Assembly (NCBI GenBank): GCA_951804945.1
Contig: OX638159.1
Span: forward strand, 62,806,001 to 62,870,000
DNA length: 64,000 bases
Reading direction: 5' to 3'
Source: Podarcis cretensis
Taxonomy: Eukaryota
The translations under genes were made by a program, and so were the position numbers. The notes under the pieces are model-generated. The model had not been told where the DNA came from and ran no database searches. It saw only the letters and a list, made by a program, of their open reading frames with translations. The stretch's first letter is position 1, and each line of letters begins with the position of its first letter. This document shows positions 1 to 64,000 of the stretch, piece by piece.

Positions 1-213
1 CCCCTTATGAAAACTGATTGCGAAGCAAGAGCTTTAAATAAAGTTTGGAAGCAAAGGCTCTGAGGTTCTCGCTCCTGATTTCTGAAATGAGAGGTCAACT
101 CTATTACCCCTTGGATGCTTGACTTTCTGAAATTCCTTAAAAGGCGGCACTTGCTTGCTATTTTAGCACATGCCCTTCATGTAGCCAGGCATACAGAGCC
201 AGCGGTGCCGTCC

Positions 214-306
214 ATCATGGATGCTTTCGTCGAGATTCCTGCATCGGTGGGGGGTTGGTCTAAATGCCCCTTGGGGGATCCCTTCCAACTTTACAATTCT
301 ATGATC
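214..306 (+). mobile_element. CR1 LINE 3' terminal fragment
   Basis: CR1 3'UTR-like ...ggggttggtctaaatgccccttgggggatcccttccaactttacaattctatgat, ending in the ATTCTATG tail motif. Confidence 0.75.
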
Positions 307-3300
307 TCTTCAGCTGCCACCCAAAGCTTTGTATTTTCTAATTTGCCAGTTACAACAAGACTTTGCTAACGGGAACGCAGGCTCCACCTGCTTCAGAGAG
401 GCTTCAATTTGCTGCATTTCCAAAGTGATACAGCATAAGTAAACACACAGTTTAGAGAATAACGGCAGCCCTGCCCATTGGGAATTTTTGCATTACTGGA
501 AGATAATGCCTTCGCCCCGCACCCATCCCTCACACCGGCTTGAGTTAGACATTAAAGCAAGCAACGTCTCATACCATGTACCAGTGGGGATTAAAAAAAA
601 CACAAACCCACAGAGATTCATTTTTTAGTTGCTTGTCCCAACATGCGAAGACAATATGTATTTATTTCAGTTCATCAAGAACACCTAGTCAGAACACTAG
701 GAGCCCAGCATTTCATATGGAAATGCGGATGTGTTCTGCCACATCAATATCTCCATCTGAATTTTGCTCCCAGGATGTGCAAACAATTGCTGTCAGCAGG
801 ATAACAGAACGATTCACACTGGAGAGCTCCCTTTTCAGAACTGCTATATACTAACACCAATTCTTGTTTCCAGTTCGTTACTATTTGCATGCTGCTGATC
901 AGAACCTGTGCAGGCTGGTGGACAGAGCTGGCCCCGTGTCCAGGAGGGGACTTGGGTTCAAGAGAGGCTCTTGCCACAGATTCATTCATTGTGTGGCTCT
1001 GAACAAGTCTGCCTCAGTCCTCATTCTGCAAAATGGTAATTCTAGTTAGCTGCCAAACAGCTTGCAAAAACAAAAGAAAAGCACACAAAGAGACTGATAA
1101 GGGAAAAATATTTCAGAGCATTTGGCAAGCCAGAATTATAATTCAAATTTAAATGATAAATATAAATGGGAGCATGTCAAGTTCCATATTAGATGAGATT
1201 CTCAGATGTACAGTACACATACATTTCAATATAAATAAATACATACATAAAACCAACTTGCTTATGATTCATGCAACATCAGATCTACTTAATTTTCCCC
1301 AAAATTGTCCTCCACCTTTCCTCCAGGGATCTAAGAGTGGACAGTGGACACAGAGTTCTCATTTTATTCTCACAACTCTTCCACATATTGACAGGCCAAG
1401 AGATAATAAACTGCCCACAGAAACCCCCAAGATACTTTCTTTTTCATATTTGTGAGTTGGCTAAGAAGACTCAGGTGCCTCCACAATCCTACGCAGTCTG
1501 ATTTCACCTACAAAATCCCTGGTTTTAAACAATGAGACCAGATCAAAAGCTTTCAAAATTATAATTTAAAAAATGGTATAATCAGCATCTAATTACACCA
1601 AGGTATGATAGTTTCTTAATGTCTTCAACCCATTAAAAGATATTCTGGGCGGCTGCCAAAACAGATTCCTGCAAATAACATGATTTGCTCAAATCATTTT
1701 CTAAACAACAAAATATTGTCAACACTCACAAAACCAAGAGAGCAGAAAAAACCCAAGCCCACAATTTTGGAACATTAATTCATTTTTGCATTGGGGATGG
1801 TTTAACGGCAAAATTAGATGCCAATGTGAATGTACTGAAGGAGAGGAAAGTTGAAATGAGGAAAGAAACTCTCCTCAGTTGAAAACCTTGGATGGGGGAA
1901 TGTTAATAACCTAAGCAAGAAACAACAGACCATATTCATAATATATGTTTTCTACATGCTGTAAAAAAAATCATAGAGATCATTGTACTCAGCAGGGTTT
2001 TACAACATTTTTGGCCAAGATTCGTGATTAGGATGACTACATAAACTGTTTATTACTTGTTTCAGTCTGCGGAGCACAAAAGATCCTCAAACTCTTCATT
2101 TGTATTGGGGTGTAGAGAGGACTGACAACTCACTGAAGCCTGAAAATGTGCACTAAAACAAGGCCTCTGAGGAAACTGTGGCATTTTATTTTCTGCTTTG
2201 CAAGGGTAAGAGAAAGGAGGCATGCTTTTCTGCAAAGCAGTTAGCACAGAAAAGTTTTTCCAGTCCTGGAATTTTTGTAAGGTGGAAGGGCGAACAGAAC
2301 ATACACATGCCAATCACGTGCAACGCTTCTCAGTCAATGTCACATGGGTCTTCGCTTAACACATGCAGAATTCTCCGCGTGCACATGGAGAAAAGGAGCA
2401 GACAATGATAATGGCAACTGGATTTTCATGTTTCCCCAAGTCTCAAACAGAAGCAATCAAAATGAATTCATCTCAATGCCTGTGATGGCCAAAGCGTAGC
2501 TGTGCACTGTCTGGCGGTTCAAATTAATGGCGAGGAAAGAGATCGCATCAATCAGATTTGCCAAGGAAGACTGGCACAACTTCAATCGAATCTGACGGAG
2601 TTCAGTTCTTGCCAAAATGATGGGCCAAGCCTCGGGCTGAAATGTTCTGATTATTCATAATGACATTACAGTCCAGAGCCTTTGATTAATTCAGGATCCA
2701 GATATTTCTGCTACTGCAACAGAAGCACCTTGCTCAGCAATGCATCTCCCCTCACGATGCCATCATTAACAGAATGCCATTCTTCAAGAAACCATTGTTT
2801 CCACAGTGGCTGCTACAGGGTGCTTAATGGCATAAAAACCCACGTTATGCTTACTCTTCTAACAATTTGCTTTACTAGGCACAGCACACCAAAAAAAAAA
2901 AAAAGGTAAATAAAACTAAAATGTTCAACAACTTGGCTGCCCGGGATTGTGCTAAATGAGCCTTCTTCAACACAAAGGAAAAGCATTTGTCTCAATTGTT
3001 ACAAACAATGTTATCTTTCAACACTTTCCAGAAACCTTCCCCAGACCACCGGGCGGTGGGTTTCTGTCACAGAACAGCCCCGTTTGCAAATAGAGCTCGC
3101 CACAATTAATAGCTTTAAGAGAAAAGGGAGAAAATCTGGTCTTCTTACCAAGATATTCAGACAGAAGGAAATTCATTAAGACACAATCTTTCCAATAGGC
3201 ACAGACCTAAATCTCATTAAAAAGCCACAGTCCCTGTTCAGTTAGAATAGCCCAATGACAGAGAGGAGAGGGAGAATGAGAACGAAGGAGGAAGAAATAT

Positions 3301-4989
3301 ACAGGACCTGAACAGAAGAGGCTATAACCATTTGTGCTGGGGCTGCGACATTTAGTCAATTCATTCATAAATTCATCAATTACAAAAAAGCTGCCTCTGG
3401 TTGATCAGGCAGCAGTTTTAATGCATTGATGAGTTTTGAGGCAAGTATGTCTAAAAAACCTTAGCCAACCCCTACCTCTCATAAATAGGAAGAAATACCC
3501 TTCTAGGATGGTGCCAGCTGGGGCACATTCAAGCATCATCTGAAAACAAAGAAAGCACCAACATCTTCTGATTTCTGCAGGCTTTCCCCTAGCTGAGCAA
3601 TGCACAGACCAGGCTGTATCTGACAAAGCCATCCTGTTAGATACAATGGGACTTCCTTTCCTCCATTGCCCTTCCCGAACAGATTTGAGGGGGTGCAGGG
3701 AGAGGAGAGCCCTGCTGTGCAGGTGGAACTCCTTGTACCAATGTGATGTCTTCTTTGGATGCAGCTGTAGTGTTCAGGTACGCTTTACATGCAAAGGACT
3801 GAGAACCTGAGACCAGAAGGATGCATTACCCAGGGCATCAAACCCTTCCCTGCTTCTCTGCAAGTACCAGAAACATGCTTCTAGTGCCAAAATGTGCTTC
3901 CACCACCACCCTCAGCTCCAACCAGCTAACCCACATCACTGACAGGCCCAAGATCTTACCCCAAGGCAGAAGATTGCTCCATTTTTGCCTATATTTCCTC
4001 AGCTAAATAAGATTCAAAGGGAACTGGAAATGTCTACATGTGACACACCTCCACAACCAACTCCCATGTAAGTTGGATCTTTTTATCAGGTTAATCAGAA
4101 AGAATGGAAGGAGGGGTAAAAGTACGATGTTATGATGTCACTGCAGAAAGGAGTTGAATTCAGCATTTGGGGTGAGGGCAATTTTCAGTGACATTCAGTG
4201 GAATTCAACATGGAGATTCTGCATTTCCAGTATTACGTTCAATGTGAGTTTCAGCCTAAGACTCAGGGACCAGGCATACTGTGCTGTTTCAAAGACTGAG
4301 TCTCTTTGCCTAGAAAAACAGTAAAATGGAGCAGAGGTAAAATGTTGACTAAATACAGTTAGTTTCATCTACAACCCAAGCCCAGGTTTTCCAATGACTC
4401 TAGAGAGCAGAGTTTGTCGGAAACCAAACTGCATGTGTTAACACATTTCACAATTACATTTTCATCAGCATCTAGGATGCCAGAATCGCTTATGGGAGCA
4501 ATTCCCTGACTGAAATATAAAGCATATCTTAGCATGCCCCCTTGCTGGTAGATTATTGTAGAGAGAGAGAAATTCCATGAGGAAGGATGCAAAATGACGA
4601 CGACTGCACACGGGAGGCAGAAAATGGAAGCGGTAGGGTGGAGCAAGCAACTGAAAGTTGCATTCATCCTGAGCTCAAGGCTGGGAGGGAACTAAACTTT
4701 GTCAGCCTCACGCACCTTCTGCCACGGTGGGTACAAAGAGGCCAAGCCAAAGACTCAAGGGAGACCAGGTGTGTGCATGCATGTCTTACAACAGCTGCAT
4801 TGTTCAGGAGAATCCCAAGGGGTATGTCTCATTACTGCATGCAATCTTACACTCCCTGCTGAGGTTAGAAGAGAACGGAGATCTCCTACTTTGAGCTCCA
4901 AGTTTACATACACAGCCCAGAATGCCCACAAGAGCAGCAAGAGCAGATGCAAAAGAAAACTGCAAAGGAGGGAAACCAATGACCCTTTT

Positions 4990-6585
4990 CTTCTTCAGGC
5001 TAAACTCATCCAGTTCCATCAACTTTTTCTCATAGCACTTGGCTTTTTCCATACCCTTGACCATCTTTGTTGCTCTACTCTCAACCGTTTCATTTTGTCC
5101 ACATCCCTCTCAAAGTGCAGAACTGGACAAAATCCCCCAGATGAGATCCGACTACTGCACTGAAGTATAACTACAGTCGTACCTCAGAAGTCGGACAGGA
5201 TCCCTTCCGGAAGTCTGTCTGACTTCTGAAACGTTTGACTTCTAAAGTGCGGCTTCTGATTGGCTGCAGGAAGCTCCTGCAGCCAATCAAAAGCCGTGGA
5301 AGCCCTGTCGGACATTCGGCTTCCAAAAGAACATTTGAAAACCAGAACACTCACTTCCAGTTTTCAATCGTTCGTGAGCTGAAACGTTAGACTCCCAAAC
5401 CATTCGGGAGCCGAGGTACGGCTGTTTTACTTCTCATGACTTGGAAATTATGGGAGGAATTCAGTGTAGCAGTATGTGGCATTTCAGCTTGCTAGAATGA
5501 ACCACTCCCAGCTCCTTCCCCTGTGCTCTGGGTCTGGGGTTTCTCACAACCTCCCAAACCAATTTCAAGGAGGGAAGGAGGCAGAGAGGGGAGAAACTCC
5601 TGTTGCATCACTGGAAGACCTAGGGTGGCCTTCCACTAGTGGGACTAGCTAGCTGAATCCTGCCCCTCCAGTTCTTTTAATGCAGCCTAAAATTGCAATA
5701 GCCTCCTCCCCCCCCCCATCTAAGACAGAGGAATCTGGGGTGAGAGGACTAAATGTGGCCCTCAAGTCCTCTCCGTCTGGCCCTTGGAACTCTCCCCTGG
5801 CCTGGCTTTGCACCCAGAGTGTTTTCACCTGGCTGGAATGTGCCCTTGAACTTTGATCATGTCTCTTGCTTGCTTGCCTGGATAGGGAGGGGTATTTGAG
5901 TGTGTGTCGAAACCAGCCTATCACACAAAGGTAACCTACAGATTTGCTGCTCCACACCCATGGACCTGCCCACTACTGCTATATTGTGGTTGGGGAGTTG
6001 CACGGAAAGGAATGCTACCCTAGGGTCCAAAAAAGTTCCCTGATCTAAGTCCTCAATAAATAAGTTAAGGAGTACTGGCCCCAGCACAGAGCGCTGAAGC
6101 ACTGCACCTGAAACCTCTTTCCAGTTGGTTGAGGAATAGCTAATGAACACTTTTGGGGCATGGTTTTCCAACCACTTTTGAATCCACCTGACAGCATTGC
6201 CCTCTAGCCTCCATTTAACTAGACGGCACACCAAAAAATATCACGAATAAGTTCTCATCTTCCTTAATGAGATGAATTGCAGAAAATCGCTCTTCCAATC
6301 CTCTTACCTTCTCTTTTAATGGTGCAGCCAGCTTACAATTGCTGCAGGTGCAGTCTGAGAGGGCTTCAGGCATGAACACAAGCAAAGCATTCATGCTTCA
6401 GGTCATGACCACAGAGCCTTCGTAGGCTTCTTTGGAGGTTCTGCCTTTGCTTCTTCATAGCTTCACACTGCTGGAAGGTTGCTGGGCTCCGGCGGATGGA
6501 AGCCAATGAGGCAATTTGGAACACACCAAAAGGACACATGCCTCTTGACCCACGGGTATATAAAGCAGTGAATGCCCTGATCAGC
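4990..6585 (-). mobile_element. Old, internally deleted CR1 LINE (5'UTR, ORF1 N-terminus, RT and 3' ORF2 remnants) interrupted by nested insertions
   Basis: 6245-6425 translates on minus to CTCSNCKLAAPLKEKVRGLEERFS (CR1 ORF1 zinc finger/leucine zipper-like). 6040-6230 gives VLQRSVLGPVLLNLFIEDLDQG (RT motif VPQGSVLGP..NDLD). 4990-5170 resembles the CR1 ORF2 C-terminal region seen intact at 15000-15250. Confidence 0.75.
5174..5424. mobile_element. Non-autonomous pogo/Tigger-like (Tc1/mariner) MITE nested in CR1
   Basis: TA|CAGTCGTACCTC ... GAGGTACGGCTG terminal inverted repeats. Confidence 0.8.
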
Positions 6586-7080
6586 TAGGGTTGCCTTACT
6601 CTGGGGATCAAAAACCCGGACACACACCCCCCCACCATACCGAATCTCCTTCGCTTGCCCCCTCCCTACCGCTAACCCCTTCCTCACCTGCCTGTTACCC
6701 CCTTCTTCCCTCCCTTCTCTTACCTTTGCCGTCTTCGGCCTCTTGCCCACAATGGGAGGCTGAGTGGCCCCGGGAAGATCACGCAAGGCCTGGTAGCCAC
6801 CAGGACTGGCACAGGGCCTAGCGCAGCCCCAAGGCCGCGTAAGGCCTGGGGGCAGCCAGGAACAACGCCAGGCCTAGTGCGACCCCCAGCAGGTCACTCC
6901 AGGACTCCTGATTCCTAATTCCTGTTCTAGTGTACAGCACCTTCTGAGAACGCCTGTGCCCCACAAAAAAGCCAAAAACATAAAAATAACCTCCCCCAAA
7001 CCCAGACATTTAATCCAAAATGCAAAAATCCACCTGGGCGGTGGGGCTGGCCCCCCAAAACCGGACGTCTGGCAACCCTA
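6586..7080. mobile_element. Non-autonomous hAT (Blackjack-like) DNA transposon
   Basis: Terminal inverted repeats TAGGGTTGCC...GGCAACCCTA with subterminal CCGGAC motifs. No clear TSD. Confidence 0.6.
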
Positions 7081-7393
7081 CGCATGGCAATCCAGGGTCT
7101 TTCTTCAGCAGAGACTGCTGGGAGGGAGTGCAGAGAAGATGCTATCTCCAAGTTCAGTACTACTTACTGGCCTGTTCAGAGCATGGGGCGGGGAGAAGCC
7201 AAAGCGCCAATCAGCTTGCAGTGATCTCCAGCGAGGCAAGACAAATTTCAGTAAGCTTATTGGAATTGTCTTGCATCACTGGAGATCACTGCAAGCTGAT
7301 TGGCGCTTAGGTTTGTCCCCGCCCCATGCTCTGAACATGCTGAACGCATCCATACAAACAGGATACAGCCAGTTATTTCCACCCCAGAGAGTA

Positions 7394-7776
7394 CAGTGGT
7401 GCCCCGCAAGACGAACGCCTCGCAAGACGGAAAACCCGCTAGACGAAAGGGTTTTCCGTTTTGGAGGCGCTTCGCAAAACGAATTTCCCTATGGGCTTGC
7501 TTCGCAAGACGAAAATGTCTTGCGAGTTCCTGCGGGTTTTTCCCCCTTTTCCCCCCCTTTTCCTAAGCCGCTAAGCCGCTTATCAGCTGATCCGCTGATA
7601 AGCCGCTTATCAGCTGATCCGCTGATAAGCCGCTTAACAGCTGATCGCTAAAAGCCGCTAAACCGCTAATAGCGCTAATCCGCTAAGCTGTCAATGAGCT
7701 TGCTTCGCAAGACGAAAAAACCGCTATACGAAGAGCCTCACAGAACGGATTAATTTCGTCTTGCGAGGCACCACTG
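7394..7776 (+). mobile_element. pogo/Tigger-like MITE family A, copy 1 (internal GCCGCTAA/CTGATCCG repeats)
   Basis: TA TSD; TIR CAGTGGTGCC(C/T)CGCAAGACG...CGTCTTGCGAGGCACCACTG; three further copies in the window. Confidence 0.9.
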
Positions 7777-10145
7777 TACTCAAAGGTATGCAGTACCGGC
7801 AGCTCTTTTTGTTGTTGTTGAAAAGCATGGCATTTACAGTAACAACTTCATGGTGAGTACGGCATCTATTTTTCTAGGGGGGAAAGCACTGGCATACAGC
7901 TCTGAAACCTAGCACCCTATTGGCATGGGAGTGTTTCGAAGCCAATCAGTGTAACTGCAGTTGGAGCGTATCTGCGCATAAGTGAATGCCATGGCTCCGA
8001 GGCAAGCAACGTGACATACAAAGAGCTGCTAAAAAAGCAGAGAGATCCAAACCCTACAGATGAATGTGCAAGAGGTGTTTGGGGAGCCATTTCCTTTGTG
8101 ACAGCCCCCATGCAGAACCCTCGACTTCCTTGCAAAATGCAAGAAAATGAAAGTGTCACGTTCCACCATCAGAAAGACAAACTGACTCGCAATTCCAGGA
8201 AGTTGCCCCCTTTTCAAAAAGCCTTGTAGACCTCTGACAAGTTGCTCATCAAGGCAGCCGGTGCATTGCTCTTGAGATGATCAACATGCTGTTGATGTCG
8301 AACCAAACTCAACTCAGAGGCAAAGCCTTCCATTTCCTATGTTAAGGTTCTAATCCATAAACCTTCATCATAACCTGCATTTTTAAATAATAATAATAAA
8401 AAATCCCAACCTGAATGGAGAGATAATGATACACAATATGAAGACAGCCAATCAGCTGGCTACCCCCCTCCCCAACAATATTCCAACAATCAGCCCCAGC
8501 TGCAGGCCAATTAAACTCAACAGTTCACAGGTGTTCATAGAAATGACTAACACAAAAGAAAGTCTTACTTCAAAAATGTTATATTTAAAAGCTTCGAGGT
8601 GGAACCAAGAAAGATAAAAGCCAGAATTAAGTTTATTGCCACCCAGTGCTTCACTCTGAAGCAGGTTTCAAGCAAGGCCTCCCCCTGGTATTAAAAGTTT
8701 GATGAACATCTGCATTTAAAATATAGGAAATTGGAACACGTGAAGGGTTTTTGAAAAATGCTGGTTGCAGTATCAGATCAGCTCCATAGACATTCACTTA
8801 TTTTTATAGGTGTGTGGCAATATACAAAAATATATTTGCAAAGTGGGCAAAAGATGGCATGATCTAAGTCAACGCTGCATGTTAGATTGCTGGCAGTGGC
8901 ACTTCTGTAAATATTGTTGGTGCTCATTCCCCAACCATAATTCTCATTTCCCAAAATAACAATTTCTTTAAATTTTAATGAGAACAAAACCATACCAGGA
9001 TCACATGGCACACTCTTCAATTCTTATTAAAAAAAGCGAGATGGGGGGAAAGGGGGATGAACATGGGCCCTTTGACAACTCTCAAGGTCCTCTTAAGCCC
9101 TCAGTTGACAGAAATTCTCCAGCAAATGAATTCTCATCTCCTCTCTCTGTAGACTAGCAAACAAAAGTATCTGTAAAAACGAATCTCTTTGCGGTCCTAT
9201 AGCAGAATATGTATACAAATTAACATCCAAATGTCTTTAATTCCCATGATGTGTCTATTAAGCAGCAATTCTCCAAAAGGCTGTTTAGCTATCCAAACAG
9301 CAGCCTAAAATTATCATCTTTATAAGCTCCCCATAACTTATTGCTCAGCTCCTATGAAAAGTCATTAATATTGGACTCTCTCTAGCTTAGTCTCACAGGA
9401 GATATTCTGCAAAGGGATGCAATAAAACTGCGATTTCTGCCATCATTTCATTAAAAATCCTTGTTAAATTTCTAGCTGAACAGTGTACATAATATGAAAA
9501 AATATTCAGGGTGCTTATTAACTATGCTGCTCCTTATGATATGAACTTTTAAAAGAATAATGAAGACTATTTCTAACCTGTAAGAATATTGTTCATTTTC
9601 ATTGCTATTAAATTTTAATCGGGGCATTGTTTAAAAATGTTTAAGTTTCATTACATTTCAGTGTCTCCTGGAATGAAAGAAAGGCAATGAATTCACCAGC
9701 CACAACGCTTGTCACTCATCCATCTCCCCTGCTGACATCTCAATATTATGGGCATTCTGTGTTCGTGGGGCTCAACTTCCCATATGTACCAGATTACATT
9801 TTTCCTGGTTTATGCTTGCATAAACGTTTGAGTAATTTGGACCAGAAAAGAAATGGAGCCAGAGAATACTACTCTTCCCCACTAGAAATCCAAAAACGTT
9901 TATCACATGTAGAGGGGATATCTATGGGGAAGGGAGGGTGGTATATTCTACAGGCTTGTGATATTAAGACCAACCTATATTACAATCCTCTGTGGAAATA
10001 TATGCAGTTCACAGGACATGTAGCGTTGACTGTAAGGAAACAGACACTCTTCAGCATAAGAAATACACTGGGTCTGAGAGTGAAAATATAGGAATAATTT
10101 GTGAGGTGTTTCGGAGGATTTTTAACACTTGCTGAGGTTTTGAAG

Positions 10146-10281
10146 CAGGCGTAGGCAAACTCGGCCCTCCAGATGTTTTGAGACTACAATTCCCATCATC
10201 CCTGACCACTGGTCCTGTTAGCTAGGGATGATGGGAGTTGTAGTCCCAAAACATCTGGAGGGCCGAGTTTGCCTATGCCTG
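10146..10281. mobile_element. Palindromic non-autonomous hAT MITE
   Basis: Long inverted repeat CAGGCGTAGGCAAACTCGGCCCTCCAGATGTTTTG...; 8-bp TSD ttttgaag/tttttaag. Confidence 0.88.
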
Positions 10282-10446
10282 TTTTTAAGGGTTGTATGTG
10301 TGTGTGATGCACCTTATGATATGAACATATGTGTGCACATATCTGTATATATACACACATACACACGTATATGTACACATTTATCTAGCATGCATGCCAA
10401 CATGTGTGGACATGAGGAATATGATGGGGTAAATGAATTTTAAGTA

Positions 10447-10688
10447 CAGTGGTACCTCGGGTTAAGTACTTAATTCGTTCCAGAGATCCATTCTTAACCT
10501 GAAACTGTTCTTAACCTGAAGCACCACTTTAGCTAATGGGGCCTCCTGCTGCCGCCGCGCCGCCTCTGCACGATTTCTGTTCTCATCCTGAAGCAAAGTT
10601 CTTAACCTGAAGCACTATTTCTGGGTTAGCGGAGTGTGTAACCTTAAGCATATGTAACCTAAAGCATATGTAACCCGAGGTACCACTG
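10447..10688 (+). mobile_element. pogo/Tigger-like MITE family B, copy 1
   Basis: TA TSD; TIR CAGTGGTACCTCGGGTTA...TAACCCGAGGTACCACTG; inverted copy at 59897-60138. Confidence 0.9.
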
Positions 10689-10882
10689 TAACAGCAACAT
10701 TCTCTCTCCCCCATTGTACATAATTAAGAATAAGCACTCCCCTTTCAAACGAGGTGCAAAAGTGGAAATAAGAATAAAAGAATTCCTGCAACAACTGCAT
10801 AGATCCAAATGGTGGACTGGATATTCCTTGTACTTGTACAAATGGCACTGACCAAGAGAAATGGGATGGGACATTCCTGAGG

Positions 10883-11142
10883 GAGAAGAAGAAGAAGGAG
10901 AAGAGTTTGGATTTGATATCCTGTCTTTCACTCCCTTTAAGGAGTCTCAAAGGGGCTAACATTCTCCTTTCCCTTCCTCCCCCACAACAAACACTCTGTG
11001 AGGTGAGTGGGGCTGAGAGACTTCAGAGAAGTGTGACTGGCCCAAGGTCACCCAGCAGCTGCATGTGGAGGAGCGGGGAAGCGAACCCGGTTCACCAGAT
11101 TACGAGTCCACCGCTCTTAACCACTACACCACACTGGCTCTC
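10883..11142 (-). mobile_element. Squam3-type tRNA-derived SINE
   Basis: Minus strand begins GAGAGCCAGTGTGGTGTAGTGGTTAAGAGCGG (A box) ... GGGTTCGCTTCCC (B box) and ends in a (CTT)n tail. Confidence 0.85.
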
Positions 11143-11774
11143 AGAAGCTGAAAACCCTTCACTCCTACAACAGTATGAGAATCTTATGGTTGTCATATGA
11201 TGGGAACATATCAGGAGGTAAGCAAGCCAAAGTTCAGGAGCCAGAGCAGTGTTGCCCAAACTTTCTATTATCCAATATACTTTTTTATAGATTTAAAAAA
11301 ATCTCCCCCTAGAATGAAGGGCAAGCATAGTCTCTGCATCTATTAAATACCCCGGTCCACATTGCCTCCCAAAGCTCACACCTTTACTTTTACGCAGTCA
11401 GCGGGGGATCAGAGATAGGACTGTGTTTGCTAGACCAATAAGATTCCCCTGGATTTCCCCAGCTTAATATGGGCTAGACTAAGGGATTCTGGTGCAATCC
11501 TACTTGTCCACTCGCAGAGAACCAGGGAATCAAGGTTTTAAGGGGCTCCTCTGCTCTGGCAAGTATAATGTGGTGGATGCACTCAACCTTTCTCACGGCA
11601 CTTTTATTGTGGTCTAGCTCACAGTTAGTGAAAACCAGAGAATAGTTCTATACTGCACACCAACGTTTCCTTCCTCAGCATTTGCACACTTAAATAAACC
11701 ACTGAAATCAGTCCTAAGAAATACATGTTCTTGTGGGCACAAAGATGGCTGAAATGCAAATGGATGTGCTAATG

Positions 11775-12638
11775 TGTCAAAACAAAATAAAAAAAATCCT
11801 TCCAGTAGCACCTTAAAGACCAACTAAGTTAGTTCTTGGTATGAGCTTTCGTGTGCATGCACACTTCTTCAGATACACTGAAACAGAAGTCACCAGACCC
11901 TTCTATATAGTGAGAAGGTGGGGAGGGGTATTACTCAGAAGGGTGGTGGGATTGGGTGATTGGCAGATAGCTGTGATGAGCCTGTTGACGACTCTTAGTG
12001 ACTGCAATAGGTCTTGCAGGAAAAAGCAAGGGGTGAGAAGGTGAAAAATGGCTTTGTCATGTATAATGAGATAAGAATCCAATGTCTTTGTTCAGACCAG
12101 GTCTCTCCATGGTTTTAAGTTTGGTAATAAGTTGCAATTCAGCAGCTTCTCTTTCCAGTCTATTTCTGAAATTCCTTTGTAATAGAACAGCTACTTTGAG
12201 ATCTTGTATAGAATGTCCTGGGAGATTGAAGTGTTCTCCTACTGGTTTCTCTGTCTTGTGGTTCCTGATGTCAGATTTATGTCCGTTTATTCTTTGGCGT
12301 AAGGTTTGGCCTGTTTGTCCAATATAGAGAGCTGAAGGACACTGTTGGCATTTGATGGCATACACAATGTTAGACGATGAGCAATTAAATAGTCCCGAGA
12401 TGGTATGTGTGATGTTGTTGGGGCCAGTAATGGTGTTGTCCGGGTGTATGTGGCAGCAAAGTTGGCATCTGGGTTTATTGCAGGCTCTGGTGCCAGGCTC
12501 TCCTAACCCACAATAATACTACAACCAGACTTAACACGGACACTGGCACCAGAGCCTGCAATAAACCCAGATGCCAACTTTGCTGCCACATACACCCGGA
12601 CAACACCATTACTGGCCCCAACAACATCACACATACCA
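11775..12638 (-). mobile_element. Penelope-like retroelement 3' fragment with GIY-YIG endonuclease and inverted 5' segment
   Basis: ORF 12057-12365 (YAIKCQQCPSALYIGQTGQTLRQRINGHKSDIR...GLNKD) is a PLE GIY-YIG domain. The 3' region ends ...GGTCTTTAAGGTGCTACTGGA, typical of vertebrate PLEs. Confidence 0.92.
11839..11876 (-). ncRNA. Minimal type I hammerhead ribozyme motif of the Penelope element
   Basis: Minus strand: GUAU-CUGAAGA-AGUGUGCAUGCACAC-GAAA-GCUC-AUAC. It has the CUGANGA and GAAA cores, a palindromic stem II, a short palindromic helix III (AGCU), a UC cleavage site and stem I GUAU/AUAC. Confidence 0.75.
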
Positions 12639-12662
12639 GCAAACAACTTCCCAAAGCATTTT

Positions 12663-12715
12663 CATAGAATCATAGAGCTGAAAGGGACCCAAAGATCATC
12701 TGGTTCAACCCCCCG

Positions 12716-12718
<3 letters not shown>
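12663..12718 (-). mobile_element. CR1 3' terminal fragment
   Basis: catagaatcatagagctgaaagggaccc... is the reverse complement of the CR1 tail. Confidence 0.75.

Positions 12719-12721
<3 letters not shown>

Positions 12722-12759
<38 letters not shown>
12722..12759. repeat. (CA)n microsatellite
   Basis: Perfect AC dinucleotide run. Confidence 0.97.
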
Positions 12760-12761
<2 letters not shown>

Positions 12762-14349
12762 CTTATATATTCTATGTATGAAACATCTGGCATTCTAAGG
12801 TTTGGATCTTCAGCTGTTCCTGGTGGCTACCAAAAGCCTTGAGCCCATTGCATAAACATGCTCTGATCATAGTGCATACTGGAACTGATTTCCATGTTTA
12901 TGACACTGCCCATCGTGCACCTATGTGTATGTATGAAACACAACAACTGAACTTGAGGACTATGTTAATTAACATAGTCCTCAGCATAGCTGGTTCTCCA
13001 TGCAAACATATTCTCACACCAAATGCTACCCTAGAGGTTCTGTTTTCAAGCAAAACCCATACCACAAGTGTTCTGCATAAATCACAACTTAAACATTATT
13101 TACGTGTTGCATTTCTAAGTCCTAGAAGTTTTGTAAGAACACCGCAGACACAAAGACTCAAATCGACCAAACACAAAATTGTAGACAGAGATTCAACAGA
13201 AACAGTTTCACTTGGAGGTCTTTTCTTTTCTGCCGAGTTATAAATGCCACTGTTACATTACATACTGCTCAATTCACCCCCAACCATGCAAAAGGTTTCA
13301 TACCAAGACTGTATTGATTTAAGCCAGTTTCATTATTACTAATGCTCTGCTTAATTTTAAAGACAACACGATATTGAGCAGAATAATGCCCTGCATTAAT
13401 AAACTTTCCCTTGAAATGGCTAGCAGATTTATTGCATTTGGTTGTTCAAATAAACACCAAAATCACTTTCCATAAATCATCATCTGCCTAAAAAGGCAGC
13501 CAGCATGGAACTTGATAGAGAAAGAGAGAAAGAAAAGTTATTAAAAAGTGTGTGAAATCTCATTGTAAATGTTAACTGATGCATTTTAATCAGGTACAAC
13601 ATGCCTGGATCGGTTGTGCTGCCCGACCTCGTCTCAGTGAAAATAAAACCAAAAGTCCCCTCATCCACCAGAAGGCTGTTGCACCTGTCACCGATCGCAA
13701 TGCGATAGTACGCAGTATTGCTACAGCTAAGGTGGGACTATTGTGTTTTAAAGGAAGAAGAAATGTAAAGCATGGAAATAAATATGATCTTCATCCACGA
13801 CTAAAAATGGCCATTCCACTTGAAATAATTATAACATCCTCCTAACAAAAACAGGCAACAGAAATGCTCACCTAAAATCAATGTCATATTCTTTTTTTAA
13901 ATGTGAAAGCTCCTATGATTCTGATAGACTCTTTAGCGTGTTTGGAACCAGTTCAAATGAGCAGAAGTTCTAACTGGGCGCCTTTCTTATTTAAGACATA
14001 TTTTAAAATTCATTCCAAAAGGGAAACTTCCAAAGTGAGATCCTAGACAAAACTGTGTGGCTGGTGAAGACAAAACAAAACAAAACAAAACAGGACCTTT
14101 CGAGTGGTGGGCCCACATTAAATGATGTCATTCCTGCAGAGATGAGTCTGGCCTCGTCAATGCCTGATTTTAAGCACGGACTGAAGAGGGAACAGACAGA
14201 CAAAACAAAAGACACGTCTCTTATGAAAATGCTCATATTGATCTGGGAGCAAATTAAAGGGAATACATTCTGAAAGGTCTATTATGCAGGATAGGTATCC
14301 AATGTCCTGAGCACATGAACTCCGGTCTTAAGAGCCTAAGAGGAGATCT

Positions 14350-14625
14350 CAGGCTCATCTAATCCAGCCGTCTGTTTTCGACAGAGACCAGATACTTAAC
14401 TTCTGCTATGAAGACAACAGACTTCCCCCTCCCGGCATCCTCAAGTCGCTTGTTCCCCAGAACCTGATATTCAGAGAAACACTGTCTGAACCTGGAGGTT
14501 GCTATTAGGCACTGTGGGCTAATATCCACTGATAGACCTTTCCTCCAGGAATTTGTGTAATTCCCTTTGGGCACCATCTAAGCCAGTAACCATTTCCCTA
14601 ACTTGTAGCAAGGAATTCCATCATG
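14350..14625 (-). mobile_element. Old CR1-family 3' fragment
   Basis: ccactgatagacctttcctccaggaatttgtgtaattccctttg...catctaagcc...aaggaattcca resembles the reverse complement of an older CR1 ORF2 end and 3'UTR. Confidence 0.55.
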
Positions 14626-14974
14626 TCAGATGATTGGAATAGGTGACTGGACGTGTTCCTTCTCATTCTAAAAGAGATTGAAACTGAAGAACCCACTGCT
14701 AAGGGATTACAAGCAGCACAGCGTCCAATTTCCTTTCCTAATGGAGTCCAGAAAAGAAATACACCCTGGGATTTGCTCTCTCATCTACAATTGCATCAAT
14801 TATCTTCAAAATGATTCAGGTTTCTGAGGACAGTTCTCTGTACGCCCATCTCCTTTTACCAGCCATTTATTCCCTTCTCCCTTCAGTGGGTGCTGCCAGC
14901 ACATGCTCAGCACCAATGCATAGGGCTAAAACAGGTTCTCCTTTCATTCCTCCATGAGCTGGTGCTTTGTAAAC

Positions 14975-15578
14975 AGAAAGCAAGGAACACTCTGGGCTGC
15001 ATCAATAGGAGTATAGCATCTAGATCAAGGGAAGTAATAGTGCCACTGTATTCTGCTCTGGTCAGACGTCACCTGGAGTACTGTGTCCAGTTCTGGGCAC
15101 CACAGTTCAAGAAGGACACTGACAAACTGGAACGTGTCCAGAGGAGGGCAACCAAAATGGTCAAAGGCCTGGAAACGATGCCTTATGAGGAACGGCTAAG
15201 GGAGTTGGGCATGTTTGGCCTGGAGAAGAGGAGGTTAAGGGGTGATATGATAGCCATGTTCAAATATATAAAAGGATGTCACATAGAGGAGGGAGAAAGG
15301 TTGTTTTCTACTGCTCCAGAGAAGCGGACACGGAGCAATGGATCCAAACTACAAGAAAGAAGATTCCACCTAAACATTAGGAAGAACTTCCTGACAGTAA
15401 GAGCTGTTCGACAGTGGAATTTGCTGCCAAGGAGTGTGGTGGAGTCTCCTTCTTTGGAGGTCTTTAAGCAGAGGCTTGACAACCATATGTCAGGAGTGCT
15501 CTGATGGTGTTTCCTGCTTGGCAGGGGGTTGAACTCGAAGGCCCTTGTGGTCTCTTCCAACTCTATGATTCTATGATT
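14975..15578 (+). mobile_element. Young 5'-truncated CR1 LINE (ORF2 C-terminus plus 3'UTR)
   Basis: Open frame [42 protein letters not shown]...[13 protein letters not shown]; tail CTATGATTCTATGATTC. Confidence 0.96.
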
Positions 15579-16268
15579 CAACCAGCCTCTGAGTTGTCCT
15601 TAAAGTGTAAGAATTTCCATTTCAGTCTCTTCCTAATGACACATCTGAGTACAGAATCTACAATGTTAGTCTCTATTTTCAAACCTGTAGGAATTTGCCT
15701 AACACTTAAACGTTGCAGAGCAATCAAGTCTGATAGCAGCAGGCTAAATATCAGTTTCTGAAAATAAATTTTATACGAATGTATTCTCCAGACAATTTGA
15801 CTTTTAAATGTTTAAAAGTGACATCTTTATGCAAGCGAACACTGGCTGAGGCAATAGCTACAAAACCTGGACATTTCCCCCGCATCCTTGTGCTTTTCAT
15901 AATAACCTGTTAAAAGCACAGCTGGCTGCAATGCAGCCTTTTACTGTTTTCCCTTGGAATAATTTACTGCTCTTCTGACCTATAAACAGATAGCCATTAC
16001 TGTGACTTAGCACCACAAAACATTCTGGACACATGCTCGGAGGTGATGCGTGCTTTTAAATATTGCATGTGTGAAAGCTTTTATAACCAGGTCTTTGTGA
16101 AATGGAAACATTACATTTCCTTAAGCAATGTTGCATACCTTTAAGCACCAAGCAGAAACAGTCTTCTTGTCCCAGGCTTTGACCAAGTAAACCAGCTATT
16201 GCCTTTTAAACTTTTTTAAGGGGGTGTATTGTTTTTGTTTGTTACTATGATATGTATTTTTGTCTGGT

Positions 16269-16300
16269 ATAATAGTAATAGTAATAATAATAATAATAAT
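16269..16300. repeat. (TAA/TAG)n microsatellite
   Basis: taatagtaatagtaataataataataataat. Confidence 0.9.
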
Positions 16301-16590
16301 TTTGAGCAGGTGATTTGTTGCTGCAAGGTTTCCATGCTTGTCTTTCCCCTTGAACGAAGAGCCACCCATTTTTGGCTTTTATGAGGGTTGATTAAACTTA
16401 GAATCTCAGTGCTTGATGTTTTCGTTGATCTCACTGGCTGACCTATTTTTCAACCAAACCCTACTCAAAAAAGCAAAACAAATAACATGCAGTGAGGTTT
16501 CTGCTTCATCCATTGTCGTTACCGTGGGACTGTGGTAATGGGAACCACCTGTCTGTTATGTGGTTCATTGCGCCCATCTACCCTTTAAAA

Positions 16591-16728
16591 CAGCTTTTCT
16601 CAACCTGTGAGTCCCCAGATGTTGTTGAACTACAACTCCCATCAGCCCTAGCTAGCAAGGCCAGAGCTCAGGGACGATGGGAGTTGTAGTCCAACAACAT
16701 CTGGGGACCCACAGGTTGAGAACCGCTG
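16591..16728. mobile_element. Palindromic non-autonomous hAT MITE
   Basis: TIR CAGCTTTTCTCAACCTGTG...CACAGGTTGAGAACCGCTG; perfect 8-bp TSD CTTTAAAA. Confidence 0.92.
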
Positions 16729-17019
16729 CTTTAAAAGCTTATTGAGAGGCCTGGATATAATTGAATTATGTGTCGCAGAAGCCAAGTTTTCTCAGAGAAG
16801 TTACGTGCAAATAAAAAATAAATGAATAGAGGACGTGCCCTCCTCCAATCCAAACTGGGACTGTTGCAGGGAGAGGTGGCCTTAACCTTTGTCCTCCCCG
16901 TCTTCATCCTAATGGCGCCACGCTGCCTCCTTTTTGTATTTGGTCCCCTATCTCGCTGAACTTGGGAAGGTAGAAATGGCATGTAGAGTAGACTTCTCGG
17001 GCGGCTGTTTATTAAGTTC

Positions 17020-17436
17020 ATAGAATCATAGAGTTGGAAGAGACCACAAGGGCCATCGAGTCCAACCCCCTGCCAAGCAGGAAACACCATCAGAGCACTC
17101 CTGACATATGGTTGTCAAGCCTCTGCTTAAAGACCTTTGGTTGGAATTAGCAGAAATCTGCCTTCTGGATTCTGTGCTGATTCTTAGGAGGACTTTTGAT
17201 TTATTGCCCCATCTCTTAAAAACTTCCTGGTGTCCATCCCAAATAACTCAAAGCAGCAGTTTTATTCCTTAGATGAGGAAAGCTATGTGCCTCCATTTTC
17301 CTTATGGCAACCATTCATGTATCTTATGACTTATGGTTCCTCCTTCTTTTTCTTCATGCTGAACAAGTTCTAAGCAAGCCACTAATAGCTTTGGTTGCTT
17401 TTTCATTTGCTGTCTCATCTGACTGTCAAAAACACT
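17020..17436 (-). repeat. Inverted near-identical copy of 62315-62731 (CR1 tail plus about 300 bp of unique intronic sequence)
   Basis: By eye it matches the reverse complement of 62315-62731 over 417 bp with one mismatch (ttattgcccc vs ttatggcccc). Confidence 0.95.
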
Positions 17437-18706
17437 GAAACTGCCTTGGTCGCACTGGTTGATGATCTCCGGTGGGCTAAGGACAAAGGTGAGAGCTGTT
17501 TCCTAGTTCTGCTGGATCTCTCAGCGGCGTTTGATACCATCGACCATGACATCCTTCTGGACCGTCTTGAGGGGCTGGGAGCTGGGGGCACTGTCATACA
17601 GTGGTTCCGCTCCTTCCTCCTGGGCCATGTTCAGAAAGTGGTGGGGGGGGATGAGTGTTCAGACCCCTGGGCTCTCACTTGTGGGGTGCCTCAGGGTTCT
17701 GTCCTCTCCCCCATGCTTTTCAACATCTACATGCAGCCGCTGGGAGAGATCATCAGGGGGTTTGGGCTGGGTTTTCATCAGTATGCGGATGATACCCAGC
17801 TCTACCTCTCTTTCAAATCAGAACCAGTGACGGTCCTGTGTGAGTGTCTGGAGGCGGTTGGAGGATGGATGGCGGCTAACAGATTGAGACTGAATCCTGA
17901 CAAGACAGAAGTACTGTTTCTGGGGGACAGGAGGCGGGCAGGTGTGGAGGATTCCCTGGTCCTGAATGGGGTAACTGTGCCCCTGAAGGACCAGGTGCGC
18001 AGCCTGGGAGTCATTTTGGACTCACAGCTGTCCATGGAGGCACAGGTTAAATCCGTGTCCAGGGCAGCTGTGTACCAGCTCCATCTGGTACGTAGGCTGA
18101 GACCCTATCTGCTCGCAGACTGCCTCGCCAGAGTGGTGCATGCTCTGGTTATCTCCCGCTTGGACTACTGCAATGTGCTCTACATGTGGCTACCTTTGGA
18201 GGTGACCCGGAAACTACAACTAATCCAGAACGCAGCAGCCAGACTGGTGACTGGGAGCAGCCACCGAGACCATATAACACCGGTCTTGAAAAACCTACAT
18301 TGGCTCCCAGTACGTTTCCGAGCACAATTCAAAGTGTTGGTGCTGACCTTTAAAGCCCTAAACGGCCTCGGTCCAGTATACCTGAAGGAGCGTCTCCACC
18401 CCCATCGATCTACCCGGACACTGAGGTCCAGCACTGAGGGCCTTCTGGCAGTTCCCTCACTGCGAGAAGCCAAGTTACAGGGAACCAGGCAGAGGGCCTT
18501 CTCGATAGTGGCGCCCTCCCTGTGGAACACCCTCCCACCAGGTGTCAAAGAGAACAACAACTACCAGACTTTTTGAAGACATCTGAAGGCAGCCCTGTTT
18601 AGGGAAGCTTTTAATGTTTGATGTATCACAGTATTTTAATATTCTTTTGGAAGCTGCCCAGAGTGGCTGGGGAAACCCAGCCAGATGGGTGGGGTATAAA
18701 TAATAA

Positions 18707-18756
<50 letters not shown>
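17433..18756 (+). mobile_element. Young 5'-truncated L2 LINE (RT domain to 3' end) with (TTA)n tail
   Basis: ORF 17395-18576 carries L2 RT motifs TETAL..LLDLSAAFDTIDH..GVPQGSVLSP..YADDTQLY..SRLDYCN..LHWLPV; long (TTA)n tail at about 18706-18756. Confidence 0.96.
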
Positions 18757-19460
18757 CTAAATCAGGAGAGTCTGCAAGACCTGGACAAGTGCTTGGGACT
18801 GGTGGTGGGTTGGCAAGATGAAGGCACTGTGGGAGGTGGTTCCTAAGTCTGGGACATTGGTCAATTGCCGGCTTTGGATGGGGTCGTGAAAGAGGAGATT
18901 CAGAGTCTGAAAGTGCTCCTGGATCTATCTCTGTCACTAGAGGCCCAGGAGACCTTAGTGGATTGGTGTGCCTTCTACCAGCTTCATCTGCTAAAACAAC
19001 TGCAGCCATTTCTTGCCTAGGATAGTCTGGTCACTGTAGCCCATGTACTGGTAACCTCCAGGCAGGATTACTGCAACGTGCTCTATGTGGGGCTGCTGCT
19101 GAGGTTGGCCCAGAAGCTGGTACAAAATGTGGCAGCTCAACACTGGGACAGAATATCGCCAATGCGTTACTCCACTGTTGAAAGAACTACAGTGGCTGCC
19201 AATGAGCTACTGGGCTAAATTCAAGCCACAAAAATTCCTACACAGCTTGGGGCCAGGATACCTGAAAGACCATGTCACCTCTTATGCATCCAGTTGGTCA
19301 CTGTGCTCTGCAGGCGAGGGCTTCCTGCAGATACCGTCTTATCAAGAGGTCTGTTCCACACAATGTGGAACGTTGGGCATTTAGTGTTATGCCACCTTCC
19401 CTTTTGAATTCCCTTCCCTTGAAGATCAGACAGGCACCATCTCTATTGGCGTACTGAAGA
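18757..19460 (+). mobile_element. Older degenerate L2 LINE fragment directly 3' of the young L2
   Basis: Degenerate L2 motifs: ggattactgcaacgtgctctatgtggggctg (DYCNVLYVGL) and LLKELQWLPMSYWAKFK. Confidence 0.8.
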
Positions 19461-20470
19461 CCTTCTTCATTCTATTGAACTTTCTCAGTCTGAATTGGTA
19501 CTGGAAATATTGAAAAGACTTTCAAAAGAAAGATTTTTCCAGGGTAATTAGTGTGACTTGCTTACTTCCAAGGACAGAGCGTTCAAGTGGCAGAAAGACT
19601 GCCAATGGCCGGGATCTGATTTACACGCAGAGAGATCCAAGACCCTGCCATATTTGGAACTGGGATCAGTTGGCAATCCCCTGGTATACTTCCCCTTCCC
19701 TGGGTCTGCGTGCCAGAGAACTATTTGCAGGTGGCTAATGGTAAAGGATAACCAGACTGCCTTATCCTATTTATGTCAAGAATATGTGTCATGCTGTGGA
19801 CAGCAAGACAAATCAGGGTCTAATTAGCTCAGTCAATTCCTTCAGTATTATCCTTTCAGTCTACATTGAGTTATTAAAGCCATGGAAATACAACACTACC
19901 GAGACAGCAATGATGGAAGTAAGATGTCAGAAGCTTATTAACTGGAGTTTGAGGATGCAGCTGCAAAACAGACAAACTATGATAAATACAAATTGGCTAA
20001 ATGGTAATCCATACCGTTGCCTTACGTTTTTTAAGCATACTTACAAACAAGCTCTGTTGCCTCATATACCACTGGTCAAGAGTGGGTTAGCGGCTACTTA
20101 AATAGCAGGCAGTATGGTGGGAGCTTCAAGTATGAACAAGGAGTCTTGATGCAAAAAACAACAACAAACCACTATTCAACAACAGCCTCTATTCACAAGT
20201 GAAACCAACTTAACATGTATCACTGCTTTTACTTGCATTTATCCCTTGGTAACTTTGCCTTCGTTCCTCTCCTATTGCCTAATGTAGACTCTGTTCTTTG
20301 CGACACAGGCCTATCTTTTGTTTTGCTGCAATCAGCATGTATACTGACACAATATTTATAAGAAGAAAGATAATAACTTATTTAAAGAAGGACAGTGTCA
20401 CAGAAAATTTAAAGGCTATTCTGTTATGGATTTTATGTACTGTATATGGGGAAAACCCAACAACACTTGA

Positions 20471-20471
<1 letters not shown>

Positions 20472-20502
<31 letters not shown>
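20472..20502. repeat. (CA)n microsatellite
   Basis: Perfect AC run. Confidence 0.97.
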
Positions 20503-20505
<3 letters not shown>

Positions 20506-21395
20506 CAGTTATTCACCCAGCTTCACTCAAAACAGAATCTGAAAGTCACAATTAAACACAGCAGAACCTTAAGCAAAATCACATGGAAATTCAAAATTTG
20601 GGGGGGAGGGCAGTCCACAGTGGGGATGGGGTCACCTTTCTATAGAGTCCAACATCTGCCTCTGACCATAATCAGAAGCAGGTGTCTTTAGTGGAAGAGC
20701 AGAACAAAGAGCACATGAAAAGATTTGGACTCACTCCATTTTTAGCAACTTTTTACCACTAAGCTAAAGAACTTTACAATGAAAAGAGTATCACACACTC
20801 ACACCCATTTAGCAGACATAAAGACGGATGCTCACAAAAGGAATGGTGACAGCCAGCTTTACAACAGTCACATAATCTGGAAATCTCATATACGGCTTCT
20901 GCTTATTAGTTGGATAGATAACAGGATGCCTGCAATGTACATATAGAAATACTCCTCTCAGAGCCCAGCTGGGCTGGCAAATCTTGATCAGGTGGTTGAG
21001 TGTCCCTTTTATACAGGATCCTCTCCAGTGAAATAGCCCCATTTGCTATTACCCTCTGATCTCAGGATGAAACTTGAAATGGATTGAGGCACCCATCCAC
21101 GTATGCAAGAAAACGTGCAATTTTGCAAAGCAGATGCTCAAAACAAGTACCCCAAGGACTAAATTATATTTGAAGGATTGTTTGGTGCTGTTTAGTGCTC
21201 CACGTCTGGATGGGGCGGGGGGGGGGAGGTTCACTCCTCAAGGTAGTTTGGAAGAAAGCTGATACTGATTGATATCTTGGCAAAAGCTGGTTTCTCAGGT
21301 TTGATTAAAACCAAACATCCAAAAACAATCACATCTGGGATTCAAGAGCTCTGTAGTCTCCAGTAACCCTCCTGTCTGGTGGTGACTTCCAGTTT

Positions 21396-21775
21396 TCATA
21401 GAATCTTAGAGTCATCTGGTCCAACCCGCCGCTGCAATGCAGGAATCTCAGCTAAAACATCCATGACAGATGGCCATCCAACCTCTGCTTTAAAGCCTCC
21501 AGGAAGAAGAGTCCACCACCTCCCGTGGGAGTCTGTTCCACTGCTGAACAGCTCTTACTATCAGAAAGGTTTTCTGTATGTTTAGTCGGAATCTCCTTTC
21601 TTGTAACTTGAAGCCACTGGTTCAAGCCCTACCCTCAAGAGCAAGAGAAAACAAACATGTTCCATGTTCCATCTTCCATGTGACAGCCCATAAGATATTT
21701 GAAGATGGCTATCTAATCTCCTCTGTCTCCTCTTTTCCATGCTAAACAGATCCAGCTCCTTCAAGCGCTCCTCGT
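21396..21775 (-). mobile_element. CR1 3' fragment
   Basis: Reverse-complement similarity to the CR1 at 15180-15578 (LKELDLFSMEKRR..., catagaatc tail). Confidence 0.85.
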
Positions 21776-21931
21776 ACGCTCCTCATATGTTTATCCTTTC
21801 CATCTAAAATGAAGGGCCACTGTACAGCAGTAGACCACGTGCTTTGAGTACAGAAGGTCCCAGATCCAGATCCAACCCTTGGTACCTCCGGATAGGGATG
21901 GGACAGACTCCCTTCCTGAAACCTTACAGAC

Positions 21932-22636
21932 CAGGCGCCCCCAAACTTGGCCCTCCTGATGTTTTGGGACTACAATTCCCATCATACGACATATGATATC
22001 TTTATTGTCACTATCCCATACAGAACAATGAAACTGAAAATCTACATAAAACATTCAAAAACCCCTAAAAACTCTGAAACCGCATTTTTAAATACAATAT
22101 ACTATAGAGACTCCTTATGCTGCGTTTAGAACCAGAATTGCATTTGCGTAGAAACTGTTTCTCAGGCGGCTAGTCCTGGTCTTTATAACCCTATACCTTC
22201 TTCCAGAAGGCAGAAGCTGAAAGAGATCATTTCCGGGGTGCGTACCATCTTGCGCTATCTCTGCAGCTTTCTTATGGCACCTGACAGCATAGATTTGATC
22301 TAAGGTGGGAAGAGTGTACCCAATTATTCTCTCCGCAGTCTTTACAACCCTGGACAGCGTTGTTTTTTCCCTGGCCGTGCAGCTCCCAAACCACACGCAC
22401 AGACCAGAAGTTAATACACTCTCCACAGTACAATGGTAAAATGCCATCAACAGGTCCTTTGAGAGATTGTTTTTCCGGAGGATTCTCAGAAAATATAACC
22501 TCTGCTGTGCTCTCTTCATCAGGCCTTTGCTGTTTTCTCCCCAGGTTAGGTCATCCCTGACCACTGGTCCTGTTAGCTAGGGATGATGGGAGTTGTAGTC
22601 CCAAAATAGCTGGAGGGCCAAGTTTGGCCATGCCTG
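21932..22636. mobile_element. Palindromic hAT MITE (same family as 10146-10281) interrupted by a Rex1 LINE
   Basis: Left half 21932-21985 and right half 22553-22636 rejoin into the MITE; TSD ttacagac/ttccagac. Confidence 0.85.
21990..22552 (-). mobile_element. Rex1/Babar LINE 3' fragment
   Basis: ORF 22115-22564 with AQQRLYFLR..FY...ESVLT....WFG...HP...F.LLPSGRRYR...RT.RL.NSFY, the Rex1/Babar C-terminal signature. Confidence 0.9.
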
Positions 22637-25600
22637 TTCCAGACAATACTGAGCTAGATGAGTTAGTGGTCTAACTCAGCAAAAGGCAGCCTCCTATGTT
22701 CCTGGGGCAGCTTGTTTTCTTCGAGCTCTGGCCTTTGCACCCCTATAGAGTCCCATGGAGAAAGGCTCCTCCTAAGCCTCTAGCCAACTCCTGCATCCTT
22801 CAAGAGTACTAGTCCAGGATTCAAAAATAAACCTACTACATCTTGGAGAGTGCAGAACTGCTCCACTAGCTTTTCCTCTTTCCACTTCAGCCACAAACAA
22901 TTGCCAACAAACCCAAAAGACAAGGGATTTGCAGATGTAGTGAACATTAAAAGTAAGAAACCAAAGTGCCGCCAGCTGTACTCACAAACAAACGGATTAA
23001 TGTGAAAAAGGGGTGGCCTGGCAAATAATTTTGCCCTTCCTGCCACGGGAGAGGTTCAAAACAGCCCCCGTGCAGAGGTTCATTCGGCAATGGAGCAAAG
23101 AAGCACAGGTCCTCTAAGTTGCAAAGCATTTCCACAATTTCTCGCCAAAATAAATTGGATTCTTTCCACTGTTTGAGATGGCAGCGAAGCAAGGACTGTA
23201 TAATTAGGTCAGAGCTGATTACCTAGAACAAGGGCAATTTTCTTTACATCCAAGTAAAGCTTCATGAAAAGCAGCAAAGAAAGTGCATTTGGGAGTAGCT
23301 GAGAGACTGTCTAAAATCTTTCTTGATGAAAGCGATTTAACTACATTTTAATATAGATGGTATTTTCTATTAATGTCAGGGCAGAAACTTATTGCTCCAC
23401 ATATCTCATCACAAGGGCTATCTCTGCATCTGTCTGAGTCAACTTCAGTGACCACTTCAATATTCACTTTACAATTAATGCTGCTTTTTTATGGCTCGCT
23501 AGAAAGTAAACCAATTTCAGCCCAGCTCCTCAGTATTGAATTTATTATAAAAAGTTATGTACTTAAAACTCCTATAATGAAACCAGAGGCATCATGAGAT
23601 ATTAACCTAGAGTTAATGCTGAGAAAGCCGGTTTGAATAATTCAATTCATGTCACCTTAAGTATCTTTTCAAATGGAATTAACTTTATCTCACACACAAA
23701 AAAGGAAGCGCCACGTTCCAGCTACTGATTATTGACTCCACGAGGGCTCCGTCTTAAATCATCACGGCACCATTTTCCCCAGTAAGTTTGTGGGGCTCTT
23801 GCCAAGACAGATGCTCAGAATGGAACGCCAGGCTGTCAGCCGAGGGCCGCCTGGACTCCACCCTCCGAGAAAAGGTTCTTCCGCATCCCAGAGACGAACC
23901 AGTGGAGCTGAACCAAGAGCTCGCTGGATTCACAGTTTGGACGGGATGCAGGGTTCCTGCAAAGTTTTTTCTCAATGTCAGTGCCTCTAACAATATCAGG
24001 CACTGTTTTCATCATCGTTCAGATGGCTTTAAAAGAAGAATTTGACATTCATGGATCCATTAAGGATGGCAACATGGTACTGAGCTATTAGATGAATCTG
24101 CGCCATGAAAACCCAGCTGGCCACAAGCCTTGTGTCCCTGGCAGACCAGAGTGGTGTGTAGTCACAGAAAAGAAAGTTTTTGGGGAAATAACAGCACCAA
24201 GAACAGGATGAGAAAGCAGACAATTCTGGTTACAAAGAAGAATCATATCCAGAAACTGCAGAAATATATCACTGTAGATTATACTGAGCTAAAGGAATAA
24301 CGCCGCTTCCTATGTTCATATGCCACAGAAACCTAGTGCGCTCTGTGTTCGTTTATTCTCTCTTAGAACTGAGATTATCCACTGCATTTGGAAGTTGGGC
24401 GAATGTGGAAGAAGGAAGGAATTGGACAGTGTCGCAAATCTGGGAAGAGATGTCGAACCAGGACTGATAGCAGCATCTACCTTTTCAAAGTCTGCCATTC
24501 GCCAAAGTATTGCAGAAGGTCTCAGCTGTATTCTTCAGTGTTAAAAGGCCACCAGTCCACTCCTTCATGGATCCAATGAAATCAGGTCGTAAAGCAATAC
24601 CAGTGAGACAAACACCCCCAAGGTACCACAGCACTTGCAGTCTTTGCTGCTGCAAAGAACATGGGTTGATTCACACATGCATGTCCCTGAGGTCCTAAGA
24701 TTACTGTGCTTCTGAAACAACAGAGAAAACCCTTGCACGAGACTCTGAAGCACCACAGAGCCTTTTGAAACTGAAATTCTGACTTGGGTACAGTCGATGC
24801 TCCAAAAGCTTTAGCAACATGACTTGTTTTATTCAGGGAAACAACTACCGCAAGAGTAAGACCATACACTTTTGACTAAACTCACCTTATGCCATTCTTC
24901 TCCCAAAGTGGGGGGGGGGGGCGGCATTTAAAAGTATATTTTTATATGATGTTCACATCACAGTAAATCTCCTCTGTATGCCTCCATAAAGCTGTTGGAG
25001 AACAAAGACTAAGACCCTTGCCTGAAGTGACACCCAAATTGCAGAACTTCCGTTCTGGATGTAGGCACCTGACATTTTTTACTATCTTTTAGGCACCATG
25101 CAAAGTCTGTCCCATGTTTAATGGCAGGTGTAACTGCCCCCTGGCTGGTTCCACCTCCAGTCTTGGGAATGGTGCTCCCCAAACTCCAAGAGCTGTTGGG
25201 GGCTCCTGCTGGCTCCAGACTACAGCTCACATAGAGGACGTACTAGGCTTTCCCGCAGCAGCTGTTTTATCTTAAAAAGCAGGTAGGGCAGCAAGCATCC
25301 AACAGAAAGAGAGCTGGGATGGAGGGGTGTTGGTTCTTGTAGAAAAGGTCCTTCCCATTCACTGCAGCGCTGCAGTGGTGAGAAGGAGGAGGACAACGAA
25401 AGAGAGCCCTGAAGCCCAGCTGCCTTTTGAGGAGAGGAGAAGGACAGCCAACAGAGTATCAGAAGGGCAAACAGTCCAGCCAGGTCTTTCAAGAAGGATG
25501 TGACAATAAAACTGATGGAGACTATCTGTCAGGAGGCTTAGAAGGAATATCTGGGTAGGTTCATTCCAGGGAGAATGGGGTTCCTCCCTCCTTCATTGCT

Positions 25601-26288
25601 GTGCTCTTAGTTTGTAACTGGACTTAAACTGCTCAAGTCCAGAGCTTATAACCAGCTCCAGTACTTTTTGCTGGTTCAGTACCCTGCCCCCTGCAGGGGC
25701 TGCCATCTGCCTTCAGGAGCTAGGGCTGCAAATGTGCCCCACTGGCCCAAAAAGGCTGGCGGCCCTTGGACTTGGCAGAAGTTCTACGCCACAGGGGGTG
25801 CGGAGCAGTCCATAGGTCCTAGCTCAATAGGAAAAGCCAGATCTCTTTCTGCCTGGCAGTCACCAGCACCTCCTCTGTTCTATGTGGCATTTATGGTGGA
25901 GCTGGGATATGTTACCCTGGTCAGTGGCCTTTATGGAAGGTGGTCCCTCCCTGTTCTCACCACACCCTTCAACAGTTGAACTGCTGTTTTATAGTTGCTG
26001 GATCAGTGCTCTTTCATCTTCTGTTTTAATCTATTGTTGTGGTTTTTTATGTTTTTTCTATTGTTTTATACGATATGCTCTCTTATTGGGCTTGGTTCCA
26101 GGAAGAAGGCGGGGAGGCAAAATGAAACGTACTTTGTGTGTTGGAAAGCAAAGCACACTATGATCAATGGTTTCACTGTGCTGCTGATCCAGAGATGCCT
26201 TTCAGCTGGGATTTCTCCCCTCTAGGCCCCACGAGAAGGGAAGGGTGCCTGGAGGATTCGCCACCTTTAGGGAAGCACAGCAGGTTTA

Positions 26289-26550
<262 letters not shown>

Positions 26551-27989
26551 CAAAAACATTTCTCATGGATGAGGGAGTGGGAAGGAGGGGCGGGGGAGAA
26601 ATGAAGTCAAACACATTATTCTGTGCAAATCTGATTTAGCTGTCCAGGTAAGAAATCAGAGCAAAATACATGAGCCATACAGCAAGAAGATGGACTCTTT
26701 CAGATTGTCTAGAGAGAATAAGTTATAACTACATAAACAAAATATTCATCTCCTTTCATCTAGATTCCTGACTAAATGCGAGAACCCTGCTACATGGGCC
26801 AAATATTACTGAGTTTTGCCTTGCAATTTGGGCCATGTAGAGATTGCCTTAATTTATACAAATCCTCCCTCTACAGGGCTTTGCACAACATGCTCATTCT
26901 CCCACAAGCCACCAGTTTCTGGTGCCCAATCTTCCCATGCCTCCAACACACAACATTGGGTGTTTGCCTGGTCAAATAATGAACCATCTTTTAAGCATTC
27001 CCTTTAAACAAAAAACAATATGATGTAATCATCAGCATCCTAGACAATTCAGCATCCTAGACAAACAAAACTAGACAATTGTTCTTGTGAAGCAATTAAA
27101 TTAACTTTCAATGAAATTATCGGAACCTTTAACAATATGTTTCTACAAATGTGAATGGTGAATAGGCCTTTCTCCCTACTGGCTTTTATCCCAGAAAACC
27201 AGGATCCAATGTTACCTTTTTAAAAAACGATGAAATTAAAAACAGGAAGTAAAGTAATAGCAATTAACAACAGAGTACACAGCAAGCCCATTTTTAAGGA
27301 CAGTTGTGCTAGGGAGGCAGCAAGCCAATTCTTTTTTTCCCTCTTTTTTCCCCATTTTATTTATTTATTAACATTCTTATACTACATCAGTAAACATTGT
27401 CATATTACGTTACAGAACTTACTATAATATAATTTCCAACATGCATACAAAAATTATATGCAAATTTTATATACCTAAAAAGAAAATGAAACAAAAAAGA
27501 AAGAAAGAAAGAACAAAGAAAAAAACTAATTTTTCAAAGCCAATTCTACAGTCAACATCAACACCTTGTTTTGTGTAAAAAAAACAAGATGTGAGTCATG
27601 GGCAATCCTAGGCTATTTGTGTTCAGAGGTGCCTGCTGTTATAGCAGGGGACCAGCAGGAGATGTTTTGCTACTCTGTTAGGTCTGCACCCAATTCCTGT
27701 AGGACCGGGGGTTTGGGGGAGTAATTCCCGCTCCTTGTGAACAAATATCACCATAACAAAACGCTAAAAGGCAAGTTGGCACCTACACAGTGGCACTCTG
27801 TTTCATGGGATACTGACCAGGCAATTGGCCAGGGTGCCAGTCCTCCCAGAATAACTCTTTTTTGGCCTGCCACATGTGCAGAGCAGACAATTCCATCAGG
27901 GAAATGTGCTGAAATTCCGACTACTGACAGCACTCCCTCAACTATACATACTCCCATCCAATATTTAAGATCATATTATATTCAGACTT

Positions 27990-28800
27990 GGTAAACTACA
28001 CTGGCTCCAAGTTTCTTTCCGGGCCTAATTCAAAGTGCTGGTTCTGACCGCTAAAGCCCTCCATGGCTCAAGACCAGGGTAGGTGAAGGGTCACTTGTCA
28101 TCAGAAGCTCTTTTACAGGTGTCTCTGCCATTGGTCCGTGGGACGCAGGTGGCGCTGTGGGTTAAAGCCTCAGCGCCTAGGGCTTGCCGATCGAAAGGTC
28201 AGCGGTTCGAATCCCTGCGGCGGGGTGCGCTCCCGCTGCTCGGTCCCAGCGCCTGCCAACCTAGCAGTTCGAAAGCACCTCGGGTGCAAGTAGATAAATA
28301 GGGACCGCTTACCAGCGGGAAGGTAAACGGCGTTTCCGTGTGCGGCTCTGGCTCTGGCTCTGGCTCTGGCCAGAGCAGCGATGTCTCCGGACAGCGCTGG
28401 CCCCTGGCCTCTTGAGTGAGATGGGCGCACAACCCCAGAGTCTGTCAAGACTGGCCAGTACGGGCAGGGGTACCTTTACCTTTACCTTTACTGCCATTGG
28501 TCCAGCAGGTTAATACGTAGCAGAACCTTTTCGGTGCTGGCACCCTGACTTTGGAATGTTCTCCCCAAACAAATGCACCAGGCGCCTAATTTATTGTTCT
28601 TCCAATGCCAGGCAAAGGCCTTTTTAGTCTCCCACACTTCTAATCTATGCTGATTTGTTCCATCCTGACTCAGGTCTTACATTCTTACAATGCTTCTACG
28701 AATCTGCTGTTTTTATTCTAAGGCATGTTAACCCCCTCCTTAGTTTTATTGTAACTTATCATGAAAATGTGATTGAACAGTGGGGGTATAAATGGCAACA
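27990..28800 (+). mobile_element. Old L2 3' fragment interrupted by a Sauria SINE
   Basis: ctacactggctccaagtttctttccgggcctaattcaaagtgctggtt...aaagccctccatggc (LHWL..FKVL..KAL); resumes after 28503. Confidence 0.7.
28140..28490 (+). mobile_element. Sauria SINE (Squam1)
   Basis: GGGACGCAGGTGGCGCTGTGGGTTAAA...GGTTCGAATCC head, (ACCTTT)n tail, 13-bp TSD CTGCCATTGGTCC; internal (CTCTGG)n expansion. Confidence 0.95.
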
Positions 28801-29734
28801 AACTGTTCAGACATTTCTGCCACCATCTTGGCTGCTCTCTGATTGGCAGAAAGTGGATGCAAAGTGCAGGATGGGTGGGACATCATAATTCAACAAAAGA
28901 AAGCAAGGGAGACCGGAGACGGAGACAGAGACGGTGGTGATAAAAACAGGCAGAATGAGCTCAGAGATGCAAACGAGGTAAGTGTGGATGATTTATTCAA
29001 CAGCGGCCGGCATGGTCATCAATTTGCCTGACTACAATCCCAAACGCAAAGCCTTTCGCAAACTCCCCATGGCTCATATGCAGGCGCAGCCTGGCAGGCC
29101 TTTCAGAGACCGACGACAAGTTTTGGACAGTGATCTAGAGACGCAGCAAACTGTGGCATTTGCAAGGATATTAGCAAAAGCGCCCTGCCTTGCTTGCAGC
29201 ATTGAAATTCCAGGAGGAGATGAATCGGCTCTTCACCTGTCACTGTGCGATTCCGTCCCTTGCTCATTTAACATGGTAAACCATTTCCTTAGCGTTCCCC
29301 CCCCCCCACTTTCCCCTCCCCACCTCTCTGCTTTTAATTATGCATACAGACAGGGCAAGGGCTCGCTGTCCAGAGTCCTCCAAATAAAGGCTTTAACAAG
29401 ATGCCACTGGTAAGGGAGCAAACACACACACACACCCTTTCTAGTCCGCAAACAGCACAGACTTGCTTTAACTTTTTCCTACGATCCAAGTAGTGTGTGT
29501 GTGTACTGTTGAAAATGGTGCCCGAGGTTACCCATCATGTAAACTATTTGTTATTTTAAATAGGACACACACACACTGTTCAGTTTCCAAAGGAGCTCAA
29601 GGTTACTCACAACACCGCCATCACCCCCCCCCCCCAAAACTCACATTAAAATACATAACAATCCCCAATAAAATCACTGATGTTAACGTCAAATCTAAGG
29701 CCCCATAAACGAATACTGAAACAGTCATGAAAGC

Positions 29735-29871
29735 CAGGGCTTTTTTTCAGCTGGAACTTGCCGGAACTGAGTTCTGGCACCTCTTAGGTGGGCGCCATTG
29801 CCATTCTAAGAGAAAGAGAGAGGTATTCATGGTGAATCCTGGCCACCTCTTTTTCTAGAAAAATGGCACTG
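29735..29871. mobile_element. Short non-autonomous hAT MITE
   Basis: CAGGGCTTTTTTTC...GAAAAATGGCACTG termini; 8-bp TSD atgaaagc/atgcaagc. Confidence 0.75.
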
Positions 29872-30544
29872 ATGCAAGCCAAGCATCAACAAAAAGAACT
29901 ACATAGGTTAGGAGCTTATTATGCTTTGTTGTCAACCCTAAAATGGCTAAGAGTTGGCTCAACCAAGTTTTCAGGAGGCAAGCGAATAAATCAGAGATCA
30001 AGAAGTAACTTGTTGTCTGAGATGGTCACACAAATGCCATTTTTAGGGGCTACAGTGGTTGTAATCAACTGCCCTTCTCCTTGTTCTGCTCACATCCACT
30101 GCACCGGCAACTCTTCTGGGTTCCTGCCCCTCCTTATCACAAGATATACGACAAGACCAGCCTGGGCTGTCCAATACCCACAGCCAGAGAAGCTTGTCAA
30201 AACAGCAGGCACGTGGTCCCCTTATTCTGCAGCTGCCTGGGTTGGCAACCTCTAGCTTGTGTCTATGCACCGAACCAAACAGTGCTTTCATACATACAGA
30301 AATCCAGCAAAGCAGGTAACTACAGAAGAAGGGAGCCGTTCAAGTGAAGTTGGAGGGCTTCTTTCTCGGTGCTCAAGAAGGGCAGAGAGGCTTGCTAGGA
30401 GGTGGCAAAAACCTATGGCTACCTAGATTTGGGGTGTCACCCTCATCCCCTTCCCAAGTGCACACTTGCTTCCCCATGTGCAGTCTGGCAATGCAAGGAA
30501 CGGATGGGAACTGCTATCCGCAGGGTGGGGGGCCCTGTGGGGAA

Positions 30545-31819
30545 CTCCTGCACGGCTCCCCACGCTGCGGATGTCTGTCCGGCGCGCGGGGCGCTCTGGT
30601 TCAGGGAGCCCCGCCTGCCGGGCGGCAGGCTGCAGACACCTGCGCGAAGCACGGGGCGTCCTCCGGAGGGTGCCCCATGCTGCCGGCTGCCGCCCGCAAG
30701 CCGTGCACGCCGGGGGGGAGTTCCCCCCGGGCGCGCAAGGCTTGCGGACACCTGCGCGAAGCACGGGGCGTCCTCCAAAGGGCGCCCCGTGCTCCGCGCT
30801 GCCGGCTGCCGCCCGCAAGCCCTGCGCGCTGGAGGGAGTACCCCCGGACACGCAAGGCTTGCGGATAGCTTCCTGGAGCCTGGAGAGCCTCCAAAGGGCG
30901 CCCCGTGCTCCGCGGTGCCGGCTGCCGCCCGCAAACCCTGCACGCCGGAGGGAGTATCCCCGGGCGCACAAGGCTTGCGGACACCTGCGCGAAGCACGGG
31001 GCGTCCTCCGGAGGGCGCCCCGTGTTCCGCGCTGCCGGCAGCCTTCCGCAAGCCGTGCACGCCGGGGGGAGTACCCCCGGGCGCGCAAGGCTTGCAGACA
31101 CCTGCGCGAAGCACGGGGTGTCCTCCGGAGGGCGCCCCGTGCTCCGCGCTGCCGGCTGCCGCCCGCAAGCCGGGCGCACCTGGGGGGAGTTTCCCCGGAC
31201 ACGCAAGGCTTGCGGATAGCTTCCTGGAGCCTGGAGAGCCTCCAAAGGGCGCCCCGTGCTCCGCGCTGCCGGCTGCCGCCCGCAAACCCTGCACGGCGGA
31301 GGGAGTACCCCCGGGCGCGCAAGGCTTGCGGACACCTGCGCGAAGCACGGGGCGTCCTCCGGAGGGCGCCCCGTGCTCCGCGCTGCCGGCTGCCGCCCGC
31401 AAGCCCTGCGCACTGGAGGGAGTACCCCCGGGTGCGCAAGGCTTGCGGACACCTGCGCGAAGCACGGGGCGTCCTCCGGAGGGCGCCCCGTGCTCCCGGC
31501 TGCCGCCCGCAAGCCCTGTGCGCCGGAGGGAGTACCCCCGGGCGCGCAAGGCTTGCGGACACCTGCGCGAAGCATGGGGCATCCTCCGGAGGGCGCCCCG
31601 TGCTCAGCGCTGCCGGCTGCGCCTGGGGGGAGTTCCCCCGGGAACGCAAGGCTTGCGGATAGCTTCCTGGAGCCTGGAGAGCGAGAGGCATCGGTGCGCA
31701 CCGACGCCTCTCACTCTCCAGGCTTCAGCGAAAGCCTGCATTCGCCCCATAGGACGCACACACATTTCCCTTTCATTTTTGGAGGGGGAAAAGTGCGTCC
31801 TATAGGGCGAAAAATACAG
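30545..31819. mobile_element. Non-autonomous Tc1/mariner (Tc2/pogo-like) element, left end missing, carrying a GC-rich minisatellite
   Basis: Right terminus ...GTGCGTCCTATAGGGCGAAAAATACAG|TA with subterminal hairpin TTCGCCCCATAGGACGCAC...GTGCGTCCTATAGGGCGAA; no left TIR found. Confidence 0.7.
30626..31680. repeat. GC/CpG-rich minisatellite, ~117-bp unit, about 9.5 copies, two unit variants
   Basis: CAAGGCTTGC anchor at 30736, 30853, 30969, 31086, 31204, 31320, 31437, 31547 and 31647. Confidence 0.95.
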
Positions 31820-31821
31820 TA

Positions 31822-32012
31822 ATTTCTGTCCAACATCATTCTAACATTCATTAATTTTACAGTATTTCTGTAAGTAGTCTTTAAATTTCTTCCAATCTTC
31901 TTCCACCGACTCTTTTCCCTGGTCTCGGATTCTGCCAGTCATTTCTGCCAGTCCCATATAGTCCATCTTCTTCATCTGCCATTCTTCCAGAGTGGGTAGA
32001 TCTTGTGTCTTC
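31822..32012 (-). mobile_element. L1-clade LINE ORF2 C-terminal fragment
   Basis: Minus translation KTQDLPTLEEWQMKKMDYMGLAEMTGRIRDQGKESVEEDWKKFKDYLQKY resembles the end of squamate L1 ORF2. Confidence 0.7.
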
Positions 32013-35000
32013 GAGCACAGGAGTGTGTTGATGGGTGGGTGGCCTCATCTAGTTTATGTATTGCTCCCACCAACACTGCTGGACCCCAGGCCCAAAATGT
32101 GGCCCCCAGAATGTGGCTGAAAGAAACTCCCCACCTCTGTTGTGGACGTTTCCTCTTCCTGGCTTATTTCCTCCAAAAAATGTGGCAAGGAAACCCCAAA
32201 AGGGTTTTCCATTTGATCCAAGTGGGCACACCTGGGAACCTCCTTGAAATCAGTCCGAAAAAGTGAGCCCTTCCAAACGCCTTTGCTTGGCTTGAAACAA
32301 AAGGATGGCACAAGCAAGGTTTTAAAAAAGCTAATTGCATTTCTGAGCCAACAGACGTGGAGCTCAGGCAGTTTTATAGTTCAGTGTGTTTTGTCGCTGT
32401 ACACACACACAAAAAAAGTCTGAAATGATTTGTGGTGGTCTCCCGAGTCTTTGCCAGTGATGATGTATATAAAAAGAATTTTTATGCCAGCTGTAACCAT
32501 CGGTAGTAATGTTTATAGTAGGTGAACATATTAGCCTGGACGCAGGGCATGAATTTTACTCTTGAAAAAGCCTGTTCGTTTATACAGCCCAAGAGTTAAA
32601 TGTCTGCATCTGAAGACAAATGGCAGGAAAATTCATTTAAATCTGAGTTGCGTGGCAAAATATAAGAAGCAGCCAATCTCATGATTATCAAACTCTTGCT
32701 GCTCATTCTACCCGCTCAGCTTTTGAGCACCTCCCACATGCACAAAGAACAATTGTGTTCCTTGAGTTCATTGTTACTTAGTTAGGGGGTCCTTCCCACT
32801 AGGACAAGAAAAACCAACAGGACTGACTGCTGCTTTGCTTTTTGCACCTCCATATCACACCAGAGAAATTACAAAAGCATCCTATACAGCAGAGAAGGCC
32901 CTGTGCAGGAATTATTTCATTAGACCTTGCACTTCCAACATTTTTCCTGATTTCTTTTTTAGTATTTTTAAAGAAATGCAACAGATTTTACTCTGTACAG
33001 TATTGATCTCCTTTGCTTCCCCTAGAAAACTTACTGTGTATTTTCCAGAGGGAAAGCAGCATTTCCATTATGTCCCACCAAAATCACCACAAATAAAGCA
33101 ACTTGACAAAAGCAGAAGTGAAACGCGGGAAGTTAACTTGTGAGATCTTCCTAGCCATTGAGTAGTTATGATATCACAGAACGCTTAGAAACATTCCAAC
33201 AGTTATAAGGAGTTTTAACTTGAGTGATGAGTGGCAAAGAAGTGAGATGGCAGCATTACTGCAACGACGATCAAAGATCAGGCAGAGTCTGCAGATGGCC
33301 TGAGATAAGTGTAGTAGGGTAACCAACACAGAGATAGCAATGCAGAAACATAACTGCATTATTTGGGGAGGGGGTGTAACACAGAGTGATGTCATATGTT
33401 CCCAAAGCATTGTATCATGGCAGCTTTCATAACTCTGGAATAAATGTCTAGTTCACTAGAGGGTATATTCTCAAACTCAATATGAGTAACTAAGCGTGCT
33501 TCAGCTGGGAGAGTCAGTGGAAATAAACAGCCAGAAGCTTTTGTTGCTCATAGCAGGAGAAGCTGACCTAGCTTGGAAGCTCTGATTGTGGGAGACAGGG
33601 AGGGGGCTTGTCAGATTACCCATAATTTCAATCTTAGGGATGCTCAGGAGATCCGTGTAAATTTGGCTAGGCTTCTTGCAGTTGTCTTCTTAGTGCCAAT
33701 GGCTATTGAACATGATGCCCAACACACTTCTGGACAGAGAAGAATTTAAACCTGGTTCTCCCATGTCCAAACCCTCCAAAATATCTGATGCATCGTGATA
33801 GCTTCTGCCAAATGCAAAAGGTTTTTCTCTTTTCAACGGTCTAGGCTTAGTACTCCAAGAATTCACTTGTCCAATAATGACAAAACACATCCTCCAAGCA
33901 ACCATATACATTATTAAGAGTTTTACTTTTTCCAAATTTGTGGAAGAGTTTTCATGCAAGCTGTCGCGAAATACATAAACAGAGAGCAAACCTGGGTTTA
34001 AATGATGCACGAGCTCCAAGAAGCTCCCATCACTTCCCTAGACTAGACAGTCCCAAACATCACACACCACCTGGCACATGCTGTGTGCACTTTCGGAAGC
34101 CCAGAAACAATGACCACGGGGGTACCTGCCTGAATTATGGCTGAGGAAAAGGGTAAAGCCAAGCAACTTCCCTGCCGAGTTTATTAGCTAAAATCTGAAG
34201 GTGCGGCAAAGACAGAAAGTAATAAAATGTTTTATGAACAACTTTACTTCTCGTGTTCTAATACTGCGGAGCTTATGTGGACTATTTAGCTCAAGCAAGC
34301 GAAGGATCTGCTAGGAAACTTCCCACAAGGCCCTTCTTTAATAAAGAAAAGGTTCTGCTCAAGCTGTGAACTCCAGGAAAGTCAATGTCCTCTGGAGAAT
34401 TGGGGTGTTCAGCAAAGTGGGCTGCAGAAACATAAAAGGAGAGGTGCAAGGCAGAAATGTATCCCATTTCTGTCCAGCGAGAAGCTAGGAACTGGAGATT
34501 TGAATAGCTTAATGCTAGCAAGCAGTTAGCCAGTCAATTAAACCAAGGTGCAAGTGTGAACAGAGAAGGGAAAAGGTCACCACGCCTGCAGAAGTTAAGC
34601 CACTCACTTCTGTTTGAAGTGTTGTCATTCTATTGTTGAACAGTATAGCTTTCATATAAAGGAATGGCTAATACATTCCCATTGTGTTTGAAAGGAAATT
34701 AAATTTACATTCTTTGGGAATATGGTATCATAATTAGTTCATGACTTGATTACACTTTGAAGTGAGCTGGGATGGCACATGGCGCATACAAATGAGCCAC
34801 GCGGAGGTTACCTGCCTTAAAGAAAAAAGGCACCAGCACTCCAAACAAAGGGAAAGATTCCCAGCTTTCAGCTGGCGCAGCCAGGATATCAAATTCAAAT
34901 GTTTTCTGCTCCCATCTGGCATCAATAAGGCCACAGGAACTTAAAGATGCAGCCTCCTAATCAGCTGAATGAGTTGTTTGGAAAACTAATCCCTCCATCT

Positions 35001-35581
35001 CCACCCATACCACCTGCACAGTAGTTGCTAAAATTGATTTTAAAAGCAATGAAAAACACTAAGCTCCTTACATCGGTCAAAATTGCCGATATGATTTATT
35101 TCCACAAACAAGATGGAAATTTCATGAACTACCGAAGGGAGATTTACATGCCATTGCTCCTTTAGCAACCTGAATTTGTTTGCCAAGATGTTGTTGAAAA
35201 TAACATATTTAAACCACCACCAAAAACACAGAGGGCAGTAGAGAATCACAAGATTGCAGAGACTGCTTCCAAACCAAATTACTGAAGGAAAATTCAAATT
35301 AGTCACTGCAACCTATTCACTTTTGCATGAAGGCAAAATGGTTGTTCAAGCCTTCTTCTTTTTTTAACTGTGCCCAGGCTTCCAAAGAAAACTCTTGAAT
35401 CCCTGGAATGGCTGTACCAAACTCTGGTCACCATTTTGCTTGACACTGCCAAAGCCACCTCCCTTTCCTTAATGTTCCTTACAAAAGTGTTTGCTTTTAC
35501 ATTAACTCACCCTCACTCAAAATCACTCTCTATTGCCTTTATTTGCCAACAGGGGCACAATCATGTCATCAATCTTGAGTA

Positions 35582-35916
35582 CAGTGGTGCCCCGCAAGAC
35601 GAACGCCTCGCAAGACGGAAAACCCGCTAGACGAAAGGGTTTTCCGTTTTGGAGGCGCTTCGCAAAATGAATTTCCCTATGGGCTTGCTTCACAAGACAA
35701 AAATGTCTTGCGAGTTCCTGTGGGTTTTTCCCCCTTTTCCCCCCCTTTTCCTAAGCCGCTAAGCCGCTTATCAGCTGATCCGCTGATAAGCCGCTTAACA
35801 GCTGATCACTAAAAGCCGCTAAACCGCTAATAGCGCTAATCTGCTAAGCTGACGAAAAAACCGCTATACGAAGAGCCTCACAGAACGGATTAATTTCATC
35901 TTGCGAGGCACCACTG
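35582..35916 (+). mobile_element. pogo/Tigger-like MITE family A, copy 2
   Basis: Same TIRs and body as 7394-7776; TA TSD. Confidence 0.9.
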
Positions 35917-35947
35917 TACCTGCATCCACTCACAGGACTAGCCACCT

Positions 35948-36033
35948 GTCATGGATGCTTTAGTTGAGGTTCTTGCATCGCAGGGGGTTGGACTAGATGA
36001 CCCTCGGATCCCTTCCGACTCTGCAATTCTATG
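35948..36033 (+). mobile_element. CR1 3' terminal fragment
   Basis: gcagggggttggactagatgaccctcggatcccttccgactctgcaattctatg. Confidence 0.78.
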
Positions 36034-36317
36034 TTGCTGTGACTTTGCTCATTAATATCTAGGGACAGCATCGCATGAGACACGCAGTCGTGAATTCCCA
36101 ATAACTCCCTAGGATCACCCAGAGGAAAGAGTGGTGCTAAACATATTGATGACACTACACTCCAAACTTCCTGGTGCATCTCCAGGGCTTCATATGGATG
36201 TCAAATACCATGGGGAACAAGATGGAATCCTGTGGAACCCCACAGAGTAACTCAGGATGTGAGCAACATCACAGGAAGGGTGCTTTGAGGATGAGGGTGA
36301 AACTGAGACGCTCCCTT

Positions 36318-36369
36318 GTTATATTTGCTGTTATATTTGTTGTTATATTTGCTGTTATATTTGTTGTTA
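36318..36369. repeat. 12-bp tandem repeat (GTTATATTTG(C/T)T) x4
   Basis: Seen directly in the sequence. Confidence 0.9.
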
Positions 36370-36458
36370 CAGTTCTAGTATGGGAACATGTGTTTTTTGT
36401 ATGTTATTTTATTTGTGATTGTTTTGCTATGTTATTATAGAGTTGTTTTTGTGGTGTA

Positions 36459-36586
36459 NNNNNNNNNNNNNNNNNNNNNNNNNNNNNNNNNNNNNNNNNN
36501 NNNNNNNNNNNNNNNNNNNNNNNNNNNNNNNNNNNNNNNNNNNNNNNNNNNNNNNNNNNNNNNNNNNNNNNNNNNNNNNNNNNNNN
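36459..36586. other. Assembly gap (128 N)
   Basis: Run of N. Confidence 1.
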
Positions 36587-36727
36587 GAATGAATGAACTC
36601 CTATGGTGCCAAATAATAGCCTCACGTAACTATTTTCTGGAAATGGCCTTAGGAAGTAGCAGTGGAGCCACTGAAGCACAATGTCCCCGACACCCACTTC
36701 CCTGAAATGCTCCAGAATTGTCAACAG

Positions 36728-36953
36728 CATGGGTAGGCAAACTAAGGCCCGGGGGCTGGATCCAGCCCAATCACCTTCTAAATCCGGCCCGTAGACAGTC
36801 CGGAAATCAGCGTGTTTTTACATGAGTAGAATGTGTGCTTTTATTTAAAATGCATCTCTGGGTGATTTGTGGGGCCTGCCTGGTGTTTTTACATGAGTAC
36901 AATGTGTGCTTTTATTTAAAAGGAATTCTGATGGGAAAGTTTGCAGACCCATG
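36728..36953. mobile_element. Non-autonomous hAT (Charlie-like) element
   Basis: TIR CATGGGTAGGCAAACT...AGTTTGCAGACCCATG; perfect 8-bp TSD GTCAACAG; internal direct duplication of gtgtttttacatgagta(g/c)aatgtgtgcttttatttaaaa. Confidence 0.9.
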
Positions 36954-37048
36954 GTCAACAGTATCGAAAGTCACCAAAAGATCAAGGAGAGTGAGCAGGC
37001 CTGAATCTGGACTTCTGAGCTGGAGTTTTCTGGAACCAGAAGAGAATA

Positions 37049-37438
37049 CAGTGGTGCCTCGCAAGACGAAAAGAATCCGTTCCGCGAGTCTCTTCGTCTT
37101 GCGGTTTTTTCGTCTTGCGAAGCAAGCCCATTAGCGGATTAGCGGATTAGCGCTATTAGCGGCTTAGCGGATCAGCTGATAAGCGGCTTAGCGGATAAGC
37201 TGATAAGAGGTTTAGTGGATCAGCTGATAAGCGGCTTAGCTGCTTAGCGGATCAGCTGATAAGCGGCTTAGCGGCTTAGAAAAAGGGGGTGGAAACCCGC
37301 AGGAACTCGCAAGACATTTTCGTCTTGCTAAGCAAGCCCATAGGGAAATTCGTTTTGCGAAGCACCTCCAAAACGGAAAACCCTTTTGTCTAGCAGGTTT
37401 TCCGTCTTGCGAGGCATTCGTCTTGCGGGGCACCACTG
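37049..37438 (-). mobile_element. pogo/Tigger-like MITE family A, copy 3 (inverted)
   Basis: Reverse complement of the family A body; TA TSD. Confidence 0.9.
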
Positions 37439-37854
37439 TAGTGCAACATTCTTGGTCAGGGCAGGAACCAACACAATGGGAGCCTCTTGTAAGAATGCTT
37501 GTGGTTAGTAGGGACATCTGGGGCTGGCCCTGAGGGCAGTACGTTCTCCCACTCCATATCCCTGGCCTCATTTCCCAAAATGCAGAAGTGGGGGGCTTCC
37601 CTCCCAACATTCGCAATGTCCCAAAGACCTCCCCAGCTCTTCTGATATACCTTAAATTCACAGTCCCTGTTCTGTTTAGCAACATGGATATGGTGATATT
37701 TTCCTTGCTGCCCTGGGGCTTGGCTGACTGCAGGTTGTCCACCTAGGCTGAATAGCAACAGTTGTTCAGAAAGCTAAAAGGCAGAGACAGAGGAATACAG
37801 ACTCAGCAAGGACGGATGCAGACAGAAGATGGCTGATTTTCTCTCTCACACAGG

Positions 37855-38020
37855 ATCACACCCCAGTTGCAGAACACAGGTTTTGGGCGTACAAGATCCC
37901 ATGTTGAATCCTTGGCAGCTCCGCCTAAGAAGCATCTCAGGCAACTGGTGCTGAGAAATAGCTTTTTCCCTTTGGCTCTGAACAGCCACTGCCAGTTAGA
38001 GAACACAGAATTGGCCAGAA
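37855..38020 (+). mobile_element. Old tRNA-derived SINE
   Basis: cagttgcagaacacaggttttgggcgtacaagatcccatgttgaatccttggc...agccactgccagttagag; similar to the 21810 family. Confidence 0.5.
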
Positions 38021-40656
38021 CAGGTAATGGCTTGACTCTTTGCAAGTCAGCCTCATACATACACAGGCAACAGCTAAGTTGCTTGTATATAACACAGAAA
38101 GAAACTGAGTCGCAATTTCCAATCATTTTGACACAATATTTAGTTGGACCTTGGAAGACGGAAGAGAACAGAAAGCACTGTTTCTGTACATTTAACCAGA
38201 GTTCTTTAAATTCAAGCTGAGTTGAGCTCTAGGTGCTGCAGTGATGATTAGAAGGGTATGGTGGTCCCAAGACTTGCTGGTTACCAATGGCAAGACTTTG
38301 CTCTGTTTACATTCTGCATAGGTTAAGGTCCTCCAGAGCCTGACCGAGAAAGTCAGCGCAAACTACACCTGGGCCTATAGAGATGCCCTTGCAAAATCCG
38401 TCTTGGCTTTGGGTGCTTCCATTGGCTCACCTGCCAGTAATCAAAGCTCCTCCAACAAGGATCAGTCAGGGGCCCTTGGAGTGGTGGGGATCTGCTGCCT
38501 TCATCATTGAACAGGATACAAGTTTTCCTAACGATATAGGATTTGTGGGAGAAAACTTGTTCCATTTGCAATGCACACACACAAAGTAAACTCAACCCAA
38601 GCTATAGCAAGTGCAGGGGGGTGGGGGTGGCACAGAGAGAAGTAAGCGAGAGGCTAAATCTTCCAAACACAAAGAAATAGGTGTACTACTTCCCCCCTCC
38701 CCTTTACATATTTAAAGTGCAAGATTAAAACAAATATAGAGAACGCTGCATAATTTAGCTGTCATTTTCTATCAAATTGCTCATAATTGTAACCATAAAA
38801 TGATAATATTCTACCATATGTGCATCTGCAAAGCTGACAAAAGCATTGGTCAGTGCCATGGAGACAAAATATGGACTGAAGGCTCCCCTTAGTGGCCGCT
38901 GTGGGGGATATCACGGCAGCCCAACATTCCTGATGGCCCTCAGCAGAAGGAGTCTTAAATGTGCAGGGAGAGAACCTGAAATGGTTGCTTTGACATAAGC
39001 TGCACCTTCAGACAGAATTTCCAAGCAGAATAATCAACAGTGACTCTATAGGCATACGACTTCTACACTGGCCAGTTCACTTCTGGGTCGTTTGCACACC
39101 ACTCCTCACGCGCAGGCACTAAGTCAGGATTTAGTCTCCCAAATTTATTCCTAGGCACCCCATTAATTTGAACAGATTGTTCACCCCAGGAACCTGTGCT
39201 TACTGAGATATGTTCCTGCCGTGAATTTCTGCTCAGTGGTGTTGATGGTGATCCACTTTTTCTAAGTGGTGGATCAGTCCATTTTGGTTCTTTTTGACTC
39301 CAGCTTGAACTGGTTTCCATTAGAACAAAAAACGAGGCTCTGTACCGCTGAAATTAAAGGAGGCACTTCAGGAAGACGGACGGGTGCATAGCATGGGTGG
39401 AAGTCATGGAGGCAGAAATAGTGAGAGAGGAAGTCACACATTGCTTACTAAGAAGAGGCAAGGGAGGACGGAGGCTGAAGCCCTTCCCCTCACTTGCCCC
39501 TACATTTCAGCCAGCCCTTCAGCGTGGGCTTCCTTCACTTTGTGCAACTTGCCTTGCTAGGGCAAAGTAGGCAGTGTGAATGCTCCTCAACTCAGCCCAG
39601 TCCTTTCCTTGAGAGCAGAGCTTTCTTCTCTCACCCAGTTCAGACAGCTGACCATGAGAAGACAATACCTGTCTTTGAATACAAAAAGCAGCATACTCTG
39701 AGGCTGTGATTTGGCCATGCTGGCACTACGAACTGCATGCAACCCCAAGGAGAAAGGAGGGTGCACTACTACTGGCAGAAGAAGAAAAGCTGCCTTTTGT
39801 ATCGAGGCTTCACAGGCCCTCTCTCATCCCTCCTTGCAGTTGCTTTGTTGTCAATACAGTTCCTGTTCTGCACATGCTGTATGGAGGTTGACAGAGGAAA
39901 CCGAGGCCATCCAATGACTCGGTTTGTAGAACAATATCCGAACCCAGGTCCACCTCAAAACCATCCGAGACCAACCCATAGGAGCTTTGAGGCAGTTCTT
40001 TCTAGGGCTGTTCACACTGAACTAAAACTAGGACTATGAACTATGAAAACTGAGCATACTGAGCATAGGGAAATACGTTACCTTTTCCACTTAAGGTGGT
40101 AAGGGACCAGAAGACAGAGCAAGCACCAGGTCTCAACAACCATAGCATGGAGCCATGTTTTGCAGCACAGAAAAAATTACAGCATTGTGGTGGCAATAGA
40201 AATGCTAACAGATTTGTTACTCAACTGTTCCCATAGAGCAACTGCTACTTGGCAAATGGCGCAGCTGACCTTCCATTTTTCCTGCTGCTAGACAAACATG
40301 GCAAGGTGAAAGAAATTAAGAATAGCACTCCAGCTTTGAGCACTGGAAGTCCTGCTTAATTCCACCAGCATTGCTTTACTTACCCACACACCCAGAGAGA
40401 GAAAAGGGGGAGAGGGAGAGAGAAGGGATAGAACATTCACCTAGATGCTCTCAAGGCTATTTTCACCATCACGAAAGCAAGATGCCTGCTCTTCAGCCAA
40501 GTGAAGGCTGAGGCTCTCGCTTTGAAAAATCCTCTTTGTCTCCAAACACACACCTGCATATTTCTAGATTCACATATTTATCTTTGGAAGTTCTCAGCAG
40601 ATAATGATACTTCCAATTTACATTAATGGCATTCATCCATGACTATTTGAATTCAT

Positions 40657-41014
40657 CGCTGTGGGTTAAAGCCTCAGCGCCTAGGACTTGCCGATCGAAA
40701 GGTCGGCGGTTCAAATCCCCGCGGCGGGGTGCGCTCCCGCTGCTCGGTCCCAGCGCCTGCCAACCTAGCAGTTCGAAAGCACCTCCAGGTGCAAGTAGAT
40801 AAATAGGGACCGCTTACCAGCGGGAAGGTAAACGGCGTTTCCGTGTGCGGCTCTGGCTCGCCAGAGCAGCGATGTCACGCCGGCCACGTGACCCGGAAGT
40901 GTCTCCGGACAGCGCTGGCCCCTGGCCTCTTAAGTGAGATGGGCGCACAACCCCAGAGTCTGTCAAGACTGGCCCGCACGGGCAGGGGTACCTTTACCTT
41001 TACCTTTTTTTACC
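40657..41014 (+). mobile_element. Sauria SINE (Squam1), slightly 5'-truncated
   Basis: Near-identical to 28140-28490; (ACCTTT)n tail. Confidence 0.95.
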
Positions 41015-41189
41015 TGGGTTGGTTCTGCAATTTGATGAGAGCATTCACTTAAGAAACGGGGATACAATGGATCTAAGAATTGGCAGCAGTTATGTCTGAA
41101 AAAGCCAAAGGATGGACCTCATATCCTGGAAGCCATGGCAATAGAGAACGAGAGGACAGCATCCTTCCCCAACTGGTGCCCTCCACATG

Positions 41190-41815
41190 TTTCATTTATA
41201 TAGAGATTTAAAGTGTTAACAAGAAGGCATCCCATAGCAGGTTATGGGGGAGGGAAACATTACTGTATAATAAAAAGGGAATGGAAATAGAACACTTTTA
41301 AAAAACAACAACACAGAAGTAAATCGCCCAAATGCCTAGGTAAATAAATAGGTCTGCAGCAGGAACTGAAAACTCACAATAGTTGGCACCAGCCTGATTT
41401 GGGAGAGAAGGAAATTCCAGAAATTGAGGGCTTGTCCTGAGAATGTTCTCTCCCACATTGCTGCCAAGACAGTAGCCCCAAGAGATCTCAAATAAAAGGC
41501 AGGTCTATATGGCAGAAGACACTTGGCCAGTTATCTAGCTACTTCGGGCTTTGTATGTCAGTATAAGCACCTTAAATCTGGCCTGGCAGCCAGTAAATGC
41601 AATGTGTTTTCTATAGGCTGTCCCACACTGCCATGCTACTGCATTGTGCCCCACCTGCAGACCAGCTTCCGAGGCAGCCCTACACAGATAGCATGGCAGC
41701 AGCCAAGCCTTGTGGTTACCAATACATGGATCACTATGGCCAGACTCTACCTAGTCCAGGAACGGCCACAGTTGGTGCACCAACCAAAGCTGGCAAAAGG
41801 CCAATGGCCATCCTG
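41190..41815 (-). mobile_element. Old L2 LINE fragment
   Basis: Reverse complement ggcttggctgctgccatgctatctgtgtagggctgcctcggaagctggtc resembles RLDYCN.LY.GLP..KL. Confidence 0.65.
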
Positions 41816-44153
41816 GTTGGAGCTGATGTGAGCCATAGCACAAAACACATGGAGGACACCAGGTGTGGGGAGGACAGAATAAAGGGACATGTGAAACTGC
41901 CTTACACTTAGAGAGTTCATTGATCTGTTTCACCAAGCAATGTTTCCTCTGATAGCAGGTCTTCAAAGCCTCAGGTGGTAGCCCTGCTGCCTAAGATCCT
42001 TCAACAGAGATTGAATGTAGAATATTCTACATGAAAAGCACATAGTTTTGCCACTGAGCAAGAAGACTACTAGCAAGTGAGCAGGACAAGAGGACTAGTC
42101 ACACTAGTGTTTGGTTCTCTCTCCTGCCTAGTCACTGCAGGGGGAAGGTTGTGCTATGCATGGTTAGTAAAAAGTGGTACCTCTCTGATGCTATAACCCA
42201 CTTATTTCTGGGAAGGAACATGGATATACTAAAAACTTGCAACATGAATGAAGTTGGAAAAGGGCCCTGGCATTTGAGGCTTCCTAGATGGAAACTACCA
42301 TCCTGGTTCTCAATGAATTTATGCACATAAATCTTTCCACATGGACCAAGGAGAAAAAATGAGATTGAAACTAGAGCAGATTCTCTCTCTTTTTCACTTC
42401 ACTGAGTAGCTGCCTATACTCTTCAACACAGAATCAATTTCTTGCAGGAATTTTAACAGATGTTTGCCAAAGATGATTTCGGTGTAATGTATGACAACAG
42501 AAGCCCTTTTGAAGCTATGATAATCAAAACCCTCTCCTTAGAAATAAGAGGCAAGGGTAAGAATCCTTCACCTTAAGCTTGCTGCCCAACCCGCCCACCA
42601 TCTTGCATTCAGTTGCATCTTCTCGCAAGAGACTGCCTTGAAGTCACATCAGCTAATTCGATTCGCCAAAAACTGCAAGCTGAAAAATGAGGAAAGGAGC
42701 CCATCAGTGATCAGGGCTCTTCCCTCGCTAAAGAACATCAGCCAATCACCAGCTTATTCACATTTTTGTGCAACCAATAATGACATTCATATTCCACCTT
42801 CCCTCCAGGAAGGTGAAAGGGGTGTATACAGGGTTCCTAAGTGGTCTAGCATCCAAGTACGGGACAGATCTTCTGCAGTGGTGCTGAACAATGTGGCCTC
42901 ACTCCCATTAGCCCATGTCATCCAGAACACAGCATGGGCTGCAGAAATGAGCGTGGAGGAAGAAAGCCAAGCCACACTCCAGAGAAGGCAAATGGGACAC
43001 TACAGTAAGCCTTAGAAAGGATAGTTATATTTGGCAGTCTCTTACAAACACTTACCCCCTGCATGTGTTTGTATGTATACACACACACACACACCAAAAA
43101 TTGTAATAATCTGGGCACATTTTTCATTAGGCTGATGTTATTGCCTCATTTCTAAGCCCTGCACCTAGAAAAGTCTTTCAGATTGAGACAAATCAGACAC
43201 TCGTACGGTGCAGAGCACAGCTGCTGCTAAACAAGGGTGCCCATATGAGCCAAGAAGTCCTGCCCTTTCAGAGGTACCACAAAGCTAACTGTCTCCGGAC
43301 TGCTCTCATTAGAACCATCCAGCACGGCATTCACTTGAGTATGCTGCAATTTCCTCTTTCAAAACGGCAGCTATTTTGACAGCTTTTCTAACCTTATTAG
43401 AACACAATCTGTTTACAGCGCTTGTGATGGGGTTGGGAGGGTAGGGAGAGAGCCACAGCGCTGAGACGGGAGTCGAGGTCATACTGACAAATCCTCTGCG
43501 AGGGGGGGGGGGCGCTAGCACTCGCTGCCAACAAGACAGCGAATGAACAGAGAGACAAAAAAGCCTCACATTACCATCCCATGTGCCAAACCTAGTTAAG
43601 GCCATTTCCCTACTTCCGCCTCTGAAAAAAACCCAGCCTTAAGAATGTGCCAAACCAAAGAACGCCAGTTGTCCTGAATCAAAGCCAGCAAAGAAAAGAT
43701 TTAATAACAACCTCATTATAAGGTTCATTGTTGTAGGACTATTTAATATACAAGATTAACACATCTTATCGGCCAGTTCCGCCAAAGCCTATTATACCCC
43801 TCATTAATACATGCACATTGCTACATCATTTACAATGCCAACTTCTCAAGTAACACTGCATGAAAAGAGGGTGTGGAGGCGGAGGAAGAAGAGGCGGCGG
43901 CTGCTGCTGCTGCTGCGAATAAATTGCCTTCTTCCGTACAAAGAGTAGACGCTGAAATGTTCCCTATAACTCAGACTGTCAGACGTCACTTTGGAGGAAC
44001 ACTTACTTCTCTGCAGAGGGAAACCTGAAGACGGACGACAGCAGCTTCCCTCAGTCTCACCAGGGTTCCTGTCTCCGAGTTATAGCAGGTTGAGAAAGGA
44101 AGAGGCAGAACCATTAGCACCGCAGTCCCAAGACATCTTCTGGTTTCCAGATT

Positions 44154-44836
44154 ACTTACTTATCAAAACCTTTATTAGGCATTATGCAGGTAAAACCATA
44201 AAAGGAAAATAACATATAAAAGCCTTGAGATATATATAAAAAGGCAGGAGTTGGCTACATACAAATATAAATATATACATATAGAATCAGTGGTTTTCCT
44301 TGTTAACCTGCTCCTTGGAGGACTGCTGCCAAAAACTCGGCTACCCCCGCCGTTACCCTTTGGTCAGCGTCGGATAGGTAGAGTCCCACACATTCAGCTT
44401 GCTGGGGTTCCAGACCACCCGAAAGGGGGGACAGCACGCGTTGACGGAGCGTACTGTACAATGGGCAATGAAAGAGGATATGCTCTACAGTGTCCGGGAC
44501 ATTCATAGAACATCTGCAGAATCTCTTGCTTCTGGGAATGTTTTGATATCTTCCCCAGACAAATGCTGAGGGAAAAACATTCAAACGGGCCAGCATAAAA
44601 GCCCTACGTTGGGCTGGGATTATTAATTTAGAGACGTAATTGGCTCTGCAATCTAAGATATTTAAATCGTAGAATCTGGGGGAGCAAATTTTGTTTACAG
44701 CTGCCATAATATTTTGTCTCTCGACATCCTTTAGTCTAGTTAGGATATTATAGAGAATATATTGCTCATTAGAATTGTACAGGAGCTCCAGCTCGATGCC
44801 TAAAGATTCAATTTTTTTTTCAAGGTGCTGATACCA
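44154..44836 (-). mobile_element. Non-LTR retrotransposon 3' fragment, probably RTE-X clade
   Basis: ORF 44303-44707 RRAFMLARLN...GRY..IP...RFCRC....DTVEHILFHCPLY (CCHC C-terminal finger); AATAAA plus (TAAG)n tail; 13-bp TSD TGGTTTCCAGATT. Confidence 0.8.
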
Positions 44837-45672
44837 TGGTTTCCAGATTTGTTTTGTTTTAACATTTACAAGCTGGCAAATTTAAAAAAAAAAGGAGAAA
44901 AGCGAGACAAGGAGTTCTCTGCCATCGGGAGCCTTCTAAGGTCAGGGTATTCAAACAACTTACTCCAGAGTGGTCAGTTCCATACCATAATGAGTTTGGG
45001 AAGACACTGAGCCCAGTGTGCAGAGTTCTTGATGAAAGCAAAGCTAATGAAGAGGCCTGCCAGGTCATATCAAGCCCATCTAATCCTGCACGCACTTCCC
45101 AACAATGGCCAGACGTCCATTTCCAACAAGCATAGACTGAAGGCAATAGTTGTGCACCACACTTTGTCCTAAACAACCGGCAAACAAACCGGTAGACTAT
45201 CTCTGAAGGTGGCCTATTTGGCCAATATGCGTAGTAACTGAGTGATACAGAATATGACATTTACTTTTGTCTTTTCTGAACTGATGGTCAGTTAATCTAC
45301 TAGGGTGGTCCCGATTCTACAACTACAAGGGAAAGAGTCCTATACAGTCTCTTGATACCATCTCTGGACAGTAATCATGGTATAGTCATAAAGTATATGT
45401 TTAAACCCTAAACCAGGCCCCCTTCTCCAGGCGAACGATTCAAATGTCTAAATGCTCTCACAAATAAAATGCTGTTTATACCTACAGAACTAGGGTGCCA
45501 CAAAGAAGGTTCTAGACTAGCTTTCACCTGACATTCATGTAAAAAGTAGTTTCATGTTGCAGGGAGGGATGAAGGATCACCAACCCTCAAGCAATCTGAA
45601 ATGGTTTCTGGTCCAGAAACAGATAAATCACCTGCTGGTCTGTTTAATTATTATTACTACTGTTACTTATTA

Positions 45673-46008
45673 CAGTGGTGCCCCGCAAGACGAATGCCTC
45701 TCAAGACGGAAAACTCGCTAGACAAAAGAGTTTTCCGTTTTGGAGGTGCTTCGCAAAACGAATTTCCTATGGGCTTGCTTCGCAAGACGAAAATGTCTTG
45801 CGAGTTCCTGCGGGGTTTTTTTCCTTTCCCCCCCTTTTTCTAAGCCGCTAAGCCACTTATCCGCTTATCCGCTGAGCCGCTAAAAGCCGCTAAGCCGCTA
45901 ACAGCGCTAATCCACTAAGCCGTCAATGGGCTTGCTTCACAAGACAAAAAAACCGCTAGACGAAGAGAATCGCGGAACAGATTCTTTTCGTCTTGCGAGG
46001 CACCACTG
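45673..46008 (+). mobile_element. pogo/Tigger-like MITE family A, copy 4
   Basis: Same TIRs and body; TA TSD. Confidence 0.9.
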
Positions 46009-46172
46009 TACATTTGTATACCACCCTATGTCTGTGGATCTCAGGGTGGTTGATAACATAAAATTGCAATAAAAAAACACAAAATCAAAAATCAAAACAA
46101 AGACATCTAGCTGGAGGTTGGAAAGAGTAGAAATAGCTTTGGAGATCTGAGGTGAAGCAGAATGGGTGAAGG

Positions 46173-46531
46173 AGGTAAGGTAAAGGGTAAAGGGACCCCT
46201 GACCATTAGGTCCAGTCGTGACAGACTCTGGGGTTGCGGCACTCATCTCGCTTTATTGGCCGAGGGAGCCGGCGTACAGCTTCCGGGTCATGTGGCCAGC
46301 AGGACTAAGGCACTTCTGGTGAACCGGAGCAGCACATGGAAATGCCATTTACCTTCCTGCCGGAGCAGTACCTATTTATCTACTTGCACTTTGACGTGCT
46401 TTCAAACTGCTAGGTTGGCAGGAGCAGGGACCAAGCAACGGGAGCTCACCGCCGCAGGGATTCGAACCGCCGACCTTCTGATCGGCAAGTCCTAGGCTCT
46501 GTGGTTTAACCCACAGCACCACCCATGTCCC
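46173..46531 (-). mobile_element. Sauria SINE (second subfamily)
   Basis: Reverse complement of the Sauria SINE head and (ACCTTT)n-like tail. Confidence 0.93.
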
Positions 46532-47998
46532 TAAAATCTTCCTTATAAAAGTTCAAGTCAACACAAGAGTTTCCCAGATTTCAATGACATTTAGTGCAAC
46601 TGACTCTGCTTTCTCCTCTTTCTATACAAGAGAAACCACAATGAATGGCACAGGCTACCAGCAAAAGCATCTCAAATGGAGATTTAAAAACATCCCAACA
46701 GGCACTACAATTTGGTGCCAATAGGTGGAAAGTAACCTGCAAATGCAAATGAGAAAAAGCACAGTACGCAGCTTCATATGTGTCTATTTTAAGTTATCTT
46801 AGTAGAAATGCAAAATAAGAGACTGAGCAAGGATGGCAGAAAAAGGCTCAACTCTCTCTCTCTGCAGGTTTGCAAAGCTCTGGAACCAGCAGGCCGTTTT
46901 CACAAGGCACCTCTTTCCACTGCATTTGTTTAGGAGCACAATGAGCGTGCCTCTGAAAATGCCAAGGAAACGTGGGCCCATAAATAATGCTGCATTCCTA
47001 TTTGTGCCTAACCTAAATATTTATGTAGTAATTTAGCAGTTAAAGATGCAAACTCTTTATTTTAAATGTTACTCTGCATTAAAGGTTAACCACATGACGT
47101 GTTTACTATGAGGCTTTTGAATGACATTAAGGCAAGAGCTCGCTTTGGCCAAGCTTTCCGCAAAAAGCGTCAGGAGTTGAAACGAAACCGACACAGGCGA
47201 GCCCTCAAATCCACATTCCACAATAATGAATGAGAGTGCCAAGACCTTTCTAAGCTTCCGCAGGCTCTCCAGCTGTAGCTTAGACAAAAGCCGGCAGCAC
47301 CGCAATTTACAAAGCGGAGGCCATCTTCGCCAGGAGGAGGGCTGGGAACACAAACACGTGAAGCAAAGCCTCACTTGCAGTCTGGAGATGGGGCAAGGCG
47401 AGGGGGTCTTTGAGCCAAAATGAGCGTCCCTCGACAAGAGCTGCGAGCTCTTTCTGTACCTTCCAGCACAAAGAGGAAACCCTGCATTCCACTTGCAGAA
47501 TCAAGAGTATGGCTGTTCACTGTCTAGGTTTGTTGAACTGGAATTCAGGTGGAAGGGAAATGACAAACTGACTGCCACATCCAAAACTATACTACCAGAA
47601 TGAAAACTGAGCAGAAGCAAATCCCAGAACTGGAGGAGCTGTTATGACCCAAATCACAGGATCTTGCACCGGCCTGACCCATGTAACATAAAATGTCTTG
47701 TTGGCCACAATGGGAAAAAGAAAGCTGGACGAGGTGGATTTCTACTCTAATTGAAGAGGGTTCTTCTGTAGCTCAATGATTTTCAAATGTCTACAATGAG
47801 AAAAATTTCCTCTTTTTTCTTCTTTCTTCTTTTTTTCTTTTCTTTTTTTGTCCCTCATCCCCGTACTGCTTGTCTGCCTTGGTGAAAACCCCACAAATCT
47901 CAGAGCATTTCTGGGGCATATTGTAAAGAACACACAATCGGGAGTAAGCCAAAATCTGCTTCGCTGTTGCCTTGACGAGATACATGTGTGCTCTACAA

Positions 47999-48174
47999 CA
48001 CAGGTCTCCTAGTGGTGGGTCAGGACCTATAGCAGGTCACAGCCTAATCCAAGGTGTCTTCCAACAGGAGCACTGCCACCATGCAAATATATGGTAAAAG
48101 GTTAAGAAATGGGTCCCCAAACACACGTTTGGATTATAAGTGGGTCCTGGGTCTGAAAAAGTTGGAAATACCTG
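47999..48174. mobile_element. Degenerate hAT MITE
   Basis: Right end gtgggtcctgggtctgaaaaagttggaaatacctg; putative TSD ctctacaa/ctctagaa. Confidence 0.55.
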
Positions 48175-50288
48175 CTCTAGAACATCCCTAGAAGCTGTGC
48201 CATTACAGGGAGTGACAGGCCCACCATCTTTCAAAGAAATCTGTTAATGACTGAGGAACCCTTTGAGGAACTCCTGGGTTCCTTGAGTCACAGTCTGAAA
48301 GCAAGGGAAGATCCCCTTCTCCTTTTCTACCCTGAAATGGATTTATAGCACCTAATGCAACTGTGGCAAACGCTTCTCCATGTGTCCTTGGAAAACCCCA
48401 AGGAACGCAGCAGATGCTGTCATTTTTCAAACCAGCTTATCTCTTTGTCAAACTGCACCTACAGTGAGTACAGGTTCACACCACCAACCTGTATCTTCTT
48501 GCTCAGTCCCCTGCAGAGCTGCTGAGCAAAGTGGTCCTTCTTTTAAAAAGGGGAAAAAATGGTAAGCATCAACGTGCTCCCTTTGCCACCGCGGCATCCT
48601 TACCTAAAATACAGGAGTTTTCAATCTATGTCACAGCAAGCCTCTCTGGGCCAACAGACAACTAGTTTGAGCTTTCCTAGAGTGTCACAAAGGCAAAGCA
48701 AAGATTCATAGTGCATATTCTCCAGTTTTATTTAAAGTAAAGATGGGGGACCCTACAGATGTTGCCATACCTTGCCTCCCATCGACCCTACACCATCGGC
48801 CATGCCAGCTGGTGCTGATGGGCTTTGAAATCCAACATCATACCCATTTGTGGCAAAGAGGAGGAATTCAGATACACCATATTCCCTTTCCCATAAGGGA
48901 ATAAACCACATATTAGCTTCTTCCACTTTTCCATAGCAAATACAGCTTCATGAGGGAATGTGTTAATTTTCACTTCTTCTGTGAGAGGGGGAGATGAAGC
49001 ATTCATTCTTATTGATGGGATCTGTGTAAGTTTGTAAGCATAAGCAAACTTTCCAGGCTGAGGAAACCCGTTTGCAAATATTTGTGCTCTGAAAACCACC
49101 ATTCACTTGGATTTTATTTTCCTCCAGTCCAACTGTATGAAGGACACTCAAGGCAAGGCTTAAGTGCAAACAGTGACCTTTCCAAGTGCAATCAAAATTC
49201 ATCTTGGGGTTATGCAGAGGGAAATGAAGAGCACAGTAGAATAGAAACTGGCCCTCTACACCACTTTTTGCATTTTTACCCACCAGACAAGCAATGCAAT
49301 AGGAGTAAGAAGTACTTTTGCAGGTGGAGGAGATTGCTTTGGCACGGGCCAGTGCAGAAAATTCTGAATCAGATTTATTTCCCCCCAGAAAATTTTCTAG
49401 GTAGTTTGCATCAGCTATTTTGCATTATAAAATGTTCTGATGCCCAGGAGAGTCATCTAATTTAGCATGTTTATTTTACTTGTATTTAGCAAACAAAGCT
49501 AAAAATGCTGAAACTGCCAAGCTTGCCCAGTATTGTACTTGCAATTGGCACCCATCCATTGTTTCTAATGAACTCACAAAATGGGGACAAAAAAAATCTT
49601 CATGGAAAAAATAAAGCACTGGGAAAACGAATTTATTTATCTATTTGTCTATCTGTTTTCTATACTGCCCTTCATTTGAGGATCACTGGGCGTTTTACAA
49701 TATAAAAACACAAAAAATATGTAATGTATGTTGCATGCCCCATCAGTAGTTGTAGTAATGTGATGTTCTCATTGCCAAAGACGGGACACTTTTTAAAAAC
49801 AGGATGCTGGCTTCTCTCTTTGGCAGCAAGAAACTGCTCAGATGCCAACATCAATGAAATCTATGAATAAGAGGGGATGGAGACAATGAATTTCTTGTTA
49901 ACTTTATTTCTTGCCCAATCGAAGACTTTCAGGATGGCGAAAACAATAAAGAAAGTTGCAGAAGTTAGGGAGACAAATAAATTAACTGGATCTGTACAAC
50001 TGGTAAAGAATCCTCAAAATCTCAGATTCATGTTTTCTTGTGTTTCTACCCCCAGAGGGGTTTCCATGCTAGTCTCTAGTAGCAGAAATAATCAACAATC
50101 GAAATTTAGCACAGCACTATGGCAATCATTCCATCAGCGCAAGCATTCCAGCTTTGCAGGCAGAACAATTCCCACTCTCCTTCCTCCATGCACTGATCTG
50201 GGGCTTTTCCCGATCCCCGTGCAAATTTTAGGGAACACAGTGTGAGGACATGGGGGAACCGCGCTAGTAGAAGTTGCACTGCAGTGGG

Positions 50289-50340
50289 CTAGATTAGATT
50301 TCCCTTTGGGTCCCTTCCAGCTCCACAATTCTATGATTCT
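50289..50340 (+). mobile_element. CR1 3' terminal fragment
   Basis: gggtcccttccagctccacaattctatgattct. Confidence 0.75.
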
Positions 50341-50372
50341 GAGTCTTTGCATTGAATCCTGCCCATTGAGCT

Positions 50373-50448
50373 GCATCTCATGTAGTCGGCTTGTGTCCAC
50401 AAAAGCTTATGCCATAATAAACTGTTTAATCTTTAAGGTGCCATAAGA
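50373..50448 (+). mobile_element. Penelope 3' terminal remnant with decayed hammerhead motif
   Basis: gcatctcatgtagtcggcttgtgtccacaaaagcttatgccataataaactgtttaatctttaaggtgcca has the same layout as the 3' end of the PLE at 11.8 kb. Confidence 0.7.
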
Positions 50449-50695
50449 ATTAGAATTAGTAGATTGGTTAGAATAATGACAGGCCTTCATGGGTGCAGAG
50501 ATGTCGGAAAACATGAAGACAGAGCCTGTGAATGGACCAAGGGATTCATTGAGGCGACTTACGCACTGTGGCATGTTAAAAGTTCACAGCCATGGTCCAT
50601 GCCGATCTTGCCGGTGACTTCTGTGGGGATTTTTCCAAAGTGGCTGTTGCAGCAATCCATGTGCCCTGTTGAAACTAGCCCTAAGTACTTATTAA

Positions 50696-51050
50696 AGGTA
50701 AAGGTAAAGGGACCCCTGACCATTAGGTCCAGTTGTAACCGATTCTGGGGTTGAGGCGCTCATTTCGCTTTATTGGCCGAGGGAGCCGGCATACAGCTTC
50801 TGGGTCATGTGGCCAGCATGACTAAGCCGCTTCTGGCGAACCAGAGCAGTGCACAGAAACGCCGTTTACCTTCCCACCAGAGCAGTACCTATTTATCTAC
50901 TTGCACTTTGACGTGCTTTCGAACTGCGAGGTTGGCAGGAGCAGGGACTGAGCAATGGGAGCTCACCCCATTGTGGGGATTTGAACTGCCAATCTTCTGA
51001 TCGGCAAGCCCTAGGGCTCTGTGGTTTAACCCACAGCGCCACCCGCATTC
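50696..51050 (-). mobile_element. Sauria SINE (second subfamily)
   Basis: (AAAGGT)n tail on the plus strand; 13-bp TSD AAGTACTTATTAA. Confidence 0.95.
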
Positions 51051-52708
51051 AAAGTACTTATTAATTGCATCTAAATATATTCTTCCCTTGTTACTTTAGC
51101 TTCTCTCCACTCTTCTTCTTCTCCATTTCCTCATGTCTCCTCTCAAGTCGAGATTGGACAGAGACTCCCCACTCCCCCCCAAAAAGCCCCATCCATCCAT
51201 AGAGAAGAGTAAAAAAAGAAGAATAAATAAAAAGCTAGGGTGTGGGTGGGTGTGTGAGACACATCAGCTTTTTCTCCTTCTTTTATTTTTATTTTTTTTA
51301 CTGTTCTCTTATTTTACACCCCTTCATCACAAACAGGTTAGGATAAAAAAAAGAGAGAGAATATACCTTAGTTAAGCTCAGGGTTTTTTTCTATAGCTAC
51401 GGCAAAAGCAAATATTCCTTTTGACACCATATCCCCAGGTGCTTATAAGGCAAAGTGCTTTATTGCACCTCTTGCTCTGGGAGAAGAGAAAATGAAGCAT
51501 GAAATAAGAAATATGCTTGCAGAACAATATTCATTGGACACTGATAAGGCTGTACAGAAGCAGGGAGGAAAAAGGATTCCATTTCTCCCTCTTCTCCCCC
51601 CCCCCCCCGCAAAAAAATCCAAGCACACACTTCGTGCAGTTTTTGCCAATGGTTCACCAACATACTTCTCTTGGCTTCCCTTGCACCTCACCTTCCTGGG
51701 TGCCAGAGTTGTGTGGATCTTACCAAACCCATCCAGCAGAACATTTTTACACCTGTTCTCCCGCTCAGCAATTTTCCAAGCTAGAGAATTCTTCTTTCCC
51801 TGTTGCTTAGCTCTATCAAGCTGGCCAGTCAGAGGTAATTGCAAATGTAGCTGATAGTCTTAAAAGCTCCTTTTTTATTTTTATTTTTAAAGTATTTTAT
51901 AAAGAAACCCAACTGTGCCTTGCATGAAGATTAACTGCTCTTTCTGCAGGCAGCACAAAAAGGAGCCTTGAATTGTGTGAGGAAGCCAGAGGAAGCCCAG
52001 ATACACCTACACAGAACAAGCATGGTCCTCCATAAAGCCATTTTCTTTCTCCAGTTAATAAGGTTAATCAAACCTCATTTCAGACACTGCAGGCCAGCAA
52101 TCACTAGCCAAATATTAAGGCATAGACGCAGGCACTTTTAAAACTTCTAGTTTTCCTTGGAGTTGATAAACAAGGGCAACAGTCTCTCCGCTTCTGATTC
52201 CTATTATTTTCAGGTAGACAAGCTAGCCAACTTCCAAACCATCTTCTAATTTCAGGGACTAACCAACCTTGTTGCAGGAATGCCCTGACACTATGGGCAA
52301 GAGGACCTAGCTCAATGGGGATAGATCCAGGCCGTCCCCCTGCATCTTCAGCTAAAGGATCTTCCTGTTTGATCTGTCACAACCCCTCCTTATCCAGAAC
52401 CCTGGAGAGCCAGTGGCTGGGAGCTCCTGGGTGCCCTTGCTTGTGGACTTGCAAAAACATCTGGTTGCTCTTGAAAAGGAAATGCTTGAACCTTACTATG
52501 GAAGGCAGTTCTTGTGCCCTTGCTAGGTAGGAGGGACCTAACTCAGTACAGAACAGCCTTCTCTACTGCAGCCCAATAACAATTGACACAACTTGTTTTA
52601 GTTGCCCAAAACTAAAATGTTCAAAGAGATGGTGTGAGTTCAAAGAAAAAGCCCAGCCTGAGCTAACTAAAAGCCCTGAAGTTCACTCAGGATAGCATTC
52701 ATCTAGTA

Positions 52709-52946
52709 CAGTGGTACCTTGGTTCTCAAACGGATTAGTTGTCGAACAAATCGGCTCCCGAACGCTGCAAAACCGGAAGTGTTCCGGTTTGCCAATGTTT
52801 TTGGGAAGCCGAACGTCCGACGCGGCTTCCACTTAAGTGCACGAAGCTCCTGCAGTCAATCAGAAGCGGTGCCTTGGTTTTTGAACGGTTTCAAGAGTCG
52901 AACGGACTCCCAGAACGGATTAAGTTCGAGAACCAAGGTACCACAG
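52709..52946. mobile_element. pogo/Tigger-like MITE (family related to 5174-5424)
   Basis: TA|CAGTGGTACCTTGGTTCTC...GAGAACCAAGGTACCACAG|TA. Confidence 0.88.
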
Positions 52947-55014
52947 TAAAGATGTTGCTGCACATACCCTTTCCAGAGGGATTAGCTATTTGTCCAGCCT
53001 GACAGTGCCTCCTTCCCCAGCTGGGCGGAGGAGACATCTGAGTAATGTTTTAACTTCAGGTACAAGAGTGGATCTGGTATCAGGCATATGGTACTGTGCC
53101 ACAACTGCGCTGCCCATCCCAAGACCAACAGAAGCAGAATAAATTATGCCAATTAAGGGGGAAATTCTGCCTGCCTCCTCAATTTATACAGGTTGCAGAA
53201 GTGGGGTTTTCTTTCCACAGAATTTGGGTATATAGATTTTTGATTTTTTAAAAAAAGATTTGAAATATGTGGGGGAGAAATGATTTTGAAGTTACATGCA
53301 AAGTCAAAGCTTGAAAGAAAATCCAAGTCACCAGGAGATGTTCTTTTTTTAAAAGGGGGGGGGAATGTCTTACAGAGAAAGGTTTGCGTGACTTCCTTCA
53401 TTTGGATTTAAATTAAGGATTCTTGATTGAAAAGAGCTGTAATTGAGTCAAATCTCAACAGATGCCTTAAGTTCTGCATTTAGCATCCAAGAAAGGCATC
53501 TGATGCTCAGCAGGTAACTTGCATATCCTATGGGGAAAGCCAGCTATGAAGGCACCATCAAGGGGTCATTGAATTGTTCGTGCCCCTTAAGGCAGCAACT
53601 CAAGAGCCTCGTCTCTATGCAAGGCAAGGGAAGCCAGCAGTCTCACACCCTCTCAAACTTGAGGAGCTACTAATCCCCACCCTGTGATGCTTTTGCACAC
53701 TTTCTGGTCCCCAGGGCAAATACTCAGGATGACAGTGATCCTGCCCACCCCACCCCCTTCTCTCTCACTCAAGAGATCTGCGCACAAGTCTTTGCCTCCC
53801 CTGTTACAAATGGAGGACAGAAGGACAACACAGTATTGTTTGCATTAGAGTTGGCAATCTAATAAGAAGCCACTATGCCTGGGGAAAAAAAATAGGGAAA
53901 GGTTTAAATCTTTTATTAGTGATTTGCTTGAATAATACATCAGACTTGCTCTAATGCAATAGACCATGCGAGATACCCAGGGATTTGCCAGGGACTCGCT
54001 AGTCAAGAGAGGTTTCATGTAAAAAACCCATACCAAAAAAAAGATATAAGTTATAAAAGGAGCCCAGAGATAATCTCAGTAATTTCAGGGCATTTATTAC
54101 CTACCGTTACAGCACATCCCTGACAGTAGTGATGGCTGAAGCACTGGGAATATACAGTACAAACAAAGAAATGCCTCAAAATTGCTGAGCTTATCTGAAA
54201 TTATTCTCTCTTTTATTGGCTGGTGGGGGAAGGGATGCTTGCATCTGTACCTTCAGTCTCCTTCAACTCTGCTTTAGTCTCATTCCAGGAGGCAGGCAGC
54301 CCCTTCTCCAGTGGGAACAAAGTCAAAAGCTCGATTCATATTTTAAATCAAAAGGGACAGAAATTTATGATGCTAACACAGTTGATAAAGCCTCAAATGT
54401 CAAAGCATCAGCTAATTAGCAGAGGGACAGTCAGCACAGGGGGTATGTGATGCCTTCACCTGTCTCACACAAAGAAACAGGAAAGATGTATTGCTGTTTA
54501 TCCCTTGAACCATCATGGCTAAGCTATTTTAAGGATGCCCAGTTTGAAATTATGAATCCATTTGGTAATGCAAAAATCCAGGATTCTAAGCCATGTTGGC
54601 GCGTAAGAAAAACTCCGAAATTCTTATTACTGGGAGAACCAAAATGTCACAAATAACTGGAAGCTTTCAAGTCCTCCAGAACTCTTTGTCTCAGGGGGAG
54701 GGGAGTTGGCTGGTGTAGAAATCTGCACTGAGTCACAGCCCTAAGATGCAACGCAGATGGAAGCTAGCACACATTCCAATGAGGCTCCACTATGCAGGTT
54801 TCAGGCCACACCTAGGAATTCTGGGATGAACAATGGTTGGTTCCCCATTCTTGAACTATAATATCCAGCTGTTGCCCAGACCCACTCTTCAACCTAGGCG
54901 AAACACCAAGAATCTATAGTTGGTGGTAAGCAGAAGTAAACCATGTAGTTTTGATATTCACAAAGCTGTAGACTAATTTTAGATGGTGTGCTGGGTAGAG
55001 AAAAATGTCAACAG

Positions 55015-55398
55015 AAACCTAATTGCAATGTTTTGTACATGGGGCCACCTATTAAAATGGTCTGGAAACTGCAGTTGGTCAAAAGCAGAGCCCCAAAAAT
55101 TATTAACTGGAACTGGGCAGTTTGGCCATGTTATGCCAGTGGCTTCTCAGCTGCACTGGCTCTCAGTTTGCAGGCCCAATTTAAAGAGCTGGTTCTAACC
55201 ATTAAAGCCTGCTTTGATCCTGTTTCCCTAAGAGGCAGCCACCTCATGTACCTGTCAAGGCCTTAAGATCCTGTCCACAGCTGCCTAACAAACTGAAGCA
55301 TCTTTTCTGCTCATTAACCACATTAACATAAACTTGTTTGTTTATTTACTACATTTATAAACCATCCTTCGGCCAGGGCACCAAAATGGTTTACAATT
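55015..55398 (+). mobile_element. Old L2 3' fragment
   Basis: NCNVLYMGPPIKMVWKLQLV...QLHWLSV..QFKELVLTIKA. Confidence 0.7.
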
Positions 55399-55404
55399 TT
55401 AAAA

Positions 55405-55407
<3 letters not shown>

Positions 55408-55437
<30 letters not shown>
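55408..55437. repeat. (TA)n microsatellite
   Basis: Perfect TA run. Confidence 0.97.
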
Positions 55438-55440
<3 letters not shown>

Positions 55441-55807
55441 ATTTAACGTAAAGTTGGTCTGGGTGGGGGGTGCAGTCCAAGTGCCTTTGTCTGCATCCTT
55501 CATTCCCTTCTTTCTTCTCATGGGGCTTCTTGGCCTGGGTTGAACTTTGCCTTTCAACTTCATTTTTACCAATCCCCTCTGTTTGGGAAAGCCTCCTCTC
55601 TTGAAGTCAAATGTGACCATGTTGGATTTTCTTAGCAATTGCATGTATGTTGGATTTGGTAGCACTATGGGACACTGTTCCCAATTGGTCCAACAACGCT
55701 CGCATCTCATGCTAGGTCCTGGGCACCACTTAAGATTTACCCCAGGGTTATTAGCCCTCTGCTTGTGGTTCAATGACCAATGGTTTTATGTCATTAAATA
55801 CATCTGG

Positions 55808-55885
55808 AATCAAAGAATCATAGAACTGTAGAGTTGGAAGGGACCCTGAGGATCATCTAGGCCCACCCCCTGCAAGACAGGAATT
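55808..55885 (-). mobile_element. CR1 3' terminal fragment
   Basis: agaatcatagaactgtagagttggaagggaccctgaggatcatctag. Confidence 0.8.
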
Positions 55886-56039
55886 TCAGCTCTTTCTCAC
55901 GACTGGAACACACACTCAAGTCTATCTGAGGGTAGTTGAAGTCACTCATTACTGCATGTTTTAGATGCCTCTCCTTTATCTCATTTTCCATATCAAGATC
56001 TCCCTGGGTATTTTGGTCAGGTCCTCAGTACTGCATTAT

Positions 56040-56330
56040 TGAATAATGAAGTAATTCACTACCCTCGATTCTGTGGTGGAGCCTCTCCCTTTGGGGGTTT
56101 CTAGATTGCTGGACTCTGTGCCCTTTTTGACATTCAAAGCAACACCATTGTACACCATCCCCGTTTTTCCTACAGAGTATGTATCCCGAGATAAACATGT
56201 CCCACTGGCTCAGTTCACCAGGATTCAATTATGCCCACCATATCTGTGCTCTCCAAGCACTCCAGCTTGCCCATCTTGGCTTGCAGTTTTCTAGCATTAG
56301 CATATAAACACCTATACACTGTTTCTCTCT
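56040..56330 (-). mobile_element. Old CR1 ORF2 endonuclease-region fragment
   Basis: Minus translation QWDMFISGYILCRKNG.GV resembles the CR1 APE segment W...I.GY.L.R.DR...GGGV. Confidence 0.55.
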
Positions 56331-59300
56331 CCAAATGTCTTTGGCGTGGACATGTAACACTACAGTGCTAAGGCCCCTTTGAATTGCTACTGAAAGCCCC
56401 TGCATACTCAGTGCTTACTTCTACCTCTCATTTGGACCACCATAAATATTCTCTCACACATCCCTTGGGTGTTATTTGCTCCAAACCTGATGCTCCATGG
56501 TGCTCTCAGCTTTCCACCAGCAGTCAGTTTGAAAGCTGCTCTGCCACCTTTCTGATTTTAATTCTGGTTACATCCTGGCCCCAATGGAGCCTGTGCCTCT
56601 TCTACAGGCTCAGCTTGTCCCCAAAATGTTCCCCAGTGCCTAACAAATCCAAACCATGATCTCACCCATACAGTGAGACTACTCAGCTGTATCTGCCTAG
56701 CTACTCCTGCACACAAAACAAGTAGCATTTCAGAGAAAGCTACCTTTGTTGGTCCTGGCTCTCAACCTTCTACCTAGGACCTAAAATCACTTCCAGAGAG
56801 GCACACAACAACATTTTGCCATGTCACAGGTGCCAAGATACAACATGACCATTGACTATTGACTCCTCTCAAGTAGTATCTAGACATGTGTTGTGACACT
56901 TCCTTCTCAGCTTCTCCAAACCAGGAACCTAAGCCTCAAGGGAACAAATTTGCTCCCTGTGCAATGCAATAGGTAGACCACACAGCCCTGTTGCCTTTCT
57001 ATCTAGTGTTGGACACATAGCAACAAAAAAGTCCAAAAGCAAGCAGGCTTCTTCTCTTTTTAAGTTCTTCCATCTCAATTGTGCCATGCGCTCCTCCTCT
57101 GCAGTTTACAATTGCTATTGGTGTCCTTGTTCTAGTGGCCACCCTTTTTATTATATTGTGCATGCACACACATATATCCATACATACGCACAACGTTGCA
57201 AAGGAAGCTGGTGACTATTCACAGTGTAGTGACGGATACATTGAGCAGCAGGTATAACAGTACAGTCTTTTGCCAACCAGCTAAGGGAAAAGACAGACCC
57301 AGCTCAACATTTTAATGAGTGATGCTTACCACCACCTACCCCAGGTATCTTATGAACCCACCGAAACATGGTATGGACCTAGCAGCACCCCAAGCCCTAA
57401 TTCTTTCAGTCCAAGCTGGAGCTGATTCTGTTCTGCACATCTGAAAACTTAACCACACACTATATATTTTATCATTCTTTTTCCTCTCCTCATCCCCTGA
57501 TTTCCCCTACTTGTTCTTTCAAGGGCATTCCCATTAGGAACAAACAGTGTTCTCTCCATTCTCCCCCTTTAAAGCACAGGAAAGATAATCATATCAAGAG
57601 AAACTTATTACTGTTTTCAAATTGTCTCTGCCTCTCAGCAGGCACACTCTCCAGGCAACAGTTTTGCCGCTACATCAGGACTAATTTTTCTCCCCCTCCA
57701 AATGACATTTTGTACTGTGGGTACAGGAGGGAAAAGAGATGAGAGATTTGCAGTCTGGGCTGCAGATGAACCCTCACAAACAAAAACGCAAAACAGGAGA
57801 GCTCAGCCTTCTTTGGCCCAGAATAAAAAGGTTCCGCTTAGAAGAAAAATGTTTCCCAGCGTGAAACAGGTGTGTGCGCCTGTATATTCAAACACAATAT
57901 CCATTTCATGAAGTAGGGTGAAGCCCCTGCTCCTCTCTGGACCTGGATTCATCTTTCCAATTTTTCCTGGCGACCCAAAACGCATCTAGAGAAAGAAATA
58001 TCTCTCATATCTATTGGGATGGGCAGAGCACACACTGTATGATGCTGCCATCTCGTGTCCAAACCTTTCAATAGCAGAGCTCCGGCTGCAGAAAGCGTTG
58101 GCTATTGTCTTTTGAAAAATTCAGATTTTGCCGTAGGATTTGCAAGTCGTCGTCCCCCCCTGCCCCCAAATCTCAGCCATCTGTTTTCTGTCAGGTTAAA
58201 GAAGGAGTGGGGAACCTGTGAACCTCTGTATGTGGTTGGATTCCATTAGCCCTAAGCTAACACAGCCAATGGCCAGGGGTGGTGAGATTTGGGTCACTCC
58301 AGGGTTAAAGTTTTAGCCTTTTTAAATCAACCTTTCACAAAAATGACTTGAGATCAAGGCCAACAGAAGAAAAGTCTGGGCCTTCCTATTAATTTGCACC
58401 AGATTGAAAAATCTGTATTGTGGCACTGCTAGCAAAGAGGCAGGGTGGCGGCAGCCAAGCCAAGGTTTTAGTGCTTGATCTTCAATACAAGCCCATAGTT
58501 CCACCGAGTTCACTGGGGTTTAAGCAGATATGGTTATGCTGGACTGCAGTCTTGATTCCATTAGAATGACAAAAGGGGTTCTAGATTATATTATTCTATG
58601 CTATTTGTTAAGAAATGTGCAGCGATCAAAAAAGCACATCGCTGCCGGCCACAAATCATGTCAACCATGAGAAGATAATGTCCTCTGATAAGCCACCAAA
58701 GGTACGTAAATGCAATAAATAAATAAATAATCCACTAAAGAAAGCATTTGTGCATTACTGTAGGGCACACACATTGCTTTTAAAAGAGGAATCATTCCCA
58801 AATGAGGCTTCTGGGGGCATGGGAGGAGAGAAAGGATTTCTTAAGATTAGAACTACTTTAAAAGTTTTGTCTCTGAAAAGAGTGATGCTGTGAAATCTGT
58901 TCAGCTTCTGTTATCCTAGTCTGCACTTTGTAATTTGCGTTTTTATTCTATAAATGTGCTTTGATTTGGCAAAAGCGGCGCACAGACAAGCAAAACCACA
59001 TGCTGGTTCTCCAGTCTAACAGGCCAGAACATCTCTGGCTGAAAGGCACGACGGCGTTGCCAGGAAAACAGACAAGTTATCACAACCAGACAACTGCACA
59101 GAGGCTGCTGAACGCACAAAGGAAATTCAACTGCCAAGATGCAGCCGAAGGGAAACGTGTGGCACACAGCACAAGCTCTCCACTGTTCAACCAAAGTCAG
59201 CCTTCCTAGAGCTTAAGCCCATTGCTATGCATGATCCTATTCTGAGTTCACAGGGTGCATAATTCCCCGGGCTTCCACTGCCCTTGCCCAGCACAAAGAT

Positions 59301-59896
59301 CCCACCCGACTCCTCGAGTGCTCGTAAAATGCAGTCAATGTTGAGGGGAGACAGAACGGTTTTCTTTGTCTCTGTGATGGTTCTCCCCCCCCCCCCGAAA
59401 ACCCCCCAGAAACATGGGGGTGTCTCTCCCTTTACAGAAAGCAAAAGCAGCAAAGCCCTTTATAGGCCTTCCACAAAAGCCTGAAATCAAGGCAGCGGAG
59501 TTCTGTGCTCACGTCATATAGGAATCAGTGGGCTGGGCAGAGGGCAACCATAAACACTACTAATGAGAGACAAATACCTGGACTTTTGGGGAAGCATGCA
59601 CAGGACTGGGTGTGTAGGTCAGCAAGCTCTCAACCGGGACATTCATAGTTAAAAAAAAAAAAACATCTGGCTCTACCATTAGTTCACTGGGCAAGCAGCC
59701 ACCTTGCCTATCTGCACTGTAGGGTTGATAATACTGACCCTCCTTACAGGACTACAATGAAGAATTCTTGAAAATGTAGATGAAGCTACTTTAAATACAG
59801 ACAAGGACCTAGCACACAAGAAGGGAAAAAACCCACAGCACAGTGGTAGGGTAATGGCTTTTTGTATGCAGAAGGTACTTGGTTCATTCCCTAGTA

Positions 59897-60138
59897 CAGT
59901 GGTACCTCAAGTTACATACGCTTCAGGTTACATACGCTTCAGGTTACATACTCCGCTAACCCAGAAATAGTGCTTCAGGTTAAGAACTTTGCATCAGGTT
60001 GAGAACAGAAATTGTGCTCCGGTGGCGTGGCGGCAGCAGGAGGCCCCATTAGCTAAAGTGATGCTTCAGGTTAAGAACAGTTTCAGGTTAAGTACGGACC
60101 TCTGGAATGAATTAAGTACTTAACCCGAGGTACCACTG
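59897..60138 (-). mobile_element. pogo/Tigger-like MITE family B, copy 2 (inverted), inserted in a tRNA-derived SINE
   Basis: TIRs CAGTGGTACCTC...GAGGTACCACTG with TA TSD; the flanks gtatgcagaaggtacttggttcattcc / tctgcaggtagggcagggaaagg..gaaaccctggagagctg rejoin as a SINE. Confidence 0.9.
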
Positions 60139-62614
60139 TATCTGCAGGTAGGGCAGGGAAAGGCCCCTCCTTTCCGAAACCCTGGAGAGCTGACCACGAG
60201 ATTCAAAAGTAAAATACTTCTGAAGGCCACATTTCTGGACCCCAATCAGTCTCACTCTTCTTCTTTTGGATATTCATTAGAGTAAGAGGAATTCTAGTTA
60301 TTGCCATTCCATTCTTTTGTCTTTGCTGACAAACCTTTAACATGCTCTCATTTCTTGTACGTTAGCACCGCTGCTTCAAGTAGACACTGCAATATATATT
60401 TTTCAGGCACTAACCTGCAACAAACTGTTGCCCAGGTCCAACAGAAAGAGCTCCCCTCACTCTTCTATGCCAAATAAAAGTTTTCTCACTGACAGCTCAC
60501 CATCCATTTAGAAAGAAATCTGTCTAAATTCAGTTTAACGCATCTCCACTAGGCAATAACCAGCCAGGATGTTATGCCTTGTCTGAATGAAAGATTTCTT
60601 TAAAACATCACAGCCTATAGACTCAAACAGATGTTTAAACTGAAGTGGAATAAGATCCTGCTTCAAACGACAAGATTTGATTTTCTGGATTCCCTTCGGT
60701 TATGCGAAGAATCAGCGTCCAGTACATAAACCTACTTACAGAAAATATCTTACTGCTCCAGAGAGAGATTAAAGCTGGTGCTGGGAGGGCGGGGGGAATC
60801 CAGGAAATCAAAAGACAAAAGCTAGGGAGAACATCTGTACCAATATTCATAAAATCATGTTAGACGGGTTAATACAACAGAGGCATCTGGAGAATTTATG
60901 GACCTAAACACGATTAAGAAAAAGAGAAGAACAAACTCAGAATACCTGCTGGGCCTATGAGAAGGAGAAGGGAATTGTCTTTATATTTATTGAGGTGTAG
61001 GGCTAACGTACAAAAATATGAGAGCCTAATGTGGTTTCCAATAGCAATGTCAGTGGGAAAAATGTCTTTGTAAGATAGAAAGTGGAAAAGATTTAAAAGG
61101 AAACAAGCTGCTGCCGACAGCATCTTGTCTAAAGTGGAATGGGAATGAGCTTTCCTTCCCACCTCTCAGGCCAAAATGCATTGCTCCAACCACACAGTCA
61201 AGACCACAGAATGCTGCTCCCAAATCCTGAAGGATGTGCATGCCTCCTCTCGACTCTCTTTTGTTCCAGTGCACAAAGGGAACCGGCATAAGGAATTCAC
61301 ATGTATATAATATCTAGAATTCGAGAGAAGTCAGTCCTTCAACAGCAGGGCTGAGGAGAAGAGTCTAAGCCCAGGTTTTACAACATACTCCTTTTAAAAA
61401 TGAAATATGGTTTGCTGTGATAGCTTAATTAAACTGGTAAGCAATTGCCTGAGTTGGCTGCAGGTTTCGACTAACCCTGGTTTGGTGTGATGTCTAAACA
61501 AACAAGCCAATGTCATGCTCTGCATCCAGAGGTTGCTGCATCGCAGATATAGGAAGTAAGCTAACAAGTGCGCTGAGATGATGGAAATCCAACCCAGGCA
61601 GACTGGAAACTGGAATAAGATTAAATTAATTGAAATATCACTCAAGCTAAAGGAGCGAAAATGAAATTAACATTATGAAAAACAGGGGATTCAGTATCGG
61701 GTTGACATTTTGTATTCTTGCTGAAAAGTTCTGATTTATTTTTAAAGGCTAGGGGCACTGATTACTAGTGGTGGTGGGGTACCAAGCAAGAGACCATGAG
61801 CTGGGAACAAAGGGGAGATATTAAGTGCCTTGTGCCATGAGATTTAGTGCCCTGAGCCATCATTTTCTGAATCCTTTCCCAAAATCAGGGCTCCTCTGGT
61901 GATTTATTTTTTTTCCCTCCGCAACTATGGCAGCTAGAATGTTGCTCAGCTGTTTAAAACAAAACAAAAAAGGCCTTGCTTACTTCCATGGGACTTACCA
62001 TAAGATCACAACAATAGTGTTGAGACAATGCCGAAAGTAGGTTATAGACAAAAATCTACATAAACAGAGTTAAGTTTTAGTTGACAATGTCCTCCTAGCT
62101 ACTTAACTGTGTTCTCTGCTACAACCGATAGTGGAGATCCCTCCCAATGTGAGAACACTGAACTTGATGATATACTATCCTGAATAGGTCCTGGCACAAT
62201 GCAGGGTGGAAAGTCTCCAAGGAACAGCATCCACCGAGGTGAAATGCATCACAGCATCTGTAAGAATATCTGCTACATCCTTCTTCCACAATGAGAGGCT
62301 CGTTCTTCCAGGGAAGTGTTTTTGACAGTCAGATGAGACAGCAAATGAAAAAGCAACCAAAGCTATTAGTGGCTTGCTTAGAACTTGTTCAGCATGAAGA
62401 AAAAGAAGGAGGAACCATAAGTCATAAGATACATGAATGGTTGCCATAAGGAAAATGGAGGCACATAGCTTTCCTCATCTAAGGAATAAAACTGCTGCTT
62501 TGAGTTATTTGGGATGGACACCAGGAAGTTTTTAAGAGATGGGGCCATAAATCAAAAGTCCTCCTAAGAATCAGCACAGAATCCAGAAGGCAGATTTCTG
62601 CTAATTCCAACCAA

Positions 62615-62770
62615 AGGTCTTTAAGCAGAGGCTTGACAACCATATGTCAGGAGTGCTCTGATGGTGTTTCCTGCTTGGCAGGGGGTTGGACTCGATGGCC
62701 CTTGTGGTCTCTTCCAACTCTATGATTCTATTCTATTCTATTCTATTCTATTCTATTCTATGATTCTATT
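62615..62770 (+). mobile_element. Short CR1 3' insertion with expanded (ATTCT)n tail and TSD
   Basis: Same young CR1 3'UTR as at 15460-15578; flanked by tttctgctaattccaaccaaa / tttctgcaaattccaaccaaa. Confidence 0.9.
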
Positions 62771-64000
62771 CAAAGCTTTTCTGCAAATTCCAACCAAACT
62801 GCTAATTCCAATTGCATCACTTACGTATATTATAGGATCCTTACCTGAAAAAAAGTCCAAATAGTACCAGCATCTAATTCACATTTTACATTCAGGCTTT
62901 GGAGATGAAAGGAGCTCCCCAGAGTTTGGGTAAGGTTGCTGAGGAATACTGCAGCTCCTTTGTTCCACTAGGTTTTCCCTAGAGTTCCCTGGCACCTTCA
63001 AAATCATGTATAGGGGGCATTTGCTTAGCTCTGTCTGAGCTGTAATTAAAACTGCAACTTAAACTAAATGGACAAATAGTTAACACTCTAAGAAAAGGGA
63101 GTTAACAGCAATTCCAAAGAGTTTTAAACAAATTACAATTTGCTTTTTTAAAAACTAGCTTTTCGGAAATATTTGTATCGCTTGGGACAAAGTCTGAAAA
63201 GTTATGTGACATATCAAGTTTCTTTGATAGGAGAGACTAATAACCCAAGCAAAGTTACATAATATAAAAATGGAAATAAAATTTAATATCTATAATTTCA
63301 TGTTTATGTATGCTTGTCCAGATCACAAAAAAGTGATAGCAAAACCTAAATCAATATGACCTGCAAAGCTGGGATATTAACCAATGAAATGTCTATTTTC
63401 AGACTGGTCCCAGGGAAATTATTACAACTAGTTACAGAAATTAAAGATGTGTGAAGGTGCCTTCTGATAAGCTCAGGATTATTGCCATAAAATATATTTG
63501 CAGAATATAAATTATTGTATGTTCTCAGGTGTTCCAATGAGATATTCTAAGGAGGCTTCTTTCAAAACATTTAACACTTATTCCGTCGCTTTTGAGGCAA
63601 TAATGTTAGGGTTGTCAGCTTTATTGACAGACATCAAAAAGCTAAGGAGAATTAAACATGTAAGACTTAATCCTGTATCACTGCTTCAATGTAGAACAAA
63701 ACTGCAAAAATGAACATTTGAAGAGCTGCAGAGCACATACTGTATCTTTTACAGCATTTTATCTTAAAGATGAATATAATAAACGAGTTATTTCGGGGAC
63801 TGAGACGGATGTTCTCCAGCCAACTTTTTTTTTCTTCTTTTTTTCAGAAGAAAAGGGTTTGCAGGTGGCAGAAACATTTCCCATATCAACACCCCCCCCC
63901 AAAAAAAGCTTGCCATTTTTATACAGGTTTGCTGCTGTTCACAGCCCCACTTGACTACAGCTTCTGTATGAAAAATAGCCCTGCTTCTTAGTAACAGTGA

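Follow-up and report, generated by a model that had tools for sequence, protein, structure and literature searches.

The locus raises the question of how intron sequence from a site 45 kb away came to stand, inverted, against the 5' end of an L2 LINE. The window, that is, the whole stretch of 64,000 nucleotides of Podarcis cretensis that was analysed (contig OX638159.1, positions 62,806,001 to 62,870,000, forward strand), was compared with itself by blastn. Positions 17020-17436 were identical to the reverse complement of 62315-62731 at 416 of 417 letters (E 0.0, no gaps), which confirms the inverted copy with one mismatch that the initial annotation had recognized by eye. The match sits between two retroelement remnants within an intron of KIAA1328 (PF15369), of which four exons were matched, all on the minus strand and in order. 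Its non-repeat part had been described as unique sequence of about 300 bp that does not belong to a transposable element. In a search of the 1.51-Gb genome this part matched two places, the recipient and the donor (a lack of further matches is not proof of rarity), and a multi-copy element, considered as its origin, was thus not supported. Coordinates are given in Table 1.

Table 1. Features of the recipient locus, the donor locus and the gene between them, in window coordinates.
Positions	Strand	Feature	Basis or remark
17018..17136	-	Young CR1 3' end (117-119 bp) with (ATTCTATG)n tail	0 differences to donor CR1 over 117 bp
17137..17436	-	Copied unique KIAA1328 intron sequence, 300 bp	Inverted, from 62315-62614; self-comparison and genome search
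17434..17436	+	3-bp microhomology ACT, copy joined to L2	L2 family copies compared
17437..18756	+	5'-truncated L2 LINE, RT domain to 3' UTR and TTA tail	96% like best family copies
18757..19443	+	Old L2, ~70% like relatives	Begins mid-element directly at younger L2 tail
26391..26531	-	KIAA1328 coding exon	Between recipient and donor; normal order and strand
62315..62614	+	Donor unique intron sequence	Joined to its own flank in contigs of all five organisms
62615..62770	+	Donor CR1 3' end with microsatellite-like tail	Inverted relative to recipient CR1

The 62-kb locus was identified as the source, in agreement with the earlier proposal, because the donor CR1 end carries the duplication CAAAG on both sides (62612-62616 and 62771-62775). 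A polarity with 62315..62614 as donor and 17137..17436 as recipient is supported. The single mismatch between copy and donor was located at 17205, where the copy has T and the donor, on the same strand, has G. Public contigs of five organisms were then compared with the locus in seven of 24 public runs, assigned to organisms A (X1, X2 and X4), B (X5), C (X7), D (X8) and E (X10). G was found in the donor of the window and in that of organism A (X1, X2 and X4); the donor contigs of organisms B, C, D and E carry the T of the copy, and the mismatch therefore arose on the donor side. Judged from these letters, the copy did not arise by reading this donor haplotype a second time. The tail of the donor CR1 (62732-62770) has grown into an (ATTCT)n microsatellite, and the recipient CR1 and the CR1 at 15.5 kb keep the 8-letter unit.

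Read along the L2, the copy corresponds to the sense strand of the KIAA1328 pre-mRNA, as first noted, because the KIAA1328 exons lie on the minus strand. The foreign part is thus in sense with the L2 as judged from the strand of the gene, transcription being predicted from the gene model; by gene order, transcription reaches the donor intron earlier than the recipient intron. The copy event was intronic and single, with no predicted effect on KIAA1328.

The first 117 letters of the copy are a young CR1 3' end that is also present at 15458-15576. The recipient CR1 (17020-17136, minus strand) and the donor CR1 (62615-62731, plus strand) lie in opposite orientation with 0 differences, and the recipient tail stays in CR1 register for 2 letters beyond the end of the donor match. 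Because both ends are identical and inverted, the left junction may lie anywhere within the 117 bp. No letter is diagnostic between the recipient and donor CR1, and the 117 bp are assignable to neither locus; CR1 family letters were taken from window copies and the loose ends of contigs only.

Contigs of the left flank stopped 22 letters inside the CR1 tail, at 17041 in X1, X2, X5 and X7 and at 17042 in X4 (22-23 letters). The left-flank contig of X8 (organism D) ended at 17033, where gap count and end distance imply 8 extra letters. By arithmetic (the letters themselves were not displayed), these make up one more tail unit and give again 22 tail letters. Contigs with the CR1-tail junction were observed in four organisms, and both CR1 sites were seen in contigs of organisms A-D. 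In organism E, the left contig (X10) matched to 17021 and then continued with 979 other letters without a match on the window, and the donor contig continued 190 letters beyond the CR1 site; organism E therefore carries neither the recipient nor the donor CR1. The donor contig of organism D, of which 317 of 495 letters lie in the duplicated part, had a depth of 12.6 versus 10.8-13.7 for four flank contigs; one copy would raise the expected value to 17.0 and two copies to 20.4. This comparison, which comes from one run and from contig depth as a rough measure that is not a copy number, suggests that organism D lacks the copy.

The recipient CR1 was probably not imported with the copy, because relatives including organism D carry the CR1 tail at this site and the depth in D suggests that no copy is present there. 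These observations suggest that the tail at 17020 stems from a CR1 insertion of its own, made locally and before the copy, a point that had initially been overlooked. The 417-bp copy originally proposed holds for the 300 bp that are demonstrably copied; the remainder belongs to what appears to be this separate, older insertion. The left junction is probably one of CR1-to-CR1 homology over 117 bp, and not the blunt end of a patch. A further young CR1 3' fragment (14971-15580, 610 bp, plus strand) lies 1.4 kb to the left of the recipient CR1 and inverted to it; this fragment, 98% alike over 119 bp, is the nearer inverted partner, yet not the one used.

The right junction was examined against L2 family copies that span the same point. 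Upstream of the junction, 40 of these 41 copies read GGGACT and one reads GGGATT. The window reads AACACT, so that the overlap is ACT, 3 bp, and not CACT as had been proposed. The start of the old L2 corresponds to position 666 of 1417 in a profile built from 14 relatives. Its upstream part is missing, as reported in the initial annotation, since the element starts mid-element (18757-18758); the upstream part of neither L2 was found elsewhere in the window. Most likely, the younger L2 inserted into the old L2, and the sequence upstream of it was lost with that insertion or afterwards. A loss of target DNA at the site is supported.

No target-site duplication (TSD) was found around the composite; the longest word common to both ends has 5 letters and lies in the TTA tail, not at the junction. 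The copy likewise has no TSD and no poly(A), and its junctions show microhomology and microdeletion. The absence of a TSD, initially taken as a sign of repair, stands as an observation, but it counts for little as evidence, given that L2 TSDs are only 1-9 bp long in the available excerpt of PMC4476161. The right-flank contigs of X1, X2 and X5 (organism B) stopped 33-36 letters to the left of 18766, as expected with the TTA tail. By contigs, a repeat to the left of 18757 is also present in organism B and in a second haplotype of organism A.

The ages of the younger L2 and the copy were compared through their non-CpG divergence, as the initial annotation had suggested. Against 77 distinct family copies (from 80 loci after removal of duplicates), private non-CpG changes were counted at 8 of 1184 sites of the L2. 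One of nine changes at first regarded as private was common to 13 other loci, which reduced the count from 9 to 8, and the private letter pair 18187+18199 was found once in the genome. A divergence of 36/1188 non-CpG sites, measured against the youngest subfamily, was rejected as inflated by subfamily letters; the value fell to 9 and then to 8. Copy and donor differ at 1 of 417 letters, where equal age predicts 5.6 differences (Poisson P 0.024; conditional binomial P 0.061; P 0.08-0.14 with only 6 private L2 changes). On these counts the L2 probably predates the copy, though not with certainty. The age of the copy is only loosely bounded, because no derived change was counted in it over 327 bp against the letters common to the outgroups. 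The L2 family is very young: 18 of the copies compared at all 1184 sites were without any private non-CpG change, so that the family is probably still active.

The 417-bp inverted match is best explained as a DNA-repair scar that was seeded by the CR1 pair and rejoined in the probably older L2, a reading considered fairly probable. A break or stalled fork would have occurred at the CR1 remnant already present at 17.0 kb, and the broken end would have paired with, or invaded, the identical inverted CR1 45 kb away. Synthesis would then have passed through the donor CR1 and 300 bp into its flank, before the strand was released and annealed at the 3-bp ACT inside an existing, likely older L2. The rejoining would have removed anything that was left of the local CR1, the DNA in between and the 5' part of the old L2, and perhaps that of the younger L2 as well. 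The events would have followed in the order of old L2, then younger L2 and both CR1s, then copy. The left end lies in 117 bp of perfect homology and the right end in 3 bp, which gives the signature of two template switches. The template would have been DNA, used in synthesis-dependent or break-induced repair with two template switches, a distinction from an RNA template that the sequence itself does not make. Later repair had already been preferred to an L2 template switch at the outset, and the apparently greater age of the L2 and the missing target DNA both favour that preference.

A single L2 event is regarded as unlikely. Reverse transcriptase primed at 18756 would have reverse-transcribed 1.3 kb of L2 RNA, changed template at ACT to nascent KIAA1328 pre-mRNA, copied the 300 bp and the antisense donor CR1, and closed the cDNA on the local CR1; annealing to this pre-existing CR1 would have deleted the DNA between. 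Both junctions and the deletion are explained equally well in this way, and the pre-mRNA sense of the copy relative to the L2 and the earlier transcription of the donor intron are in keeping with it, but agreement in strand has 1-in-2 odds by chance. In L1 cell-culture work, cDNA is said to pair with an endogenous element. Template switching of L2 to other RNAs (PMC4476161) and retrotransposon insertion with target deletion (PMC4229983) are both described in the excerpts available of these reports. The ages argue against a single event (8/1184 for the L2 versus 1/417 for copy and donor, P 0.02-0.06), as may the presence of a repeat left of 18757 in organism B and in a second haplotype of A, which may or may not carry the copy. 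Formulated as an RNA-templated local copy-and-delete, with an L2 enzyme acting together with the homology of CR1, a different LINE clade, the explanation is likewise doubtful. Reverse transcriptase of CR1 might instead have mobilised an antisense transcript (300 bp of flank and the donor CR1 end) and integrated this transcript at 17020 with the tail outward, the L2 side being joined by microhomology then or later. The copy does end exactly in the canonical CR1 tail, with an overlap of about 4 letters with the target (organism E matches to 17021). This course of events is nevertheless judged very unlikely, given that organism D has the tail there but, by depth, not the copy, that a transcript antisense to KIAA1328 is required, and that no target duplication is present.

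An assembly artefact, in which a chimeric read or a misjoin put donor sequence beside the L2, is very improbable. Neither the junction of copy and L2 nor the T/G pair at 17205 was seen in the contigs of the seven runs (X1, X2, X4, X5, X7, X8 and X10), not even in X1, which has the exact letters of the window on both flanks and whose 2519-bp donor contig runs unbranched through 17436. Either the contigs prune such joints or X1 is without the copy. Contig assembly of this type prunes low-depth links into high-copy repeats, and pruning is also suggested by the lack of locus-specific L2 contig pieces in all seven runs, X1 included. Contigs show presence, not absence, and the missing junction was not used as proof of absence in organisms A, B and C. 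An artefact is opposed by the T of the copy at 17205, which is the letter of four other organisms and not that of the donor in the window, X1, X2 and X4, and by the position of the right junction on a 3-bp overlap with L2 family sequence. A contig of X4 that lies wholly within the duplicated part had a depth of 209.9 versus 75.4 for the left flank (2.8 times), which is compatible with an extra copy, a comparison limited by the mostly unduplicated donor contig of X1 and X2, also at 1.6-1.9 times the depth of the flanks. The same test is uninformative in X1 and X2, as it is in X5 and X7, where the expected rise is only 5-10%. The contiguity of the assembly (51 contigs for 1.51 Gb) also speaks against a misjoin. 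Inversions with staggered breaks typically leave inverted duplicates that lie tens of kb apart. A breakpoint duplication of a 45-kb inversion is nevertheless extremely unlikely here: the normal order and strand of the intervening exon refute a full inversion, and the donor is continuous with its own flank in relatives.

In all three runs of organism A, the depth of the recipient contigs (16000-20500) was 0.4-0.6 times that of the donor contig (60122-62641), and in organisms B, C, D and E the two depths were about equal. The lower depth in A points to strong heterozygosity around the recipient, or to haplotypes that differ there in structure.

The proposed repair scar seeded by the CR1 pair was compared with known systems, for which the cited reports were available as excerpts. 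Transposable element-mediated rearrangements (TEMR; Alu/Alu and L1/L1), as described in the excerpts of PMC9675761 and PMC12350158, likewise have a junction inside two homologous repeats, yield inverted products from repeats in opposite orientation and, where breakpoints are more complex, are read as replication-based repair. The present case differs in its CR1 ends of 117 bp, in having only one junction in the repeat pair, and in a 300-bp inverted insertion with deletion in place of a simple deletion or inversion. The excerpt of PMC12350158 lists 277 inverted duplications with a median of 284 bp, mostly with microhomology. In DUP-TRP/INV-DUP rearrangements, the first switch falls between inverted repeats separated by less than 100 kb, and the second junction has 1-9 bp of microhomology (14 of 24 samples in the excerpt of PMC11293582), an arrangement like that found here. 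Those rearrangements are kb-to-Mb copy gains with an inverted triplication, whereas synthesis here ended after 300 bp, and the return point here lies downstream, so that DNA was lost and a short inverted segment gained.

Class 2 templated sequence insertion polymorphisms, in the part of PMC5110952 at hand, are patches of 73-414 bp at a break that resemble the copy in size, in the absence of a TSD, in microdeletion and in microhomology. They have distant donors without chromosome preference and end-joining on both sides; by contrast, the donor here belongs to the same gene, at a distance of 45 kb, and the left junction lies in 117 bp of CR1 homology. Chimeras with foreign sequence in sense at the 5' side of a truncated LINE, as in the present case, are known for U6/L2 and mRNA/L1 (excerpts of PMC4476161 and bioRxiv 10.1101/2025.02.02.635956). 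The former occur in platypus and Anolis (PMC4476161, excerpt), so that the initial statement that such chimeras are documented mainly for mammalian L1 was too strong. TSDs of 1-9 bp were present in 72.5% of 40 U6-L2 chimeras (PMC4476161, excerpt) and are also described for mRNA-L1 chimeras (bioRxiv 10.1101/2025.02.02.635956, excerpt); insertion-associated deletions are known for SVA (PMC4229983, excerpt). As excerpted, U6/L2 and mRNA/L1 chimeras are single insertions with TSDs that involve abundant RNAs or exons. Here, in contrast, no TSD was found, the foreign part is local intron sequence, target DNA is missing, and the copy looks younger than the L2. A partial literature search did not turn up a published local case of the intron-L2 or CR1-CR1 type. 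Overall, the locus looks like a real repair scar, a known kind of rearrangement whose mechanism is better defined than first proposed.

If the reading as repair between the CR1 ends is true, CR1 ends of only about 117 bp, of which this genome contains very large numbers, can initiate ectopic repair across 45 kb in the manner of human Alu pairs, and the locus would add a small but useful observation on structural variation outside mammals. The combination of a LINE with foreign 5' sequence would then be no proof of a reverse-transcriptase switch. If a single L2 event had instead taken place, the locus would preserve an in vivo trace of nascent host RNA being copied by L2 where it inserted.

A second inverted pair in the window (10445-10690 and 59895-60140, 246 bp, 91.9% identical) is not collinear with the 417-bp pair; donor contigs end inside it, and it is thus probably a dispersed repeat. 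A minisatellite-like tandem array of about 1.1 kb lies at 30591-31682, with copies about 83-87% alike. Short MITE-like elements with inverted repeats were found at 10135-10283, 16615-16711, 21942-21985 and 22551-22638, and are of very high copy number by contig depth.
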